Notes under the pieces: model-generated
Seen by the model: only the letters and a program-made list of their open reading frames with translations
Databases searched by the model: none
Told to the model about the DNA's origin: nothing
Translations under genes and position numbers: made by a program
Part shown: piece by piece, positions 1 to 64,000 of the stretch
Numbering within the stretch: the first letter of the stretch is position 1
Layout: the number at the start of each line of letters is the position of its first letter
Assembly (NCBI GenBank): GCA_965228475.1
Contig: OZ245817.1
Location: forward strand, 928,001-992,000
Direction of reading: 5' to 3'
Source of the DNA: Myxococcota bacterium
Lineage (GTDB): Bacteria > Myxococcota_A > UBA9160 > JAFDDA01
DNA length: 64,000 nucleotides

Positions 1-453
1 TACCTGCACGCGCTCCACAGCCCGGCGCTCCTGCGCCGCGTCGAGCGCCCGGCGGTTCCGCTCGACGGGCTGAAGGCGCTCGGCCGGGCGCTTTCGCGTT
101 CGCGGGTCGTCGAGGGCGTCCACGTCGTGGTGCTCGGCCGCGTGCGGGAGGACGTGATCCCCCAGGCGGCGGACTTCGCCCTCCAGGCCGAGGGCGCCGA
201 GTGGGCCGTGGCCGCGGGCCTCGTGAACGGGAACCTCGTGTTCTCCGTCCGCAACGTCGGCCACGTGCGTTCGGCGGGCGAGATCGTGCGCGCGGTGGTC
301 GAGGGCCTCGGCGTGGGCGGCGGTCACCGCTCCATGGCGAAGGGCATCATCCCCGTGAAGGCCTTCCGCGAAGCCTACGGCGGAACGGACCAGAAGCGCG
401 TCCACGACGCGCTCGAGAAGGCCTTCACCGACGCGATTCGCGGCGGCGAGTAG
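1..453 (+). CDS. DHH family phosphoesterase, C-terminal DHHA1 part (5'-truncated by window edge)
   Basis: Frame open from base 1; ends with DHHA1 signature S-V-R...GGGH-x-x-M-A-x-G (LGVGGGHRSMAKG). Confidence 0.75.
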   Translation, partial: YLHALHSPALLRRVERPAVPLDGLKALGRALSRSRVVEGVHVVVLGRVREDVIPQAADFALQAEGAEWAVAAGLVNGNLVFSVRNVGHVRSAGEIVRAVVEGLGVGGGHRSMAKGIIPVKAFREAYGGTDQKRVHDALEKAFTDAIRGGE

Positions 454-472
454 GTCTCCCGCCCAAGCGCTC

Positions 473-1948
473 CTAGCGGCCCCGCGTCAGGTTCCCCACC
501 GAGATCAGCTTGCGCACCTTCTTGTCCGGCGGCGGCGTCGCGACGAGGTCCCAGGACTCGCGCCGCCAGCTTCCGGACTCGGCGAGGTTCGCGAAGGCGG
601 CGCCCATGGAATCGATCACCCGCACCGGGCGCGCCTCGTCGTCGGGCCAGCGCGGGTAGTCCGCGCGGTCCTCGCTCCACCGGCCGACGAACATGCCGAG
701 GTCGACGATCTCGTCGCGCACGTCGTAGGCGATGTAGTAGAGCGGATGGAGCGTCTGCAGGTCCACGTACTTGATGAAGCGCGCCGTGTGCTGACCGCCC
801 GGCGCGTCCTTCATGCGGCCCTCGATCACGAGCGCGCGGCGCAGATCCCAGCGGTCGTTCGCGAAGGAGAGCCCCCACGGGCCGAAGGCGCGCTCCTCGG
901 TCTCGGGGTACATGGGCGTCACCGCGTTGATCGGCGCGAGCACGTCCTGGACGCCGAGGACGCGGTTCTCGTAGAGGATGGGGCGCGCCTCGAGTCCTTC
1001 GAACCCGCTGCGCTTGGTCTGGATGGTGGTGGCGCCCGCACCGCCGACGCCGCCCGCGCCGACGGAGGCGCCGCCGAGACCGCCCCCGCCGCCCATCGCC
1101 ACGGCGAGCTGCCGCGCCGGGACCGTTCCGACCGAGAACGACGGCATGTAGAGGCCCTCCACCTCCGCCGCGTTCAGGCGCCGCACCCGGCGCCACTCGG
1201 GCAGGTAGGCGTGGAGCTCGTCGCTGCGCCGCCGCACGGTCTGGTGCTCGACGTGGCGGTACTGGCGCCAGGCGAACTCGCGGGCCGGCTGGGGCTCGGT
1301 GAACTTTCCGCCCGAGACCCAGTGGCGGTCCTTCGCTCCCTTCGCCTCGTAGCCGCTCTCCGGCCGGTCCGCGCGGTAGGACATCTGGATCTTGAAGATG
1401 TTGCCGAGGAAGGGTTCGGCCCGGCCGATGCGGCCGACGAGGTCCGAGATGCGGAAGCGCTCCGAGAACATCCCCGCGGCCTGGTAGCGGTGGGCGAGGT
1501 TCCAGGCCCACTTCTGGCCGGCCTGGGGGTCGCCCGGGTCGATCTGCGCGGGAGGGAAGGGCAGCCCGGCCTGGTAGCCGGCGAGGCCGCCGTCTTCGGT
1601 GAGGGACGCCTTGCCCGCGTTCGCCGCGGTGGCTTCTCGGAAGAACGCCGGCGGCGCGTAGTCCCGGAAGCACGGCCCGATCTCGAGCTTCATGCCCTCG
1701 AAGAAGAAGCGCTCCCGGTACTGCCAGATGGCTTCGGGCAGGAACTTCTCGAGCATCGGGAGCTGCTCGACGCTGACGACGTCGCCGGTCGCGAAAGGCG
1801 CCGGCCCCGCGTCCTGGCCGAGCGGCCAGCCGCGCAGCCCGTCCGCCGGCGCGCAGCTGCCTTCGGCCGGCAGATCCCAGGGGCCCGCCTGGGCCGGCGC
1901 CGCGGCCCAGCCCAGCACGGCGAGCGCCAGTGCGAGTCCCCGCCTCAC
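473..1948 (-). CDS. DUF1329 domain-containing exported protein
   Basis: Signal peptide (RRGLALALAVLG...AQA); GLPFP...DP.AG.KWAWN and YLP..RRVRR motifs typical of DUF1329; GTG start overlaps upstream TGA (GTGA at 1948-1945). Confidence 0.75.
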   Translation of the reverse strand: MRRGLALALAVLGWAAAPAQAGPWDLPAEGSCAPADGLRGWPLGQDAGPAPFATGDVVSVEQLPMLEKFLPEAIWQYRERFFFEGMKLEIGPCFRDYAPPAFFREATAANAGKASLTEDGGLAGYQAGLPFPPAQIDPGDPQAGQKWAWNLAHRYQAAGMFSERFRISDLVGRIGRAEPFLGNIFKIQMSYRADRPESGYEAKGAKDRHWVSGGKFTEPQPAREFAWRQYRHVEHQTVRRRSDELHAYLPEWRRVRRLNAAEVEGLYMPSFSVGTVPARQLAVAMGGGGGLGGASVGAGGVGGAGATTIQTKRSGFEGLEARPILYENRVLGVQDVLAPINAVTPMYPETEERAFGPWGLSFANDRWDLRRALVIEGRMKDAPGGQHTARFIKYVDLQTLHPLYYIAYDVRDEIVDLGMFVGRWSEDRADYPRWPDDEARPVRVIDSMGAAFANLAESGSWRRESWDLVATPPPDKKVRKLISVGNLTRGR

Positions 1949-3471
1949 GACGGGAAGGTCAGCAGATCGTGCGCCCCCGTCATCCGCTCGGGGATCGCCA
2001 CGCCGGTCGGGCAGCTCCCGAGACACGGGCCGGTGCAGGAGGCGCAGACCGAGGCGTTCTTCTCGAGCTTCGCGTAGAGGCGCATCGCCTCCTTCTCCTC
2101 ACCGTAGTCCTCGAAGTACATGCGGTGGCGCAGCACGTCGTGGATCGGCAGGCCCTCGGGGCAGCGGTCGAGGCACGCGCCGCAGTGCGGCGCGCAGTAG
2201 CTGCCCAGGATCTCGCGGTCGTACTTCTCGAGCACCGCCACGTCCTGCGCCGTCACGCCCTGGCCCGAAGCGGCGAGGTACTCGTCGCAGTGGGAGAGCT
2301 GACGGAAGGAGATCACCGTGCAGGAGACGTTCGGGTTCGAGAGCGACCACTTGAGCGCGGCCTGGGAGTAGGCGTTCGCCTCGGTCTTGAATCCCTCGAG
2401 GCCGTGGTGCTTCGCGCCCTTGAGCGTCTTCATGGCGACGATGCCCATGTCCTGCTCGGCGGCGGCGCGGTCGATGATGCCGCCGATCTCCGGCCAGATG
2501 CCGTGGTGGTAGGCGAGCATCATCACGTCGAAGCGGCCCGACGCGATGGCCTGGTTGGCGACGGGGACGAGCTTCGGCGTGTGGGTCGAGACGCCGAGGA
2601 AGCGCGCCTTGCCCTGCTCCTTCAGGCGGTCGAAGGCCTCGTGGACGTTCGGGTCCATCAGACGGTCGAGCTCGTCGCAGCTGTGGATGTGGATCAGGTC
2701 GACGTGGTCGGTGCGCAGCCGGACGAGGCTCTCCTCGACGGCGGCGACGTACTCCGCGACGGGGGTGCCCGGCGGCAGGTGGCCGAGGGCGTTGCAGAAC
2801 TTCGTGGCGACGAAGATGTCGTCGCGCCGCCCTTCGAGCGCCGCGCCGATGCACTCTTCACTGCCGTTCGCCGAGTAGTCCGGCGAGGTGTCGACGTAGT
2901 TCACGCCGCGGTCGAAGGCGAGCCGGGCGATGGCGGTGCCCTCTTCGCCCTTGAGCCCGCCGCTCCCGAGCACGACGTCCGAGATCTGGAACTCGGTGCG
3001 GCCGAGCCGGCGGTAGGCCTTCACCCGGCTGCCCTGCCAGGCCGCCGGCGGATTCTCGTGGGTTCCGGGAACGCCCGGCGCGCTGATGTTGCCTGCGATC
3101 GGTCGCCAGCCCGGGCCGCCCGTCGCCAGGCCGAAGTAGGCGCGGCCGAAGGCCGCCGCGCCGGCCGCCGCACCCGTGCCCAGGGCGGCGGCGCCGGTCA
3201 GGAAGCGCCGGCGTCCCGGCGCCGGTGCCGCGATCCGCCGCGGCAGTACGAAGAGCGAGGCGATGACGAGAAGCAGGATCAGTCCGATCGCCAGCACGAG
3301 GCCGCCGATCGCGTTCGGGGCATCGGGGGCGAGCTTCTGGAGCGTCTCTCCCATCGGGAAGGCGCTCGGCGCGAGCCCGATGAACGAGTCGTAGAGCAGC
3401 GGTCCCGAAACGAAGAATCCGAGAATGGCGGCAATGGCGATCCAGAGGCCGACGAAGCGACGTCCCGACAT
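1945..3471 (-). CDS. Aldo/keto reductase with C-terminal 4Fe-4S domain, N-terminal TM helices and internal twin-arginine motif
   Basis: YRRLGRT, GVNYVDTSPDY, FVATK, DLIHIH, GKARFLGVSTH AKR motifs; C-terminal CxxxCxxCxxxCP and CxxCxxxCxxxCP clusters; GRRRFLTGAAALG. Confidence 0.85.
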   Translation of the reverse strand: MSGRRFVGLWIAIAAILGFFVSGPLLYDSFIGLAPSAFPMGETLQKLAPDAPNAIGGLVLAIGLILLLVIASLFVLPRRIAAPAPGRRRFLTGAAALGTGAAAGAAAFGRAYFGLATGGPGWRPIAGNISAPGVPGTHENPPAAWQGSRVKAYRRLGRTEFQISDVVLGSGGLKGEEGTAIARLAFDRGVNYVDTSPDYSANGSEECIGAALEGRRDDIFVATKFCNALGHLPPGTPVAEYVAAVEESLVRLRTDHVDLIHIHSCDELDRLMDPNVHEAFDRLKEQGKARFLGVSTHTPKLVPVANQAIASGRFDVMMLAYHHGIWPEIGGIIDRAAAEQDMGIVAMKTLKGAKHHGLEGFKTEANAYSQAALKWSLSNPNVSCTVISFRQLSHCDEYLAASGQGVTAQDVAVLEKYDREILGSYCAPHCGACLDRCPEGLPIHDVLRHRMYFEDYGEEKEAMRLYAKLEKNASVCASCTGPCLGSCPTGVAIPERMTGAHDLLTFPS

Positions 3472-3558
3472 GTGTTCCCCTCCGGGTGCGCGCCAGGCGG
3501 GCGAGGCGCACCGATCGGATCATCATAACCTTTCGGGCACTTCGGAATGGCGCTGGCT

Positions 3559-4503
3559 TCACGCGAAGGCGGAACGAAAGCGCTCGAGGAAGGCTGCGAG
3601 GCCCGCGAGCTCCGGATCCTTCAGGGCATCCTCAGGCTCGGCCGGGAGGAGGAGGTCCAGGGCCGCGCCCGGGAGCTCGCCGGCGGCGGCGCCGTAGGCG
3701 TCGAGCAACGCCTCGGCTTCCGCGAGCCGCCCCGCACCGTGGAACCAGGTGATCCGGGCCGGCGCTGCGCCACCCGCGCCGAGCTCGAGGAAGTGCCGCG
3801 CAGCCTCGAGCGAGTCCGTCAGCAGCCCCGTCTCGAGGCGCGCGGCACGCGCGACCGCCCCACGCGCCGTCGCCGCGATCCAGAGCGGAGGGTGGGGACG
3901 CTGGCACGGCTTCGGGTGGACGCCGACGCTCTCGATGCGGTGGTGTTCGCCTTCGAAGGTGACCGCCCCGTCCTGCCAGGCTTGGCGGAGCAGGGCGACC
4001 GCTTCCTCGAGCCGGGTGGTGCGCTCGGCGAGCGCCACGCCGAACCCGTCGAAGCCCTCGGCGTGGTCGCCGAGGCCGACGCCGAGTTCGAGCCGTCCCC
4101 CCGAGAGCACGTCGAGACTCGCGGCGTCCTCGGCGACCCGCAGCGGGTGGTGGAGCGGGAGCGGGAGCACGCCCGTCGCGAGGCGCGCGCTCCGGGTCCG
4201 TGCGGCGATCGCCGCGAGCAGCGGGAAGGCGGCGGGGAGCCGCGCACCGGGTGCGAAGGGCCGCTCGGCCACCCAGAGCACGTCGATTCCCGCGCGCTCC
4301 GCCGCCTCGGCGTGGCGCAGCAGGGCCTGATAGGCCTCGGCCGGCTCCGACGGTCCGGACGCACCGGCGTCGTTCGGGTCGGCGCGCAGGTCGTAACGCA
4401 GGCCGACCCGGCGGCCGCTCGTGACCGAAGGGTCGTCTGCGACCCGGCGGCCGTTCGTGACCCGGCGGCCGTTCGTCGCGTTGGGTCGATCGGTCTGCGA
4501 CAT
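3559..4503 (-). CDS. LLM class flavin-dependent oxidoreductase (luciferase-like)
   Basis: WVAE, HHPLRVAEDAASLDVLSGGRLELGVGLG, PKPCQRPHPPLWIA motifs. Confidence 0.85.
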   Translation of the reverse strand: MSQTDRPNATNGRRVTNGRRVADDPSVTSGRRVGLRYDLRADPNDAGASGPSEPAEAYQALLRHAEAAERAGIDVLWVAERPFAPGARLPAAFPLLAAIAARTRSARLATGVLPLPLHHPLRVAEDAASLDVLSGGRLELGVGLGDHAEGFDGFGVALAERTTRLEEAVALLRQAWQDGAVTFEGEHHRIESVGVHPKPCQRPHPPLWIAATARGAVARAARLETGLLTDSLEAARHFLELGAGGAAPARITWFHGAGRLAEAEALLDAYGAAAGELPGAALDLLLPAEPEDALKDPELAGLAAFLERFRSAFA

Positions 4504-4511
4504 CCGGGCGG

Positions 4512-4519
4512 ATTATAGT
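4512..4519. promoter_or_regulatory. Overlapping back-to-back -10 boxes (TATAAT on -, TATAGT on +) for two divergent, probably leaderless genes
   Basis: ATTATAGT; TATAAT is 8 nt before ATG 4503 (-) and TATAGT is 6 nt before GTG 4526 (+); only 22 bp separate the start codons. Confidence 0.65.
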
Positions 4520-4525
4520 CTGCCG

Positions 4526-5044
4526 GTGCTCGGCTCCCGCACCCTCCAGGCCGTCTATCTCGGCGCGGAACCCTTCGAGAAGGACGGCACCTTCGGCCTG
4601 TTGCTCTGCTTCCGTCCGCTGCGGGCGCGCATCGATGCCGATCGCATCGAAGACCCGGCCGAACTCGGCCCCGAACTCACGATCCCGGCGGTGGCGGGGA
4701 TCGGCAAGGTTCTCCGCATCCTGCGCGCCGCGAAGATCGCCGCGCCCGAGGACGGGGTCTCCCTGCTCGGCGACAGGGCCCGGATCGAGCGGCTGCTCGC
4801 GCGCGCCGAGGGAACGCGGCTCGTCCTGACCCTCCTCCGCCGCACCCGCGTCCGCTACGTGGCCTGGACCGAAGCGGGCGTCGAGACCGTCGAAGACGTC
4901 GCCGACGTGATCGAGGGCGAGGACGAGACCCTCGTCCTGCGGCGCGGCGAGCGCCTGCCCGTGCGCTTCCGGCGCGAGGAGCTCTCGCGCGGGCAGACCG
5001 AGCGCGAGGCCTGGTACCAGGTCCTCGAGATCGATCGAATCTAG
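4526..5044 (+). CDS. Hypothetical protein
   Basis: GC3-biased ORF filling the gap; start moved to GTG 4526 after the -10 box to avoid overlap with the divergent LLM gene. Confidence 0.6.
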   Translation: MLGSRTLQAVYLGAEPFEKDGTFGLLLCFRPLRARIDADRIEDPAELGPELTIPAVAGIGKVLRILRAAKIAAPEDGVSLLGDRARIERLLARAEGTRLVLTLLRRTRVRYVAWTEAGVETVEDVADVIEGEDETLVLRRGERLPVRFRREELSRGQTEREAWYQVLEIDRI

Positions 5045-5094
5045 CCCGCGATCGTTCGGATCGGGGACCCCGGGCAGCGGGCTATGCTCCGGGC

Positions 5095-6735
5095 ATGCGC
5101 GTGGCGCTCGCCCAACTGAACCCGACCGTCGGCGACCTGGCCGGCAACCGCCGCCTCATCGAGGAGGCCGCGGCCAAGGCGGCAGCGGCCGGCGCCGAGG
5201 TGCTGGTCGCCCCGGAGCTCGCCCTGACCGGCTACCCGCCGATGGATCTGCTCGAGCGCGACGGCTTCGTGCGCGACCAGCTGCGCGAGCTCGAGACCCT
5301 CGCCGAGAGCTCGAAGCGCATCGACCTCGTCGTGGGCGCCGTGGTGCCCCACGAGGGCGCGGGGCCGAAGTCCGTCGTGAACGCGGCGGTCGTGCTCTCG
5401 GGCGGGCGGCGCGTGGCCTCCCGCGCGAAGTCGCTGCTGCCGAGCTACGACGTCTTCGACGAGAAGCGCTACTTCGCGCCCGCCGAGCGCCGCGAGCCGG
5501 TGCCGCTCTCCGGGCAAAGTCTCGGTCTCACGGTGTGCGAAGACGTCTGGGTCGACGAGCAGACCTACCGCGTGGACCCGGTCGGCGAGCTGGTCGCGGG
5601 CGGGGCGGAGATCGTGCTCAACCTCTCGTGCTCCCCCTGGCGACACGACAAGCCCGAGATTCGGCGCGGCGTCGTCGGCGAGCTGGCGCACCGCCACGGG
5701 GTGCCGATCGTCTACGTGAACCAGCTCGGCGGAAACGACGAGCTGATCTTCGACGGCGGCTCCTTCGTCGCGGAGGCCGACGGCCGCATCCGCTGCCAGC
5801 TCCCGCTGTTCGAGCCGGCGCTCGAGGTCGTCGACCTCGAGTCTCCGTCCCGCGCCGTGGCGCCGGGCGAGGTGCCGGAGCCCGAGCGCATCGCCCAGCT
5901 CGAATCCGCCCTCGTGCTCGGCATCGGCGACTACTTCCGCAAGCAGGGTCTCCCGCCCGGGGCCGTGATCGGCCTTTCGGGCGGCATCGACTCGGCGGTG
6001 ACGGCCGACCTCGCGGTGAAGGCGCTCGGCGCGGACCGGGTCGTCGGCATCGCGATGCCCGGGCCGTTCTCCTCGGACCACAGCGTCGACGACGCACGCG
6101 CGCTCGCGGAAAACCTCGGCATCGAGCTCCGCATCGCGCCGATCGCGCCCATGTACGACGCGTACCGGGACGCCTTCGCCGGCCTCTTCGGCGAACGCGA
6201 CGACTACGGGCTCACGCAGCAGAACATCCAGTCGCGCATCCGCGGCGCGCTCCTGATGGCCGTGTCGAACGACGAGAATCGCCTGGTGCTCGCGACGGGG
6301 AACAAGAGCGAACTCTCGATCGGCTACTGCACGCTCTACGGCGACACGGTCGGCGGCCTGTGCGTGCTCGGCGACGTGTACAAGCACGACGTCTACGCCC
6401 TGGCTCGCCACGCCAACCGCGACGGCGTGCGCGTGCCCGAGAACACGATCGACAAGCCGCCTTCCGCCGAGCTCGCTCCGGACCAGCTCGACACCGACGA
6501 TCTCCCGCCCTACGACGTGCTCGACGCCGTCCTGGCCCAGGCCGTCGAAGGCGAGCTCGGCGTCGACGCGATCACGCCGCCGCCGGGGGCCGACCGGGAG
6601 ACGGTGCGCCGCATCGTGACGCGCCTCGACCGCAACGAGTACAAGCGCCGTCAGGCGCCGCTCGTCCTGCGCGTCTCGGAGAAGGCGTTCGGGTCCGGCC
6701 GGCGGCTGCCGATCGTCCATCGCTACGCGGATTGA
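5095..6735 (+). CDS. nadE: Glutamine-dependent NAD+ synthetase
   Basis: N-terminal nitrilase/glutaminase domain (PELALTGYPP, FDEKRYF, CED) plus NAD synthase domain (GLSGGIDS, QNIQSRIRG, TGNKSE, GYCTLYGD, PSAEL, NEYKRRQAP). Confidence 0.97.
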   Translation: MRVALAQLNPTVGDLAGNRRLIEEAAAKAAAAGAEVLVAPELALTGYPPMDLLERDGFVRDQLRELETLAESSKRIDLVVGAVVPHEGAGPKSVVNAAVVLSGGRRVASRAKSLLPSYDVFDEKRYFAPAERREPVPLSGQSLGLTVCEDVWVDEQTYRVDPVGELVAGGAEIVLNLSCSPWRHDKPEIRRGVVGELAHRHGVPIVYVNQLGGNDELIFDGGSFVAEADGRIRCQLPLFEPALEVVDLESPSRAVAPGEVPEPERIAQLESALVLGIGDYFRKQGLPPGAVIGLSGGIDSAVTADLAVKALGADRVVGIAMPGPFSSDHSVDDARALAENLGIELRIAPIAPMYDAYRDAFAGLFGERDDYGLTQQNIQSRIRGALLMAVSNDENRLVLATGNKSELSIGYCTLYGDTVGGLCVLGDVYKHDVYALARHANRDGVRVPENTIDKPPSAELAPDQLDTDDLPPYDVLDAVLAQAVEGELGVDAITPPPGADRETVRRIVTRLDRNEYKRRQAPLVLRVSEKAFGSGRRLPIVHRYAD

Positions 6736-6765
6736 GGGGAGGGCGGCGCGGCCGCCGGGCGAGGC

Positions 6766-7230
6766 CTAGGCCGGCGGCGCTTCGCTGACCGCCTTCACGA
6801 GCTCGGCGCGCGGCCCGCGCGGGCCTTCCTGGACGACGTACTCGACGTTGTCGCCCTCGTTCAGCGAGTCGTACTCCGAGCCCCCGAGGCCCGAGCGGTG
6901 GAAGAAGACTTCCTTGCCGTCCTCGCCGCGGATGAACCCGAAGCCCCGATCGCGGACCATCTTCTTGATGCGGCCCTTGGACTTCGGCCCGCTCGGCATG
7001 GTGCGCGCGGCCGGCGCGCGGCGGCGCGAGCGCCCCTTGGGCTGACGGAACGCGCCGGTGAGCGCGAACTCCTGCTGGAACAGTCCGAAGGGAACCACGA
7101 GGTCTTCCATGTCGGAGGCGTCCGGCGAGAGCAGGACTTCCTCTTCGCCCGCGTCCACGATCGTGTAGCGAAGGCCCGTGTTCTTGTGGGTCACGCTGGA
7201 GCCCGGCTCCAGTTCTTCGAACGTCAACAT
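6766..7230 (-). CDS. Cold-shock domain protein with N-terminal extension
   Basis: C-terminal CSD with RNP1 (RGFGFI), RNP2 (VFFH) and GPRGPRA; about 80 aa of extra N-terminal sequence. Confidence 0.85.
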   Translation of the reverse strand: MLTFEELEPGSSVTHKNTGLRYTIVDAGEEEVLLSPDASDMEDLVVPFGLFQQEFALTGAFRQPKGRSRRRAPAARTMPSGPKSKGRIKKMVRDRGFGFIRGEDGKEVFFHRSGLGGSEYDSLNEGDNVEYVVQEGPRGPRAELVKAVSEAPPA

Positions 7231-7376
7231 ACGAGACCTCGGATCGCGTTCTGGGGTGGGCAGGAAGAGCCCGGGAGCCGCGCACTATAGAAGATGGGGC
7301 CCCCGCGGGCAAATTCCCGGACGTCCCCTTCGCCGCGGCGCCGGGGGGCTTTCCCGCGGCGCTAGAGTCCGTCTCC

Positions 7377-8663
7377 ATGCGGCTCCCGGCGTCGTTTTCG
7401 TTGCTCGCTCTCGCGCTCGGCTGCGCGGCCGGACCGCCCGCGCCCGCGGGTGACGAGGGCCTTCGTGTCGGCACCCCCGGCGACTATGCACCCTTCAGCG
7501 TGGTGGGCGGGGCGGGCTTCCCCGCCGTCGACGGTTTCGACCTCGACGTCGCGCGCGCCTTCGCCGCCGACACCGGACGCGCGCTCACCCTTCACCGCTT
7601 CCTCTGGCGCGAACTCTCCGCCAACGTCCGGGCCGGAGCCTTCGACGTCGCCATGGGGGGCGTCACCGTTCGCCCGGAGCGGTCGGTGATCGGGCGCTTC
7701 AGCGTGCCGGTCGCCGAGAGCGGTGCGGTCGTCCTGGCCCCCGCGGCGCGGGCCGCGGGCGGGCTCGCAGCCCTCGATCGGGCCGGGGTCACGCTCGGCG
7801 TGAATCGCGGCGGGCACCTCGAGCGCGTCGCGCGCAGGCGCTTTCCGCAGGCGCGCCTCGAGACGTTCCCCGAGAACGACGCCGTCCGCCGCGCGCTCGC
7901 GGCCGGCCGCGTCGATGCGATCGTCACCGACACCATGGAGGCGCCGCACTGGCAGCGGACCCTGCCCGGCGTGGTGCCGCTCGGCCCCTTCACCCGGGAC
8001 CGCAAGGCCTACCTCTGGGCGCCTCCCTTCGACGAGCGAGCGGCCCAGGCCCTCGATGCCTGGCTGCTCGCCCGGGAGGCCCGCGGTTGGCTGGCGGAGC
8101 GGCGCGCGGAGCACATGGGTGCTGCGGGCCGCCCCACGGCGACCGCGGAGGCCGCCCTGACCGCGGCGGTCGGCGAACGCCTCGCCCTCATGCCGTTGGT
8201 GGCGGAAGCCAAGCGCGGTCGCGGGGGCGGCGTCCGCGATGCGGCCCGCGAACGGCGTGTTCTCGAAGCGGCCTGGCGCGCGGTCGCGCGCGAGGCCGCC
8301 GCCCTGGGCGTGGCGCCACCCGAGCGCGGCGACGTCGAGGCCTTCTACCGCGCCCAGATCGAGCTGGCCGTGGAGGTGCAGCGCCGGGCTCTCGAGGGGG
8401 TGGCCCCCGGCGGAGAGCGCTTCCGGCTGGCCGAGGATCTGAGGCCCGCCCTGTTGCGCGTCGGCGATCGGATCGCCTGGCTGCTCGTGCGCCTCGAGCG
8501 GGCCCCGGCGCCGGAGCAGGTCCACGCCGAGCTCGAGCGCTTCGCGGTTCGCCCGGAATCTGCCGCCCGGCTGGTGCGCGCCCTCGAAAGGCTCGTTCAG
8601 GGGCGGGTGAAGGCGCGCGCCAGCAGTCCGGCGATCACCGGCAGGATGATCGAGACCCCGTAG
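7377..8663 (+). CDS. Exported lipoprotein: PheC-like (SBP family 3 / cyclohexadienyl dehydratase) domain fused to an AroQ-type chorismate mutase domain
   Basis: Lipobox LALGC; LRVGTPGDYAPFS, GFDLDVA, FDVAMGGVT, TDTME; C-terminal ERLALMPLVAEAK...VRDAARERRVL...FYRAQIE...EVQ (AroQ gamma-like). Confidence 0.75.
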   Translation: MRLPASFSLLALALGCAAGPPAPAGDEGLRVGTPGDYAPFSVVGGAGFPAVDGFDLDVARAFAADTGRALTLHRFLWRELSANVRAGAFDVAMGGVTVRPERSVIGRFSVPVAESGAVVLAPAARAAGGLAALDRAGVTLGVNRGGHLERVARRRFPQARLETFPENDAVRRALAAGRVDAIVTDTMEAPHWQRTLPGVVPLGPFTRDRKAYLWAPPFDERAAQALDAWLLAREARGWLAERRAEHMGAAGRPTATAEAALTAAVGERLALMPLVAEAKRGRGGGVRDAARERRVLEAAWRAVAREAAALGVAPPERGDVEAFYRAQIELAVEVQRRALEGVAPGGERFRLAEDLRPALLRVGDRIAWLLVRLERAPAPEQVHAELERFAVRPESAARLVRALERLVQGRVKARASSPAITGRMIETP

Positions 8664-9124
8664 CGAAGCGCCGTCATGCGCGGGCCGAGGATCGGGAGCT
8701 CCCAGGCCAGGGCGCGGTGTACCGCGAGCAGGGACCAGCCCGTCAGGAAGGCGACCACGGGGCCGACGCCGGCCCCCGCCCGGATCATCACCGCGGCGAT
8801 CGGCATCGCCACGAAGGGCCCGGCCGGTGTGAGCGCGCCGACGCCCGTTCCGATCAGGATCCCCCGCAGGCCCGAGCCCTCACCGAGGGTTCGGCTCACC
8901 CACTCGTGCGGGACGAGCACTTCGGCGAGCCCCGCCGCGAGGAAGGAGACGACGAGCAGGGCGCTGTAGCGCACCAAGAGCTGTGCGCCGCCCGAGAGCC
9001 CGGTGCGCAGGAGCTCCGGTCCGCCGGTTCGCCACGCGAGGAAGGCCAGGCCGACCAGGGCCAACAACAGGATGAAGAAGACCGTGTCGATCAACGGGCG
9101 TGCTCCCGAAGTAGGGTTCGGCAT
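8597..9124 (-). CDS. Small permease (DUF318/ArsP-like half-size membrane protein)
   Basis: Hydrophobic 175 aa; LGEGSGLRGILIG...TPAGPFVAMPIA...GAGVGPVVAFLTGW; ATG overlaps upstream TGA (TGATG). Confidence 0.7.
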   Translation of the reverse strand: MPNPTSGARPLIDTVFFILLLALVGLAFLAWRTGGPELLRTGLSGGAQLLVRYSALLVVSFLAAGLAEVLVPHEWVSRTLGEGSGLRGILIGTGVGALTPAGPFVAMPIAAVMIRAGAGVGPVVAFLTGWSLLAVHRALAWELPILGPRMTALRYGVSIILPVIAGLLARAFTRP

Positions 9125-10083
9125 CAGTAGAAGGGGGTGCGCGTTCGATGGCGCGGGCGGGCCTTGATGGCGGGGGACTGGCCGCGGTTCCAGAGCCATC
9201 CGTCGAGGTCCGAGGCGGTGGTCGGGACGCCGCGCGCGGCCATCCGCTCGACCATGCGCTCCACGGCGACCACCCCCGCCGCGCGGATCTCGACCTCTTC
9301 CGGAGAGCCCGCCGGAATGAGCTCCTCCGCATCGATGCGTGCCGCGAGATCTTCGGTGTAGTGCAGGACGCCTTCCATGCGCAGGACGTGGGGGACGAGG
9401 TTGTCGGCGAAGCTCGTCAGGCGTTCGAGTCCGCCGAGGCGTTGGCGCTGCTCGCCGATGTCCGCCGCGGCGAGGTCCGCGACCGTGAGCTGCGCGCGCT
9501 TGAAGAAGGGAACCTCGAGATCCTCGTAGCGGGCGACGTCGCGGTAGAGCGGCATCGTTCCGAGGAGTTCGGCGATGCGCTCCGCCGAGCCGTCTCCTTC
9601 GGCGAGCGGCCCGGCGAAGCGGCCGCCGTAGCGCTCCGTCAGGAACGCGCCGAGCTCGTTCCACGCCTGCGCGAAGAGGGTCATGAGCTCGGCCGGTTCG
9701 GCCCGCGTGAGGTCCTGATCGAAGATCTCGGCGCAGTCCTCGGGCTGGAGGCGCGAGAGCCGAGCGGCGGAGAAGGGGCCGTCGCGATCGAAGCGTTCTT
9801 TCAGCGAGGTCGCGATCGTGAAGTAGCCCGAGAGGCCGGGCCGCTTGCGCAGGTGCGGGAACCAGCCGGAGCCGAAGTTCACCGCGCCGAGCGTGACGAC
9901 GAAGGCGAGACAGTCCTGGGGTTCCCCGGTGAAGTGGTGCGCGGGGTCCGGCGGGGCGGTGGGCGGGGGCTTGCCGTCGAAGGCGTCGGCCAGGGTCTCG
10001 AGGGCTTCGTCGTCGAGCCGGACGAACCGGGCGCGCTCGCACACCGCTGCCGTGGCAGATCGGATGCGTTCGCCGAGGGTCAC
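9124..10083 (-). CDS. Queuosine salvage protein (DUF2419 / QNG1-like queuosine nucleotide N-glycosylase)
   Basis: AVNFGSG, F-F-K-R-A-Q-L, LTSFADNLVPHVLR, EEVEIRA, LDGWLW, H-R-T-R-T-x-F-Y C-terminus; GTGA coupling with the upstream kinase. Confidence 0.85.
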   Translation of the reverse strand: MTLGERIRSATAAVCERARFVRLDDEALETLADAFDGKPPPTAPPDPAHHFTGEPQDCLAFVVTLGAVNFGSGWFPHLRKRPGLSGYFTIATSLKERFDRDGPFSAARLSRLQPEDCAEIFDQDLTRAEPAELMTLFAQAWNELGAFLTERYGGRFAGPLAEGDGSAERIAELLGTMPLYRDVARYEDLEVPFFKRAQLTVADLAAADIGEQRQRLGGLERLTSFADNLVPHVLRMEGVLHYTEDLAARIDAEELIPAGSPEEVEIRAAGVVAVERMVERMAARGVPTTASDLDGWLWNRGQSPAIKARPRHRTRTPFY

Positions 10084-11000
10084 GGGGTGACCACGCGCAG
10101 CGCCGAAGGCAGGATCTCGAAGCTCGCGTGCGCGGCCGGGAGGCACTCGCCATCGACGTCGAGGAGCAGCGGCCCCCGCGGCTCGAGGACGAGGCGCTGC
10201 CCGGTCCGGAAGATCACCTCGGGGCGGTCGAGATGGCGGCCCCGGTAGAGCTCAGGCATCGCCGAGAGGAGACGCCAGCGCGGGGCGCCCGGGATCACGA
10301 CGACGTCGAGCCGGCCGTCGTCGAGGCGGGCTTCCGGCGCGACGTGCATGCCGCCGCCGAAGTAGCGGCCGTTCGCCGCCGTCGCCAGGACGATCGGCCC
10401 GTCGTGCAGGACGTCGCCGTCGAGTGCGACGCGGCAGGGGACGTCCCGGTAGGTGAAGAGCGCGCGCAGGGTTCCGATCAGGAACGAGGCGGTGCCGCCG
10501 AGGCTCTTCGGCGCTTCGTTCACGAGCCGATCGACGCAGCCCGAGAGCCCGCCGCTCGCGATGTTCACGAAGTGGGTCCGGTGCGGGTCGCCCGCCGGAG
10601 TTCGCACGTCGAGGCGGCCGGCGTCGATGCGCCGCTCGCGCCCGGCGGCGATGGCCGCGGCCGCTTCGGGCACCCGGGGCGGCGTGCCGAGCGTGCGGCC
10701 GAGATCGCCCCCGGTTCCGAGGGGCAGGAAGGCCAGGCGCACGGCGTCGCCCGCGCCCGCGCCGAGCAGGCCGGCGACCACCTCGCTGGCCGTGCCGTCG
10801 CCTCCGGCCACGATCAGGGTCTCGGCCCCCGCGGTGACCGCTTCGCGCGCGATGCGTTCGGCGTCCCGGGGCCCGCGCGTCGCTTCGACCCGCAGCTCGC
10901 CGAGCCGCTCGCGCAGCGCGTCCTCGACCTGGCGGAATCGGCGGCCGGTCGCCCTGTTGCGGCTGGCGGGATTCACGATCACGACCGTGGGCGAGCCCAT
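10080..11000 (-). CDS. Diacylglycerol/lipid kinase family protein (YegS/DagK-like)
   Basis: IVNPAS, AGGDGT..EV, LPLGTGGD, NGRYFGGG, DDGRLDV, DVDGE. Confidence 0.92.
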   Translation of the reverse strand: MGSPTVVIVNPASRNRATGRRFRQVEDALRERLGELRVEATRGPRDAERIAREAVTAGAETLIVAGGDGTASEVVAGLLGAGAGDAVRLAFLPLGTGGDLGRTLGTPPRVPEAAAAIAAGRERRIDAGRLDVRTPAGDPHRTHFVNIASGGLSGCVDRLVNEAPKSLGGTASFLIGTLRALFTYRDVPCRVALDGDVLHDGPIVLATAANGRYFGGGMHVAPEARLDDGRLDVVVIPGAPRWRLLSAMPELYRGRHLDRPEVIFRTGQRLVLEPRGPLLLDVDGECLPAAHASFEILPSALRVVTP

Positions 11001-11024
11001 GGACGCAAGTTAGTGGAAGCGCGC

Positions 11025-11102
11025 GGAGCGGGTCAGGCCGTGCGGGGAGCGAATCTTGCCGCGCAGGGAACGAATCTTCCGCGCGAGGAGCGGGTCAGGC
11101 CG
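11025..11102. repeat. 16-bp direct repeat (GGAGCGGGTCAGGCCG) flanking two imperfect CGAATCTT(G)CCGCGC repeats
   Basis: Copies at 11025-11040 and 11087-11102 (the second spans the glpD stop); internal repeats start at 11050 and 11071. Confidence 0.8.
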
Positions 11103-12777
11103 CGCTGGCCGCGCTCTGCGGGCCGGCCTGGCCGGGCGCGATCTGGTAGCGGCGCGTGACGACCGCGCGGTACTCGGCGGCCTCCCGCGCGATGCGCTCC
11201 GGGCTCCAGCCCGCGGTCTCGCCCGCGAGGGCGGCGATGGCCGGCAGCTCCGGAAGCCCCTGGCCCACGGCGAAGAAGGCCATGCGGATGCGGTGTTCGA
11301 GAAGGTCGCTGAGCGTCACCGGGCATTCGGTGTTCACGACGAAGGGAATCTCCGCCCAGACGTAGCGGCTCGTGCCGATGCTCGTGCGCTGCTCGGCCGG
11401 CGCGGCTTCGAGCAGGGTCTGCGCATCGCGGCCGTAGGTCTGCACGAGGTGCCCGGCCGAGAGCGGCGAGAGGCCGTAGTCCTCGGTGAGGGCTTCGGCC
11501 AGGGCGCCGCCGTCGAAGGCGTCGTCGCGCAGGGGCAGGGTGCGGGTTCGCGAAGGGCCCGCGGCGCGGCGTCGCGTCTCCGGGAGCTTCGCCAGGGCGC
11601 GGTCCACGAGGGATTCGCCCATCGCGCGGTGGGTGGTGAGCTTCCCGCCCGCGGCCGAGACCAATCCCGATTCGTCCTCGTAGATCTGGTGCTCGCGGGA
11701 CACCGAGCTCGGCGGAACCGATGCGTCCTGCGCGGCGACGAGCGGGCGGACGCCCGCGTAGACGCTCACGATGTCGTTGGTCGTGAGGGTCACGCCCGGG
11801 AAGGCGGCGTTGGCCGCCGCGAGGAGGTAGTGGACCTCCTCGATCGTGACGACGGGCTCGTCGATCTCTTCGGTGAAGTCGTCGGTGGTCCCGATCAGGG
11901 CCAGGTCGTCCCAGGGCGCGAGGAACATGTGCCGCCCGTCGGCGGCGTCGAAGGTCACGGCTCCCTCGCAGCGCACGCGATCGCCGCGGATCACGAGGTG
12001 GACGCCCTTGGCCGGCCGCAGCTCCGTCTGCGGGAGCGGATGGTCGAAGCCGCGCACGCGTTCGAGGCCGGGTCCGACGGCGTTCACGACGGCGTGGGCC
12101 CGCACGCGGTGGGTCGTGCCCGTGGTGCGGTCGTGGACGGTGGCGCCACGGACCCGGCCGCCCTCGTGGAGGAGCGCGGTGACCTCGGCGTGGTTCACGG
12201 CTTCGGCGCCGAGCGCCCGCGCGCTGCGGACGGTCTCGAGGACGAGACGGGCGTCGTCCGCCTGGCCATCGTGGTAGACGGCGGCCGTGCGGAAACCCTC
12301 GCGCTTGAAGTCCGGGGAGAAGGCATGGGCCTGCTCGGCACCGAGTAGCCGGAAGCGCGCGCTCTTGCGGAACCCCGCCATTGCCCAGTAGGTGAGCATG
12401 GCGGCGCGCACCTGCCAGGCCGGGACCTTGCCGCCGGCGAAGCTCGAGAAGAGGAACGGCGTCATGCGTACGAGGTTCGGATGCAGGGCCACGAGCCGGT
12501 CGCGCTCGCGGCAGGCCTCGGCCGTCACGCGGAACTGGCCCTCCCCGAGGTAGCGCAGGCCGCCGTGGATCATCTTGGAGGAGCGGCTCGACGTCCCGGA
12601 AGCGAAGTCCGCGCGCTCGACGAGCAGGCATCGCAGTCCGCGCGAGGCCGCGTCGCGCAGCACCGCGGCGCCGGTGATTCCGCCGCCGATCACGAGGAGG
12701 TCGTAGGGCTCCGGCGCGCGCCCGGCCTCTTCGAGCGCGCGCGTGCGCCCGGCCTCGTTCCAGGGGGCCGCGCTCAA
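11095..12777 (-). CDS. glpD: Glycerol-3-phosphate dehydrogenase/oxidase (FAD)
   Basis: IGGGITG, DFASGTSSRSSKMIHGGLRYL, DDARL, KGVHLV, IGTTD, AGVRPL, GGKLTT.R. Confidence 0.9.
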   Translation of the reverse strand: MSAAPWNEAGRTRALEEAGRAPEPYDLLVIGGGITGAAVLRDAASRGLRCLLVERADFASGTSSRSSKMIHGGLRYLGEGQFRVTAEACRERDRLVALHPNLVRMTPFLFSSFAGGKVPAWQVRAAMLTYWAMAGFRKSARFRLLGAEQAHAFSPDFKREGFRTAAVYHDGQADDARLVLETVRSARALGAEAVNHAEVTALLHEGGRVRGATVHDRTTGTTHRVRAHAVVNAVGPGLERVRGFDHPLPQTELRPAKGVHLVIRGDRVRCEGAVTFDAADGRHMFLAPWDDLALIGTTDDFTEEIDEPVVTIEEVHYLLAAANAAFPGVTLTTNDIVSVYAGVRPLVAAQDASVPPSSVSREHQIYEDESGLVSAAGGKLTTHRAMGESLVDRALAKLPETRRRAAGPSRTRTLPLRDDAFDGGALAEALTEDYGLSPLSAGHLVQTYGRDAQTLLEAAPAEQRTSIGTSRYVWAEIPFVVNTECPVTLSDLLEHRIRMAFFAVGQGLPELPAIAALAGETAGWSPERIAREAAEYRAVVTRRYQIAPGQAGPQSAASAA

Positions 12778-13553
12778 CGGGACGTTCCGTCCGGGCCCGC
12801 GGCGGCCGCACCGCCTCCGATCACGCCGGCGGCTTCGAGCCGCGCGGCCTCGTCGAGGATCGCGCGCTCGCTGTACTCGAGCATCACTTCGAGGATCTCG
12901 CGGGCGCGCACCGGGTCGCGGGCTTCGAGGGCGTCGAGGAGCCGGCGGTGTGTCGCCTGGGAACGCCGGAAGTCGCGCTTCTCGTTGTAGTAGAGCGGGC
13001 CGAGCCGGCGCAGGAGCTTCGTGAAGAGGTTCGTCACGACCCGGTACATGAGGTTGCCGCTGGCTTCGCCGAGCAGGCGGTTCATCTCGACGTCGAGGGC
13101 GAGGGCGCGCGCCGGGTCGCTGCCTTCCTCGCCTTCGCGCTCGAGCAGCGCCCGGGCGTGGGCGACCTGTTCGTCCGTGCGCTCCGTCGCCGCCAGTTCG
13201 ACCACGCGCAGCACGATGTCGCGCCGGAACTGGAGCGTCTGGCGCAGGAGGTCCGTCGTGATGAGGCGCGGCTCGTCGAGGAGCGCGTCCACGATCCCGA
13301 GGGCCGAGGAGTCCGCGGCGCCTCGCACGAAGGTGCCCTGGCCGTGGCGGACCGCCACGAGCTCGAGCCCCTGGAGCCGCTTCACCGCTTCGCGGACCGA
13401 GCCGCGGTTCACGCCGAGGCGGGCCGCCAGCTCGCGCTCGTTCGGCAGGCGCTCGCCCGCGGGAATGGCGCCCGAGAGGATCTGGCTCCGGAGCTGTTCG
13501 AAGACGCTGCTGCTGCGGCTCGGGGCATCCAGGCGCTGGAGGTCGAGGCTCAT
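12774..13553 (-). CDS. GntR (FadR subfamily) transcriptional regulator
   Basis: GERLPNERELAARLGVNRGSVREA...RHGQGTFV wHTH plus FCD-like C-terminus. Confidence 0.9.
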   Translation of the reverse strand: MSLDLQRLDAPSRSSSVFEQLRSQILSGAIPAGERLPNERELAARLGVNRGSVREAVKRLQGLELVAVRHGQGTFVRGAADSSALGIVDALLDEPRLITTDLLRQTLQFRRDIVLRVVELAATERTDEQVAHARALLEREGEEGSDPARALALDVEMNRLLGEASGNLMYRVVTNLFTKLLRRLGPLYYNEKRDFRRSQATHRRLLDALEARDPVRAREILEVMLEYSERAILDEAARLEAAGVIGGGAAAAGPDGTSR

Positions 13554-13630
13554 CGGGATTCCTTCGGGTTGGGCCGTTTCCGGCCCGTGGCTTCCGCTCC
13601 GGGAACCGCGGCAGCCTAGCACGGGGGTCC

Positions 13631-13643
13631 GAGGTCCGACCAC
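13631..13643. promoter_or_regulatory. FadR-type GntR operator candidate (GGTC-n-GACC)
   Basis: Minus strand reads GTGGTCGGACCTC, close to TGGTnnnACCA; overlaps the expected -35 of the extended -10 TG-C-TAGGCT (13618-13613) upstream of the GntR gene. Confidence 0.55.
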
Positions 13644-13689
13644 TTCCGAATCCACAAGAAGATCAAGGGTTTCCCGCTATGCTCGCCGC

Positions 13690-14415
13690 GTGATTCGCCG
13701 CCTCTGGGAGCGCTACACGCGGGAGATCCTGCTCGTCGGGGTCCTGGTCCTGCTCGTCCTCGGGCGGCTCGTGGCGAGCCGGCTCGGCATCGAATGGAAT
13801 GCGGAGTCGGTGCGCGAGCTCGTGCTCGGTCTCGGAGGCTGGGGGCCGGTGCTCTTCGTCGCGCTCGTGACCTTCCGGCAGATCACCCTGATCCCCTCGC
13901 AGATCCTGCTCGTCGCGGGCGGCCTGTGCTTCGGCGTCGCGGCCGGCACCGTCTACGGCGCGATCGGCATCGCCGCTTCGGCGACGATGGTCTTCCTGCT
14001 CGCGCGCTACGCCGGCAAGGACGCCATGCTCGCGCGCGTTCCCCAGGAGATGCGCCCGCTGCTCGACGCCGCGGGGCGCCGCGCCGGCCCCGCGCTGGTC
14101 GCCGTCGGGACGGGCTACCCGGTCGGACCGCTCACCGCCTACCACATCGGTGCGGGCATCACGTCCATGTCGCTCGGGGCCTTCGTCGCCGCGGTTTCGA
14201 TCGGGGGCCTCATCCGCGGGCTCGTCTTCACGACGCTCGGCAGCGCCCTCATGGAGGGCATGGGAAAGCAGTTGCTCCTGGCCGGGTTGCTGCTGCTGCT
14301 TGCCGCCACGCTGCCGCTCGCCTCGCCGCGTGCACGCCGTTGGCTGCTCGGCAGCTCGGGCGCGGCGGATCCGGAAGAGAAGCCCGAGAGCCCCTCCGAA
14401 GAGGATCGAGCCTAA
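13690..14415 (+). CDS. TVP38/TMEM64 (DedA/VTT domain) membrane protein
   Basis: LGGWGPVLFV...IPSQILLVAGGLCFG...G..SATMVFLLARYAG; TATGCT 6 nt before the GTG. Confidence 0.85.
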   Translation: MIRRLWERYTREILLVGVLVLLVLGRLVASRLGIEWNAESVRELVLGLGGWGPVLFVALVTFRQITLIPSQILLVAGGLCFGVAAGTVYGAIGIAASATMVFLLARYAGKDAMLARVPQEMRPLLDAAGRRAGPALVAVGTGYPVGPLTAYHIGAGITSMSLGAFVAAVSIGGLIRGLVFTTLGSALMEGMGKQLLLAGLLLLLAATLPLASPRARRWLLGSSGAADPEEKPESPSEEDRA

Positions 14416-14462
14416 GGAGGGCAGCGAGAGCCGTCGATGTACGGGGGGCCGAAGGACGCCCG

Positions 14463-15431
14463 ATGACCCCGCACGCGATCGCACTCGAGCTGACCCTGAT
14501 CCTGGCCACCTGGCTCGCGATCGGCGCCCTGCAACGGGACCACCACGTTCCGGGCCGGCTCACCTTCGCCGCGGCGGCCGGAGCGGTCGCGCTGTGGGTC
14601 GGTGGCAACCTGCTCTCGCTGCGGGCGGACACGACCCTGCTCGGGCTTCGCATCAGCATGGTCGGCGCCCTGGCGCTGACACCGCTGTGGTTCGGGGTCG
14701 CGGCGCACTCGGTCAAGCTCCCGCTGATCCGGCGCACGCCCTGGCTCCCCTTGATGCTGATGGCCCCGTTCGTGCCGGTCTACGGGCTGCTCTATGCGGG
14801 CCCCTGGAGCGTGCTCTTCATCCCGACCCACGCCGTCGGCGAAACGGCCCACGGCCCGCTCTTCTGGTGGACGCTCTTCTATGCGTGGGGCCTGGTCCTG
14901 GCGGGTCTCGGCGTCCTGATCCATGGGGCGTGGCAGGCCGATTCGCCGGACCTGCGGCGCGGCCGCGCGCGCATGGCCGCCTCTGCCCTGGTTCCGCTGG
15001 CGGCGAACCTCTACTGGGCCTGGCAGGTGATCGGGAACGGTTCGGCCTCGAGCGAGATCACGCCGATGATGCTCGCGATCACGCTGCTCGCCTTCCGCCG
15101 CAGCATCCTCTCCGGAGGGGTGCTCGACGTCGTGCCGATCGCCCAGCGCGACATCATCCGACACCTGCCGTTCGGCGTGGTGCTCGCCGACGACGCGGGG
15201 GTGGTGATCGACGTGAACCCCGCCGCGGAGGAGCTGCTCGACCTCGCCTGCGCCGACGCCCTGGGCCGGAGCCTCGAAGCGGTGATCAGCCGCGCGCCCC
15301 TGGAGGTCCGCATCGAGATCTCGAGCGTGCGCACGCGCGGCGGAGAGTCGGCGCGCTTCGCGCTGCTCGAAGCGCCCAAGGCGCCGATTCCGGCGGCACC
15401 CGCACCGCCGATCCGACCCATCGAAGGCTGA
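14463..15431 (+). CDS. HisKA_7TM-type membrane sensor domain plus PAS, no kinase or cyclase output domain
   Basis: Seven hydrophobic segments, HGPLFWW, then LDVVPIAQRDIIRHLPFGVVLADDAGVVIDVNPAAEELL (PAS); ends about 55 aa later. Confidence 0.75.
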   Translation: MTPHAIALELTLILATWLAIGALQRDHHVPGRLTFAAAAGAVALWVGGNLLSLRADTTLLGLRISMVGALALTPLWFGVAAHSVKLPLIRRTPWLPLMLMAPFVPVYGLLYAGPWSVLFIPTHAVGETAHGPLFWWTLFYAWGLVLAGLGVLIHGAWQADSPDLRRGRARMAASALVPLAANLYWAWQVIGNGSASSEITPMMLAITLLAFRRSILSGGVLDVVPIAQRDIIRHLPFGVVLADDAGVVIDVNPAAEELLDLACADALGRSLEAVISRAPLEVRIEISSVRTRGGESARFALLEAPKAPIPAAPAPPIRPIEG

Positions 15432-15457
15432 GACCGGGCGGCGCGCCGCCGGAAGGG

Positions 15458-17728
15458 TCAGCTCTTGCGCAGGACGTTCAGCGCCGAGCCGGCCTGGAAC
15501 CACCCGATCTGGTCGTCGTTCAGGGTGTGGTTCGCGGCGAAGCGGTCTTCGCTGTCGTCGGCGTGGTGCAGCACGACCTCGACCGGCCGGCCGCGCTCGA
15601 GCTCGCCGAGGCCGAGCACGCTCACGCGGTCGTGCTCCGCCACCTTCTCGTAGTCCGCGGGGTCCGCGAAGGTCAGGGGCAGCACGCCCTGCTTCTTCAG
15701 GTTGGTCTCGGCGATGCGCGCGAAGCTTCGGACGAGCACCGCGGCGCAGCCCAGGTGCCGCGGTTCCATCGCCGCGTGCTCACGGCTCGAGCCCTCGCCG
15801 TAGTTCTCGTCCCCGACGACGACCCACTGCAGCCCCTCGGCCTTGTAGCGCCGCGCGATGACCGGGAAGGACACGCCGGTCTCGCCCGAGAGCTGATCGA
15901 CGCCTTCGCCGGCGGCACCCGTGAAGGCGTTGATCGCGCCGATGTACATGTTGTCGCTGATCCGATCGAGATGGCCGCGGAAGCGCAGCCACGGGCCGGC
16001 CATCGAGATGTGGTCCGTCGTGCACTTGCCCTTGGCCTTCAGCAGGAGCGGCAGCTTCTCGAAGTCGCCGCCGTGCCAGGCGGCGAAGGGCTCGAGGAAG
16101 GCGAGCCGTTCGCTGTCCGGGTCGATCTCGACCTCGACGCCCGCACGGTCCGCCGGCGGATCGAGGTAGCCCTCGGAGCTCATCACGAAGCCGCTCTCCG
16201 GGACGTCCGGCGCCGGCGCCGGCGGCTCGAGGCGGAACTTCGTGCCGTCCTCGGCGACCACCTCGTCCGCGAGCGGGTTCCAATCGAGGGTTCCCGTGAG
16301 GGCGTAGGCCACGGTGATCTCGGGGCTCGCGATGAAGGCGAGCGTCTCCGGGTTGCCGTCGTTGCGCTTCGGGAAGTTCCGGTTGAACGAGGTCAGGATC
16401 GAGTTCGACTCGCCCTTCTCGACGTCGTCGCGCCGCCACTGGCCGATGCACGGGCCGCAGGCGTTCGCGAGGACGACCGCGCCGATCTCCTCGAGCTCGG
16501 CGAGCTGGCCGTCGCGCTGGATCGTCTTGTGGATCTGCTCCGAGCCCGGCGTGCACCAGAGCTTCGTCTTGGCGCGCGCTCCGCGGCTCGAAGCCTGCCG
16601 CGCGACGTCGGCCGCACGCGAGAGATCCTCGTAGGAGGAGTTCGTGCAGCTTCCGATCAGGCAGGAGGTGAGGTTCAGCGGGTAGCCGCTCTTCTTCGCG
16701 TCCGCCGCGAGTTCCGAGACCGGGCGCGCGAGGTCGGGCGTGTGGGGGCCGACGACGTGCGGCTCGAGCGTCGAGAGATCGATCTCGACGATCTCGTCGA
16801 AGAAGCGCTCCGGGTCGCTCTCGACCTCGTCGTCCGCGCGCAGCAGCTCCGCGTTCCGGTTCGCGAGATCGGCGAGCGCCTCGCGCTCGGTCGACTTCAG
16901 GTAGAGCTCCATGCGCGCGTCGTACGGGAAGATCGAGGTCGTGGCGCCGAGCTCGGCGCCCATGTTGGTGATCGTGCCCTTGCCGGTGCACGAGAGCGAG
17001 GCGGTGCCCGGGCCGAAGTACTCGACCACGCGGTTCGTGCCGCCCTTCACCGTGAGGTGTTCACAGACCTTCAGGATCACGTCCTTCGGCGCGGACCAGC
17101 CGGAGAGGCTGCCCGTGAGCCGCACCCCGACGAGCTTCGGGTAGAGCACCTCCCACGGGAAGCCGGCCATCACGTCGACGGCGTCGGCGCCGCCCACGCC
17201 GCAGGCGAAGGCGCCGAGCCCGCCCGCGTTCGGCGTGTGGGAGTCCGTGCCGATCATCATCAGGCCCGGGAAGGCGTACTTCTCGAGCACCACCTGGTGG
17301 ATGATGCCGGCGCCCGGGCCCCAGAAGCCGATGCCGTAGCGCGCCGACGCGCTGCGCAGGAAGTCGTAGACCTCGCGGTTGCTGACGCGCGCGCTCTCGG
17401 TGTCTTCGGCCGCGCCCTGGTAGGCCTGGATCAGGTGGTCGCAGTGGACGGTGGTCGGGACGGCGGTGTCGTCGCGCCCGGAGGAGATGAACTGGAGGAT
17501 CGCCATCTGGGCCGTGGCGTCCTGCATGGCCACGCGGTCGGGCTGGAGCTCGATGTAGCTCTTGCCGGGCTCGAGCCGGGCGCCCTTCGGGTCGGCCAGG
17601 TGGCCGAGGAGGATCTTCTCCGCGTAGGTCAGCGGGCGGCCGAGCCGCCCTCGGATGATTTCGAGGTTTCGGGCAAGCTGATCGTAGACCCGCTCCACCC
17701 GCTCCGGTGTGGTCGCAATCTCGGTCAT
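15458..17728 (-). CDS. Aconitate hydratase (mitochondrial-type aconitase family)
   Basis: [81 protein letters not shown] upstream. Confidence 0.95.
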
Positions 17729-17811
17729 GAGTTCTCCTGGGAGGACTCCATTGTAGCGAACCTGCGCGCGTGTCCCGTTCGGGCCCGCCGCCGCGGGCCG
17801 TCTCCGGCCCG

Positions 17812-20460
17812 TCAGGAGCCGCGGGAGCCCACCACGAGCGCCGGGAGGACGACGAGGTTGCACAGGAGCACGAAGGCGATGCCGATGGTCAGCAGCTGGC
17901 CGAGGCTCGCCATGCCCGGGTGCGTCGAGAACGCGAGCGTCCCGAAGCTCGCGATCGTCGTGAGCGCGCTGAACGTGACGGCGCGGGCGGTGGTCGTCTG
18001 GAGCAGGTTCCCGCTGGCGGGAGCGGCCGTGCGGTAGCGGTGCACGAGGTGGATGCCGCTGTCGACCCCCATGCCGAGGAGCAGGGGGATCACGATCACG
18101 TCGGCGAAGTTGAACGGGATGTCGAGCAGCGTTGCCGTCGCGGCGGTGAGCATCGCCGCGAGGGAGAGCGGCACCATGACGAGCAGCGTGTCGATGACCG
18201 TGCGCCACAGGAAGAGCAGCAGCACCGTGATGATGGCCATCGCCGTGAGGAGCGCCTGACGCAGGGAGCGCACGACGGCCCGCTCGGACTCGATCATCAC
18301 GACGACGTTGCCGATGGCGTTGGGCGCCACGGTCTGCACGTCGTTCACGAAGGCTTCGAGCGCGTCGCCGTCCGAGAGGTTCTCCTTCGGGAAGACCTCG
18401 ATCCGGACGCGGCCGTCGCGCGCGACCATGCGGCTCACGAGGTCGAGCGGCAGGTTCTCGAGGGTGACCTCCTCCGCCCGGATCGCCTGGAACAGCATGT
18501 TCAAGCGCCCCGGCAGGGTTCCGAGGACCGACTCCTCGAGCGAGGCGATCCGCATCTCGGCGTCCGTGCCGACGTCCGCGAGGAACGCGGTGACCGCCCG
18601 ATGGAGCCTTTCGGCGGCGGCGCGCAGGGCCGGGTCGCCCCGCGCCTGGGAGAGCCGCGCGAGGCGTTCGTCGAAGCGGGCGAGGGCAGCGAGCTGTTCC
18701 TGCGTCGTCGGCGGCGGAACGCGCTCGACGTTCTCGGCGATCGGTTGGAGGAAGAACGACACGTCCTCGAGGATCGCGAGCTTCAGCGCCTGGTCCTTCG
18801 GAACGAAGTCCGCGAGGCCGAGCGCTCGCTCGACCGTCGGCAGTGCCTCGAACTCGGCCGCCAGCCGATCGGCTTCCGCTTCGTTCTCGACCACGACGTG
18901 CGCGCTCCACGGCGACATGGAGCCGCGCTCGAGGAGCTCCTGGAACACCTGGACCGACTCCGCCGACGGATCGCGCAGCTTCACCGGGTCGCGGTCGAAG
19001 CGCATGTCGGGCAGCACCGCGCCGGCCGCGATCGCGGCGACGAGGGCCCCGGCCCAGACGACGCGCGGGTAGCGCACCGGCAGGCCTCGCAGGCGGGCCG
19101 CGGCATCGACCCACGGCGGGGAAGCCCCGCGCGCGCGCACGCCCGGGGCGCGCTCCGGCCCGAGGGAGAGCAGCGCGGGCAGCAGCGTGAGGTTGCACAC
19201 GAGGCTGATGATCATGCCCGTGCCCGAGATCAGGCCGAGCTCCGCGACGCCCTTGTAGTCCGTCGGAACGAAGGCGTAGAAGCCGATCGCCGTCGTGGCG
19301 GCGCACAGCACGAGCGAGCTGCCGACGACGTCGCCGGTGTCCCGCAGCGCGGCGCCGTGGGCAAGGCCCTGCTGCGACATTTCGCGATAGCGGATGCAGA
19401 AGTGGATGCCGAAGTCGACGGAGAGCCCGATGAACAGCACGGCGAAGGCGACGGAGATCAGGTTCAGGTACCCGATCGCGGCCGTCGCGAAGCCGGCCGT
19501 CAGGATCAATCCGACGAGCAGCGTCGCCACCGCCGAGAGCACGAGTCGCGGCGAGCGCATCGCGAGCAGCAGGATGACCGAGACCAGCAGGAAGGAGGCC
19601 AGGCCGGCGAGGCGCGCCTGGTTCGCGACAAGCCCCATCTCTTCGTAGGCGAGCACCAGGTAGCCGGTCATGCGCACGCGGACGTTGTCGGAATCGTCGA
19701 AGCCCAGCTCGGAGAGCACCGCGTGGATGGTTTCGATCGAGGTCGCCGCGGGCTGGTACGCCTGGTAGTCGACCACGGGTTCGACCATCACGAGCCGCCG
19801 CCGATCCTCCGGCGTGCTCGGGCGGTCGAGGATGAGGTCCGTCCACGAGAGGCTGTGGGGCCGCCCCGCGACGGCGGCCTCGAAGGCGGCGCCCAGGTGG
19901 GTCAGGACGCCGACGAGGTCGCGGCCGCGCCCGTCGGTGCCGTGGGCCGCGTCGAGGGCTTCCCCGAGGATCCCGACGTAGCCGCGCAGGCTTCCGTCCC
20001 TCGAGAGTTCGGCGAGGTAGGGCTGGACTTCGGTCAGGTGGTCGGCGAGCGCGTCGAGCTCTTCGGGGGGCAGGTAGAGGAGGCCGTGGCGCGCGAAGAA
20101 CTCGCCGCCACCCGGCACGAACACGCTCGCGATCTGCTCGGGATGCTCCCGGAGCCGGGAGGCGATGCGCTCGGCGGCATCCTGGGCCCGGCCCGGCGTG
20201 TCGCCGTCGACGACGATGAGGATCGGGTCCGCGAGCGGCGGGAACTGGCGGTGGAAATCGTTGCGCAGGGCACGGAAGGGGAGCTCGTCCGAGAGCATGG
20301 CGGCGTCGTCGGAGTCGATGCCGAGGTGCGTGACCGTGTAGGAGAGGGAGGCGGCCGAGGCGACCAGCGTGAGTGCAATCACGGCCCGGGCGTGAGCGCG
20401 AACGAACTCCAGCCAGACGCCGAGCCAGCGGCCGAGATGGGTCTCGATCGGGTTGTTCAC
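17812..20460 (-). CDS. hpnN: MMPL/RND lipid transporter, HpnN-like (hopanoid-associated)
   Basis: Two MMPL halves with [15 protein letters not shown] and [36 protein letters not shown]; adjacent to HpnM-like and VacJ genes. Confidence 0.8.
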
Positions 20461-20712
20461 CGCCTTTGCGCCTCCGCCCCCCGCGCGGCCCGCGGGCGAC
20501 CCCTGCTAGACTCCGCCTCCGGCGGGCCCGGGCTCCACGGACCGGACGAGCCGGGCCGGAGCCATGCCGGCCGGACTGTAGCGGTCGCAGCGGGGCGGCG
20601 TGAAGCGGTCGAGTGGACCGGCTGAAGCGGGTCGCTCGAGCGGGCCGCCCGTGACGGTTCGCCCCCAGGTGGCATTGAATCAAACGACGCCTTCGCGCGT
20701 CGTAGGGAGACG

Positions 20713-21381
20713 ATGGAAACGTTGCGCGCCTCACGAAGAAGCTTCCTGTTGGGGACCCTCGGGGCTGCCCTGCTCGGCTGGGCCAGCGTCGGGGCCGAGC
20801 CGGCCCAGGCCGACAATCTCGACGGGGAAGCTTCGAAGGTCATCGAAGCCTTTCACGGGGATCTGCTCGCGATCATGAAGGACGCGGAGACCCTCGGCTA
20901 CGAGGGCCGCTACGAGAAGCTCGGGCCCGGGCTCCAGCGGACCTTCGACCTCGACTTCATGGCGGAGAAGGCCGTCGGCAGCCACTGGCGGAAGCTCGAG
21001 GCCGAGCAGCAGGAACAGCTGCGCGACATCTTCTACCGCTTCACGCTCGCGACCTATGCGAGCCGCTTCTCCGGCTACACCGGAGAGACCTTCGAGATCG
21101 TGGCCGAGCAGGCGGCGCCGCGCGACACGGTCTTCGTGCGCACGCGCCTCCACCGAACGGACGGTGAGGACCCCGTCGAGATCAACTACCGCCTGCACCG
21201 CGGGATCGCGGGCTGGCGCGTGATCGACGTCCTCCTGCGCGGCACCGTGAGCGAGCTGGCCCTGCGCCGCTCGGAGTACTCCTCGGTGATCAAGCGGGAC
21301 GGCTTCGAGAAGCTCGTCGAGATCCTCGAGGGCAAGGTCGCCGACCTCGCCTCGGGCAAGGCCGAAGCGCCCTCCTCCTAG
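20713..21381 (+). CDS. MlaC/Ttg2D/HpnM family periplasmic lipid-binding protein
   Basis: RRSFL signal; [35 protein letters not shown]...[13 protein letters not shown]. Confidence 0.85.
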
Positions 21382-21391
21382 GAAGCCTGGA

Positions 21392-22234
21392 TCAGTCCGC
21401 GTAGAGCGGGTCGCCGTGCACCGAGTAGGGCGCGGCGCCGACGGCGGGCGCGTCGTCGTCGGAGGCCGTGGCGGAGACCGTGTTGATCTCGTTGGCCCGG
21501 TTGCTCAGATAGGCGAAGCGCATCGCCACGTAGAAATCGACGGAGCTTTCCTCCAGGGCCTTCAGGGCCTCGGAGTGCAGGTCCCGCAGGGTGAAGCCGT
21601 CGCTCCCCTGGTAGGCGGCGAAGACCCAGGTCGTCGGCCCGATGAACCAGGTCTGGGGGAGGAAGGCGAGGTCGACGAGGTCACCGAAGGCGTCGCGCGC
21701 GGTCGTCGGGCCGAGCAGCGGCAGGACGAGGTAGGGCCCGCTCCCGACGCCGTACTTCGCCAGCGTGATTCCGAAGTCCGTGTGATGGCCCTCGAGGCCG
21801 ATGCGGTCCGCGGCATCCCAGAGGCCGGCCACGCCCACCGTCGAGTTGATCACGAAACGGGCGCCGGTCACGCTCGCGCGCTTCGGCGAGAGCTGGAGCA
21901 GATCGTTCACCAGCACGGCGGGGGAGTTCAGGTTCACGAACACGCGACGAATCGCCCGGCGGGCGACCTTCGGGACGACGAAGGCGTAGGCCTCGGAGAT
22001 CGGGTTCACGAGGTAGCGGTCGAAACGCCGGTTGCCGTTGAAGATCCGCCGGTTGACCGCCTCGAAGGGGTCGTTGATCTCGGGCTCGATCGGGTCGTCG
22101 AAGAGCTCGTCGTACTCGAGGTCCGCCGGCGTGCCGGCGACGGTGCCCGGCGGGCCCTGCTGGCTGGCGCAGCCCGGGCCGAGCATCAGCGCGGCCAGCA
22201 GCAGGGCGGTGGTGGTGGCAAGGCGGTGGCGCAC
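21392..22234 (-). CDS. mlaA: VacJ/MlaA family lipoprotein
   Basis: Lipobox GPGC; DPFEAVNR, RFVINSTVGVAGLWD, DFGITL..YGVGSGPYLVLPLLGPTTARD. Confidence 0.9.
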   Translation of the reverse strand: MRHRLATTTALLLAALMLGPGCASQQGPPGTVAGTPADLEYDELFDDPIEPEINDPFEAVNRRIFNGNRRFDRYLVNPISEAYAFVVPKVARRAIRRVFVNLNSPAVLVNDLLQLSPKRASVTGARFVINSTVGVAGLWDAADRIGLEGHHTDFGITLAKYGVGSGPYLVLPLLGPTTARDAFGDLVDLAFLPQTWFIGPTTWVFAAYQGSDGFTLRDLHSEALKALEESSVDFYVAMRFAYLSNRANEINTVSATASDDDAPAVGAAPYSVHGDPLYAD

Positions 22235-22245
22235 GGTTCCCTCTT

Positions 22246-22295
22246 CCCGTGAACGATCGGCTGGACTGGACCCGTAAACGATCGGTTGGACTGAA
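22246..22295. repeat. 25-bp tandem repeat, 2 copies, 3 mismatches
   Basis: CCCGTGAACGATCGGCTGGACTGGA (22246-22270) and CCCGTAAACGATCGGTTGGACTGAA (22271-22295). Confidence 0.85.
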
Positions 22296-22433
22296 CGAAC
22301 GCCCCAGGGCGGGCGGCAGTTTAGCCTTTGGGGTGCGGCCAGGGCCCGGGTTTCCCCTCAGGCGGGGGGCCGGGTTTTCGCGGAGCGCCGCTCCCAACCC
22401 CGCCCCAGTTTCATTCTGAAAGTTGCGAAAAGC

Positions 22434-22513
22434 CTACACCCGGCCGGCACGCCGGACGATGCCGCCCATGATAGTTGGTTTTTGGCTACACCGCGCCCGA
22501 TCGGAGCCGGTGG
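22434..22513 (+). promoter_or_regulatory. Possible tandem sigma28-like promoters upstream of flagellin
   Basis: CTACA-N16-GACGATG and CTACA-N15-GCCGGTG, weak matches to TAAA-N15-GCCGATAA. Confidence 0.3.
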
Positions 22514-22528
22514 GCCGGGAGGCGAGTC

Positions 22529-23335
22529 ATGGGACTCCGAATCGGGAATCTTGCCGGTCTCGGCGCTCAGCGGAACCTGCTGCGGGCGGGCGAGGCCCTG
22601 AACCGGTCGCTCGAGCGGCTCTCCTCGGGCCGCCGGATCAACTCCGCCGCCGACGGAGCGGCCGAGCTGGCCATCAGCGAATCCTTCCGGGCGCAGATCG
22701 TCAGCCTCGGGGCCGCCCAGAACAACGCCGGGCAGGGCATCGCCCTGGCCCAGGTCGCGGACTCGGCCCTCGGCGAGACCTCGAACCTGCTGATCCGCAT
22801 GCGGGAGATCGCCGTGCAGGCCGCCAACGGCACCCTCGGCTCGAGCGAGCGCGCAAGCCTCGAGCAGGAGTTCGGCGACCTTCGGAGCGAGATCACGCGT
22901 CTGGCCAACACCACCGAGTTCAACGGCCGGAACCCGCTCACCGGGACGGACACGACGATCCAGGTCGGGGCGAACGGCGGCGACACGATCACCGTCAGCG
23001 GCGCCAACGCCACCGCGGCGGACCTCGGCATCGACGCGCTCGCCGTCTCCTCGGCCGCCGGCGCCAGCGGGGCCCTCGGGACCCTCGACAGCGCCATCTC
23101 CCAGGTCTCGAGCCTCCGCGCCCAGTTCGGCAGCGCCCAGCGGCGCCTCGAATCCGCCGTCCGCGTGCTCGGCGTCCAGATCGAAGGGACCTCCCAGGCG
23201 AGATCCCGGATCGTCGACACCGACTACGCCTCGGAAGTCGCCAACCTGACACGCAATCAGATCGTGCAGCAGGCGGGCGTCGCGGTGCTGACCCAGGCGA
23301 ACCAGAACCTCGGGCTGCTGCTCCAGCTCCTCTAG
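22529..23335 (+). CDS. fliC: Minimal flagellin (268 aa, D0/D1 only)
   Basis: SLERLSSGRRINSAAD, NAGQGIALAQVADSAL, RMREIAVQAANGT, IQVGAN, RAQFGSAQRRLE, SRIVDTDYASEV, QANQ. Confidence 0.9.
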   Translation: MGLRIGNLAGLGAQRNLLRAGEALNRSLERLSSGRRINSAADGAAELAISESFRAQIVSLGAAQNNAGQGIALAQVADSALGETSNLLIRMREIAVQAANGTLGSSERASLEQEFGDLRSEITRLANTTEFNGRNPLTGTDTTIQVGANGGDTITVSGANATAADLGIDALAVSSAAGASGALGTLDSAISQVSSLRAQFGSAQRRLESAVRVLGVQIEGTSQARSRIVDTDYASEVANLTRNQIVQQAGVAVLTQANQNLGLLLQLL

Positions 23336-23519
23336 GCCGCGCTTCCCCCGCAACGCGTTCCGAAGCCCCGAGCCGGAGGGGAAGGCCCCCGTGCGGGTGC
23401 GGGCCGGCCGCCCCGTCTTACCGAACTTTCACAGGGTGGGGGGTCTCCCGTCCCCCGCCACCCGGGGTATCCTCCGCCCCGCACGGGCCACCGCGGTGGT
23501 CGGACGCGGAGGGACACGT

Positions 23520-24602
23520 ATGCAGCCCATTCGGGTGGCCATCGCCGGCATCGGGAACTGTGCCAGCTCGCTGGTTCAGGGACTTCACTTCTACAAGAAC
23601 CACGACGACCAGGACGTCGCAGGCCTGATGCATCCGAAGATCGGTGCCTTCGGTCCGACCGACATCCAGATCGTCGCGGCCTTCGACATCGACCACCGCA
23701 AGGTGGGCCGGCCGGTCGAAGAGGCGATCTTCGCCGACCCGAACTGCACGCTGATCTTCGAGGGCAAGCCGCCCGTCTCCGACGTCGAGGTCCAGATGGG
23801 CCCGGTGCTCGACGGCGTCGCGCCCCACATGCGCGAGTACCCGGACGACCGCGCCTTCCGCGCCGCCGACGCTCCGCCGGTGGACGTGGCCCAGGCCCTG
23901 CGCGACGCGGGCGCCGAGGTGCTCGTCTGTTACATGCCCGTCGGTTCCGAGGAAGCGGTGAAGCACTACGCGGCCGCCTGTCTCGAGGCGGGCGTCGGCA
24001 TGGTGAACTGCGTGCCGGTCTTCATCGCGTCCGACCCGGAGTGGGCCAAGCGCTTCCGCGAGGCCGGCGTCCCGATCGTCGGCGACGACATCAAGAGCCA
24101 GGTCGGCGCCACCATCGTGCACCGCACCCTGACCCGCCTGTTCGGCGACCGCGGCGTGAAGCTCGACCGCACCTACCAGCTGAACACCGGGGGCAACACG
24201 GACTTCCTGAACATGCTCGCCCGGGAGCGCCTGGCTTCGAAGAAGATCTCGAAGACCGAGTCCGTGCAGTCGCAGCTCGACGAGCGGCTCGAGAACTCGA
24301 ACATCCACATCGGGCCCTCGGACTACGTGCCGTGGCAGAACGACAACAAGGTCTGCTTCATCCGCATGGAAGGGCAGGGCTTCGGCGGCGCGCCGATCGA
24401 GCTCGAGATGCGCCTCTCGGTACAGGATTCGCCCAACAGCGCCGGCGTCGTGATCGACGCCATCCGCTGCGCGAAGCTCGGTCTCGACCGCAAGCACGGC
24501 GGCCCGCTCGAGGCGCCTTCGGCCTATTACATGAAGAGCCCGCCGTTCCAGATGCGCGACAGCGTCGCGCACGACGAGACCAACGCCTTCATCAAGGGCT
24601 GA
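23520..24602 (+). CDS. ino1: Inositol-3-phosphate synthase
   Basis: GIGNCASSLVQG, YMPVGSE, GDDIKSQVGAT, YQLNTGGNTDF, KKISKT, HIGPSDY, DSPNSAG. Confidence 0.95.
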   Translation: MQPIRVAIAGIGNCASSLVQGLHFYKNHDDQDVAGLMHPKIGAFGPTDIQIVAAFDIDHRKVGRPVEEAIFADPNCTLIFEGKPPVSDVEVQMGPVLDGVAPHMREYPDDRAFRAADAPPVDVAQALRDAGAEVLVCYMPVGSEEAVKHYAAACLEAGVGMVNCVPVFIASDPEWAKRFREAGVPIVGDDIKSQVGATIVHRTLTRLFGDRGVKLDRTYQLNTGGNTDFLNMLARERLASKKISKTESVQSQLDERLENSNIHIGPSDYVPWQNDNKVCFIRMEGQGFGGAPIELEMRLSVQDSPNSAGVVIDAIRCAKLGLDRKHGGPLEAPSAYYMKSPPFQMRDSVAHDETNAFIKG

Positions 24603-24646
24603 TTCTCAAGGGCTGACTCGGCGTCCCCTCAAGGGCTGACTCGGCG
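24592..24646. repeat. Triple direct repeat of the ino1 3' end (TCAAGGGCTGA core)
   Basis: TCAAGGGCTGA at 24592-24602; CTCAAGGGCTGACTCGGCG at 24605-24623 and 24628-24646. Confidence 0.9.
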
Positions 24647-24649
24647 CCT

Positions 24650-25891
24650 TTACTCCGTGCGCGGAGGCTCGCCTTCCGCGATCTTCGCGATCTGGGCGAG
24701 CTTCTCCTCGCTCGGGCGGTGTGCGCCCGTGAGAGGGACGATCGCGCCCGGCAACGACCAGACGAGCTGGACGAGGCGGATGGCGACGCCCAGGAAGAGC
24801 ACCTGGGAGAAGTTGCCGTACGTCCCGCGGAAGAAGACCTGGAGCGTGGCGTCGAGGGTCCCGAGCCCCTGGTAGGAGACCGGGATCGCCGCCACCAGGA
24901 GCCCCAGCGAGAGGTAGACGAGGTAGTCCGGGTACGCGGCGAACCCGCCGCGCATGCCGAGGCCGAGCCCGGCCAGCATGAACGCCGTGACCGCGAGCCC
25001 CTGCAGCAGCACCGAGAGCGCGAGCGCGGCGCCGAGCAGGCGCGGGTGGCCGCGCATGCGGTGCACGGCGGCGTCGATGCGCGCGAGCTGGGCGCCGAAG
25101 GGCAGCTTCGGAAGCCAGTCGTCGACCCGCAGGCGGGCCCGGGCGCGCCGCGAGAACGCGACGAAGACGCCGGCGAGGAGCCCCACGTTCAGCAGCGCGA
25201 TCCACGGCACCCAGATCCGGATCTTCGGGTCGTCGATGCGCAGCAGCATCACGAGCAGGGTGATCACGACCAGCCCGACCATGCCGACGGCGCGGTCGAG
25301 CAGCACGGTGGTGACGGCTTCGGTCTTGCGGTCCGTGTGGGTCGAGACGTAGTAGGCCTTGAAGACGTCGCCCCCGGTGCTCCCGAGCGCCACGAAGTTC
25401 AGGAAGTTCCCGGCGTAGACGAGCTTCATGGACTCCCAGAGGGAGAGCGAGATGTCCTGGGCCTGCACGATCCAGCGGAAGCGGATCGACTGCAGGAAAG
25501 GCACCGGCGCGAAGCACAGGAGCGAGAGCCAGATCCAGCGCGGCTCCGCACTGCGTGCGGCCGTCGTGAGGCCGACCGCGATGCGGAGGTTGCCGTCCTC
25601 GTCCCGGGCCACCCGCGAGAGCGGGAGCGGGGCGCTCTCGCCCTCGATCTCGATGAAGAGCTCGCTCGCGGCGGCCGGGTCCTCGAGCCGCGGGTCGTCC
25701 TTGATCTCGGCCCAGTTCGTGACCCGCAGCTCGCGGCCGTCGTCGAGCGTGGCCCAATCGTCGAGGCTCACGCTGCGCAGGATGAGCAGCATGATGCCGA
25801 CGCCGACCACCGTCCGGACGACGATCCCGAGAATCTTCTTGTTTCGGGGATTCAAAGCGCGTGTGGGGTCCGGATGCTCACGGCGCGGCAT
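24650..25891 (-). CDS. UPF0104 / lysylphosphatidylglycerol synthase TM-domain (flippase-like) protein
   Basis: GNFLNFV...STGGDVFKAYY, TTVLLDRAVG, AIPVSYQGLG; polytopic. Confidence 0.85.
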   Translation of the reverse strand: MPRREHPDPTRALNPRNKKILGIVVRTVVGVGIMLLILRSVSLDDWATLDDGRELRVTNWAEIKDDPRLEDPAAASELFIEIEGESAPLPLSRVARDEDGNLRIAVGLTTAARSAEPRWIWLSLLCFAPVPFLQSIRFRWIVQAQDISLSLWESMKLVYAGNFLNFVALGSTGGDVFKAYYVSTHTDRKTEAVTTVLLDRAVGMVGLVVITLLVMLLRIDDPKIRIWVPWIALLNVGLLAGVFVAFSRRARARLRVDDWLPKLPFGAQLARIDAAVHRMRGHPRLLGAALALSVLLQGLAVTAFMLAGLGLGMRGGFAAYPDYLVYLSLGLLVAAIPVSYQGLGTLDATLQVFFRGTYGNFSQVLFLGVAIRLVQLVWSLPGAIVPLTGAHRPSEEKLAQIAKIAEGEPPRTE

Positions 25892-25904
25892 GCTATCACG
25901 CGGA

Positions 25905-27191
25905 ATGGCCCCGGGCTTCGCATCGGCAGCGGCGGACTTCCGCGCCCTCGAACACCGGGCGGACGGCGGCTTCGCCCCGGCCCGCTTCGGCTACGCCGGG
26001 AGCACGGAAGCGGGCTGGCAGGTCTCGCGCAACGAGGGTGCGCATCTGGCGCTCGGCCCCGGCTACCGGCTGCTGCGGGTGCGCCGCTGCGGCGTGTGCG
26101 CCACGGATCTGGCCCGGCGCTTCCTGCCGTTCCCGCTGCCCCAGGTGATCGGCCACGAGGTGCTCGCCGAGGACGAGGCGGGCGGGCGCTTCGTCGTCGA
26201 GATCAACGCCTCCTGCGTGGCCCGGGGCGTCGCTCCCTGTTCCCGGTGCCGCGAGGGCCTCGGCCACCACTGTCCGGAGCGGCGCGTGCTCGGCATCCAC
26301 GATCTGCTCGGAGGCTTCGGGCCCTTCGTGCTGGCGCCGGTCCGCGCGGTCCATGCCGTTCCGGACGCCCTGCCCGACGACACGGCGACCCTCGTCGAGC
26401 CGTTCGCGGCGGCGCTCCACGCGGCCGGCCGGGCGGATTGGCGGGCGGGGGATCGCGTGGCGGTGCTCGGGCCGCGGCGTCTCGGGATGCTGCTCCTGGC
26501 GGCCCTCGCGGCCGAGCGCGTGCGCCGCGGCATCGACGTGGAGATCGTCGCCTGCGTTCGCCGCGAAGGCCTCGGTCCCCTGGCGCGCGCGATGGGCGCG
26601 GACGAAGTCCTGCTGCTCGAGGGCGATGCTCCGCTTCCCGAGGGCTTCGCCGACGTCGTGTTCGACACGACCGGAACGGCCGAAGGCTTCGCCCGCGCGC
26701 TTCCCGGCGCGCGCCGCGAACTCCACCTGAAGTCGACCCACGGCCGGCCCGCCGGAGGGCTCACGCACCTCACCGAAGCCGTGGTCGACGAGCTTCGCTT
26801 CGAGCGCCTGCGCGGCAGCGAGGCCGGGCTCGAGGACGCCGCCGCCGTGGTGGTGCGCAACGCCGCCGAGGCCGACGCCGCCATCCGGCCCGAGCCGGGC
26901 CGGGAGGAGGCGGCCGTCCCGCCCTGCGGAACGATCCACGTGGACCCGGCGGCGGCGGACGACGACGCGCCGCTGCTGCGCCACGTCGCGGGCCGCGGCC
27001 TCGTGCTCGGAACCTCCCGCTGCGGGGACTTCGCGGCGGCCGTCGCCTGCCTCGTCGCCCACCCTCGGCTCCACGAGCTCGGGCCGCGCCTCGTCACCCA
27101 CCGCTTCGGCCCCGAGGCATTGGCCGAGGCCTTCGCGACCGCCGGCACGCCCGCGGCGCTGAAGGTCGTGGTGGAACACGCGCCTTCGTGA
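25905..27191 (+). CDS. Zinc-binding alcohol dehydrogenase family protein (atypical)
   Basis: CGVCATD, GHE, CxxxxxxxCxxCxxxxxxHC, LVEP.AAA, LGPRRLG, DVVFDTTG, LVTHRF. Confidence 0.8.
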   Translation: MAPGFASAAADFRALEHRADGGFAPARFGYAGSTEAGWQVSRNEGAHLALGPGYRLLRVRRCGVCATDLARRFLPFPLPQVIGHEVLAEDEAGGRFVVEINASCVARGVAPCSRCREGLGHHCPERRVLGIHDLLGGFGPFVLAPVRAVHAVPDALPDDTATLVEPFAAALHAAGRADWRAGDRVAVLGPRRLGMLLLAALAAERVRRGIDVEIVACVRREGLGPLARAMGADEVLLLEGDAPLPEGFADVVFDTTGTAEGFARALPGARRELHLKSTHGRPAGGLTHLTEAVVDELRFERLRGSEAGLEDAAAVVVRNAAEADAAIRPEPGREEAAVPPCGTIHVDPAAADDDAPLLRHVAGRGLVLGTSRCGDFAAAVACLVAHPRLHELGPRLVTHRFGPEALAEAFATAGTPAALKVVVEHAPS

Positions 27192-27198
27192 CCGTGCT

Positions 27199-27236
27199 AT
27201 CCCGTGGCGGGCATGGACGATCCCGTGGCGGGCATG
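27199..27236. repeat. 17-bp direct repeat duplicating the start codon region (period 21)
   Basis: ATCCCGTGGCGGGCATG at 27199-27215 and 27220-27236, giving in-frame ATGs at 27213 and 27234. Confidence 0.85.
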
Positions 27237-28163
27237 AACGGCCAGCACTTTCTCGTGACCGGCGGCGCGGGTTTCCTCGGCGGCCACCTCGTTCCGGCGC
27301 TCCGGGCCCGGGGCGCTCAGGTGACGATCGCCGATCGCGTCGCCGGGGCGCCGTCGGCCGAGGTCTCCGTGCGGGTCGTCGATCTGCTCGAGGACGACCT
27401 CGAGGATCTCCTCGCCGAAGGCCGCTACGACGGCGTCTTCCATCTGGCCGGCAACGCCGAGGTGCCCCTCTCCGTCGAGCGGCCCGAGCTCGACTTCCGG
27501 CTCAACGCCGGGGTGACGCTTCGGCTGCTCGAGGCCCTGCGCAAGGTCTCGCCCGCGGCGTCCTTCCTGTTGGCTTCGACGGCGGCGATCTACGGTGAAG
27601 CCCTCGATGGCCCGTGCCGGGAGAGCCAGCCCGCGGACCCCGTCGCCCCCTACGGCGCGAGCAAGTGGATGGCCGAGTCCTACACCGAGCTCTACGCGCG
27701 CGAGCACGGTCTGCGCACCCGCCGCGCGCGCATCTTCTCCATGTACGGAGAGGGGCTCCGCAAGCACGTCGTCTACGACCTGATCGCGAAGCTCGCCGCG
27801 AACCCGAAGCGCCTCGAAGTGCTCGGGGACGGCGGCCAGGTCCGCGATTTCCTCTACGTCGAGGACGCCGTGCGCGCGCTGCTCGCGGTCCAGGAGCATT
27901 CGCCGGGGCAGGGGGAGGCGGTGAACGTCGCGAGCGGCGTGCCGCTCACGATTCGTCAGCTCGCCCAGGCCGTGGCGGACGCCTTCGGCGGCTCGCCCGA
28001 GGTCGCGTTCGGTGCGGCGGAGGCGGCGGGCCGCTCGCGCAGTTGGATGGCCGACGTCGGCCGGTTGCGGTCCCTGGGCTTCGCGCCGCGCCACTCGCTC
28101 GAGGACGGGCTCGCCCGGACCGTCGCCTGGTACCGCGAGACCGCGGCGGAAGCGGGCGCCTAG
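27213..28163 (+). CDS. NAD-dependent epimerase/dehydratase (extended SDR)
   Basis: VTGGAGFLG, FHLAG, STAAIYG, YGASK, RDFLYVED; start could be 27213 or 27234. Confidence 0.9.
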   Translation: MDDPVAGMNGQHFLVTGGAGFLGGHLVPALRARGAQVTIADRVAGAPSAEVSVRVVDLLEDDLEDLLAEGRYDGVFHLAGNAEVPLSVERPELDFRLNAGVTLRLLEALRKVSPAASFLLASTAAIYGEALDGPCRESQPADPVAPYGASKWMAESYTELYAREHGLRTRRARIFSMYGEGLRKHVVYDLIAKLAANPKRLEVLGDGGQVRDFLYVEDAVRALLAVQEHSPGQGEAVNVASGVPLTIRQLAQAVADAFGGSPEVAFGAAEAAGRSRSWMADVGRLRSLGFAPRHSLEDGLARTVAWYRETAAEAGA

Positions 28164-28167
28164 CGCC

Positions 28168-28689
28168 TTGAGCGATCGCGTCGTCATCGTCGACTACGAC
28201 CCGGCCTGGCCGGATCGCTTCGAGAGGGCGCGCGACCGCCTGCGCGGGCTCCTGCCGGAGAGCGCCCGCATCGAGCACGTCGGCAGCACCGCGGTGCCCG
28301 GGCTCGCGGCGAAGCCGATCCTCGACCTCCTGGTCGGCGTCGCGCGGCTCGCGGAGTTCGAGGCCTGCCTCGGCGCGCTCGAGAGCGACGGCTGGCACTA
28401 CGTGCCCGAACACGAAGCGGTGTTCCCCGAGCGGCGCTTCCTTGCGAAGCCCGAGGCGCGGCCGCGGACGCACCATCTCCACGCCGTCGAGATCGGCACG
28501 CCTTTCTGGAACGACCACCTGGCCTTCCGCGACCATCTGCGCAGACACGCGTCCGCGGCCGCGGAGTACGCCGCTCTGAAACGAGAGCTCGCGGCGCGGC
28601 ACCGGGACGATCGCCTGGCCTACACCGAAGCGAAGTCCGGGTTCGTCGAGGCGGTTCTCTCCCGCTGCCGCTCGGAGGCGTCCCGCTAG
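28168..28689 (+). CDS. GrpB family protein (UPF0157)
   Basis: YDPAWP, IEHVGSTAVPGLAAKPILD, HLH, FRDHLR, YAALK, YTEAK. Confidence 0.9.
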   Translation: MSDRVVIVDYDPAWPDRFERARDRLRGLLPESARIEHVGSTAVPGLAAKPILDLLVGVARLAEFEACLGALESDGWHYVPEHEAVFPERRFLAKPEARPRTHHLHAVEIGTPFWNDHLAFRDHLRRHASAAAEYAALKRELAARHRDDRLAYTEAKSGFVEAVLSRCRSEASR

Positions 28690-28710
28690 CCGGCGCGGTA
28701 TCCTCCCCCC

Positions 28711-29109
28711 ATGGAGCCGAACGTGGTGCTGTTCGACGGCGTGTGCAACTTCTGCAGCGACGCCGTGCGCTTCCTGATCGAGCGCGATCCGGCCGGGCGC
28801 CTGCGCTTCGCCTCGCTCCAGTCCGAGACGGGCCGGGAGGTGCAGGAGCGCTTCGGTCTCGACCCCGACGCCCTCGACACGATGGTCCTCGTCGACGGGG
28901 AACGCGTGCACCTGAAGAGCAGCGCGGCGCTGCGCATCGTCCGCCGCCTGTCCGGGGCCTGGCCCCTGCTCTCGGTCTTCCTGCTCGTCCCGCCGCCGAT
29001 CCGCAACTGGTTCTACGACCGCTTCGCCGAGCGCCGCTATCGCTGGTTCGGCCAGAGCGACGAGTGCCTCGTGCCCACGCCGGAAATCCGCGAGCGGTTC
29101 CTCGCCTAG
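28711..29109 (+). CDS. DCC1-like thiol-disulfide oxidoreductase (DUF393)
   Basis: FDGVCNFC, FASLQS, RYRWFG...C. Confidence 0.9.
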   Translation: MEPNVVLFDGVCNFCSDAVRFLIERDPAGRLRFASLQSETGREVQERFGLDPDALDTMVLVDGERVHLKSSAALRIVRRLSGAWPLLSVFLLVPPPIRNWFYDRFAERRYRWFGQSDECLVPTPEIRERFLA

Positions 29110-29115
29110 CGCCGC

Positions 29116-29571
29116 ATGAGCGAGGGCCGCCCCGTCGAGATCCGGCTCCTCGGCGCACGCGACGCCTCCGTCCTCGACCTCGTGGCCGAGGAGGTCTTCG
29201 ATGACCCGATCGCGCCGGCCTCCCTCGCGGAATTCCTTTCGGACCCGCGGCACCACCTCGCCGTGGGCCTCGACCGCGGGCTCGTGGTCGGATTCGCCTC
29301 GGGCATCCACTACGTCCACCCGGACAAGCCGGCCGAGCTCTTCATCCACGAGGTCGGCGTGGCGCCGTCCCACCGGCGTCAGGGCCTCGCGAAGCGGCTG
29401 GTCGAGCGGCTGCTCCGCCGCGGCGAGGAGCTCGGCTGCCGCGAAGCCTGGGTGGCGACCGAGGCCGGCAACGGCGCGGCGCGGGCGCTCTACGAATCCG
29501 CGGGCGGGACGCCCGACGCCGAGCCCGCGGTGATCTTCAGCTTCCGCCTCGGAGGCGGCGCTTCTCAGTAG
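29116..29571 (+). CDS. GNAT family N-acetyltransferase
   Basis: VGVAPSHRRQGLA acetyl-CoA motif, N.AARALY. Confidence 0.88.
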   Translation: MSEGRPVEIRLLGARDASVLDLVAEEVFDDPIAPASLAEFLSDPRHHLAVGLDRGLVVGFASGIHYVHPDKPAELFIHEVGVAPSHRRQGLAKRLVERLLRRGEELGCREAWVATEAGNGAARALYESAGGTPDAEPAVIFSFRLGGGASQ

Positions 29572-30512
29572 GCGCCCTGGGCTTCGAAGATCCGGCGCGG
29601 GTTCGCGACCGTCATCGTATCGACGTCCGCCTGGGAGACGCCGCACTCGAGCAGCGCCGGCACGACGTCGTCGGAGATGTGGCGGAAGTTCCAGCGTGGG
29701 GCGACGGTGCTCATGTCGATGCCGGGAAACCAATCGATGTGACAGCACGCGTCGTGCGAGAGCACCATCTGGTTCGCGTAGCCGCGCTTGCAGAGCTCGA
29801 CGATCGTGTCGACGCGCTGCTTCGTCGGCAGGATCATGTCGATGCCGAAGCGGTCCATGCCGATCGTGCTGCCGCGGGTGAGGATCGATTCGAGGTAGCC
29901 GAGGTCCTGGCTGTCGCCGCAGTGGCCGATCACCACGCGGGAGAGGTCGACCCCTTCGCGCTCGAAGACGTCCTGCTGCTTCGGGCCGACGCCGTGTTCG
30001 ACGCTCGTGTGGGTGGAGATCGGCGCGCCGCTCTGCCGGTGCAGGCGCGCGGCGACGGTGAGGAGCTTCTCGTTGATCTCGGTCACGCCGAGGTGGTCGG
30101 TCGCGCACTTGATGATGCCGGCGCGGACGTTCGTGCCCTCGATGCCCTCGGTGAGGTCGCGCAGCAGCCACTCGACCAGCGCGTCGGGCGGCCAGGCGGC
30201 GAGCCAGGGCTCTTCGGACCAGTAGAGCCCCGTCGCGGCGATGATCTGCATCTGCGCGCGTTCGGCGACCTGGCGGATGATTTCGATGTCGCGCCCGAGG
30301 TTGATCGGCGTGAGGTCGACGATGGTGGTGACGCCGCGTTCCTTTGCCGCGAGGACCTCGGCGGTGGCCTTCTCGACGTGGGCTTCGGGGTCGATCCAAT
30401 CCGGAAAGGCCTTGCGCATGGCCGGGTTCGCGATCAGCACGTGCTCGTGCATGAGCGTGAAACCGAGCTCGCTCGTCTCGATCGGGCCGAGCATGCCGGG
30501 AACGGTCGCCAT
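29565..30512 (-). CDS. Phosphotriesterase-related protein (PTE/PLL family)
   Basis: LMHEH, GRD, ATGLY, GIIK, ISTHT, IGHCGD, MDRFG, LSHD, NPRRIF. Confidence 0.92.
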   Translation of the reverse strand: MATVPGMLGPIETSELGFTLMHEHVLIANPAMRKAFPDWIDPEAHVEKATAEVLAAKERGVTTIVDLTPINLGRDIEIIRQVAERAQMQIIAATGLYWSEEPWLAAWPPDALVEWLLRDLTEGIEGTNVRAGIIKCATDHLGVTEINEKLLTVAARLHRQSGAPISTHTSVEHGVGPKQQDVFEREGVDLSRVVIGHCGDSQDLGYLESILTRGSTIGMDRFGIDMILPTKQRVDTIVELCKRGYANQMVLSHDACCHIDWFPGIDMSTVAPRWNFRHISDDVVPALLECGVSQADVDTMTVANPRRIFEAQGAY

Positions 30513-30553
30513 GGGAACCTCCTCCCGGCCCTTATATCACGCGCCCCCGCCGA

Positions 30554-31396
30554 TCAGATGCACCCTTCGTGTTCGCGGCCGCGAACGAGGGTGTAGGGGC
30601 GGCTCGCGAGGATCGGGTGGCCATCCGCGAGGTACCGGCAACGGGCGCTCGCGAAGTGGGCCAGGATCATGCGCCGGAAGCCTTCGGTCCGGTTGCGCCC
30701 GGAGCCGTGCAGCAGGTACGGGTGAAACAGGATCGTGTCGCCCGGCTCCATCTCGACGTGGACGCGCTCCTCGCGTTCGGCCGCGTCGGTCTTCGCGCCG
30801 AAGTAGCCCATGTTCAACCACTCCCACTCGGGGTTCTCGTGGGCCAGGAGCCCGGCGTGGTGGCTTCCGGGCACGACCACGAGGCAGCCGTTCTCGCGCG
30901 TGCAGGGTTCGAGCGCCGTCGAGCTGCCGACCACGGCGTTCGCGGGCCGGAAGGGGAAGTAGAGCATGTCCTGGTGGAGCGGGTGCCGTCCATCCACGCC
31001 GGGCGGCTTGTTGATCAGCATGGTGTGGATCGACTTGATGTCCGGGCCCGTCAGCGGTTCGAGGAGCGAGAGCAGCCGTTCGTTGCGCACGTAGCCGTCG
31101 AAGAGGACCGGGTCGTTGTGGAAGTCCTGGATCTTGGCGATGCCGGCCGCGCGCGAGGCCGGCGTGACGGCGCCCTTGGCGACCATGACGTCGCGCATGA
31201 CGAGCATCCCTTCGGCGGGCTCGGTCTCGCCCTCGACGATGGCGGCGAAGCGTTCGCGCCACGGGGCGACCTCGGCCGCATCGAACAGGCCGCGCAGCAC
31301 CAGGTAGCCGCGGGTCTCGTATTCCTCGAGCTGCTCGGCCGAGAGAGCGGTCGGGGCGGACGGCGCACGGGAGACGGGGGAGGGCAGGGAACTCAT
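30554..31396 (-). CDS. Phytanoyl-CoA dioxygenase family (Fe/2OG)
   Basis: HTMLINKPP, HPLHQD..YFPFRP, ENGCLVVVPGSH, GD.ILFH..LLHGSG.N...R. Confidence 0.9.
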   Translation of the reverse strand: MSSLPSPVSRAPSAPTALSAEQLEEYETRGYLVLRGLFDAAEVAPWRERFAAIVEGETEPAEGMLVMRDVMVAKGAVTPASRAAGIAKIQDFHNDPVLFDGYVRNERLLSLLEPLTGPDIKSIHTMLINKPPGVDGRHPLHQDMLYFPFRPANAVVGSSTALEPCTRENGCLVVVPGSHHAGLLAHENPEWEWLNMGYFGAKTDAAEREERVHVEMEPGDTILFHPYLLHGSGRNRTEGFRRMILAHFASARCRYLADGHPILASRPYTLVRGREHEGCI

Positions 31397-31430
31397 GGCT
31401 GGATTTCCGGCTGGAGTCGGGCGCCCGGCC

Positions 31431-31446
31431 TTTATACAATAGGAAA
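31431..31446. promoter_or_regulatory. AT-rich divergent promoter / imperfect palindromic operator (TTTATACAATAGGAAA)
   Basis: Contains TACAAT (+) and TATAAA (-) between the divergent phyH-like and dehydrogenase genes; the operon ends in an XRE-cupin regulator. Confidence 0.45.
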
Positions 31447-31475
31447 AATCGAGAGTCGATCGGAGAATTCAGCCC

Positions 31476-32573
31476 ATGGCCCCGCCCCGCACGACCCTGG
31501 CGATGGTCCAGACCGCTCCCCGCGTGCTCGAGGCCCGGGAGCTGCCCATCCCGGACCTGACCGAGGACACGGCGCTCCTGCGCATCGAGGCCTGCGGCAT
31601 CTGCGGGAGCGACGCCGAGCAGTTCGAGGGCGTCCTGCGAACGCCCATGCCGGCCATCCCCGGGCACGAGCCGCTCGGCATCGTCGAGGCCATCGGCGAG
31701 CGCGCCGCGCGGCGCTGGGGCGTCGACGTCGGCGACCGGGTCGCCGTCGAAACCATGCTGCCCTGCCAGCACTGCGAGGTCTGCCGCTCGGGCGACTACC
31801 ACCTCTGTACGCGGAAGCGCGTCTATTCCTACGTGCCGCTCGATCACGAGCACGGTCTGTTCGGCGCCTACAGCCAGTACCTGGTGCTCGACCCGCGCAG
31901 CATCGTCCATCGCATCGATCCGGCCCTGCCGCCGGAGATCGCGGTGATGTTCAACCCGCTCGGCGCCGGCTACCGCTGGGCGGTGGAGATCCCGGGCACG
32001 GGGCCGGGCGACGTCGTGCTGATCCTCGGCCCCGGTCAGCGCGGGCTCGCGAGCGTGATTGCCGCGCGGGAGGCGGGCGCGGCGAAGATCATCGTCACCG
32101 GGCTCGCGGCCGACGCGCGCAAGCTCGAGCTCGCGCGGGCGTTCGGGGCCGACGCCACCATCGACGTCGAGAACGAGGATCTGAAGCATCGCGTGCGCGA
32201 GCTGACCGACGGCCGCGGCGCCGACGTCGTGGTCGAGGTGACGGCCTGGGCCACGGGCCCGGTGCGCGACTCGATCGACTGCGTCCGGCCCGGGGGCACC
32301 GTCGTGCTGGCCGGCGTGAAGGGCTTCAAGCCGATCCCGGACTTCATCTCGGACAAGATCGTGCTCAAGGAGATCGTGATGCGGGGGGCGATCGGCGTGA
32401 CCTCCTCGGGCTACCGGAGCGCGATCCGCCTGCTCGAGTCGGGCCGCGTTCCCGTCGAGCAGATGCACACCCACCGCTTCCCGCTGCGCGAGGCGGAGCT
32501 CGCCATCCGCACGCTTTCTCGGGAGATCCCCGGCGAGGAGTCGATCCATTCATGCCTGATTCCCGAATCGTGA
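31476..32573 (+). CDS. Zinc-binding dehydrogenase (MDR family)
   Basis: CGICGSD, GHE, CQHCEVC...C, LGPGQRG. Confidence 0.9.
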   Translation: MAPPRTTLAMVQTAPRVLEARELPIPDLTEDTALLRIEACGICGSDAEQFEGVLRTPMPAIPGHEPLGIVEAIGERAARRWGVDVGDRVAVETMLPCQHCEVCRSGDYHLCTRKRVYSYVPLDHEHGLFGAYSQYLVLDPRSIVHRIDPALPPEIAVMFNPLGAGYRWAVEIPGTGPGDVVLILGPGQRGLASVIAAREAGAAKIIVTGLAADARKLELARAFGADATIDVENEDLKHRVRELTDGRGADVVVEVTAWATGPVRDSIDCVRPGGTVVLAGVKGFKPIPDFISDKIVLKEIVMRGAIGVTSSGYRSAIRLLESGRVPVEQMHTHRFPLREAELAIRTLSREIPGEESIHSCLIPES

Positions 32574-33436
32574 GCGGTGTGAGCGGCGACGTGCGGAGCG
32601 CGGTGGAAGCGGAAGTCGAGGGGGCGCCCTACGCCCGGCGCCTCGGCCTCGCGCTCGATGCCGCCCGGCCCGACGGGCTCCGCTTGACCCTCCCGTTCCA
32701 GACCGAGAACACGAACCCCGGCGACGTGCTCCACGGCGGGGTGGCGGCCTCGGTCTCCGCGATCGGCGCGCGCGCCGTGGCGCGGAGCGCCTTCGAAAGC
32801 GCGACGGCCCCGCTCGGCGTCGGCCAGATCCAGATCGCCTATCTCGCCGCCGCGAAGGGTGAGACGGTCGTGGCGGAGGCGCGTCTCCTGCGTCGCGGGA
32901 AGACGCTCTGCTTCGTCTCGGTCACCACGGCGACCGAGGACGGGAAGCCCATCGCCGAAGCGCTCGCCACGGTGGTCCTGCGGCCCGACGCCCCGGCCGA
33001 GCGCGCCTTCCCGGTGGCCGGCGACGACGGTGCGGCGGACCCCGGACCCATGGGGCCCCACGTGGTGAAGACGCCCTTCATGAGCCGGCTCGGCCTGCGC
33101 ATCGAGAACATGCAGGGCGGGCGTTCGCGCATCGTCCTCCCGGCAACGCCGGAGAACGGCGACGCCCAAGGTCGGGTCCACGACGGCGCGCTCCTGGCGC
33201 TGCTCGACACCACGGGCGCCATGGCGTCCTGGGCCGAGACGGGCCCGGGCGCGTACCGGGCTTCGACGCCGAGCCTCCAGGCCCAGATCGTCGCGCCCGT
33301 GCCCCCGGGCGATCTCGTCGCCTATGGCCGGCTCGTGCAGCGCGAGGGCGACTGCTTCTGGGCCGACGTCGAGGTCGCGGGCGGCGGCGGCGAGGGCGTC
33401 GCCCGCGGCACCGTGCTCTATCGGATCGTTCCGTGA
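32570..33436 (+). CDS. PaaI family thioesterase, tandem hotdog domains
   Basis: NPGDVLHGG and GRVHDGALLALLD, two hotdog repeats; GTGA coupling at both ends. Confidence 0.8.
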   Translation: MSGVSGDVRSAVEAEVEGAPYARRLGLALDAARPDGLRLTLPFQTENTNPGDVLHGGVAASVSAIGARAVARSAFESATAPLGVGQIQIAYLAAAKGETVVAEARLLRRGKTLCFVSVTTATEDGKPIAEALATVVLRPDAPAERAFPVAGDDGAADPGPMGPHVVKTPFMSRLGLRIENMQGGRSRIVLPATPENGDAQGRVHDGALLALLDTTGAMASWAETGPGAYRASTPSLQAQIVAPVPPGDLVAYGRLVQREGDCFWADVEVAGGGGEGVARGTVLYRIVP

Positions 33437-34062
33437 GCGGGTCTCCCGACCGCGACGAGACGCTCGACGTCGAGCTCGCGCGCATCGGCCGCCGCGTGCG
33501 GCGCTGGCGCGAGGAGCGCGGGCTCACGCTCCAGGAGCTCGCGGCGAAGAGCGGCCTCGCGACGAGCACCGTGCACAAGGTCGAGAGCGTCCAGATGGTG
33601 CCGAGCGTCGCGGTGATCCTGAAGCTCGCCCGGGGGCTCGGCCGCCCGCCCGGCGACCTCGTCCACGACGGCGGCGAGGCGCTCGAGGCGGTGCACCAGC
33701 GCGCGGCGGATCGTCACCCGCTGGGCGTCGAAGGGGCGATGGTGGTCGAGCGGCTCTCGGCGGATCTCTTCGAACCGGCGCTCGAGACCTGGCGCGTGAC
33801 GGTGCACCCCGGCGTTTCCTCCGGCGACGCCATCTCCTACGACGGCGAGGAGCTCGTCGTGATGGAGGAGGGGGTGCTCTCCTTCCGCGTCGGCGAGGCG
33901 ACCCACGAACTCGCCGCGGGCGACACGCTGCACTTCAAGGCCGACGCCCCCCACCGCTGGAAGAACGAGTCCTCGGCGCCGGCGCGTTTCCTGGTGACGG
34001 GCACCCTCGCGCGACGCTTCCGCGAGAGCATGGAGGGCGCCGTCGCGGCGATCGCGCGCTGA
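33433..34062 (+). CDS. XRE family HTH plus cupin transcriptional regulator
   Basis: RGLTLQELAAKSGL...KVE...PS HTH; GEE...EG...GDTLHF...PH.W.N cupin. Confidence 0.9.
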   Translation: MSGSPDRDETLDVELARIGRRVRRWREERGLTLQELAAKSGLATSTVHKVESVQMVPSVAVILKLARGLGRPPGDLVHDGGEALEAVHQRAADRHPLGVEGAMVVERLSADLFEPALETWRVTVHPGVSSGDAISYDGEELVVMEEGVLSFRVGEATHELAAGDTLHFKADAPHRWKNESSAPARFLVTGTLARRFRESMEGAVAAIAR

Positions 34063-34154
34063 GCGAAGCCCGGACCCGTGGCCCGTCCGGGGCGATGCCG
34101 GCCGGCTGCCGGCTCGCGCGCGGAGCGGACCGGTTTCGAGGTATCCTCTCCGCC

Positions 34155-35915
34155 ATGCCCGGACGCGCCCCGCTCTGCTGGATCGCCCTGCTTGCTGCGC
34201 TGTGGATGGCCCCTCCGGCCGCGGCCCAGGCGGTCGACGATGCGCTCCGGGAGCGGGTCGCCGAAGAAGGCCGCGTGATGGTGATCGTCGAGCTCGAGGA
34301 GCCGACGGTGCCCGAGGGCTGGATCGCCCGCCGCGCGGACCTCGACGGCCAGCGGCGCCGCGTCGCCACCCGCCAGATCGAGGCGATCTACGAGCTCGGC
34401 GGAACGGATGCCGGTCCGGTCCGTCCCTACGCACAGGTTCCGTTCCTCGCGGTGCCGGTCGGCCCCGAGGCCCTCGAGGCGCTCGCGCGCTCGCCGCGCG
34501 TACGCAGCGTTCGCGCATCCCGGGTCTTCGCACCGAGCCTCGCGGAGAGCCTGGAGATCATCCAGGCCGACCAGGCGCAAGCGATCGGGTTCGATGGAAC
34601 CGGGCAGACGGTCGTCGTTCTCGATACGGGGACGGACGGTGGCCATCAGAACTTCCCGCCCGGGAAGTTCGTCGATGAGGCCTGCTTCTCCGACGGCGCG
34701 ACCGCAGGCGGCGCTCCGCAGGGCGGCGGCTTCGGAGACTGTCCGGGGGGTGGCGACACGGCCTTCGGCCCCGCGGCCGCCGTGCCCTGCACCTACGCCG
34801 CTCACTGCTTCCATGGGACCCACGTGGCCGGCATCGCGGTCGGCTCCGGGCCGACCTTGCCCGGCGTGGCGCCCGGCGCAAGTCTGATCCCGATCCAGAT
34901 CGCCTCGGAGTTCCCGGGGTCGCACCCTTCCTGCGGCGGTTCGCCGTGCCCGCTCTCCTGGGAGCACGACACCGACGCGGCGCTTTCCTACGTCTACACG
35001 ACGTTGCGCCACTCCCACACGATCGCGTCGGTGAACCTCAGCCTGGGCGGCGCGGTCTACACTTCGGCCTGCGATGCCGCTTTCCCTGCGAAGAAGGCGA
35101 TCATCGACAACCTGCGCTCGGTCGGGATCGCGACGGTGATCGCGACGGGGAACAACGGTTGCTCCGGGGTCGGGTGTACCGACGCGATCTCCGCACCGAG
35201 CTGCATCTCCTCCGCCGTGAGCGTGAGCGCAACCCGGGACGAAACGGGCAACCCCGCAACCTTCGCCAACCGCGCCCCGTTCATGACGTTCTATGCACCG
35301 GGGCAGTCCATCCTGGCGCCTCAATACCAGACGGTCGATCAGTACCAGAACTCCTCGGGCACCTCGATGGCGGCGCCGCACATCGCTGGCGCCTGGGCCC
35401 TCCTTCAGCAGGCGGTGCCCGGAACGAGCGTCTCGTCCCTGGTGAGCGTTCTCGAGGCGACCGAGACCTACGCCAGCCCTGGCGCTGGCCGCCCGAACCT
35501 GCGCGATGCCCTCGGCCAGCTCGGCTACCCGGAGTGCGACGACGGGATCGACAACGACGGCGACGGCGCCGTCGACACGGCCGACCTCGGCTGCGACGAC
35601 GCGGCCGACCTGTTCGAGCGGTCCGACGCCCTCGCCTGTGACAACGGGCTCGACGACGACGGGGACGGCGAGATCGACCTGGCCGACCCGGGATGCGGAC
35701 ACCCGGGCTCCATCCGCGAAGACCCCGCCTGCGACGACGGGATCGACAACGACGGGGACGGCGGGATCGACTGGGACGGCTCGCCCGCGGACCCCGAGTG
35801 CCTCTCGGGCCACATCACCGCCGAGTCCCCGCCGGGCTGCGGGCTCGGCCCGGAGCTGGTCCTGCTGCTCCCCGCCCTGGCGGCCCGCTTCCGGCGACGG
35901 AAAAACATTTCCTAG
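34155..35915 (+). CDS. Secreted S8 (subtilisin-like) serine peptidase with Asp-rich Cys repeats and a C-terminal sorting signal
   Basis: Signal peptide; triad VVVLDTG / HGTHVAG / GTSMAAPH; three CDDGIDNDGDG-type repeats; ends GCGLGPELVLLLPALAARFRRRK. Confidence 0.92.
   Translation: MPGRAPLCWIALLAALWMAPPAAAQAVDDALRERVAEEGRVMVIVELEEPTVPEGWIARRADLDGQRRRVATRQIEAIYELGGTDAGPVRPYAQVPFLAVPVGPEALEALARSPRVRSVRASRVFAPSLAESLEIIQADQAQAIGFDGTGQTVVVLDTGTDGGHQNFPPGKFVDEACFSDGATAGGAPQGGGFGDCPGGGDTAFGPAAAVPCTYAAHCFHGTHVAGIAVGSGPTLPGVAPGASLIPIQIASEFPGSHPSCGGSPCPLSWEHDTDAALSYVYTTLRHSHTIASVNLSLGGAVYTSACDAAFPAKKAIIDNLRSVGIATVIATGNNGCSGVGCTDAISAPSCISSAVSVSATRDETGNPATFANRAPFMTFYAPGQSILAPQYQTVDQYQNSSGTSMAAPHIAGAWALLQQAVPGTSVSSLVSVLEATETYASPGAGRPNLRDALGQLGYPECDDGIDNDGDGAVDTADLGCDDAADLFERSDALACDNGLDDDGDGEIDLADPGCGHPGSIREDPACDDGIDNDGDGGIDWDGSPADPECLSGHITAESPPGCGLGPELVLLLPALAARFRRRKNIS
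35535..35801 (+). repeat. Three coding CD[DN]G[IL]D[ND]DGDG..D...D..C repeats (putative Ca-binding)
   Basis: TGCGACGACGGGATCGACAACGACGG recurs at about 35535 and 35730, with a variant at about 35637. Confidence 0.8.
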
Positions 35916-35958
35916 TCTGGGCAGCGGAATGCCTTCACGGGTGCGTGGGGCGGAATCC

Positions 35959-35971
35959 TAACTACCTGAAA
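35959..35971. promoter_or_regulatory. IHF-like binding site candidate
   Basis: TAACTACCTGAAA reads TTTCAGGTAGTTA on the minus strand versus WATCAANNNNTTR (2 mismatches); about 27 bp upstream of the sigma54 box. Confidence 0.45.
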
Positions 35972-35997
35972 ACAAAGGGATCTCGCCCTGAGCGGGC

Positions 35998-36012
35998 TGG
36001 CATCCATCTTGC
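35998..36012 (+). promoter_or_regulatory. Sigma54 (-24/-12) promoter
   Basis: TGGCAT-CCATC-TTGC versus consensus TGGCAC-N5-TTGC, with exact GG-N10-GC spacing. Confidence 0.75.
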
Positions 36013-36023
36013 GATGTAATGAG

Positions 36024-36103
36024 GCGTACTCGGGGACCGCGCGCCGAGGCCGCCACCCGCTGGGAAGGGGATCGTGGCCAGAGCGCGCGGTCCCTTCTCT
36101 TTT
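36024..36103 (+). ncRNA. Candidate sigma54-dependent small RNA 1 (about 80 nt hairpin)
   Basis: 12-bp perfect stem GGGACCGCGCGC (36033-36044) / GCGCGCGGTCCC (36083-36094) followed by TTCTCTTTT; no downstream + strand gene. Confidence 0.6.
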
Positions 36104-36174
36104 GGCCCCTGGGCCCCTCCGAGAGCTTTATTTGCGTGTTGACGAGGCTTTCTTGCCCGCGGCGTGACACTTCT

Positions 36175-36263
36175 GCCGGGCCGAAGCCACTTCTCTATGA
36201 CAACACAACATCCCCTTCCCAGGGAGGCCCGGATCCGCTTGCGGATTCGGGCCTTTATCTTTT
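36175..36263 (+). ncRNA. Candidate small RNA 2 (CA/CU-rich single-stranded region plus intrinsic terminator); 5' end uncertain
   Basis: ACTTCTCTATGACAACACAACATCCCCTTCCC followed by a terminator; TTGACG at 36139-36144 upstream. Confidence 0.55.
36225..36263 (+). terminator. Intrinsic terminator with CUUG tetraloop
   Basis: AGGCCCGGATCCG-CTTG-CGGATTCGGGCCT (13 bp, one G-U) then TTATCTTTT on the + strand. Confidence 0.8.
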
Positions 36264-36297
36264 CTGGGGAGCCTGACTGGCGGGCCTGCGATGCGGC

Positions 36298-37362
36298 TCA
36301 GTTGGCGAGGCCCGGCGCTTCCTCGGCCGCCTCGAGGGCGTCGAGGCGCGTCGTGTCGTCCCAGACCGGGATCTTCGCCTCGGCGAAGCGCTCGCGGCTC
36401 CGCTCCGTGACCGCCCCCACGCGGACGAGGGCCGGCATCATCAGCTCCCGGAAGGAGTGGATCTGTCCCGGCGGGAGCTCGGCCCGCAAACCGGCCGCCC
36501 CCGCTTCGAGGAGGCTCTTCAGGAAGTCCTTGGGCTCGATCCCGACCGTCGCGAGCATCTGCAGGAAGCCCGGGTCCGGCGCCCGCCGCCCCTGGCCCTT
36601 CGGGCCGCCCTGGGCGTCGCTCATGAGCTTCACCGCCTCGAAGGCGAAGTCCGCGATGTCCTCGCGGTCGTCCGCGTGCATCTGGGCGATGGCGTCGCTC
36701 ACGTAGACGTTGCCGAAGGCGACGTGCCGGGATTCGTCCTGGAGGACGTTGTGGGTGATCGTGCGCAGGAGGTCGCACGTCGTCGCCGCGCGCATGTTGT
36801 GGAAGGCGCCGAGGGCGAGCCCCTCGACCACCATGTTCATGCCGATCGCGATCTTCACCCAGTGGTCGGCCTGGAGCGTCACGTCGATCAGCTGCTTCAG
36901 CCAGGGCGAGATCGGGTAGACGACGGCGAGCTTGTTGATGTAGCGCTCGTAGACCTCGACGTGGCGGGCCTCGTCCATGGTCTGGGTCGCGGCGTACAGC
37001 TTGGCCTCGTAGTCCGGGACGGCGTGGGTGAGGGCGGCTGCGGTCATGAGCGCCCCCTGCTCGCCGTGCAGGAACTGCGAGAGCAGGTGGCAGGACATGT
37101 GCGCCGTGAAGGCCTCCCGCTGGGAGGGGGAGAGCGCCTGGATCACCGAGAGCCGGTCGAACAGGAACTGGCTCTCGTCGAGGATCGGCTTCGAGGGGTC
37201 GACCTCGGTGTCCCAGGCGATGTCGCGTGCCGCGTCCCACTGGTGGTTCTTGGCCTTGGTGTAGAGGTTGCGGAGCTTGTCGATGTCGATCGCGTAGTCG
37301 AACTGCCAGCAGACCTCCATCGGGGTCTTCAGGATGTCCGCCGTCTGCCAGTTGGTCGCCAC
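36298..37362 (-). CDS. Ferritin-like diiron protein (AurF-like oxygenase family)
   Basis: QFLHGEQGAL, DEARH, VEGLAL, DESRH diiron motifs. Confidence 0.85.
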   Translation of the reverse strand: MATNWQTADILKTPMEVCWQFDYAIDIDKLRNLYTKAKNHQWDAARDIAWDTEVDPSKPILDESQFLFDRLSVIQALSPSQREAFTAHMSCHLLSQFLHGEQGALMTAAALTHAVPDYEAKLYAATQTMDEARHVEVYERYINKLAVVYPISPWLKQLIDVTLQADHWVKIAIGMNMVVEGLALGAFHNMRAATTCDLLRTITHNVLQDESRHVAFGNVYVSDAIAQMHADDREDIADFAFEAVKLMSDAQGGPKGQGRRAPDPGFLQMLATVGIEPKDFLKSLLEAGAAGLRAELPPGQIHSFRELMMPALVRVGAVTERSRERFAEAKIPVWDDTTRLDALEAAEEAPGLAN

Positions 37363-37405
37363 GGGAGGCCTCCACGAGGCCGTCTCCGGGACGCCTCCAT
37401 CGAGT

Positions 37406-37419
37406 TGAACGCCCGTTCA
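37406..37419. promoter_or_regulatory. Perfect palindromic operator TGAACG-CC-CGTTCA abutting the -10 (TAGAAT, minus strand 37424-37419)
   Basis: 6+2+6 inverted repeat at the predicted transcription start of the diiron gene; TetR-like geometry. Confidence 0.6.
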
Positions 37420-37640
37420 TTCTACCGGCGCGGGGAGGGCCGGAGGAAGCCCGCTTTCGGGGGCAAAACGACGCGCAAGAACGGCCCGCCCGAGCCGCAG
37501 GAAGGACCCGCATCCCGCCATTTTCGCGGGGTTCCCGTGCGGACGGGGCGTTATCCTAACGGCCCGCCGGGGCGCTACCCTGGCAGGCCGCAGCGCCGGA
37601 TCACCGGCCGCCGCGGGAACGCGACCAGGAGGCAAAGCGA

Positions 37641-38366
37641 GTGATGGCGAAGTACGGGCGGACGTGGGGAGCGCTTGGCGCTGGGATGTTGGGGCTGGCG
37701 CTCGCGGGCCTGGCCGCACCGGGAACGGCCCTCGCGGACAAGGGCGGCGATCACTACGACCGCGTCTCCCTGCGCGCGGAGCGCTCGCGCCAGGTCGCGA
37801 ACGACCGCATCCAGGCACAGTTCGGTTACACGCTCGAGGATCACGACTCCGTCGAGCTGCAGTACCGCATGAACGAGATCATGGGCTGGGCGACCGAGGT
37901 GGCGACGCACTACGAAGACGTGCGGGCCCAGACCGGCGGCTACCGCACCTTCCCGGTCTACGACAAGAACCAGCAGATCTCGCACTGGCGCGCGACCCAG
38001 GAGCTGCGCATCGAGAGCACCAACATGGACCGCATCACGGAGCTCGTGCGGGTGCTCCAGACGCGCGTGACGCTCCAGTCGGTGAACTTCTCGGTCTCGC
38101 CCGGCGAGCGCGAGCGGATCGAGAACGAGTTGATCGCGGAGGCGATCGGCGCCTTCAAGGCGCGCGCCGATCTCGTGCGCGAGGGCCTCGGCGCCGGGAG
38201 CTACAAGATCGTCCACCTCGACATCCAGACGAGCGGCACGGTTCCCTCGCCCCGTCAGATTCGCGCCATGGGCGCCATGATGGAGGCGAAGTCGGCGCCG
38301 GTCCTCGAGCCCGGCACGAGCACCGTCACCGTGGGCGTCGACGGGAAGCTGCAGCTCGGCAAGTAG
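37641..38366 (+). CDS. SIMPL (DUF541) domain periplasmic protein
   Basis: Signal peptide; V.ND, TGGYRTFPVY, W...QEL.IES, FSVS, AIGAFKARA, PG.STVTVGVDG; SD AGGAGG. Confidence 0.85.
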   Translation: MMAKYGRTWGALGAGMLGLALAGLAAPGTALADKGGDHYDRVSLRAERSRQVANDRIQAQFGYTLEDHDSVELQYRMNEIMGWATEVATHYEDVRAQTGGYRTFPVYDKNQQISHWRATQELRIESTNMDRITELVRVLQTRVTLQSVNFSVSPGERERIENELIAEAIGAFKARADLVREGLGAGSYKIVHLDIQTSGTVPSPRQIRAMGAMMEAKSAPVLEPGTSTVTVGVDGKLQLGK

Positions 38367-38521
38367 CCCCAGGGCGTCCCGCGAGGCGCGGGCCGCCTCC
38401 ACTTCCAACCCGAACCGGGCCTCCGCTCCGGCTCGAGGCCTCGATGGCCCTCGGGCCCAGGAGTGGTAGAGTCCGCCCCCCGAGCGGGCCGAGGGCCGCG
38501 ACCTCGGCACAGGAGAGAACG

Positions 38522-38848
38522 ATGGCCGGACAGAGCTTCAGGAAGTTGCGCAACAAGACGACCGCGGAGCTTCGCGAGATGGCGAAGGGCCTCGAGGGAG
38601 ACGGCCTGCCCGGCTTCTCGAACCTCTCGCGCAACGAGCTCGTGCTCGGCCTCTGCAAGGCCCTCGACGTGCCGGAGACCCAGTACAAGCACGTCGAGGC
38701 GGGCGACCGCAAGGCGCTGAAGGATCGCATCGTGGCGCTCAAGACCGAGCGCGCTGCGGCCATCGACGCCAAGGATTCGGCCCAGCTCTCGCGCGTGCGG
38801 CGCAAGATCCACCGCCTGAAGCGCCAGCTGCGGGCCGCCGCGCTCTAA
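38522..38848 (+). CDS. Small basic protein with Rho N-terminal-like helix-extension-helix domain
   Basis: KTTAELREMAKGL...GFSNLSRNELV; C-terminal basic coiled coil; SD AGGAG. Confidence 0.6.
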   Translation: MAGQSFRKLRNKTTAELREMAKGLEGDGLPGFSNLSRNELVLGLCKALDVPETQYKHVEAGDRKALKDRIVALKTERAAAIDAKDSAQLSRVRRKIHRLKRQLRAAAL

Positions 38849-38876
38849 AGCGCCTTCTCTCGGCGAAGGACGAACA

Positions 38877-38916
38877 CGAAAAAGGCCGGTGCCCCGAGAG
38901 GCACCGGCCTTTTTCG
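38877..38916. terminator. Bidirectional intrinsic terminator
   Basis: CGAAAAAGGCCGGTGCC-CCGAGA-GGCACCGGCCTTTTTCG between convergent genes. Confidence 0.9.
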
Positions 38917-38936
38917 TTTCGCTTCGGCTGCGAGCG

Positions 38937-39635
38937 CTAGGCGGTGAGCTTGCGCCGCCCGATGGCCGCCGCGGCGACGACCAGCACGCCGAGGCCCATC
39001 AGGCGCGCACTGTTCGGCTCCGGGATCACGCCCTCGCCGACGAAGACGAAGTCGGCCTTGAGCACGAGGTTGTCGGCGCCCGCTCCCACGATGCCGAGGT
39101 CCGCCGGCGAGATCTCGCCGATCGTCACGCCCTGAAGGAAGAGGGCCGACGCCACCGTGTCGAGGGAGATGAAGCCCGAGCCGTCGGTGTCGGTCGAGAT
39201 GGCGAGGTCGTCGATCACCTGGCCCCCGCCGTTCGACGCGTCGAGGTTGGCCGAGAAGTTCAGCGGATCGATCTGGTAGCTGTAGAGGTCCGGCGGGCCC
39301 GCCATGAGCAGGTTGAGCGCGCCCGGGCCGCCCGAGAGCGAGAGGTCCGTCAGGGTCATCGCCGTCAGGCCGAGGTAGCCGGGCGTGAGGGTGATGTCGA
39401 CGGGGCCGCTCGAGGTGAGGTCGAGGTCGTTCAGGACGCCGGCCTCGGCGTCGATCGTGACGCTCGAGCCGTCGAGCTGGGCCAGGTTCGAGAGCCCGAG
39501 CACCGAAGCGCCGGTGCTGGCCTCGACCCGGATCTGGCCGCTCTGGAAGACGTAGGTCATCGGAGCGGCCGTCGCGGTACCCGCGGCCACCACAAGGGCC
39601 AGGGCCATCGACCAGCTCATCGTGCGAATCTGCAT
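38937..39635 (-). CDS. PEP-CTERM sorting domain-containing surface protein
   Basis: Signal peptide; C-terminal IPEPNSARLMGLGVLVVAAAAIGRRK. Confidence 0.85.
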   Translation of the reverse strand: MQIRTMSWSMALALVVAAGTATAAPMTYVFQSGQIRVEASTGASVLGLSNLAQLDGSSVTIDAEAGVLNDLDLTSSGPVDITLTPGYLGLTAMTLTDLSLSGGPGALNLLMAGPPDLYSYQIDPLNFSANLDASNGGGQVIDDLAISTDTDGSGFISLDTVASALFLQGVTIGEISPADLGIVGAGADNLVLKADFVFVGEGVIPEPNSARLMGLGVLVVAAAAIGRRKLTA

Positions 39636-39695
39636 CCGTTCTCTCCCGTCCGGCTCGGCCGGACCTTCAGCTTCAGCTCTCGGCCCGGGGGCCGG

Positions 39696-40340
39696 CTAGT
39701 TCAACGCCTTGCGGCGAGCGTACGCGAGGCCGAGGAGCCCCACCGTGAGCCCCATCACCGAAGCGCCGGGCTCCGGGACGGTGGCCGTCAGGTCGATCGT
39801 GTGGGGCACGTAGCGGGTCTCGGTGTTCGAGATGTCGATCGGGAAGGTCAGGCCCGCGATGATCACGCCGCACTTGTAGACGCTGACCGCCGTCTCCTCG
39901 CAGTCGACGTCGATGGCCGGGGCGAGGTTCAGCGGGACCGGGACCGTCAGGATCGTCGGCCCGAAGAGCTGGTAGTTCCCCACCGCCGTGCCGATGCCCG
40001 CGCCGTTGAAGTCCGTGAGCGAACCGTTGTGGGCGAAGCTCGCGGTGTAGGTGACGTCCTGGAAGGCGATCGAGCCGACCACTCCATCGAGACCGGCGAT
40101 CGTGGCGATGGACCAGAGCGGAATCTCGAGGGCAACGTCGATCGTGGCACCGTCCGTCGTGATCGTGCCGAGCACGTTCCCACCGGCGTTGAGCTCGTAC
40201 AACTGCGTGAAGCAGAAGGCGTCGGAGCAGCCTTGGGCGAGGTCCACGGAGCCTCCGGTCACGTTGAGAGTCAGCGCCTTCGCACTACCGGGTGCGATCA
40301 GCAACAGCGAGAGCAAGAGCAGGGAGCGCTTCCCGTGCAT
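39696..40340 (-). CDS. PEP-CTERM sorting domain-containing surface protein
   Basis: Signal peptide (MHGKRSLLLLSLLL...AKA); C-terminal VPEPGASVMGLTVGLLGLAYARRK. Confidence 0.85.
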   Translation of the reverse strand: MHGKRSLLLLSLLLIAPGSAKALTLNVTGGSVDLAQGCSDAFCFTQLYELNAGGNVLGTITTDGATIDVALEIPLWSIATIAGLDGVVGSIAFQDVTYTASFAHNGSLTDFNGAGIGTAVGNYQLFGPTILTVPVPLNLAPAIDVDCEETAVSVYKCGVIIAGLTFPIDISNTETRYVPHTIDLTATVPEPGASVMGLTVGLLGLAYARRKALN

Positions 40341-40670
40341 CGTCGTATTCCACCTTCGGCTGCCACGCCAAAGGCTCGATCGCACAGGAACGCGAAGAGA
40401 CCGCTGGCGCAGTCCCCTTCCCGTTGGATGTAGGTGATCTTACGACGGGGGTTGGTGACTGTAAACCGCTGAAAATCGCAAACTTTTTCGTTTTTTTGTG
40501 GGTAGCGGGCTTCCACTTCTCGGCAGCGCGCTACCCACCCCACGGGCAACACACCGGCAGTCGCTCGACTCCCCGCGGGGAAGCGCGGGCCGCGAGGGAA
40601 CATCCTTGACGCCGGCCCGCGGAAGCCGCTTTTTTCACCGCCCGTGGCGCGAGCCACGTCAGGGGAGGGC

Positions 40671-42950
40671 ATGGCGAGAGTCTCGCGTTCAGCACGGTGG
40701 GTCCGGAGGTGCCTCCGCTTCCCCGCCGCCGTGCTCGCCCTCTGGCTCGGGCTGGCGGTGGTGGCCGCCTTCGGCGTCGTCCGGCTCGAGTTCGCGACGA
40801 CCCCGGCGAGCTTCCTCGACCGGGTGAGCGAGCCCTGGGCCTTCTACCAGTCGAGCCTCGACCGCTTCGGCGGGGACGAGATCATCGTGCTCGCCTGGGA
40901 TGCCCCTGCGCCCTTCGACGCCGCGACCCTCGCCGACGTGGAGGCGGTGACCCGCACGCTCGAAGCGATGCCGGGTGTCCGGCGCGTCGACAGCCTCGCG
41001 AGCGTGCCGGTGGTGCGGGGCGGCGCCGACGGCTCCCTTGACCTCTCCCCCGCCCTCCAGGCGGGCTCCGCCGCACCCGACGGCGTCCGCGCTGCGCTGC
41101 GCGGAGACCGCATCGCGCCGGCGAGCCTGGTTTCCGCGGACGGCAAGAGCTTCGCGGTGAACGTCCTGCTCTCCGCCGACAACACGGACGAAGAGAAGGA
41201 AGCGCTGGTCGCCCGGGCCGCTGCGCTCATGTCCGAGCGCGACGGCTCCGTCTCCGGCGTGCCGGTCTACGAAGACCGCGCCGCGCGCAGCACGCGTACG
41301 GAGATCCTGACCTTCGTGCCGGTGACGCTGCTCGTCGTCGGCCTCTTCCTCGCCTGGGTCTTCCGCAGCGGCGGCGCCATCCTCGTCCCGCTCGCGACGA
41401 GCGGCCTCGGCTCCTGGATCAACCTCGGCGTGATGGGCTTCATGGGGGAGCCGATCACGCTCACCGGGATGATGCTTCCCTCCGTGCTGCTGGCGCTCGG
41501 GACCGCCTACGTCATGCACGTGCTGGTGGCGGCGCGCGGGCTCCGCGAGACCGAAGACCTCGTCGACGCGATCGCGCCCGTGATCCCGCCGATCCTGCTC
41601 TCGGGCCTCACCACCGCCGTCGGCTTCTTCGCGATCACCACGATCCGCATCGATGCGATCCGCGCGCTCGGAGGGTACGGCGGGGTCGGCGTGCTGACGG
41701 TGCTCGCCGCGGCAGTGACGCTCGCCCCGGCGCTCCTGCGCTGGTTCCCGCTCCCGGCCCACGCCGGCGGGGGGGACCGCTTCCTGCGCGAGCGGTTCTC
41801 GCCCGGCCTCGTCGCCTGGCTCGGGCGTTTCCGCGTCCAGGTGGTCCTGGTGTGGGCGGTGCTGCTCGCCGTCACCGGCTTCGGCATCACGCGCGTGCAC
41901 GTCGAGACGGATGCCGTGCGCTGGTGGCCGCCCGGCTCCGAGATGCGCAACCACTACGAAGCCATCCGCGACCGTTTCTCCGGGATCAGCCCGATGAACG
42001 TGGTGATCGAGTCGCGCGACGGCCGCCGCGTCGTCGAGCCCGACGTCCTGGCGGCGATCGACGCCCTGGCCGCGCATCTCTCGGAATACCGGAACGTCGG
42101 CAAGGTGCTCTCGATGGCCGACCCGCTGCGCCAGCTCCACGGCGGCTTCGTCGAAGACCCCTCCCAGCCCCTGCCCGAGGGCGAAGACCTCGTCGCCCAG
42201 TACCTGCTGCTGCTCGAATCCCTCGACCATCTCCAGGACACGGTCACCTTCGACCGGCTCTCGGCCAACGTGCTCGTGCGCACCAACGACAACGGCTCGC
42301 GCGTGCTGCTCGACGTCGCCTCGGAGGCGGAGCGCTGGTGGGCGGCGAACGGGCCCGAGGACTTCTCCGCGCGCGCGACCGGCGTGATGTTCGAGTTCGC
42401 CCGTGCGGAGGAAGCCATCGCCTGGGGCCAGATCCGCGGCCTCACCCTCGCGATCCTCGCGATCGGCGGAATCCTGCTCCTGGTCTTCCGGACGCCGCTC
42501 GTGGCGGGAATCGCGCTCGTCCCGAACCTCGCGTCCCTCGGCATCATCTACGGCCTGATGGGCCTGCTCGGGATTCCCCTCGACGCCGGCACCGTGTGCA
42601 TGGGGACGCTCGCCCTCGGCATCGCCGTCGACGACACGATCCACGTGGTCGACGGCTACCGGCGCCGGCGCCACCCGAAGACGGGCTCGGGGGTGGGGCG
42701 CGCGGCGGCGCTCGTCGGCACCTACCAGCACGTGCTCCCGGCCCTCGTCTACACGAGCGTCGCGATCGCGGCCGGGTTCCTCGTGCTCGCGCTGTCGGAG
42801 TTCATGCTCACGCGCAACCTCGGCGGGGTCACGGCGGTCGTCGTGGTGATCTGCCTCGTCGCGGACACGACGCTCCTGCCCGCCGTCCTGCTCGGGCAGG
42901 ACGGGAAGGACGCGGCTTCACCGCGCGATTCAGGCGTCGGAGGCGGGTAG
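40671..42950 (+). CDS. MMPL/RND family transporter
   Basis: RFGGDE, RRVDSLA, two TM bundles, ALGIAVDDTIH, LVADTTLLPA. Confidence 0.88.
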   Translation: MARVSRSARWVRRCLRFPAAVLALWLGLAVVAAFGVVRLEFATTPASFLDRVSEPWAFYQSSLDRFGGDEIIVLAWDAPAPFDAATLADVEAVTRTLEAMPGVRRVDSLASVPVVRGGADGSLDLSPALQAGSAAPDGVRAALRGDRIAPASLVSADGKSFAVNVLLSADNTDEEKEALVARAAALMSERDGSVSGVPVYEDRAARSTRTEILTFVPVTLLVVGLFLAWVFRSGGAILVPLATSGLGSWINLGVMGFMGEPITLTGMMLPSVLLALGTAYVMHVLVAARGLRETEDLVDAIAPVIPPILLSGLTTAVGFFAITTIRIDAIRALGGYGGVGVLTVLAAAVTLAPALLRWFPLPAHAGGGDRFLRERFSPGLVAWLGRFRVQVVLVWAVLLAVTGFGITRVHVETDAVRWWPPGSEMRNHYEAIRDRFSGISPMNVVIESRDGRRVVEPDVLAAIDALAAHLSEYRNVGKVLSMADPLRQLHGGFVEDPSQPLPEGEDLVAQYLLLLESLDHLQDTVTFDRLSANVLVRTNDNGSRVLLDVASEAERWWAANGPEDFSARATGVMFEFARAEEAIAWGQIRGLTLAILAIGGILLLVFRTPLVAGIALVPNLASLGIIYGLMGLLGIPLDAGTVCMGTLALGIAVDDTIHVVDGYRRRRHPKTGSGVGRAAALVGTYQHVLPALVYTSVAIAAGFLVLALSEFMLTRNLGGVTAVVVVICLVADTTLLPAVLLGQDGKDAASPRDSGVGGG

Positions 42951-45149
42951 GCCGGACCAGCTGTCGGCGGCCTGGGGCCCGGCCGCGGGCCGGACCTCGA
43001 CGGGGATGCCCGTCAGATGCGCCATCCCGGACACGCGCTCGAGCGAGTCGGGGCCGTCGGCTGCGAGCAGGTTCACGTTCACGCCGCTCGTCTTGCTCGC
43101 CACGGAGAGGCCGCGGGCGTGCTGATGCCCCCAGCCGTGGGGCATGGCGACCGTTCCCGGCAGGAGTTCGTCGAGGAGGCGCACCGGCAGGCGGACGGTC
43201 GCCGTCGCGGATTCGACGTCGGCGAGCGCGCCATCTTCGAGGCCGATGCGCTCCGCGTCCTCCGGGTGCACGTAGAGGTGGTTCGTGTGGAGCGTCCCCG
43301 AGACGAAGTGCTCGTGGTTGTGGGTCCAGCTGTTGTGGGTCTTCACGTGGCGCTTGGTGATGAGGCGCAGGCCGCCCGCATCGCGCTCTTCCTTCGCGAA
43401 GTCCGCCTCGAGCTTGCGGCTCTGTTCGACGAGCTCCGCCGGCGCGAGGTCGACCCGGCCGTCCTCGGTAACGACGCGCTGGCCGAGGAAGTCGCCGCCG
43501 TCCTGGCGGGGCAGGGGGCGGCCGTGCGGCTCGTCGGCCAGGCCCGCGAAGCTTCCGTTGCCGGTCATGCGCAGGATCAGGGAAAGGAGTGCCTTCTGCG
43601 GGATCGCGGGCGTCTCGCCCGGGTTGCGCCGCATGTGCCAGCGCTTCGCCCACCCGAGGAAGCGCTGCACCACGGCGGATCCGAACAGCGGCGCGCCGCT
43701 CGCCTCGGCGAGGTCGAGGTAGATCGTCGCCTCGTCGCGCTGCTCGCCGTCCGAGCGCACGACGCGCTCGGTCGCCTGGAGGTAGCGCCGGGACTGCATG
43801 CCCATGAAGAGCGGGAAGAGGAAGATCAGGTCGGGCCGCTCCATGGGCGAAGTCGCGGGCAGGACGTAGTGGGCCAGGGAGGCCGTCTCGTTCAGGAAGA
43901 TGTCGGTCACGACGAGGAGCTCGAGCTCCTGGAAGGCCTTCTTCAGCCGGCCCGCGTTGGCCATGGTGATGAGCGGGTTGCCGCCGGTCACGAACAGGGC
44001 GCGGATCCGCCGGTCGCCCGGCTCGAGGATCTCGTCGGCGAGGATGCCGCCCGGGAAGGCGTCGTTCACCTTCGGAAAACCGCCGACGCGCGAGCGGTCG
44101 TCCGCGACGCCGACGCCATGCTTCACGCCGAACTTCGCGAAGTCGAAGATGCCCTGGCCGACGAGCGTGCCGCCCGGCCGGTCGAGGTTGCCGGAGACCG
44201 CGTTGATGGCCTCCTGGAGCCAGAAGCAGAGCGACCCGTTGGTGCCCATGTTGACGCCGGTCGAGGAGTAGAGCGCGGCGCCGTCGGCCTCGCGGTAGGC
44301 CGTGACCATCTCGCGGAGCTTCGTCGCCGGCACGAGCGTCACGCCCTCCGTGCGCTCCGGCGTCCAGGGCGCGGCGAGCGCCGCGAGCGCGTCGTAGCCC
44401 CGCGTGTGCCGCGCGACGGTCTCCGCGTCGACGCCGCCCGAGGCGATCAGCTCCTGCAGGAACGAGAGGAAGAAGAAGACGTCCGTGTTCGGACGGATCG
44501 CGACGTGCTCGCCCGCCGCCTTCGCCGTTTCCGTCCGACGCGGGTCGAGGATGAAGATCCGGCCGCCGCGCTCCTCGATCTCCCGCAGCCGCTTCATCGG
44601 GTTCGAGACCTGGAGGAAGCTCCACTTCGAGACCACGGGGTTCGCGCCGGCGATGATCAGGCACTCGGTGCGGTCGACGTCCGGGAAGGGCTGGGTGAAG
44701 GGGAAGCCGTAGACCTGGCGGGCCACGGCGAACTTGTTCGCGCAGTCCTGGGTGGCCGAGGCGTAGATGTTCTTCGAGCCGATCCCGTCCATGAAGCCCT
44801 TGGCGAAGATCGGGTGGAGGACGCCGAAGCCGGCCGCGGTCCCCACGTACATGGAGATCGTGTCCGGGTGGATGCCGCGCAGCTTCCGGACCTTCTCCCC
44901 GATCTCCGCGAGCGCCTGCTCCCAGGAGATGCGCTCGAAGCCGTCCCCGACCCGCTTGAGCGGGTACCGGAGCCGGTCCGGGGATTGGTAGAAGTGGTGC
45001 TGCTTCAGGCCCTTCACGCAGGCGAAGCCCTCGGTCACGACGTGCTTCGGGTCGGGCTGGATGCCGGTGATCCGCTCCCCTTCGACCTCGACTTCGAGGC
45101 CGCAGAGGCTTTCGCAGATCCGGCAGAAGGTGTGGCGGGTTTCCGGCAT
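42930..45149 (-). CDS. Molybdopterin-dependent oxidoreductase (cytoplasmic, N-terminal 4Fe-4S)
   Basis: CRICESLCG...CVKG, PDRLRYPLKR, GANPVVS, DPRRTETA, GNLDRPGG, NETASLAHYVLP, MPHGWG. Confidence 0.92.
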   Translation of the reverse strand: MPETRHTFCRICESLCGLEVEVEGERITGIQPDPKHVVTEGFACVKGLKQHHFYQSPDRLRYPLKRVGDGFERISWEQALAEIGEKVRKLRGIHPDTISMYVGTAAGFGVLHPIFAKGFMDGIGSKNIYASATQDCANKFAVARQVYGFPFTQPFPDVDRTECLIIAGANPVVSKWSFLQVSNPMKRLREIEERGGRIFILDPRRTETAKAAGEHVAIRPNTDVFFFLSFLQELIASGGVDAETVARHTRGYDALAALAAPWTPERTEGVTLVPATKLREMVTAYREADGAALYSSTGVNMGTNGSLCFWLQEAINAVSGNLDRPGGTLVGQGIFDFAKFGVKHGVGVADDRSRVGGFPKVNDAFPGGILADEILEPGDRRIRALFVTGGNPLITMANAGRLKKAFQELELLVVTDIFLNETASLAHYVLPATSPMERPDLIFLFPLFMGMQSRRYLQATERVVRSDGEQRDEATIYLDLAEASGAPLFGSAVVQRFLGWAKRWHMRRNPGETPAIPQKALLSLILRMTGNGSFAGLADEPHGRPLPRQDGGDFLGQRVVTEDGRVDLAPAELVEQSRKLEADFAKEERDAGGLRLITKRHVKTHNSWTHNHEHFVSGTLHTNHLYVHPEDAERIGLEDGALADVESATATVRLPVRLLDELLPGTVAMPHGWGHQHARGLSVASKTSGVNVNLLAADGPDSLERVSGMAHLTGIPVEVRPAAGPQAADSWSGLPASDA

Positions 45150-45233
45150 TCCGGCCGAGGATAGCCGCTGGGCCCGGCGGGGTTGCGCCGCGCCGCCGTT
45201 GGGGTACTGAATGGCCTCCCCAGGAGGAACCCC

Positions 45234-45440
45234 ATGGCTCGCGTCACCGTCGAAGACTGCATCGAGAAGGTGCCCAACCGTTTCGAGCTCGTGCACGTCG
45301 CCTCGCGGCGCACCAAGCAGCTCAAGCGCGGCGGCCGCGCCCTCGTCGAGTGCGAGAACAAGGAAGTCGTGACCTCCCTGCGCGAGATCGCCGACGGCCT
45401 GGTCGGCCCGGCTCGCGAGGAGGAGGAGGTCGAAGCGTAG
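45234..45440 (+). CDS. rpoZ: DNA-directed RNA polymerase subunit omega
   Basis: MARVTVEDC...NRFELV..AS.R..QL...[20 protein letters not shown]. Confidence 0.95.
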
Positions 45441-45515
45441 GCTTCGCCCCTCAAGGTCCCCTCGGGGAACTCATTTCCCTCCAGAAATACCTCAAATTCG
45501 GCTAGGCCCGCCTGC

Positions 45516-45545
45516 TTGACGCGGGGGAAAACCGGCACGTAGGAT
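45516..45545 (+). promoter_or_regulatory. Sigma70-type promoter of the TetR pair
   Basis: TTGACG-N18-TAGGAT, 8 nt before GTG 45554. Confidence 0.6.
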
Positions 45546-45553
45546 CGGAAACC

Positions 45554-46192
45554 GTGAGTCCGCTTGCGGCCGATCGAGGCCCGATTTCTCCCACGCGCGC
45601 GGAGGTCCGCGCCCGGATCTACGAGACCTTCGTTGCGCGCGCCGCCCAGGACGGCCCGCGTGGGGTGGTGATGGCCGAGCTTGCCCGCGAACTCGGGATC
45701 AGCACGCGCACGCTCTACCAGCATTTCCCCTCGAAGGCCGAACTGGTCGCCGAGATCATGCGCCGCTGGGCGGCCGAGGTCGCCGAGAAGACCGAAGCCT
45801 GCCTGAAGAGTGGGCTCGGCCCCATCGAGCGGATGCAGCGATCCGCCGAGGCCTGGGTCGAGTCCCAGAATCGTTTCTCCCGTACCTTTTGGTTACAGAT
45901 CCAGCGGGACTACCCGGCTGCCCTCGGGGTGCTGGTCGGCCAGGTCAAACAGAGTCTGCGCGTGGGGCGGGAACAGCTGGGCGGCGAGCTCCGCGAGGAG
46001 CTTCACCAGAAGATCGCCTTCCAGACGCTGATCGCCGCGCTGCAGACGGCCGCCGACCCGGCGACCTGCGACCGGCTCGGCGTGTCCCGTGAGCAGGCCG
46101 TGCGCGAGGCGATCGAGATCTGGTCCCGGGGGGCGCTCCCGCAGGCGGGCGATGCGGCGCCGGCTCGGGCGGAAGAAAGGCGAGACGCGTGA
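45554..46192 (+). CDS. TetR/AcrR family regulator (paralog A)
   Basis: VVMAELARELGISTRTLYQHFPSKAELV. Confidence 0.9.
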   Translation: MSPLAADRGPISPTRAEVRARIYETFVARAAQDGPRGVVMAELARELGISTRTLYQHFPSKAELVAEIMRRWAAEVAEKTEACLKSGLGPIERMQRSAEAWVESQNRFSRTFWLQIQRDYPAALGVLVGQVKQSLRVGREQLGGELREELHQKIAFQTLIAALQTAADPATCDRLGVSREQAVREAIEIWSRGALPQAGDAAPARAEERRDA

Positions 46193-46800
46193 GTGAAGTC
46201 CTGGCCCTCGACCCGAAAGAACGAACCCGCGAGCGCATCCTCGAGGCCTTCATCGCGCGCGCGCGTGTGGACGGAACCCGAAGCGTGGTGATGGCCGAGC
46301 TCGCGCGCGACCTCGGCATGAGCACGCGCACCCTCTACCAGCACTTCGCCTCCAAGGCGGACCTCGTCACCTGCCTGATGGAGCGCTGGGTGGCGGACGT
46401 TGAGCGCGACCTCGACGCCAACCGCGCCAAGCAGCTTCCGCCCGTCGAGCACCTGATGCGCACGGCGGACATCTGGCTGGAAGGTCACTGCCGTTTCTCG
46501 CCGACGTTCTGGGATCAGGTCCACCGGGACTTCCCCGAGGCTTCCTCCGGCTTCCACGGGGCCATGCGGGCCCTGCTGCACGATGGCCGCGACCGCCTCG
46601 CAGCCTTCATCCGCGACGACGTCGACCCGGGCCTCGCCCACTCCTTGTTGAACGCGGCACTCGCCGCGGCTTCCGACCCGGATCGCTGCGACCGCCTCGG
46701 CCTTTCCCGCAGCCAGGCCGTCCGCCAGGCCATCGAGATCTGGGTGCGCGGCGTGCTGCGCCCGGAGCGTTCGCTCCACGTGGTGGCCGACCCCGACTGA
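46189..46800 (+). CDS. TetR/AcrR family regulator (paralog B)
   Basis: VVMAELARDLGMSTRTLYQHFASKADLV; GTGA-coupled to paralog A. Confidence 0.9.
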   Translation: MSEVLALDPKERTRERILEAFIARARVDGTRSVVMAELARDLGMSTRTLYQHFASKADLVTCLMERWVADVERDLDANRAKQLPPVEHLMRTADIWLEGHCRFSPTFWDQVHRDFPEASSGFHGAMRALLHDGRDRLAAFIRDDVDPGLAHSLLNAALAAASDPDRCDRLGLSRSQAVRQAIEIWVRGVLRPERSLHVVADPD

Positions 46801-46857
46801 GCTTCCGCTCGAAGCTCCCGGTTCGCCTGCGAGGTGGAGTTGGTACGCTCCGCCGCG

Positions 46858-47568
46858 ATGAACGTCATCGAGCTCGCCGGCGCCTCGAAGCGCTATGGGC
46901 GGCGCGACGCGCTGCTCGACGTCGATCTCGCCGTGCCCGAAGGGGCGACGGTCGGCCTGCTCGGCCCGAACGGCGCCGGCAAGACCACCGCGCTGCGCCT
47001 GCTCCTCGGTTTCAGTCGGCCGACGGGCGGCAGGGCCCGGCTACGCGGGCTCGACCCGGCCGAACCCGGGAGCCGCGTGGGCCTCGGCTACCTGCCCGAG
47101 CGCGTCGCCCTGCCGGCCCGGATGACGGTGCGCAGCGTGCTCGAACTCCACGCGGGCCTGGCCGGGCTCGCCGGCGCCGAGGCGGAGCGCGCGATCGACG
47201 CGGCGCTCGACCGCACCGGGATCGAGGACCGCTCGGCGGAGCGCGTCGGGAATCTCTCGAAGGGTCTCTTGCAGCGGGTCGGCTTCGCCCAGGCCCTGCT
47301 CGGGGACCCGGACGTCCTGCTGCTCGACGAGCCGACCTCGGGCCTCGACCCGATCGGAATCCGCGACGCGCGCGAGTGGATCGCCGAGGCGCGCGAGCGG
47401 GGCTGCACGGTGCTCGTGAGTTCGCACGTGCTCTCGGAGGTCGAGCGGGTGTGCGACCGCGTGGCGATCCTCCACGAAGGGCGGACGGTGGCCTCGGGCT
47501 CCGTCGACGAGATCGTCGCGCCCGGGGAATCCCTCGAGGACGCCTTCGTGCGTCAGGTGCGCGGATGA
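46858..47568 (+). CDS. ABC transporter ATP-binding protein
   Basis: GPNGAGKTT, LSKG..QR, LLLDEP, SSH. Confidence 0.93.
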   Translation: MNVIELAGASKRYGRRDALLDVDLAVPEGATVGLLGPNGAGKTTALRLLLGFSRPTGGRARLRGLDPAEPGSRVGLGYLPERVALPARMTVRSVLELHAGLAGLAGAEAERAIDAALDRTGIEDRSAERVGNLSKGLLQRVGFAQALLGDPDVLLLDEPTSGLDPIGIRDAREWIAEARERGCTVLVSSHVLSEVERVCDRVAILHEGRTVASGSVDEIVAPGESLEDAFVRQVRG

Positions 47569-47617
47569 CGGGAGCGCGCGTACGGACGGGCCCGGTCGTG
47601 CGGCGGAGCGCCCGGCG

Positions 47618-48430
47618 ATGAGCGGCGTGCGATCCTTCCGCATCCTCGCCTTCGAAGCGGTCGCGGACGCCGTGCGCCGCCGGGCCGTCGCCGCGGTCGC
47701 CGCGGTCGCGGTGCTCTCGCTGCTCGGCGTCGACAGCTGCACGAGCTGCGCGGGCGGCCAGATCATGGTGAACGGCCAGCCGGCGCAGCTTCCCGAGGTG
47801 GCCGGCGCGACGGGCGTGGTCACCTTCACGGTGCTCGCCCTGTGGTGCATGGTGCTGGCCGGCGTGCTCGCGGCGGACCATCTCGTGCAGACCCTCGAGG
47901 ACGGCTCCGCAGGCCTGTCGCTCGCGCGCCCCGTCGGCCGCGGCACGTTCGCCTACGCCCGCCTGGCCGGCGCGCTCACCATCGCCCTGGCGACGGGGGC
48001 GGTCCTGCTCGGCGCGACGACGTTCCTGCTCGGGGCCCGGAGCGGGCTTCCGCCGGGCCCGGCCGTGATCGCGGGCGCAGCCTTCGCCTGCGGCGCACTC
48101 ATCGTGGCCGCCCTCGGCATGACGTTCTCGCTCTACGTGCCCCGCGTGGCCGGGCTGCTCGGCGTCTTCGCCCTCGTCGGGATGACCGCCCTGGCGAACG
48201 GCCTCTCCCTGGCCGGCCGCGCCGGCGACGGCTGGCTCGGCTGGCTCGACCGCCTCGGCCCGCCGCTCGCGAGCTCCGTCGTGCTCGGGCTTTGGGGATG
48301 GCTGCCCGAGGTCGAGATCACGGGGGAGCCCACCGACGTGCTCGCGCGGGTCTTCGCCTGGGTGGTGCTCTCGCTCCTGGCGTTGCGGGCGGCCTTCAGC
48401 CGGGTCGAGCTCGGCGGCCAGGCGCCGTGA
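47618..48430 (+). CDS. ABC-2 type transporter permease (with CxxC)
   Basis: About 6 TM; LEDGSAGLSLARPVGR loop; follows the ATPase; DSCTSC after TM1. Confidence 0.75.
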   Translation: MSGVRSFRILAFEAVADAVRRRAVAAVAAVAVLSLLGVDSCTSCAGGQIMVNGQPAQLPEVAGATGVVTFTVLALWCMVLAGVLAADHLVQTLEDGSAGLSLARPVGRGTFAYARLAGALTIALATGAVLLGATTFLLGARSGLPPGPAVIAGAAFACGALIVAALGMTFSLYVPRVAGLLGVFALVGMTALANGLSLAGRAGDGWLGWLDRLGPPLASSVVLGLWGWLPEVEITGEPTDVLARVFAWVVLSLLALRAAFSRVELGGQAP

Positions 48431-48467
48431 GCCGGAGCTCGGCTCCCCGGGGCCGAGGGCGTCGCTC

Positions 48468-48668
48468 ATGGCCAAGAAGAAACGCCGGACGCGCCCGGGC
48501 TGCTGCGAGCTGGCCGGCCGGAACCTCGCCTGGTTCGACCGCGAGGAGGCCTGGCACCCGGCCTCTTTCGCCCGGGATCCCCGTCGCGACCGGCCGCCGT
48601 CGGCGCCTCTCTCGGCCTGCCCCTTCTGCGGGGAGAAGCTGGTGCCGCCCAAGGCGCGGCCTCGCTGA
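48468..48668 (+). CDS. Small Cys-rich putative zinc-binding protein (66 aa)
   Basis: GCC...CPFCG; GAGGG upstream; fills the intergenic gap. Confidence 0.55.
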   Translation: MAKKKRRTRPGCCELAGRNLAWFDREEAWHPASFARDPRRDRPPSAPLSACPFCGEKLVPPKARPR

Positions 48669-48678
48669 CCCGGGGGAG

Positions 48679-48706
48679 TTGCACTAAACCGTCTGGACGG
48701 TACAGT
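48679..48706 (+). promoter_or_regulatory. Promoter TTGCAC-N16-TACAGT with spacer palindrome ACCGTC-TG-GACGGT
   Basis: Perfect 6+2+6 inverted repeat at 48688-48701; -10 is 6 nt before ATG 48713. Confidence 0.6.
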
Positions 48707-48712
48707 CCCGCG

Positions 48713-49522
48713 ATGGCCGAAGCCCGCGTCGAAGATCAGATCGCCGCTCTCGAGCACCGCATCCGGGAGACCGCCGAGGAGCTCGGGGCGCTGCGCCGGA
48801 GGCTCCGTCCCGCCGTCCGCGCCCGGGCCGAGGCAGCCGAGATCCGCGACGCATGGGACGGCCTCTCGGGCCGCTGGCGCTTCGCGCTGCTCGCCGGCCT
48901 CGTGGCCTTCGTGCTCGCTGGATACCTCTTCTACATGAACCTCGGCTGGTACGCGGACCAGCGCTCGCTCCCGCCGAGCTCCGACTGGCTGCTCGACCGG
49001 CTCCCGCTCTTCAACCTCGTCTTCATGCTCTCGTGGGGCTGGCTCGCGCTGCACGCCTTCGCCGCCGGGGCTGCCGCGCTCTACGAGCCGCGCCGGCTCC
49101 CGTTCCTGCTCTTCCTGCTCGGGATCTACCTGTTCGTCCGCACGGTCTTTGTGTTCCTCTCGCCGATCGGCGCCCCCGTGGCCATCCTCGACATGCGCGA
49201 GTTCGACGCGCTGTTCGCCGCGGTCGCCGGCGAGTACACCTTCCAGAACGAGTTCATCTTCTCGGGACACACGGCGGTGCCGTTCCTGTTCGCCCTGTTC
49301 TTCCGGCGGCCCGCGCACCGCGCGGTGATGTTCGCCGGAAGCCTCGCCATGGCCGTCTCGGTTCTCGTCACGCGCAACCACTACACGGTGGACGTGATCT
49401 CGGCCTACCTCGTCGGCTACGCGATCTTCGCCCTGAGCGCGGCGCTCTGGGATCGCCTGGCGGCGTGGCTCCGCGGCGAGGGCGTGGCGCTCAGTCCTTC
49501 GGGGGACGCAGCGGCCGGATGA
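48713..49522 (+). CDS. PAP2-superfamily membrane phosphotransferase, sphingomyelin/IPC synthase-like
   Basis: D.LLDRLP, R..FVFLSP, FIFSGHT and HYTVDV motifs; about 6 TM. Confidence 0.75.
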   Translation: MAEARVEDQIAALEHRIRETAEELGALRRRLRPAVRARAEAAEIRDAWDGLSGRWRFALLAGLVAFVLAGYLFYMNLGWYADQRSLPPSSDWLLDRLPLFNLVFMLSWGWLALHAFAAGAAALYEPRRLPFLLFLLGIYLFVRTVFVFLSPIGAPVAILDMREFDALFAAVAGEYTFQNEFIFSGHTAVPFLFALFFRRPAHRAVMFAGSLAMAVSVLVTRNHYTVDVISAYLVGYAIFALSAALWDRLAAWLRGEGVALSPSGDAAAG

Positions 49523-50369
49523 GCCCTTCCTGGGCCACGGAGGCCAGGAGCTGCCCGTCGCGCGAGAAGAGGCTTCCGCGGGCGAAGCCGCGCGCGCCGG
49601 CCGCGCTCGGGCTGTCCTGCTCGTAGAGCACCCAATCGTCGGCGCGTCCGTCGCGGTGGAACCAGATCGCGTGGTCGAGGCTCGCGGCCATGACGTGGCG
49701 GAAGGCCGGGCCGGGGACGTGGCGGCGGGTCATCGCGTCGAGCAGCGCCATGTCCGAGGCGTAGGTGAGCAGGCAGCGGTGCAGGAAGGGATCCTCGGGG
49801 AGGGTTCCCGTCGCGCGCAGCCAGATGCGGAGCTGGCCGTCGCGGCCCGCGCTGCCGAAGAGTCCGCCTTCCCCGGCGGTGGAGCGGAACTCGATGGCGT
49901 GTTCGCGCTCGAGCCAGGCGCGGAACTCCTTCGGCACCTTGTCCCCGAGCTGCGCCGCCCGCTCGGCCCAGGTGGGCAGGCTCTCGGGGTCCGGCAGGTC
50001 CCGGGGCATCGGGGCCCCGTGTTCGAAGCCGGGCTCGATCTTGTGGAAGGAGACGCCCATGCTGAAGATCGCCTTGCCGTGCTGCTGGGCGACCACGCGG
50101 CGCGTGGTGAAGCTCCCGCCGTCGCGGATCGGGTCGACGGTGTAGACGACGGGGTGGGCCGGGTCGCCGCCGCGCAGGAAGTAGGCGTGGAGCGAATGGG
50201 GCGGCCGCTCCCCCTCGACGGTGCGCCCGGCCGCGACCAGCGACTGCGCCGCCACCTGGCCCCCGAACAGGCGACCGCGGCTCGTGTCCTCGTTGCGTCC
50301 GCGGAAGATCGTGGTGTCGATGCGTTCGAGGTCGAGGACGGAGACCAGGTGATCGAGAGCTTTCCCCAT
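49491..50369 (-). CDS. tesB: Acyl-CoA thioesterase II
   Basis: LFGGQVAAQ, HSLHAYFLR.GD, RDGGSFTTRRV, YASD, ASLDHAIWFH, SVAQEG. Confidence 0.93.
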   Translation of the reverse strand: MGKALDHLVSVLDLERIDTTIFRGRNEDTSRGRLFGGQVAAQSLVAAGRTVEGERPPHSLHAYFLRGGDPAHPVVYTVDPIRDGGSFTTRRVVAQQHGKAIFSMGVSFHKIEPGFEHGAPMPRDLPDPESLPTWAERAAQLGDKVPKEFRAWLEREHAIEFRSTAGEGGLFGSAGRDGQLRIWLRATGTLPEDPFLHRCLLTYASDMALLDAMTRRHVPGPAFRHVMAASLDHAIWFHRDGRADDWVLYEQDSPSAAGARGFARGSLFSRDGQLLASVAQEGLIRPLRPPKD

Positions 50370-50463
50370 GCCGTCTGTGCTTAGCACGCCCGCCGACGAG
50401 CGTGCGCGCGCCCCGGCGTGCGCCGGGAGATCGCGCCCGCCGAAGTGGTAGGATCCGCCGGTC

Positions 50464-51291
50464 GTGAGCCGATTCCGCTATCCCCGTCTGGCCAAGCGCT
50501 ACGTCACCTCGGCGTGGTCGCAACGGCGCCACCGCAAGACCTTCGAGACGGTCGAGACCGTGGCGCTCTTCGTGGGCTACCGGCGGAGCGGGCACAGTCT
50601 GGTCGGCGCGCTCCTCGACGCGCATCCGGACGCGGCCCTCGCCCACGGCCTCGACGTGTTGCACCACGTCCGGTACGGCTTCTCGCGCGGGCAGATCTTC
50701 TCGTTGATCCTCGGCAACAGCGAGGAGCGCGCCGCGCAGGGCCGCGTCGTGACGGGCTACTCCTACGCCGTGCCGGGCGGCTGGCAGGGGAGGGTGCGCC
50801 GCCTGCGCGTGATCGGTTCGACCCGCGGCGGCGCCACGGCGCGCACCCTGCGCGAGCGCCCGGAGCTCGCCGAACGCGTGGAGCAGCACCTCGGCCACCC
50901 CGTCCGCTGGATCCACGTCCTGCGCAACCCCTTCGACGTGATCAGCACGCTCGCGCTCCGCGGCCGGCGCAACGACATCGAGTCCGCGATCGGCGACTAC
51001 TTCCGGCTGGTCGAGGGCGTGGCCGAGCTGCGCGAGCGCGTCGAGCGCGGCCGCATGCTCGACCTCCGCCACGAAGACCTCGTCGCGGACCCGCGCGCGA
51101 CCTTGCGTCGCCTCGCGACCTGGCTGGGTCTCGATGCACCCGACGACTGGCTCGATGCCTGCCAGGCGATCCTCTTCGAGAAGCCGAACCGCTCCCGCAC
51201 GGACGCGCCGTGGAAACCCGAGCAGATCGAGCGGGTCCAGAAGCGTGTGGCCCGGTACCCCTTCCTCTCCGGCTACCGCTTCGACGCCTGA
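50464..51291 (+). CDS. Sulfotransferase family protein
   Basis: GYRRSGHSL (5'-PSB-like), IHVLRNPFDVIS, RHEDLVADP. Confidence 0.8.
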   Translation: MSRFRYPRLAKRYVTSAWSQRRHRKTFETVETVALFVGYRRSGHSLVGALLDAHPDAALAHGLDVLHHVRYGFSRGQIFSLILGNSEERAAQGRVVTGYSYAVPGGWQGRVRRLRVIGSTRGGATARTLRERPELAERVEQHLGHPVRWIHVLRNPFDVISTLALRGRRNDIESAIGDYFRLVEGVAELRERVERGRMLDLRHEDLVADPRATLRRLATWLGLDAPDDWLDACQAILFEKPNRSRTDAPWKPEQIERVQKRVARYPFLSGYRFDA

Positions 51292-51312
51292 AGGGGGCTA
51301 CTCTCCGAGGCC

Positions 51313-52875
51313 ATGACGATCCTCCGCGCGAGCCTCCTCCACGCCCTGGTCCTGGCCTTCGTGTTCTCGCCCGCTCGAACCGGCGCCTACCCGCTCGACG
51401 GCTACGCCCAGACGGGCATCGCCCGCCTCGAGCACCAGCGCCTCATCCAGGAAGGGGAGCTCAAGGGCAAGCGCCGGCCGGCCGGCGAGCTGCTGCCCCT
51501 GGACCGCGTCGACCTCCGGCTCGCGGACCGTCCGAACCTCGGGCTGCCGAAGAGCGATCCTGCGCTGACGAAGAAGCTCCGCCGCCTGCTCGGCGCCTCC
51601 GCCTCGCGCTACGGGGTCGCCCTGCTCGACGTGACGAACCCGGACGCGCCCGCCTACGGCGAGTGGAACGGCAACCAGCTCCAGAACCCCGGGAGCGTCG
51701 GCAAGGTGCTCGTGGCGCTGGCGATCTTCCAGGCCCTGGCGGACCTCTACCCGCGCAACATCGAGGCGCGCAAGCGCATCCTCCGCGAGACGATCATCGA
51801 AGCGGACGTCTTCAGCGTCTACGACCACCACACGGTGCGTTTCTTCGATCTCGGGACCCGCGCGCTGAAACGTCGGCCGATCCACAAGGGGGACCGCGGC
51901 TCGCTGTGGACCTACCTTGATTGGATGATGTCGCCGAGCTCGAACTCCGCGGCCGGGATGCTCCAGAAGCACCTCATGCTGATCGCCCACTTCGGGAAGC
52001 GCTACCCGGTCTCGGCCGCCGAGGCGGACGCGTTCTTCAAGGACACGCCCTACAAGGAGCGTTCGAAGATCTTCCTCGACGCGATCGTCGGGCCGCTCAC
52101 GCGCAACGGTCTCCACCCGGAGAAGCTCCGCCAGGGGAGTTTCTTCACGCGCGAGGGCAAGAAGCGCGTCGGCGGGACGTCGAGCCACGCGACGCCGCGC
52201 GAGCTCCTGCGCTTCATGCTCAAGATGGAGCAGGGGAAGCTCGTCGACGTGTGGTCGAGCCGCGAGATCAAGCGCCTCCTCTACATCACCGAGCGGCGCA
52301 TCCGTTACGGCTCCTCGGGCGCGCTCCGGGACTCGGCGGTCTACTTCAAGTCGGGCTCGCTCTACAGCTGCGAGCCCGAGCCGGGCTTCACCTGCAAGAA
52401 GTACCACGGCAACAAGCGCAACTACATGAACTCGATCGCGATCGTCGAGACGCCCGCCGGCCAGGACCGGCTCTACTACATGGTGGCGGTGCTCTCGAAC
52501 GTGCTGAAGAAGAACTCGGCCCAGGACCACCGGGATCTCGCCCGCGCCGTCCACTCCATGCTGCTCGCGCGGAATCCGGCGAAGCCCACTCCGGCCGGTT
52601 CCCGCGCGGCTTCGGCGACCTTCGGGGAGGGCTTCATCGGCTACGAGGCCGAGCGATCCTCGATCCGGCTGAAGCTCGAGGTCCAGGAGGCGCTCGTCGC
52701 GCTCGGCTACGAGATCGGCGAGATCGACGGGCGCATCGGGCCGAATACCCGGAAGGCGATCCGCGTCTATCAGAAGGAGCACGGGCTCGCCGCGGACGGC
52801 GCCGCGACCCCTTCGCTGCTGAAGCACATGCGATCGACCGGCCAGAAGCGAGGCGTGATCCGGCCGGGCGCCTGA
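51313..52875 (+). CDS. Serine hydrolase (class A beta-lactamase-like fold) with C-terminal peptidoglycan-binding domain
   Basis: Signal peptide; SVGK, SSN, ATP.EL, KSG motifs; VQEALVALGY...IDG.IGPNTRKAIRVYQ...GL.ADG PG_binding_1. Confidence 0.8.
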   Translation: MTILRASLLHALVLAFVFSPARTGAYPLDGYAQTGIARLEHQRLIQEGELKGKRRPAGELLPLDRVDLRLADRPNLGLPKSDPALTKKLRRLLGASASRYGVALLDVTNPDAPAYGEWNGNQLQNPGSVGKVLVALAIFQALADLYPRNIEARKRILRETIIEADVFSVYDHHTVRFFDLGTRALKRRPIHKGDRGSLWTYLDWMMSPSSNSAAGMLQKHLMLIAHFGKRYPVSAAEADAFFKDTPYKERSKIFLDAIVGPLTRNGLHPEKLRQGSFFTREGKKRVGGTSSHATPRELLRFMLKMEQGKLVDVWSSREIKRLLYITERRIRYGSSGALRDSAVYFKSGSLYSCEPEPGFTCKKYHGNKRNYMNSIAIVETPAGQDRLYYMVAVLSNVLKKNSAQDHRDLARAVHSMLLARNPAKPTPAGSRAASATFGEGFIGYEAERSSIRLKLEVQEALVALGYEIGEIDGRIGPNTRKAIRVYQKEHGLAADGAATPSLLKHMRSTGQKRGVIRPGA

Positions 52876-52956
52876 GGCGAGGAACCCCCCGGACTCCGTC
52901 GGCATCCATTCAAGAGACGCGCCCGTCGAAGAACCCCCGAGGCCAGCACTGCCGCG

Positions 52957-54546
52957 ATGACGACTCCCCAGGTCGTGAACGAAGCCAGCGAAACGAACGA
53001 GGCCGGCGAGGGCTACGGCCTGAGCCTCGAGCCGTATCCGCGCCACGTCCGGGTCTTCTTCGACGGCATCGCCGTGGCCGATACCGAGAACGCCATCCTG
53101 CTGCACGAGACGCGGCACACGCCCGTCGTCTACTTCCCGAAGGCCGACGTACGGATGGATCTCCTCCAGCCGACGGCGCACCGGACCCACTGCCCCTTCA
53201 AGGGCGACGCGAGCTACTGGAGCGTGACCGTCGGCGAGCGCACGGCCGAGAACGCCGTCTGGGCCTACGAGGAGCCGATCGAGGAGGTCGAATCCCTCGA
53301 CGGCTACGTCGCCTTCTACCGCGACCGGATGGACGAGTGGCTCGAGGAGGGCGACGCGCCGGAGCCGGCCCCGGAGCCGCCGCCCCACGCGGCGGAGAAC
53401 CCGCTCGTCGACTGGCTCATGCGCGAGGCCTGGCGCGTGGATCGCGTCGACGATCTCGTCCTGGCGCTCGGCCGCCGGCTCGACGCCATGGGGATGGGCA
53501 TCCATCGGCTCAACCTGATCGTGCGGACGCTGCACCCCCAGGTGATGGGCACGATCCATCTGTGGGAACGCGCGAGCGACGCGGTGGAACGCGTCGAGCT
53601 CTCCCATGCCGGCGGGAAGGAGGAGCGCTTCCTCGCGAGCCCCTTCATCCACATCTTCGAGGGACGCGGCGGGGTGCGAAGGAGCCTGCGGGGAAGCGAC
53701 GCGAAGCTCGACTACCCGATCCTCGAAGACCTGCGCAACGAGGGCGTCACGGACTACGCGGCCATGCCGATCGCGTTCTCGGACGGGCAGATCCACGCGC
53801 TCACGCTCGCGACGCACGCGCCCGGCGGCTTCCGCACGAGCGACCTCGGCCACCTCCACGAGGTGCTCCCCCTGCTCGCGCGCCTGGTCGAAGCCCACGC
53901 GATGCGCACCACCGCGCGGACGCTGCTCGATACCTACCTCGGGTCCGGAACGGGGGGCCGCGTGCTCGAGGGTCTCGTGCGGCGCGGCGATGGCGACGTC
54001 ATCAACGCCGTCGTGTGGTGGGCGGACCTGCGCGGCTCGACGCTCTTCGCCGAGCGCCTCCCGCGCGACCGCTACCTCGAACTCCTGAACCAGTTCTTCG
54101 AGTGCACCGCCGGCGCGGCCCTCGCCCACGGCGGCGAAGTGCTCAAGTTCATCGGCGACGCCGTGCTCGCGATCTTCCCGCTCGGCGACGACCCGCACGC
54201 CGCGGATCCCGCGCTGGCCGCCGCCGAGGAGGCGCTCGAGCGGATCGCCCGGGCGAACGAGACGCTCGGGGAAGACGAGCAGCTCGCCGTGGCCCTCGCG
54301 CTCCACCGGGGCGAGGTCAACTATGGCAACATCGGCGTCGAAGGGCGCCTCGACTTCACCGTGACCGGCCCGGCCGTCAACCAGGTCGCGCGCCTCGAGC
54401 GGCTCTCGAAGAGTCTCGACGAAGCGATCGTCGCCTCTCGGGCGTTCGCCGAGCTGGTCGGTTCCCCCATGCGGAGCCTGGGCGAACACGCCCTGCGAGG
54501 TTTCCAGGAGCCGGTGGAGGTCTTCACCTTGGGAGAAACGTCGTGA
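52957..54546 (+). CDS. DUF427 domain fused to class III adenylate/guanylate cyclase
   Basis: ETRH.PV.YFP..DV, THCPFKGDASYW, NAVWAY..P; ADLRGST, KFIGDAVL, RLDFTVTGPAVN..ARLE. Confidence 0.85.
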   Translation: MTTPQVVNEASETNEAGEGYGLSLEPYPRHVRVFFDGIAVADTENAILLHETRHTPVVYFPKADVRMDLLQPTAHRTHCPFKGDASYWSVTVGERTAENAVWAYEEPIEEVESLDGYVAFYRDRMDEWLEEGDAPEPAPEPPPHAAENPLVDWLMREAWRVDRVDDLVLALGRRLDAMGMGIHRLNLIVRTLHPQVMGTIHLWERASDAVERVELSHAGGKEERFLASPFIHIFEGRGGVRRSLRGSDAKLDYPILEDLRNEGVTDYAAMPIAFSDGQIHALTLATHAPGGFRTSDLGHLHEVLPLLARLVEAHAMRTTARTLLDTYLGSGTGGRVLEGLVRRGDGDVINAVVWWADLRGSTLFAERLPRDRYLELLNQFFECTAGAALAHGGEVLKFIGDAVLAIFPLGDDPHAADPALAAAEEALERIARANETLGEDEQLAVALALHRGEVNYGNIGVEGRLDFTVTGPAVNQVARLERLSKSLDEAIVASRAFAELVGSPMRSLGEHALRGFQEPVEVFTLGETS

Positions 54547-55127
54547 TCGGAAAGACCTGCTGTGTGCGGGCCCTGCTCGCGGCCTTCGTCGCCTTGGCCG
54601 CGCTCTCGCCGGCCCGCGCCGCGGAGGTGAAAGGGCAGGTCTTCGAAGAGCGCGCGTCGGTCGACGGGACGAGTCTCGAGCTCTGCGCCGTGAGCCTGCT
54701 GCGCTGGAAGTGGGTGCTCGACGTCTACGTGATGGGCCTCTACCTCGAGAGCTGCGACGACCTTCCCAAGAAGCCCCAGGGCGAGACCGCGCGGCGTCTC
54801 GAGATCGCCTACCTCCGCGGCTTCAGCGGGCCGCAGTTCGCGGACGCGGCGGATCAGGTCCTCGAGCGAACCTTCGACGCAAAGACCCTGGAGCCGCTGC
54901 GCGAGCGGATCGCGAAGCTGCACGCGGCCTACCAGGCCGTCGAGAAGGGCGACCGCTACGCGCTGACCTTCACGCCCGGGCGCGGCACGGAGCTCGCGAA
55001 GAACGGGAAGGCGCTGGCGGCCGTGCCCGGGGCCGACTTCGCCGACGTCTACTTCGACATCTGGCTCGGCGACGATCCCGCCGACGGCGGGCTCCGCGAC
55101 CGGCTGCTTCGGGGCGAGAGGAAGTAG
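54543..55127 (+). CDS. Chalcone isomerase-like family exported protein
   Basis: Signal peptide; DVYVMGLYL, V.KGDRY.L.F.PG.GT, IWLGDDP. Confidence 0.8.
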   Translation: MIGKTCCVRALLAAFVALAALSPARAAEVKGQVFEERASVDGTSLELCAVSLLRWKWVLDVYVMGLYLESCDDLPKKPQGETARRLEIAYLRGFSGPQFADAADQVLERTFDAKTLEPLRERIAKLHAAYQAVEKGDRYALTFTPGRGTELAKNGKALAAVPGADFADVYFDIWLGDDPADGGLRDRLLRGERK

Positions 55128-55219
55128 CTCCCAGCGACGGCGCTCTCCCTGCGGCGCCGAGTTCGGCCCCAACGGGGCTTCCGCGCGGTGTAGGATGACG
55201 GCCCCGAACTGGAGGTCCG

Positions 55220-56422
55220 ATGCTGCCCGTTGCGCCGCTTGCCCGTCTCGTCTTCTCGACCGCGCTCCTGCTCTTCCTCGCCGCCCCCGCGCAGGCCGAT
55301 TTCCCCGGCGGCATCGGCGGGCCGCTCCTCGACCCGGAGGCGCCCGGTCCCTTCGACGTCGGCCACATGACCCTCTCCGAGACGGACGAGTCCCGCGGAC
55401 GCACCTTCCAGGTCGAGGTCTGGTATCCGGTCGACCCCGAGGACGCCGCCGGCGCCCCGGTCGCCGCCTACGATCTGCTCTTCGCGGACCTGCCCTCGGA
55501 GTTCGCCGTGAGCGGCGTCGCCCCCTCCGACTTCGGACCCTTCTCGTTGATCGCGTTCTCCCACGGGAACAACGGCATCCGCTTCCAGTCCTTCTTCCTG
55601 GCCGAGCAGCTCGCGAGCCACGGCTTCGTCGTCGCGGCGCCGGACCACGTCGGCAACACCGCCGTCGACGTGCTGATCCCGGGGCCGCCCTTCACGACGA
55701 CGGACCGCCCGCTCGACATCTCCTACACGATCACCCGCATGCTCGAGCGCAGCGCCGACCCGGCGGACCTGCTGTTCGGTGCGATCGACCCGGCGCGCAT
55801 CGGCGTGGCCGGCCACTCCTTCGGCGGCTTCACCGCCCTCGCCATGGCGGCGGGCTTCGCGGAGGTGCCGCCGGACCCGCGCGTGATCGCGATCGCGCCG
55901 ATCTCCCCGGTGTCCACGAGCTTCACCGAAGCCGAGCTCGCCTCGATCGATCTGCCGACGCTGATCCTCGGCGGCACCGAAGACATCACGACGCCGGTCG
56001 TGCCCCAGAGCAGCCGGGCCTTCGAGTTCATCTCCGGCCGTCCGCTCTATCGCGTCGACGTCGAGGGGGCCGGGCACAACTCCTTCACCGACATCTGCGA
56101 TCTCGTCGACGCCCTGGCCGACGTCGGACTCCCGCAGAACATCCTCGACTTCCTGTTCTCGAACGCCGACGAGGGCTGCTCGCCGGATCTCGTCCCCCTC
56201 GACTTCGCCCACCAGGTCTCGAACCGCTACCTCGTGTCCTTCTTCAAGGCCGAGGTCGCCGGGGACCCGCGGTACGGCGACTACCTCGTCCCGGGCGGCC
56301 CGCCGAAGAAGCACAAGGGCGCCCTCCTATGGGTGGCGGCCGATTGCGGCGATGCGGGCCTCGCGGCGTTCGCTTTCGTGGCGTTCCTGGCCTTCCGGAC
56401 GGGCAGGCTCCGAAAGCGCTAG
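55220..56422 (+). CDS. Secreted alpha/beta hydrolase (PAF-AH/dienelactone hydrolase-like) with C-terminal anchor
   Basis: GPFDVG, VWYP, FSHG, LASHGFVVAAPDH, GHSFGG, AGHNSF; ends DCG-hydrophobic-RTGRLRKR. Confidence 0.85.
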   Translation: MLPVAPLARLVFSTALLLFLAAPAQADFPGGIGGPLLDPEAPGPFDVGHMTLSETDESRGRTFQVEVWYPVDPEDAAGAPVAAYDLLFADLPSEFAVSGVAPSDFGPFSLIAFSHGNNGIRFQSFFLAEQLASHGFVVAAPDHVGNTAVDVLIPGPPFTTTDRPLDISYTITRMLERSADPADLLFGAIDPARIGVAGHSFGGFTALAMAAGFAEVPPDPRVIAIAPISPVSTSFTEAELASIDLPTLILGGTEDITTPVVPQSSRAFEFISGRPLYRVDVEGAGHNSFTDICDLVDALADVGLPQNILDFLFSNADEGCSPDLVPLDFAHQVSNRYLVSFFKAEVAGDPRYGDYLVPGGPPKKHKGALLWVAADCGDAGLAAFAFVAFLAFRTGRLRKR

Positions 56423-56466
56423 CCTCCGGGCTCCGGCGCCTCCGCGCCGACGCGGGAGGCCACTGC

Positions 56467-57045
56467 ATGGGACGATGGATCGCCGAACTCTTCCTCCGCC
56501 TGACGGGTTGGGAGAGTGAGGGGCAGGCGCCCGTCGCGAAGAAGATCGTCCTGATCGCGGCTCCCCATACTTCGAACTGGGACCTGGCCTACCTGCTGGC
56601 CCTGCAGTTCCGCTTCGGGCTCTCGCCGCGCTGGATGGGCAAGCACACGCTCTTCCGCGGGCCCATGGGGCCGGTGATGCGGATGCTCGGCGGCATCCCG
56701 ATCCGCCGCCACCTGCGCGAGAACGTCGTCGACCAGATGAAGCGCGCCTTCGACGAGAACGAGACGCTCTGCCTGACGATCCCGCCGGAGGGGACGCGGG
56801 GGCGCACGAAGTTCTGGAAGTCCGGCTTCTACCACATCGCCCACGGCGCGGGCGTTCCGATCGTGTTCGGCTATCTCGACTTCGCACGCAAGCGCGGCGG
56901 CCTCGGCCCCGAGTTCACGACCACCGGCGACATCAAGGCCGACATGGACGTGATCCGCTCCTTCTACCGCGACATCCAGGGCAAGGATCCGCAGAAGTTC
57001 GGACCGGTCCGATTGAAGGAAGAGTCGGAGCAGGAGCCGGCCTAG
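56467..57045 (+). CDS. Lysophospholipid acyltransferase (PlsC family)
   Basis: APHTSNWD (HxxxxD), PEGTR, WKSGFYHIA; SD GGGAGG. Confidence 0.9.
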   Translation: MGRWIAELFLRLTGWESEGQAPVAKKIVLIAAPHTSNWDLAYLLALQFRFGLSPRWMGKHTLFRGPMGPVMRMLGGIPIRRHLRENVVDQMKRAFDENETLCLTIPPEGTRGRTKFWKSGFYHIAHGAGVPIVFGYLDFARKRGGLGPEFTTTGDIKADMDVIRSFYRDIQGKDPQKFGPVRLKEESEQEPA

Positions 57046-57070
57046 GCCACCTCGCTCGCACGTCCGCGCG

Positions 57071-58147
57071 CTAGCGCTTTCCCAGCACGCGCCTGCGAAA
57101 CCTCTGGATCACCGGCAGGCGATCGAGCCAGGCCGACGCGTCCGCGCGGTCCGGGTCGACCGTGCTCGGCGGCCCGGCGAAGCCTTCGGGGATCTGGGTG
57201 TGCAGGTGGTCCCCGTCCATGAAGTGGTACTCGAAACCCGGCACGAAGACGTCCTCGTCGGCCTCGACGTCGATGGTGCGCAGGCCGTAGGTCGTGAGCT
57301 CGGTGGTCGTGGCCTGGGGCGGGATGATCCAGGCGTGGTTCGGCCCGGCCATGAACAGGTACTGGATCTCGCGGTTGCGCGAGAGGATGCGGAAGCGCCG
57401 CAGCCGCCCGCCGTACAGCCGGCTCTTGGCCGAGGACTTCTCGAGCACGCCGCGCCCGAAGTCCGGCTCGTACCCCGGCGCGAAGCGCAGGGAGCTCGGG
57501 TCGCCGGCCCGCGTGAAGCGCGCCACGGAGCGCCCGCCGTTCACCAGGTTGGCCCGCACCGAGCGCGCCCGCTCGCGGGGCGCGACGAAGTCGCGGTAGG
57601 GCTCGATGCGGCCGTCGGGGGCCCGCCGCAGGATCCGCTGGAGCGCTCCGAGATCGATCGGGATCGTCTTCGATCGGCGCAGGACGTCTTCCAACGCGTC
57701 CTGGATCTCGAGCGGCAGGTCCGTCGTCGTTTCCTTGGACGTCGTGATCTCGACGCCGTCCTCGATCTCTTCGACGACTTCGCCCTTGCCGATCCACCAG
57801 TCGCCGCCGAGCCGTGTCAGGTGGGAGGCGCAGCGCCAGACGAGCGAGACGTCCTTGTAGAAGAGCCGCGGCCAGGCGCGCTCGCCCTGCACGACGTAGG
57901 CGACGAAGAAGCGGACGTAGTCGTTCTGGCGGACGTCGGCGACGTAGAAGGTCGTGTCGAAGAGGTCGAAGCGGTGGCGGGGCGCGTAGGGGCCGGAGAG
58001 CAGGCGGCGCGGTGCGCGCCGGGCGGTGCCGGCGGGCAGGATCTCGAGGCCCGCATCCACGCGCCGGCGGAACTCCGCGAGGATGCGCGCCGGCGGACGG
58101 GGATCCGGCCGGGCGGCCGGGACGATGCGCTTCTCGATGGGCGGCAC
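57071..58147 (-). CDS. Hypothetical protein (358 aa)
   Basis: Long GC3-biased ORF rich in W/Y/F/H; start moved to GTG 58147, 6 nt after CATACT. Confidence 0.7.
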   Translation of the reverse strand: MPPIEKRIVPAARPDPRPPARILAEFRRRVDAGLEILPAGTARRAPRRLLSGPYAPRHRFDLFDTTFYVADVRQNDYVRFFVAYVVQGERAWPRLFYKDVSLVWRCASHLTRLGGDWWIGKGEVVEEIEDGVEITTSKETTTDLPLEIQDALEDVLRRSKTIPIDLGALQRILRRAPDGRIEPYRDFVAPRERARSVRANLVNGGRSVARFTRAGDPSSLRFAPGYEPDFGRGVLEKSSAKSRLYGGRLRRFRILSRNREIQYLFMAGPNHAWIIPPQATTTELTTYGLRTIDVEADEDVFVPGFEYHFMDGDHLHTQIPEGFAGPPSTVDPDRADASAWLDRLPVIQRFRRRVLGKR

Positions 58148-58208
58148 CTGCGGAGTATGGCGGCTCCCGGCCGAAAAGGGGCGCTCAGCGGCTCCTGATT
58201 CGTCACTA

Positions 58209-58235
58209 TGAGACAATTCAAAATTAATGTACCAT
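58209..58235. promoter_or_regulatory. AT-rich operator/promoter of the P450-TetR operon
   Basis: TGAGACA-N12-TGTACCA imperfect inverted repeat overlapping -10 TACCAT (58230-58235), 6 nt before ATG 58242. Confidence 0.5.
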
Positions 58236-58241
58236 TCGGCC

Positions 58242-59447
58242 ATGGCGAGACCGACGACCCCGGAGGCCCGCTTCGAGCCCTGCGGCGGCGAGCGCTGGCG
58301 CGACCCCTTCCCGATGTACCGGGCCCTCCGGGACCACGACCCCGTCCACCACGTTCCGGACAACGGCGAGGGGCAGGACTACTGGGTCGTGTCGCGCTTC
58401 CGGGACGTCTTCGAAGCCGTGGTCGATGCGGAGCGCTTCTCGTCCGCCGAGGGGCTCACCTTCTCCTACGGCGAGAAGGAGAAGCTCGGGATCGAGGCGC
58501 CCATCGTGATGATGGACCCGCCCGAGCACACCCACCTCCGCAAGCTCGCGATCAAGAAGCTGACACCGCGCCAGGTCGCCGAGCTCGACCCGATGATCCG
58601 GGAGTTCGTGGTGGAGCGCGTCGAGCGCCTGCGCGAGCAGGGGGAAGCCTGCGTCGTCGAGGGGCTGCTGAAGCCGCTTCCGAGCCGGGTCGTCGCACAC
58701 TTCCTCGGCGTCCCCGTCTCCGACCGCGAGCACTTCGACCGCTGGACGGCGGCGATCGTCTCCGCGAACGCCGCGGGCAACGTGCTCGGCGCCCAGGAAG
58801 CGGTCGGCGAGATGTTCGGCTACTTCGCCGCGCTGATGGAGCGCCGGCGCAGCGAGCCCGGGGACGACATGATCTCCGCGCTCGTGCACGGCAGCCTGCC
58901 TGAGGGAGAGGCCGTTTCGCCCGCCAAGATCCTCGGCTTCGGGTTCACCATGGTGACCGGCGGCAACGACACGGCGACCGGCCTCCTCGGCGGTGCGCTC
59001 GAGCTCCTGACCCGGCATCCCGAGCAGCGCGCGTTCCTTTGCGAGGATCCGGCACGCATCCCGAACGCGGTGGAGGAGTTCCTGCGACTCTCGTCTCCGG
59101 TGCAGGGCCTCGCCCGCATGACGACCGGTGACGTGGAACTCGCGGGGCAGGCGATTCCGAAGGGGAAGAAGGTCCTGCTGCTCTACGCCTCGGCCAACCG
59201 CGACGAGCGGGAGTTCGGCGACGACGCCGAAGCCTGCGACGTCGAGCGACGCATCCGCCGCCACCTTTCCTTCGGCTACGGGCCGCACCACTGCATCGGC
59301 GCCGCCGCGGCGCGCCTGCAGGCGCGCATCGCCCTCGAGGAGCTCCTGGCGCGCTGTCCCGACTTCCACGTCGACGCCGAGGCAGGGCGCTACGCGCCGG
59401 GGCCCTTCGTCCGCCGCTTCGAAACCCTCCCGTTCCGCGCGAAGTGA
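58242..59447 (+). CDS. Cytochrome P450, CYP130-like
   Basis: TMVTGGNDT I-helix, EEFLR...PVQGLAR, LLYASANRDER, FGYGPHHCIG heme motif; LRDHDPVHHV N-terminus as recalled for mycobacterial CYP130. Confidence 0.92.
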   Translation: MARPTTPEARFEPCGGERWRDPFPMYRALRDHDPVHHVPDNGEGQDYWVVSRFRDVFEAVVDAERFSSAEGLTFSYGEKEKLGIEAPIVMMDPPEHTHLRKLAIKKLTPRQVAELDPMIREFVVERVERLREQGEACVVEGLLKPLPSRVVAHFLGVPVSDREHFDRWTAAIVSANAAGNVLGAQEAVGEMFGYFAALMERRRSEPGDDMISALVHGSLPEGEAVSPAKILGFGFTMVTGGNDTATGLLGGALELLTRHPEQRAFLCEDPARIPNAVEEFLRLSSPVQGLARMTTGDVELAGQAIPKGKKVLLLYASANRDEREFGDDAEACDVERRIRRHLSFGYGPHHCIGAAAARLQARIALEELLARCPDFHVDAEAGRYAPGPFVRRFETLPFRAK

Positions 59448-60070
59448 GCCCGGCACGCCGGAAGGGTTCGGCCGCCGCAGCAGCGGAGGAGGCCTGGGGC
59501 CGCCTCGACGAACCGGAGCGGGCGATCGCGCGCATCCTCGACGCGGCCGAACGAGCGATCGCGCGGGAAGGCGTTTCCGCGGTCGGCATGGCCGAGGTCG
59601 CGCGGGAGGCCGGCTGTTCGCGGGCGACGCTCTACCGCTACTTCCCTTCGCGCCACGCGCTCCATCTGGCCTACGTGGACCGGGCGGCCGCCGAGGTCGT
59701 CTCGCGCGTCCGCGAACGCGCCGCGGGTCTCGAAGACCCGCTCGAGCGCACCGTCGAGGCGATCATGGTCTCCGTCGCGGAGGTTCGCGCCAGTCCGGGC
59801 ATGGCCTCGTGGTTCGCCGCCGGGGATGCCGGGTCCGCCGCGCGGATGTCCCGCGCTTCGGAGGTGGTGGCGCGGCTGACCGAGGGCTTCGTCGCGGGGC
59901 TCTTCGACGGCGGGCCGCGGGGGCAGGGCGCCTCCGACCCCGCGAACCGCCTGCGCGCGCGGTTCATGGTCCGCATGATCCTCTCGCTGCTCTCGCAGCC
60001 GGGGGACGACGCCGCCGAAGAGCGGGCGCTCGTCGAGCGCTTCGTGGCGCCGGCGGTGCTCGCCGGCTAG
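59444..60070 (+). CDS. TetR/AcrR family regulator
   Basis: GMAEVAREAGCSRATLYRYFPSR; GTGA-coupled to the P450. Confidence 0.9.
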   Translation: MSPARRKGSAAAAAEEAWGRLDEPERAIARILDAAERAIAREGVSAVGMAEVAREAGCSRATLYRYFPSRHALHLAYVDRAAAEVVSRVRERAAGLEDPLERTVEAIMVSVAEVRASPGMASWFAAGDAGSAARMSRASEVVARLTEGFVAGLFDGGPRGQGASDPANRLRARFMVRMILSLLSQPGDDAAEERALVERFVAPAVLAG

Positions 60071-60088
60071 CGCGGGAAGGCAGCGCTC

Positions 60089-60337
60089 CTAGAGGAAGCG
60101 CTGGGGCATGGCGCACAGGCAGGCGTACACGCCGAAGGCGATGCCGCCGAACAGGCCCGCGCCGGCCGGTGCGTCGGGGAAGAGCGTGTGCGCGACGACG
60201 GGCCCGGCAATCACGAAGGCCACCAGGACGACGTAGGCGAAGCCGTGCTCTCGCAGCTCCCGCACCGTCCACTGGGCCCAGGTGAGCTTGGCGGACTCGA
60301 TCGGGGTGACGTTGCTCTCGGATTCGTTCTCGCCCAC
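60089..60337 (-). CDS. Small 2-TM membrane protein
   Basis: Two hydrophobic segments; SD GGAGGAG upstream. Confidence 0.6.
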   Translation of the reverse strand: MGENESESNVTPIESAKLTWAQWTVRELREHGFAYVVLVAFVIAGPVVAHTLFPDAPAGAGLFGGIAFGVYACLCAMPQRFL

Positions 60338-60375
60338 GGGGGTCTCCTCCGGCGCTCCCGGGAGGATATCGCCGG

Positions 60376-61482
60376 TCAGGAGGCGTCGCTCGTTTCGGCG
60401 GCGTCGCCGTCCTCGGCCGGGCCGGCTTCGCCTCCGTCCTCGGCGCCCGCTGCATCGGCCTCCTCGGGCTCCGCCTCCGCCGAACCCTCGGTCGCCGCCT
60501 CGGCGGCTCCACTTCCGCCGAGGTCGAACCGCGAACGGATCTCGTCGAGGTCGTAGGGTTTCGCGAGAACGGTGTCCGCGCCGTGGCGCAGGGCGAGGGT
60601 GACGCGCCGGCGGGTCGGGTGCCCCGCGACGAGCGCGATGCGCTTCCTGCGCGTGGTCGGGTGGGAGCGCAGGGCCTGGAGGAGCTCGAGGCCCCCGTAC
60701 GCACCCAGCTCCCAGTCGATGAGGATGCCGCGCGCATCCGCCAGTTCATCGAAGCCGGCCACGACGATCTCCGAGGGATCGATCGCCCACACGCCGAGCC
60801 CGAGGTCGTCCTCCATCTCTTCGATGGCGTCGCGCGCTTCCGCGTCGGCATCCACCACGACGAGGGTGGTGCCCTCGCCGTCGTCCTCGTTCGAGCCGGC
60901 GGCGCTGGCACCGCCCGAGATCTCGCCGACCTCGTCGCCGAACCACTCCTCGAGCGTCGCCGCGGGGACCAGCAGGTCGAGGGTGGCGGTGCCGTAGGGG
61001 TCGAGGGTCGCCGTCCAGCGGGCGCGCCGGCAGGGCCCCTTCGGGATCCAGCCCGCGTCGAGGCTCGGGTGCTCGGTGATCGCGAGGTCTCCGGGCGCCA
61101 CGGCGGGCGCGCCGACGGCCTCGCCGGTTCGTCCAAGGATCGCGGCCGTCGTCTTCATGACTTCGCCGATGGCGCCGCGCAGCTCCTCGTCGGGCTCCTG
61201 CTCCCGCCGCTCCTTGATCTGGGCTTCTTCGAGGGCGAGCAGGAGGCCGGCGAAGGTCGCCGCGTCCGGCCGCGGAACGGCCAGCCAGAACCCCTGGCCG
61301 TCCGCGCCCTCGGGCGTACACGGGATGGAGACGAGCGGCGTCTCCTCGCCGGTCTTCTGAGGGTCGATGGCCTCGACGTCCGGTCCGCGCAGCCGCAGAT
61401 CCACGCCGAGCAGCGCCGCCACGTCGTTCTGGAAGGAACGCGCGAACTCGACGCAGAGCTTCTGGTAGTCGGCTTTGGCCAT
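60376..61482 (-). CDS. CheC/FliY-like domain fused to a response-regulator receiver domain, acidic tail
   Basis: N-terminal A..FAGLLL...AIGEVM (CheC/CheX-like); VVVD, ILIDWEL..YGGLELL..LR, GADTVLAKPY. Confidence 0.7.
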   Translation of the reverse strand: MAKADYQKLCVEFARSFQNDVAALLGVDLRLRGPDVEAIDPQKTGEETPLVSIPCTPEGADGQGFWLAVPRPDAATFAGLLLALEEAQIKERREQEPDEELRGAIGEVMKTTAAILGRTGEAVGAPAVAPGDLAITEHPSLDAGWIPKGPCRRARWTATLDPYGTATLDLLVPAATLEEWFGDEVGEISGGASAAGSNEDDGEGTTLVVVDADAEARDAIEEMEDDLGLGVWAIDPSEIVVAGFDELADARGILIDWELGAYGGLELLQALRSHPTTRRKRIALVAGHPTRRRVTLALRHGADTVLAKPYDLDEIRSRFDLGGSGAAEAATEGSAEAEPEEADAAGAEDGGEAGPAEDGDAAETSDAS

Positions 61483-61658
61483 GGTGCTACGCGGGGCGCA
61501 ACTCGGGTGCCCCAGGAATGGGTCGGCTGGTCGAGAACGGGGCATCCCGGGTTTTTCTTCGGGATCTCTCCACGCATGCGCGCGTCGACGCTTGTTGCCG
61601 GTCCCCTGCGCTCGCGTTGCCGCCCGGCGAAACGCGGCTGCCGCTCGGCACCGTCGGG

Positions 61659-62672
61659 CTAGGCCGATCCGAGCGCGTCGACGATGTCCGCGTAGAGCGC
61701 CTCGTCCGGAGCGAAGGGCGCGACGAGCGCGAGGCGATCGACGAGGCCTGCGTAGCGGTCGCGCAGGCGCGCCGCGATCTCGCGGCGGGGGCCGACCACG
61801 GCGATGGCCTCGAGCAGGTCGTCGTCGATGCGGCCGGCCATCTCGAGCCACTTGCCTTCCTTCGAGAGCCGGCGGAGCTCCGTCTGGAGCTCGCCCCGGC
61901 CGAGCTGGTCGAGGACCGGGCGGTAGGCCGGCGTCGATCCGTAGAAGGAGATCTGCGCGCGGGCGCCGTCTCGGGCGCGTTCGATCTCTTCGTCGGTCTC
62001 GCCCGTCGCGAGGATCACCTGCCCGGCGATCTCGATCGCCTCTCGTGCGCGCCCGCCCCGGGCCGCGCCGCGCTCGAGCGCGGGGAGCGTCTGCTCGCGC
62101 AGGAACTCCGTCGTGTGGAAGGGATGCACGAAGAAGCCGTCCGCGACCTCGCCCGCCACCTCCGTCATGCGCGGCCCGACGCCCGCGCAGAAGATGCGCG
62201 GCAGTCCGAAGGGGTTCGGCCCGGGGTCGAACACCGGCGTCATCAGGGTGTGTTCGTAGAACTCGCCACGGAACGCCAGCGGTGTCCCATTCTGCCAGCG
62301 GTCCCAGATGGCGCGGACCGCCAGGATCATCTCGCGCATGCGCGCGGCCGGGCGCGACCACGTCATGCTGTAGCGCCGCTCGACGTGGGGCCGGATCTGG
62401 GTTCCCAGGCCGAGGATGAAGCGGCCTCGGGAGAGCAGCTGAAGGTCGTAGGCCGTGTTCGCGAGGGTCATCGGGTTGCGGGCGAAGGCGACGGCGATGG
62501 CGGTCATCAGCTCGAGCCGCTCGGTCTGCTGCGCGGCGACGGCGACGGGCAGGAACGGATCGTGGCGGCCCTCGAAGGTGAAGGCGCCCCCGTAACCGGC
62601 GGCTTCGAGCCTCGCGGCCAGGGGGCCCGCCTCGGCCGGGTCGTCGACCAGCATGGCTCCGTCGATCTTCAT
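61659..62672 (-). CDS. LLM class, probably F420-dependent oxidoreductase (TIGR03617-like)
   Basis: EGRHDPFL, IAVAFARNP, LGLGTQIRPHVERR, HTLMTP.F.PG, QISFYGSTPAY. Confidence 0.88.
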   Translation of the reverse strand: MKIDGAMLVDDPAEAGPLAARLEAAGYGGAFTFEGRHDPFLPVAVAAQQTERLELMTAIAVAFARNPMTLANTAYDLQLLSRGRFILGLGTQIRPHVERRYSMTWSRPAARMREMILAVRAIWDRWQNGTPLAFRGEFYEHTLMTPVFDPGPNPFGLPRIFCAGVGPRMTEVAGEVADGFFVHPFHTTEFLREQTLPALERGAARGGRAREAIEIAGQVILATGETDEEIERARDGARAQISFYGSTPAYRPVLDQLGRGELQTELRRLSKEGKWLEMAGRIDDDLLEAIAVVGPRREIAARLRDRYAGLVDRLALVAPFAPDEALYADIVDALGSA

Positions 62673-62721
62673 CGCTTCTCCTCGCGCCGGTCGGCACGCA
62701 ACGTCGGTATGATCAACCCGC

Positions 62722-63549
62722 ATGTTCGAAGACATCCGCTTCGAAGTCGAGTCGGGCGTGGCCACGGTCACGCTCGACCGTCCCGGCCAGCGCAACGCCT
62801 TCAGTGGCCGCATGGGGGAGGAACTCGGCGAGGCCTTCACGCGCTGCGACGCGGACGACGCGATTCGCGCCGTCGTCCTGACCGGCGCCGGTGACGCCTT
62901 CTGCGTCGGCGCCGACATGAGTGCGGGGGCCGAGACCTTCGCGAAGCAGGACGCGAGCGGCTTCAGCGCTACGCCCGTCGCGCCCGCGCCGTGGGACGTG
63001 CGCAAGCCCGTCATCGCGGCCCTGAACGGCCACGCCGTCGGACTCGGCCTGACCCTCGCCCTGCAGTGCGACGTCCGCATCGTCGCCGACGAAGGCAAGT
63101 ACGGCGTTCTCCAGGTGCGCCGCGGGGTCATGCCCGACGCCTGCGCGCACTTCACCCTGCCGCGCATCGTCGGCTTCGAGCGAGCGGCCTGGCTGCTGCT
63201 CACCGGCACGAAGGTCGGCGGCGCCGAGGCGGCCGCGCTCGGCCTGGCCCTGCGTTCGCTGCCGGCGGGGGAGGTGCTCGCCGCGGCGCTCGAGATGGCC
63301 CGGGACGTCGCCGCGAACACCGCTCCCCTCTCGGTCGCCGTGACCAAACGCCTGTTGTGGCAGAGCCCCGGCCTGAGCCGTGCGGAGGTGGAGCGCTTCG
63401 AGACGGAGCTTCACCACCACCTGATGGGTGGCCCCGACGCGCTCGAGGGTGGGAAGGCCTACTTCGAGCGAAGGCCGCCGGAGTTCACCGGTTCGCCCAC
63501 GAAAGACTGGCCGGTCTGGCCCAAGCCGGATCGCGGGCGGCATGGTTGA
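62722..63549 (+). CDS. Enoyl-CoA hydratase/isomerase family protein
   Basis: TLDRP..RNA, LTGAGDAFCVGAD, KPVIAALNGHAVGLG, CDVR. Confidence 0.92.
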   Translation: MFEDIRFEVESGVATVTLDRPGQRNAFSGRMGEELGEAFTRCDADDAIRAVVLTGAGDAFCVGADMSAGAETFAKQDASGFSATPVAPAPWDVRKPVIAALNGHAVGLGLTLALQCDVRIVADEGKYGVLQVRRGVMPDACAHFTLPRIVGFERAAWLLLTGTKVGGAEAAALGLALRSLPAGEVLAAALEMARDVAANTAPLSVAVTKRLLWQSPGLSRAEVERFETELHHHLMGGPDALEGGKAYFERRPPEFTGSPTKDWPVWPKPDRGRHG

Positions 63550-63615
63550 CCGTCGACGTGGCGGAAGCGTATGTAGGGCAGTCGGAGTCATCGTGAACCT
63601 CGAGCCGGAGTCCGC

Positions 63616-64000
63616 GTGAGCCTCGAATCGACCGACGTCGCCTGGGCCTGGTTCCTCGCGACCCTCGTCTTCCTGATCCTGCTCGGGACGGGACGGGTCC
63701 TGCGCGGGAACTTCCTCGGCGAGCTGCCCTTCGGCGGCGGCGTCGTGCTCTCGGCGGCTCTCGGCATCTTTGTCTACTCGATGCTCTGGATGGGGCTCGG
63801 CCACTTCGGTGCGCTCCACGCGCCGTGGCCGTGGGCGGTCTTCGGGCTGGGCGTGCTGCTCGCCTTGCCGGGCCTCCTCTTCACGCTGCGCGACGCACGC
63901 GCGCCGGCCGCGGGTCTCGAGCCCGGCTTCGGCCCCCGGTGGTTCGCCGGCGGGGCGTGGTTCTTCCTGCTCGCCTCGCTGCTCGTTTCCGTGCTCTGGA
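63616..64000 (+). CDS. Polytopic membrane protein (3'-truncated by window edge)
   Basis: My translation from GTG 63616 is open to the window end with at least 4 hydrophobic segments (AWFLATLVFLILLG, VVLSAALGIFVYSMLWMGLG...). Confidence 0.6.
   Translation, partial: MSLESTDVAWAWFLATLVFLILLGTGRVLRGNFLGELPFGGGVVLSAALGIFVYSMLWMGLGHFGALHAPWPWAVFGLGVLLALPGLLFTLRDARAPAAGLEPGFGPRWFAGGAWFFLLASLLVSVLW

Follow-up and report, generated by a model that had tools for sequence, protein, structure and literature searches.

The gap at 35916-36297 of the window, the 64,000-nt stretch of DNA analysed here, spans 382 bp and is flanked by the stops of two convergent genes, one for an S8 peptidase and one for an AurF-like di-iron oxygenase (Table 1). 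Two candidate RNA elements, RNA1 and RNA2, lie within it, and the order S8 peptidase, RNA1, RNA2, AurF-like gene is kept in G001, the only genome congeneric (genus g1) with that of the window, G000. Most of the features listed in a preliminary description of the gap were recovered. As had been claimed, CTGGGAAGGGGAT at 36060-36072 is the exact reverse complement of ATCCCCTTCCCAG at 36210-36222, and an inverted match of at least 13 nt with a separation of at least 20 nt arose in 4 of 2000 shuffles of the gap that approximately preserved its dinucleotides. The sigma54 box TGGCATCCATCTTGCG stands where it had been placed, at 35998-36013, with canonically spaced GG and GC; the RNA1 hairpin (36032-36094) is followed by the U-rich TTCTCTTTT; and the RNA2 terminator (36223-36256) has 15 pairs and a T-rich run on its 3′ side. 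Two other elements fared less well. TTGACG does occur at 36140-36145, but it is not conserved in the sister genome and is unsupported as a promoter, and the proposed IHF-like site is weak, with the consensus WATCAANNNNTTR matched once in 35916-35997 with two mismatches.

Table 1. Features of the gap and of a predicted target site, in window coordinates.
Feature	Position	Strand	Remarks
S8 peptidase CDS	33324-35915	+	stop borders gap on left
Upstream activator-type palindrome GGAAAAACATTTCC (GGAA-N6-TTCC)	35899-35912	+	99 nt upstream of sigma54 box
Sigma54-type promoter TGGCATCCATCTTGCG (-24 GG, -12 GC)	35998-36013	+	predicted start near 36024
RNA1, candidate decoy RNA (~82 nt)	36024-36105	+	GC-rich hairpin 36032-36094
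RNA1 anti-seed CUGGGAAGGGGAU	36060-36072	+	weakly paired apical part of hairpin
RNA2 promoter-like boxes TGACAC (36165-36170), 16 nt, CCACTT (36187-36192)	36165-36192	+	A/T-rich tract upstream
RNA2, conserved putative sRNA (~68 nt)	36198-36265	+	ends predicted from boxes and terminator
RNA2 seed AUCCCCUUCCCAGGGAG	36210-36226	+	17 nt, C/U-rich, 3′ of CA-rich 5′ end
RNA2 terminator stem-loop, then U-rich tail	36223-36256	+	
AurF-like di-iron oxygenase CDS	36298-37362	-	stop borders gap on right
Predicted target site GGGAAGGGGA	40413-40422	-	leader of PEP-CTERM CDS 39696-40340 (-), ~73 nt 5′ of ATG

The earlier impression that the gap resembles no described RNA family held against Rfam 15, which gave 0 matches at gathering thresholds over the whole window. 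With permissive filters over 35000-37500, the best match in the gap was AgvB (22.6 bits against a gathering score of 56, E = 0.27) and no match overlapped RNA1; the resemblance of AgvB to RNA2 is a chance likeness of the CA-rich tract. We also rejected an 85-aa open reading frame at 36019-36276 as coding, because its conserved parts are the RNA2 nucleotides, identical and without synonymous variation, and because length differences in the 5′ part of the family are not multiples of three.

Comparative data strongly support the proposal of RNA2 as a base-pairing sRNA whose C/U-rich seed adjoins its terminator: it shows conservation across an order, an invariant seed, a covarying terminator and conserved promoter-like boxes of its own. 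Of 401 genomes sampled from the phylum, 39 carry an exact 20-nt core of RNA2, and every one of these belongs to the window's own order (39/64, with 0/14 in the sister order, 0/323 elsewhere and 0 control matches). In public genomes the exact core turns up in at least 120 stretches, almost always under the label Myxococcota or Deltaproteobacteria. BLAST searches found matches in 38 of 61 related genomes, almost all at query positions 240-354. Alignment of 31 copies gave 24 invariant columns, including seed positions 29 and 31-42, and the seed AUCCCCUUCCCAGGGAG is unchanged in every one of the 31. In this alignment, which was fitted to the model, the terminator helix covaries, with 9 of its 12 pairs varying on both sides and 96% of cells pairing, versus 80.6% in shuffles (0/500 as high) and at most 51% in slid controls. 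Accessibility calculations put the cost of opening the seed at 2.7 kcal/mol. RNA2 is, on this comparative prediction, a member of a previously undescribed sRNA family conserved across one Myxococcota order.

At the sequence level, RNA2 also reads as an independent transcription unit with its own promoter and intrinsic terminator. Among sequencing runs on record, none listed as RNA contained this stretch, and the four best matching runs proved to be DNA-like contigs. Both TGACAC and CCACTT are found in 107 of the 129 unique core-bearing copies at a spacing of 15-19 nt, and in 104 of those 107 the spacing is 16 or 17 nt. The usual RNA2 copy sits 3′ of an operon for an ECF sigma factor, an anti-sigma factor and a secreted protein (22 of 30 loci). 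Dependence of RNA2 on this adjacent sigma factor was considered and rejected, since TGACAC-N16-CCACTT differs from the sigma's own CGAATA-N16/17-CGTC, which we recognised by eye upstream of the ECF sigma gene in 11 of 15 genomes examined, and in G000 too. The RNA2 boxes are likewise unlike the sigma70-like TTTACA-N17-TAAGAT seen at 40462-40434. A loose pattern for the boxes gave no enrichment that would indicate a wider regulon in G000, with 24 sites against about 48 expected by a rough order-0 estimate made by hand.

RNA1 is a single-copy element in G000 and has the hallmarks of a sigma54-dependent unit, with GG and GC at the proper spacing and an activator-type site upstream. Its predicted start was placed from the canonical position of the -12 element, its sigma54 box is kept in the sister genome G001 as TGGCTCCCTACTTGCG, and its hairpin leads into a U-rich, interrupted tail, UUCUCUUUU. 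The palindrome GGAAAAACATTTCC lies across the final codons of the S8 peptidase CDS. Among 152 TGGC-N7-TTGC sites in G000, 15 have a palindrome no more than 200 nt upstream, where about 1.7 would be expected from random positions and reversed-pattern control sites gave 1/169; seven of these 15 sites precede PEP-CTERM genes and one is the RNA1 site. The GGAA-N6-TTCC motif also lies upstream of related units in L155, L152, L157, L158 and L160, and with one mismatch in L153. PrsR (TIGR02915) was rejected as the activator because no G000 protein reaches the model cut-off, the best of about 20 NtrC-type proteins scoring 418.5 bits against 502.6.

One study (Haft et al. 2006, PMC1569441) describes PEP-CTERM genes as usually forming units of a single gene, each with a long leader preceded by an activator site and a sigma54 promoter. 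In Desulfovibrio vulgaris a sigma54-dependent response regulator binds upstream of PEP-CTERM genes, and the available portion of that work treats PEP-CTERM and sRNAs as separate matters (PMC3333781). The G000 proteins in question have a C-terminal PEP motif, a hydrophobic span and a basic cluster, and the genome encodes two EpsH-family exosortases above the model cut-off. The RNA2 seed AUCCCCUUCCCAGGGAG is complementary to GGGAAGGGG(A) in PEP-CTERM mRNA leaders. For the site at 40413-40422 the predicted duplex with RNA2 has an energy of -27.0 kcal/mol, past the 1% point of -25.2 kcal/mol in a background with a mean of -15.4 kcal/mol. The seven G000 PEP-CTERM leaders with palindrome and sigma54 box gave predicted duplexes of -34.4, -28.6, -27.6, -27.4, -22.6, -20.1 and -14.3 kcal/mol. 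Across G000, duplexes of -25.2 kcal/mol or lower were predicted for 12 of 55 PEP-CTERM-like genes, whose tails were recognised by regular expression and by eye rather than with the TIGR02595 model, versus 63 of 3034 control secreted-like ORFs (Fisher p = 3e-9). RNA2 is predicted to combine a conserved, accessible seed with complementary sites that are over-represented in one consistent group of mRNAs. Genome-wide, 10-nt anti-seed matches in G000 showed no enrichment (105 found, 149 expected), and the predicted pairing signal is specific to PEP-CTERM leaders.

Other genomes gave a similar picture. When GGGAAGGGGA-N2-12-ATG was sought in five of them, 6 of the 20 matches began PEP-CTERM genes. 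The combination of a sigma54 box, N12-42 and GGGAAGGGG was matched 36 times, in 28 of 112 genomes, against 4 matches for the control, and the next gene was PEP-CTERM at 17-19 of the 30 loci examined; the sister order, which is without the sRNA, gave 0/32. Within the order, leaders of this kind were found in 11 of 38 sRNA-positive and 0 of 20 sRNA-negative genomes (p = 0.01), a comparison of hand-collated lists in which related genomes are not independent. The longest Watson-Crick complement to the RNA2 seed, up to 16 nt, was that of L156.

The earlier interpretation as a whole stood in part. The proposal that RNA1 is a sigma54/enhancer-controlled decoy fits all the observations and gained support: its palindrome and promoter are of target type, its anti-seed is kept in G001 while the stems change, and analogous units exist in two other families. 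RNA1 lies beside RNA2 only in genus g1 (G000 and G001). Aligned between these two genomes, 15 nt, CCGCTGGGAAGGGGA, comprising the anti-seed and its flanks, are identical and the stem arms differ yet still pair; for this one genome pair, 12 of the 13 nt of anti-seed complementarity are kept in G001 alongside diverged stems. Little of the remaining intergenic sequence can be aligned. In G002, which represents the sister genus, RNA2 directly follows the S8 gene without RNA1. In G012 and G015 there are stand-alone units that combine the same palindrome with a sigma54 box, hairpin, anti-seed and U tail and are not linked to an RNA2 copy. An aldo/keto reductase gene follows the G012 unit on the same strand, and the unit could be its leader; in G015, an 88%-complete assembly, no RNA2 core was found. 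A composite pattern of sigma54 box, N30-60 and TGGGAAGGGG was present in 9 of 193 genomes and in none of the control.

Energy calculations are consistent with an interaction between the two RNAs. The predicted RNA1-RNA2 duplex, at -32.7 kcal/mol, falls in the top 0.03% of the background; its core 13-bp hybrid contributes -25.0 kcal/mol, with -13.8 kcal/mol net after both partners are opened. Extended seed complementarity, in 13 contiguous pairs, is here joined to a favourable net energy, as expected of a sponge. Net energies for RNA1-type units with RNA2 elsewhere were -9.7 kcal/mol in G001 and -8.2 kcal/mol in G012. The pseudoknot-free RNAcofold gave a marginal gain over separate folds of -4.3 (G000) and -0.8 (G001) kcal/mol; since it has no means of representing a closed loop paired to another strand, hybrid and opening energies were used instead. 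The anti-seed is enclosed in a very stable hairpin, and a 13-bp helix within a closed loop is topologically strained.

The reading we prefer, and hold with about even confidence, is that the gap contains an sRNA (RNA2) together with a decoy (RNA1) embedded in the target regulon. Two small RNAs would be transcribed from the + strand of the gap. RNA2 would be a short transcript from its own promoter, with a single-stranded 5′ part carrying the C/U-rich seed and then an intrinsic terminator. In the cell, the seed would pair with a purine-rich element, GGGAAGGGG(A/U), that PEP-CTERM (exosortase-sorted) mRNAs carry in their leaders, either where the leader begins or at the ribosome-binding site. 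Many of these mRNAs would be transcribed from sigma54 promoters controlled by a GGAA-N6-TTCC enhancer. Such pairing would most likely reduce translation or stability of the targets. RNA1, made from an enhancer and sigma54 promoter of the target type, would form a stable terminator hairpin with the purine-rich element on top. It is most likely a decoy for RNA2, because it has a target-type sigma54 promoter and displays the same pairing site. When the enhancer-binding activator turned on the PEP-CTERM genes, RNA1 would be co-induced and bind RNA2, leaving less free RNA2 to act on the mRNAs.

RNA1 might instead be a relic, left with the promoter and leader after a PEP-CTERM gene was lost and serving at most as a terminator of the S8 mRNA, with its match to RNA2 inherited without regulatory use and RNA2 a genuine sRNA. 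This we consider unlikely, even though the promoter architecture and motif of RNA1 are exactly those of PEP-CTERM leaders and RNA1 is limited to one genus and absent from the same locus in G002; its hairpin lies about 117 nt 3′ of the S8 stop, and no other terminator was found for the S8 gene. Retention of the promoter and enclosure of the motif in a new terminator hairpin are not what decay would be expected to leave, and although the spacer has diverged between G000 and G001 to the point where it can hardly be aligned, both genomes keep the palindrome, sigma54 box, 15-nt anti-seed block, stem pairing and U tail. Similar units without a CDS, in G015 and possibly in G012, point in the same direction. 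Both RNAs could also belong to one sigma54-driven transcript with alternative folds, in which read-through of RNA1 lets the anti-seed mask the RNA2 seed in cis, giving a self-inhibited precursor or an attenuator. The elements do lie on one strand, 150 nt apart; the U tail of RNA1 is interrupted, and therefore termination may leak; and the 261-nt region folds more stably than all 200 of its shuffles (z = -4.45). We nevertheless regard a single transcript as distinctly improbable, given that the minimum-energy fold of the whole region consists of two separate hairpins with the anti-seed unpaired with the seed, that RNA2 keeps the promoter-like boxes of the 107 of 129 family copies without RNA1 upstream, and that the RNA1-like units of G012 and G015 stand apart from RNA2.

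CsrA recognises GGA motifs, both in loops and at ribosome-binding sites. We hold it highly improbable that the purine-rich GGGAAGGGG of RNA1 and the PEP-CTERM leaders and the CAGGGA of RNA2 are sites for a protein, such as CsrA, with complementarity secondary. Each RNA has one such site, whereas known CsrA sponges carry many; a perfect complement to an invariant seed, from 13 nt in RNA1 to 16 nt in L156, would be needless for protein binding; and motif and sRNA co-occur phyletically. On the other side, G000 has a CsrA gene (84.1 bits), and Hfq (PF17209) gave no match in this 96%-complete, single-contig genome. In many targets, moreover, the motif sits at the extreme 5′ end of the leader, and its fixed distance of 14-17 nt from many sigma54 promoters suggests a role beyond pairing; it could, for example, be a promoter-proximal or protein-binding element.

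The decoy that we favour for RNA1 has precedents in other bacteria. In Salmonella and E. coli, the chbBC decoy or 'trap' for ChiX is a target-like site that is induced with the regulated pathway, titrates a steadily made sRNA and relieves repression, and the proposed RNA1 decoy would likewise be co-induced by the targets' own signal. The chbBC decoy is part of an mRNA, whereas RNA1 would be a non-coding hairpin RNA in its own right, transcribed from a sigma54 promoter of its own; the predicted targets here are a large paralogous PEP-CTERM family, the two systems have no sequence relationship, and ours is a prediction from sequence. Stand-alone sponges include QrrX for the Vibrio Qrr sRNAs, and AgvB and SroC for GcvB, and RNA1 resembles these in being a small RNA of its own, marked chiefly by complementarity to a single sRNA's seed. 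The Qrr sRNAs of Vibrio depend on sigma54, whereas here that dependence is predicted for the sponge candidate and not for the sRNA. The envelope-stress sRNAs of the sigmaE regulon (MicA, RybB and MicL) are short, with a 5′ seed and a terminator, and act on many mRNAs for exported envelope proteins. RNA2 shares the 5′ seed and terminator, the predicted exported-protein targets and, in its usual copy, a tie to an ECF sigma/anti-sigma operon, but its boxes are unlike the promoter of the ECF sigma and Hfq was not found in G000. The PrsK/PrsR PEP-CTERM system (PMC1569441) has single-gene units, long leaders and an activator site with a -24/-12 promoter, to which G000, with its two exosortases, is similar; the activator motif here is GGAA-N6-TTCC, however, and no G000 protein meets the PrsR cut-off.

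Our literature search, with subscription journals and supplements outside its scope, returned neither a description of the RNA2 family nor an sRNA acting on PEP-CTERM genes, and in the literature so searched no RNA layer is described for PEP-CTERM regulation. It is possible, though less likely than not, that such a layer extends order-wide over the PEP-CTERM/exosortase surface proteome: a near-invariant, ECF-linked sRNA would restrain sigma54-activated mRNAs via a shared leader motif, and some lineages would have turned a PEP-CTERM promoter and leader into a co-induced decoy, RNA1, that neutralises the sRNA to yield a threshold or feed-forward switch.

To our knowledge, Pxr is the only well-known riboregulator in Myxococcota, and RNA2, if our reading is right, would be the second to be studied. 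Bacteria of sediments, soils and biofilms widely possess PEP-CTERM proteins and exosortases, and we know of no account of PEP-CTERM regulation beyond the sigma54 activator or of the reason for the long leaders. A conserved sRNA acting on these leaders would add a post-transcriptional layer, would account for the long PEP-CTERM leaders noted in 2006, and would offer a testable handle in the form of one 17-nt seed against dozens of mRNAs. RNA1 would in turn be a natural sponge gene with the promoter logic of the sRNA's targets, seemingly derived from one of them, and genomes would then record how a sponge arose out of a target leader.

Every element that the preliminary description had placed between the S8 peptidase and AurF-like genes (gap 35916-36297) was recovered, namely a sigma54 box, the hairpin and tail of the candidate decoy RNA1, a CA/CU-rich tract and a second strong terminator. 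The claimed 13-nt complementarity is exact: CTGGGAAGGGGAT (36060-36072), the anti-seed of RNA1, is the reverse complement of ATCCCCTTCCCAG (36210-36222) in the C/U-rich seed of the sRNA RNA2, and shuffling the gap 2000 times produced an inverted match of this length in just 4 cases. As that description had also supposed, no known family covers the region: Rfam 15 gave no matches at gathering thresholds across the whole window, and the top score of a permissive search was a sub-threshold one for AgvB (22.6 bits versus 56) on the CA-rich tract. A close relative's contig (sequencing run X4, depth 2, a hint only), compared over 36017-36140 and 36271-36331, differs at 36017, 36020, 36022 and 36140 and has 36272-36330 replaced, with no difference in the RNA1 hairpin or RNA2. 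At the S8 peptidase C-terminus (35850-35915, +; locus L153:3-239), a motif with a Cys residue, a hydrophobic stretch and an RRRK cluster together form a tail that resembles the Myxococcales 'MYXO-CTERM' sorting signal and is also found in the congeneric sister genome G001 and the sister genus G002.

Features of the gap and its surroundings (window coordinates)
Feature	Position	Strand	Remark
S8 peptidase gene	33324-35915	+	Pfam Peptidase_S8; stop codon borders gap
Palindrome GGAAAAACATTTCC	35899-35912	+	At -99; upstream of RNA1 sigma54 box
Sigma54-type box TGGCATCCATCTTGCG	35998-36013	+	RNA1 promoter
RNA1	36024-36105 (predicted ends)	+	Candidate decoy
GC-rich long hairpin, then TTCTCTTTT	36032-36094	+	RNA1
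RNA2	36198-36265 (predicted ends)	+	sRNA
Strong terminator	36223-36256	+	RNA2
AurF-like di-iron oxygenase gene	36298-37362	-	Stop codon borders gap on other side
PEP-CTERM-type gene	38937-39635	-	
PEP-CTERM gene	39696-40340	-	GGGAAGGGGA at 40413-40422 in leader

The earlier assignment of RNA2 as an sRNA held up well: order-wide conservation, an invariant seed stretch, a covarying terminator and conserved promoter-like boxes all argue for a genuine sRNA family, strongly conserved and uncatalogued. With the gap as BLAST query, 38 of 61 related genomes gave matches, nearly all at query positions ~240-354, corresponding to RNA2, and the window's own genome (G000) holds a second copy elsewhere. The alignments read, 5' to 3', as an A/T-rich tract, two promoter-like boxes (TGACAC, or CGCCAC/TGCCAC, then a 16-17 nt spacer and CCACTT), a variable CA-rich stretch, the invariant AUCCCCUUCCCAGGGAG running into GGCCCG, and a stem-loop of variable sequence but maintained pairing with a U-rich tail. 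Both boxes were found in 107 of 129 unique copies, and RNAalifold identified compensatory changes at 8 of 16 pairs. Across 126 covariance-model matches, in an alignment fitted to that model, 9 of 12 terminator pairs vary on both sides and 96% of terminator cells pair, versus 80.6% in shuffles (reached by 0 of 500) and at most 51% when partners were slid as a control. An exact match to the 20-nt core was present in 39 of 401 genomes sampled from the phylum, every one of them in the window's order (39 of 64 there; 0 of 14 in the sister order, 0 of 323 elsewhere in the phylum, control matches 0), a restriction defined by an exact 20-mer that diverged relatives could escape. Scanning species-level genomes revealed at least 120 exact-core stretches; among the matches listed, nearly all fall in Myxococcota or Deltaproteobacteria MAGs, and the few within coding sequence from other phyla appear fortuitous. 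Two to four RNA2 copies can also stand in tandem; arrays of 3-4 copies spaced ~165-185 nt apart were seen at loci L057, L129, L073, L104 and L062, and some extra copies have diverged too far to match the exact core.

Among 30 loci drawn from different genomes, 22 have the sRNA on the same strand downstream of genes for an ECF sigma factor, an anti-sigma factor and a ~166-aa secreted protein; in G000, the additional copy is that of the window. The ~166-aa protein (L031:1715-2215, -) has no Pfam or NCBIfam match, and its gene, immediately 5' of the usual sRNA copy, is conserved beside that of the anti-sigma factor (21 of 30 loci). The data do not support control of RNA2 by the adjacent ECF sigma, because the conserved promoter of the sigma gene itself, CGAATA-N16/17-CGTC, differs from the RNA2 boxes. 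In its longer form, CGAATA-N16/17-CGTC(G/C)AA, this promoter lies right after the polA stop codon (G000:C1 ~4272700-4272860, -; L169-L183) and precedes the sigma, anti-sigma, 166-aa protein and sRNA cluster in most of 15 fetched genomes. Between the 166-aa gene stop and the sRNA boxes, many genomes (L003-L031) show a short CCCC-N3-4-GGGG hairpin and then an A-rich tract, which could belong either to the 3' end of the operon or to an UP-like element. At G000:C1:4120897 (+), TGACAC-N16-CCACAT boxes followed by a short hairpin and T run (GGAGGCCCCTCCCTGGTGGGGCTTTTC) may mark another small RNA with RNA2's promoter type.

Predicted pairing suggests that RNA2 probably acts on PEP-CTERM leaders. In G000, a GGAA-N5-8-TTCC palindrome lies within 200 nt upstream of 15 of 152 sigma54-like boxes (~1.7 expected; reversed-pattern controls 1 of 169); seven of these sites lie in front of PEP-CTERM genes, and another is the promoter of RNA1. 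Predicted duplexes of the RNA2 5' part with the seven leaders reach -34.4, -28.6, -27.6, -27.4, -22.6, -20.1 and -14.3 kcal/mol, relative to a mean of -15.4 and a 1% point of -25.2 kcal/mol for 4000 random 100-nt windows. The latter value was attained by 12 of the 55 PEP-CTERM-like genes identified versus 63 of 3034 control ORFs picked by the same signal-peptide rule (Fisher p = 3e-9), with crude gene starts and targets called by simple duplex energies. G000 also encodes two exosortases and ~20 NtrC-type activators, none of which reached the PrsR cut-off; no Hfq was detected in this genome. The RNA pair has two PEP-CTERM-type genes at a distance of 3-4 kb; in the second of them (39696-40340), the leader carries GGGAAGGGGA, which is complementary to the RNA2 seed, downstream of a sigma70-like promoter (TTTACA-N17-TAAGAT) that has an A-tract. 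Another sigma54 box (G000:C1:1746498, +) lies upstream of a non-PEP-CTERM protein gene (C-terminus ...ADLLEYE...), whose leader in two further genomes, G110 and G111 (L219, L220), carries GGGAAGGGG; this gene could belong to the same regulon.

In nine of 193 genomes of the order (reversed control 0), TGGGAAGGGG stands within 30-60 nt after a sigma54 box. The matches comprise four RNA1-like small units devoid of a CDS, four leaders of PEP-CTERM genes (encoding proteins with a C-terminal PEP motif, hydrophobic span and basic residues) and one intragenic site. Similarly, 6 of 20 matches to GGGAAGGGGA-N2-12-ATG start PEP-CTERM genes, in five other genomes. A looser sigma54 plus GGGAAGGGG pattern gave 36 matches in 28 of 112 genomes (control 4 matches), with PEP-CTERM as the next gene at 17-19 of 30 examined loci. 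In the sister order, where the sRNA is absent, 0 of 32 genomes had such leaders; within the window's order they were found in 11 of 38 sRNA-positive versus 0 of 20 sRNA-negative genomes (p = 0.01, for related and hence not independent genomes). In many leaders the motif lies 14-17 nt past the promoter, at the extreme 5' end of the mRNA and not at the ribosome-binding site, so action on translation or on stability from the 5' end are both possible. Haft et al. (2006, PMC1569441) describe an activator site, a sigma54 promoter and long leaders at PEP-CTERM genes, and Rajeev et al. (2011, PMC3333781) found that a sigma54-dependent regulator binds in the region upstream of such genes. A literature search for an sRNA tied to PEP-CTERM genes found no such paper, and the predicted link is new.

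The RNA1 promoter combines palindrome and sigma54 box as at PEP-CTERM genes, and transcription would start near 36024. In the predicted fold, a GC-rich stem closes the hairpin, whose weakly paired apex contains the anti-seed; a U-rich tail follows. The 13-bp core hybrid with RNA2 is predicted at -25.0 kcal/mol, for a net -13.8 kcal/mol after opening costs of 8.5 (RNA1) and 2.7 kcal/mol (RNA2). Pseudoknot-free co-folding afforded small gains only, closed-loop/second-strand pairing being beyond its model. The gene order of the window (S8 peptidase, RNA1, RNA2, then the AurF-like gene on the other strand) recurs in G001, with a spacer almost unalignable except for the palindrome (one mismatch), sigma54 box, stem base, U tail and a 15-nt block with the anti-seed; the upper stem maintains pairing with quite different sequence. 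In G002, RNA2 directly follows the S8 gene with no RNA1, and therefore RNA1 was either gained in the window's genus (g1) or lost in G002. Two other-family genomes, G012 and G015, carry units of RNA1 design unlinked to RNA2 (palindrome, sigma54 box, hairpin(s) exposing CCUGGGAAGGGG, U tail), followed in G012 by a same-strand reductase gene; the RNA2 core was not found in the 88%-complete G015 assembly. Net energies were -9.7 (G001), -8.2 (G012) and -10.2 kcal/mol (G015, paired with G000 RNA2). The evidence for a conserved complementarity comes from one genome pair and two analogous units.

The sigma54-driven decoy for RNA2 advanced in the preliminary description gains from the promoter type and from the anti-seed kept in G001, and is weakened by its absence in G002; it is the most economical reading of these sequences, and we give it roughly an even chance. 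We consider it unlikely that RNA1, with its PEP-CTERM-type promoter, is instead a relic PEP-CTERM leader whose sole present role is termination of the S8 mRNA. The tandem order of RNA1 and RNA2 also allows for a read-through transcript with the seed masked in cis, a still less probable arrangement, and units of RNA1 design stand apart from RNA2 in G012 and G015. That the elements are protein-binding sites, for instance for CsrA, of which G000 has one gene, appears the most improbable of these explanations.

The ChiX/chb trap, QrrX and AgvB are known decoy or sponge systems. RNA1/RNA2 resembles the ChiX/chb trap in decoy logic and the stand-alone sponges QrrX and AgvB in design, with no sequence relationship to any of them; a sponge accompanying an sRNA is a known type of system, but these members and their regulon are new. 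RNA2 would be a trans-acting sRNA directed at PEP-CTERM leaders, and RNA1 a decoy within the same sigma54/activator regulon as many RNA2 targets, such that RNA1 would be co-induced with the PEP-CTERM targets and titrate RNA2.
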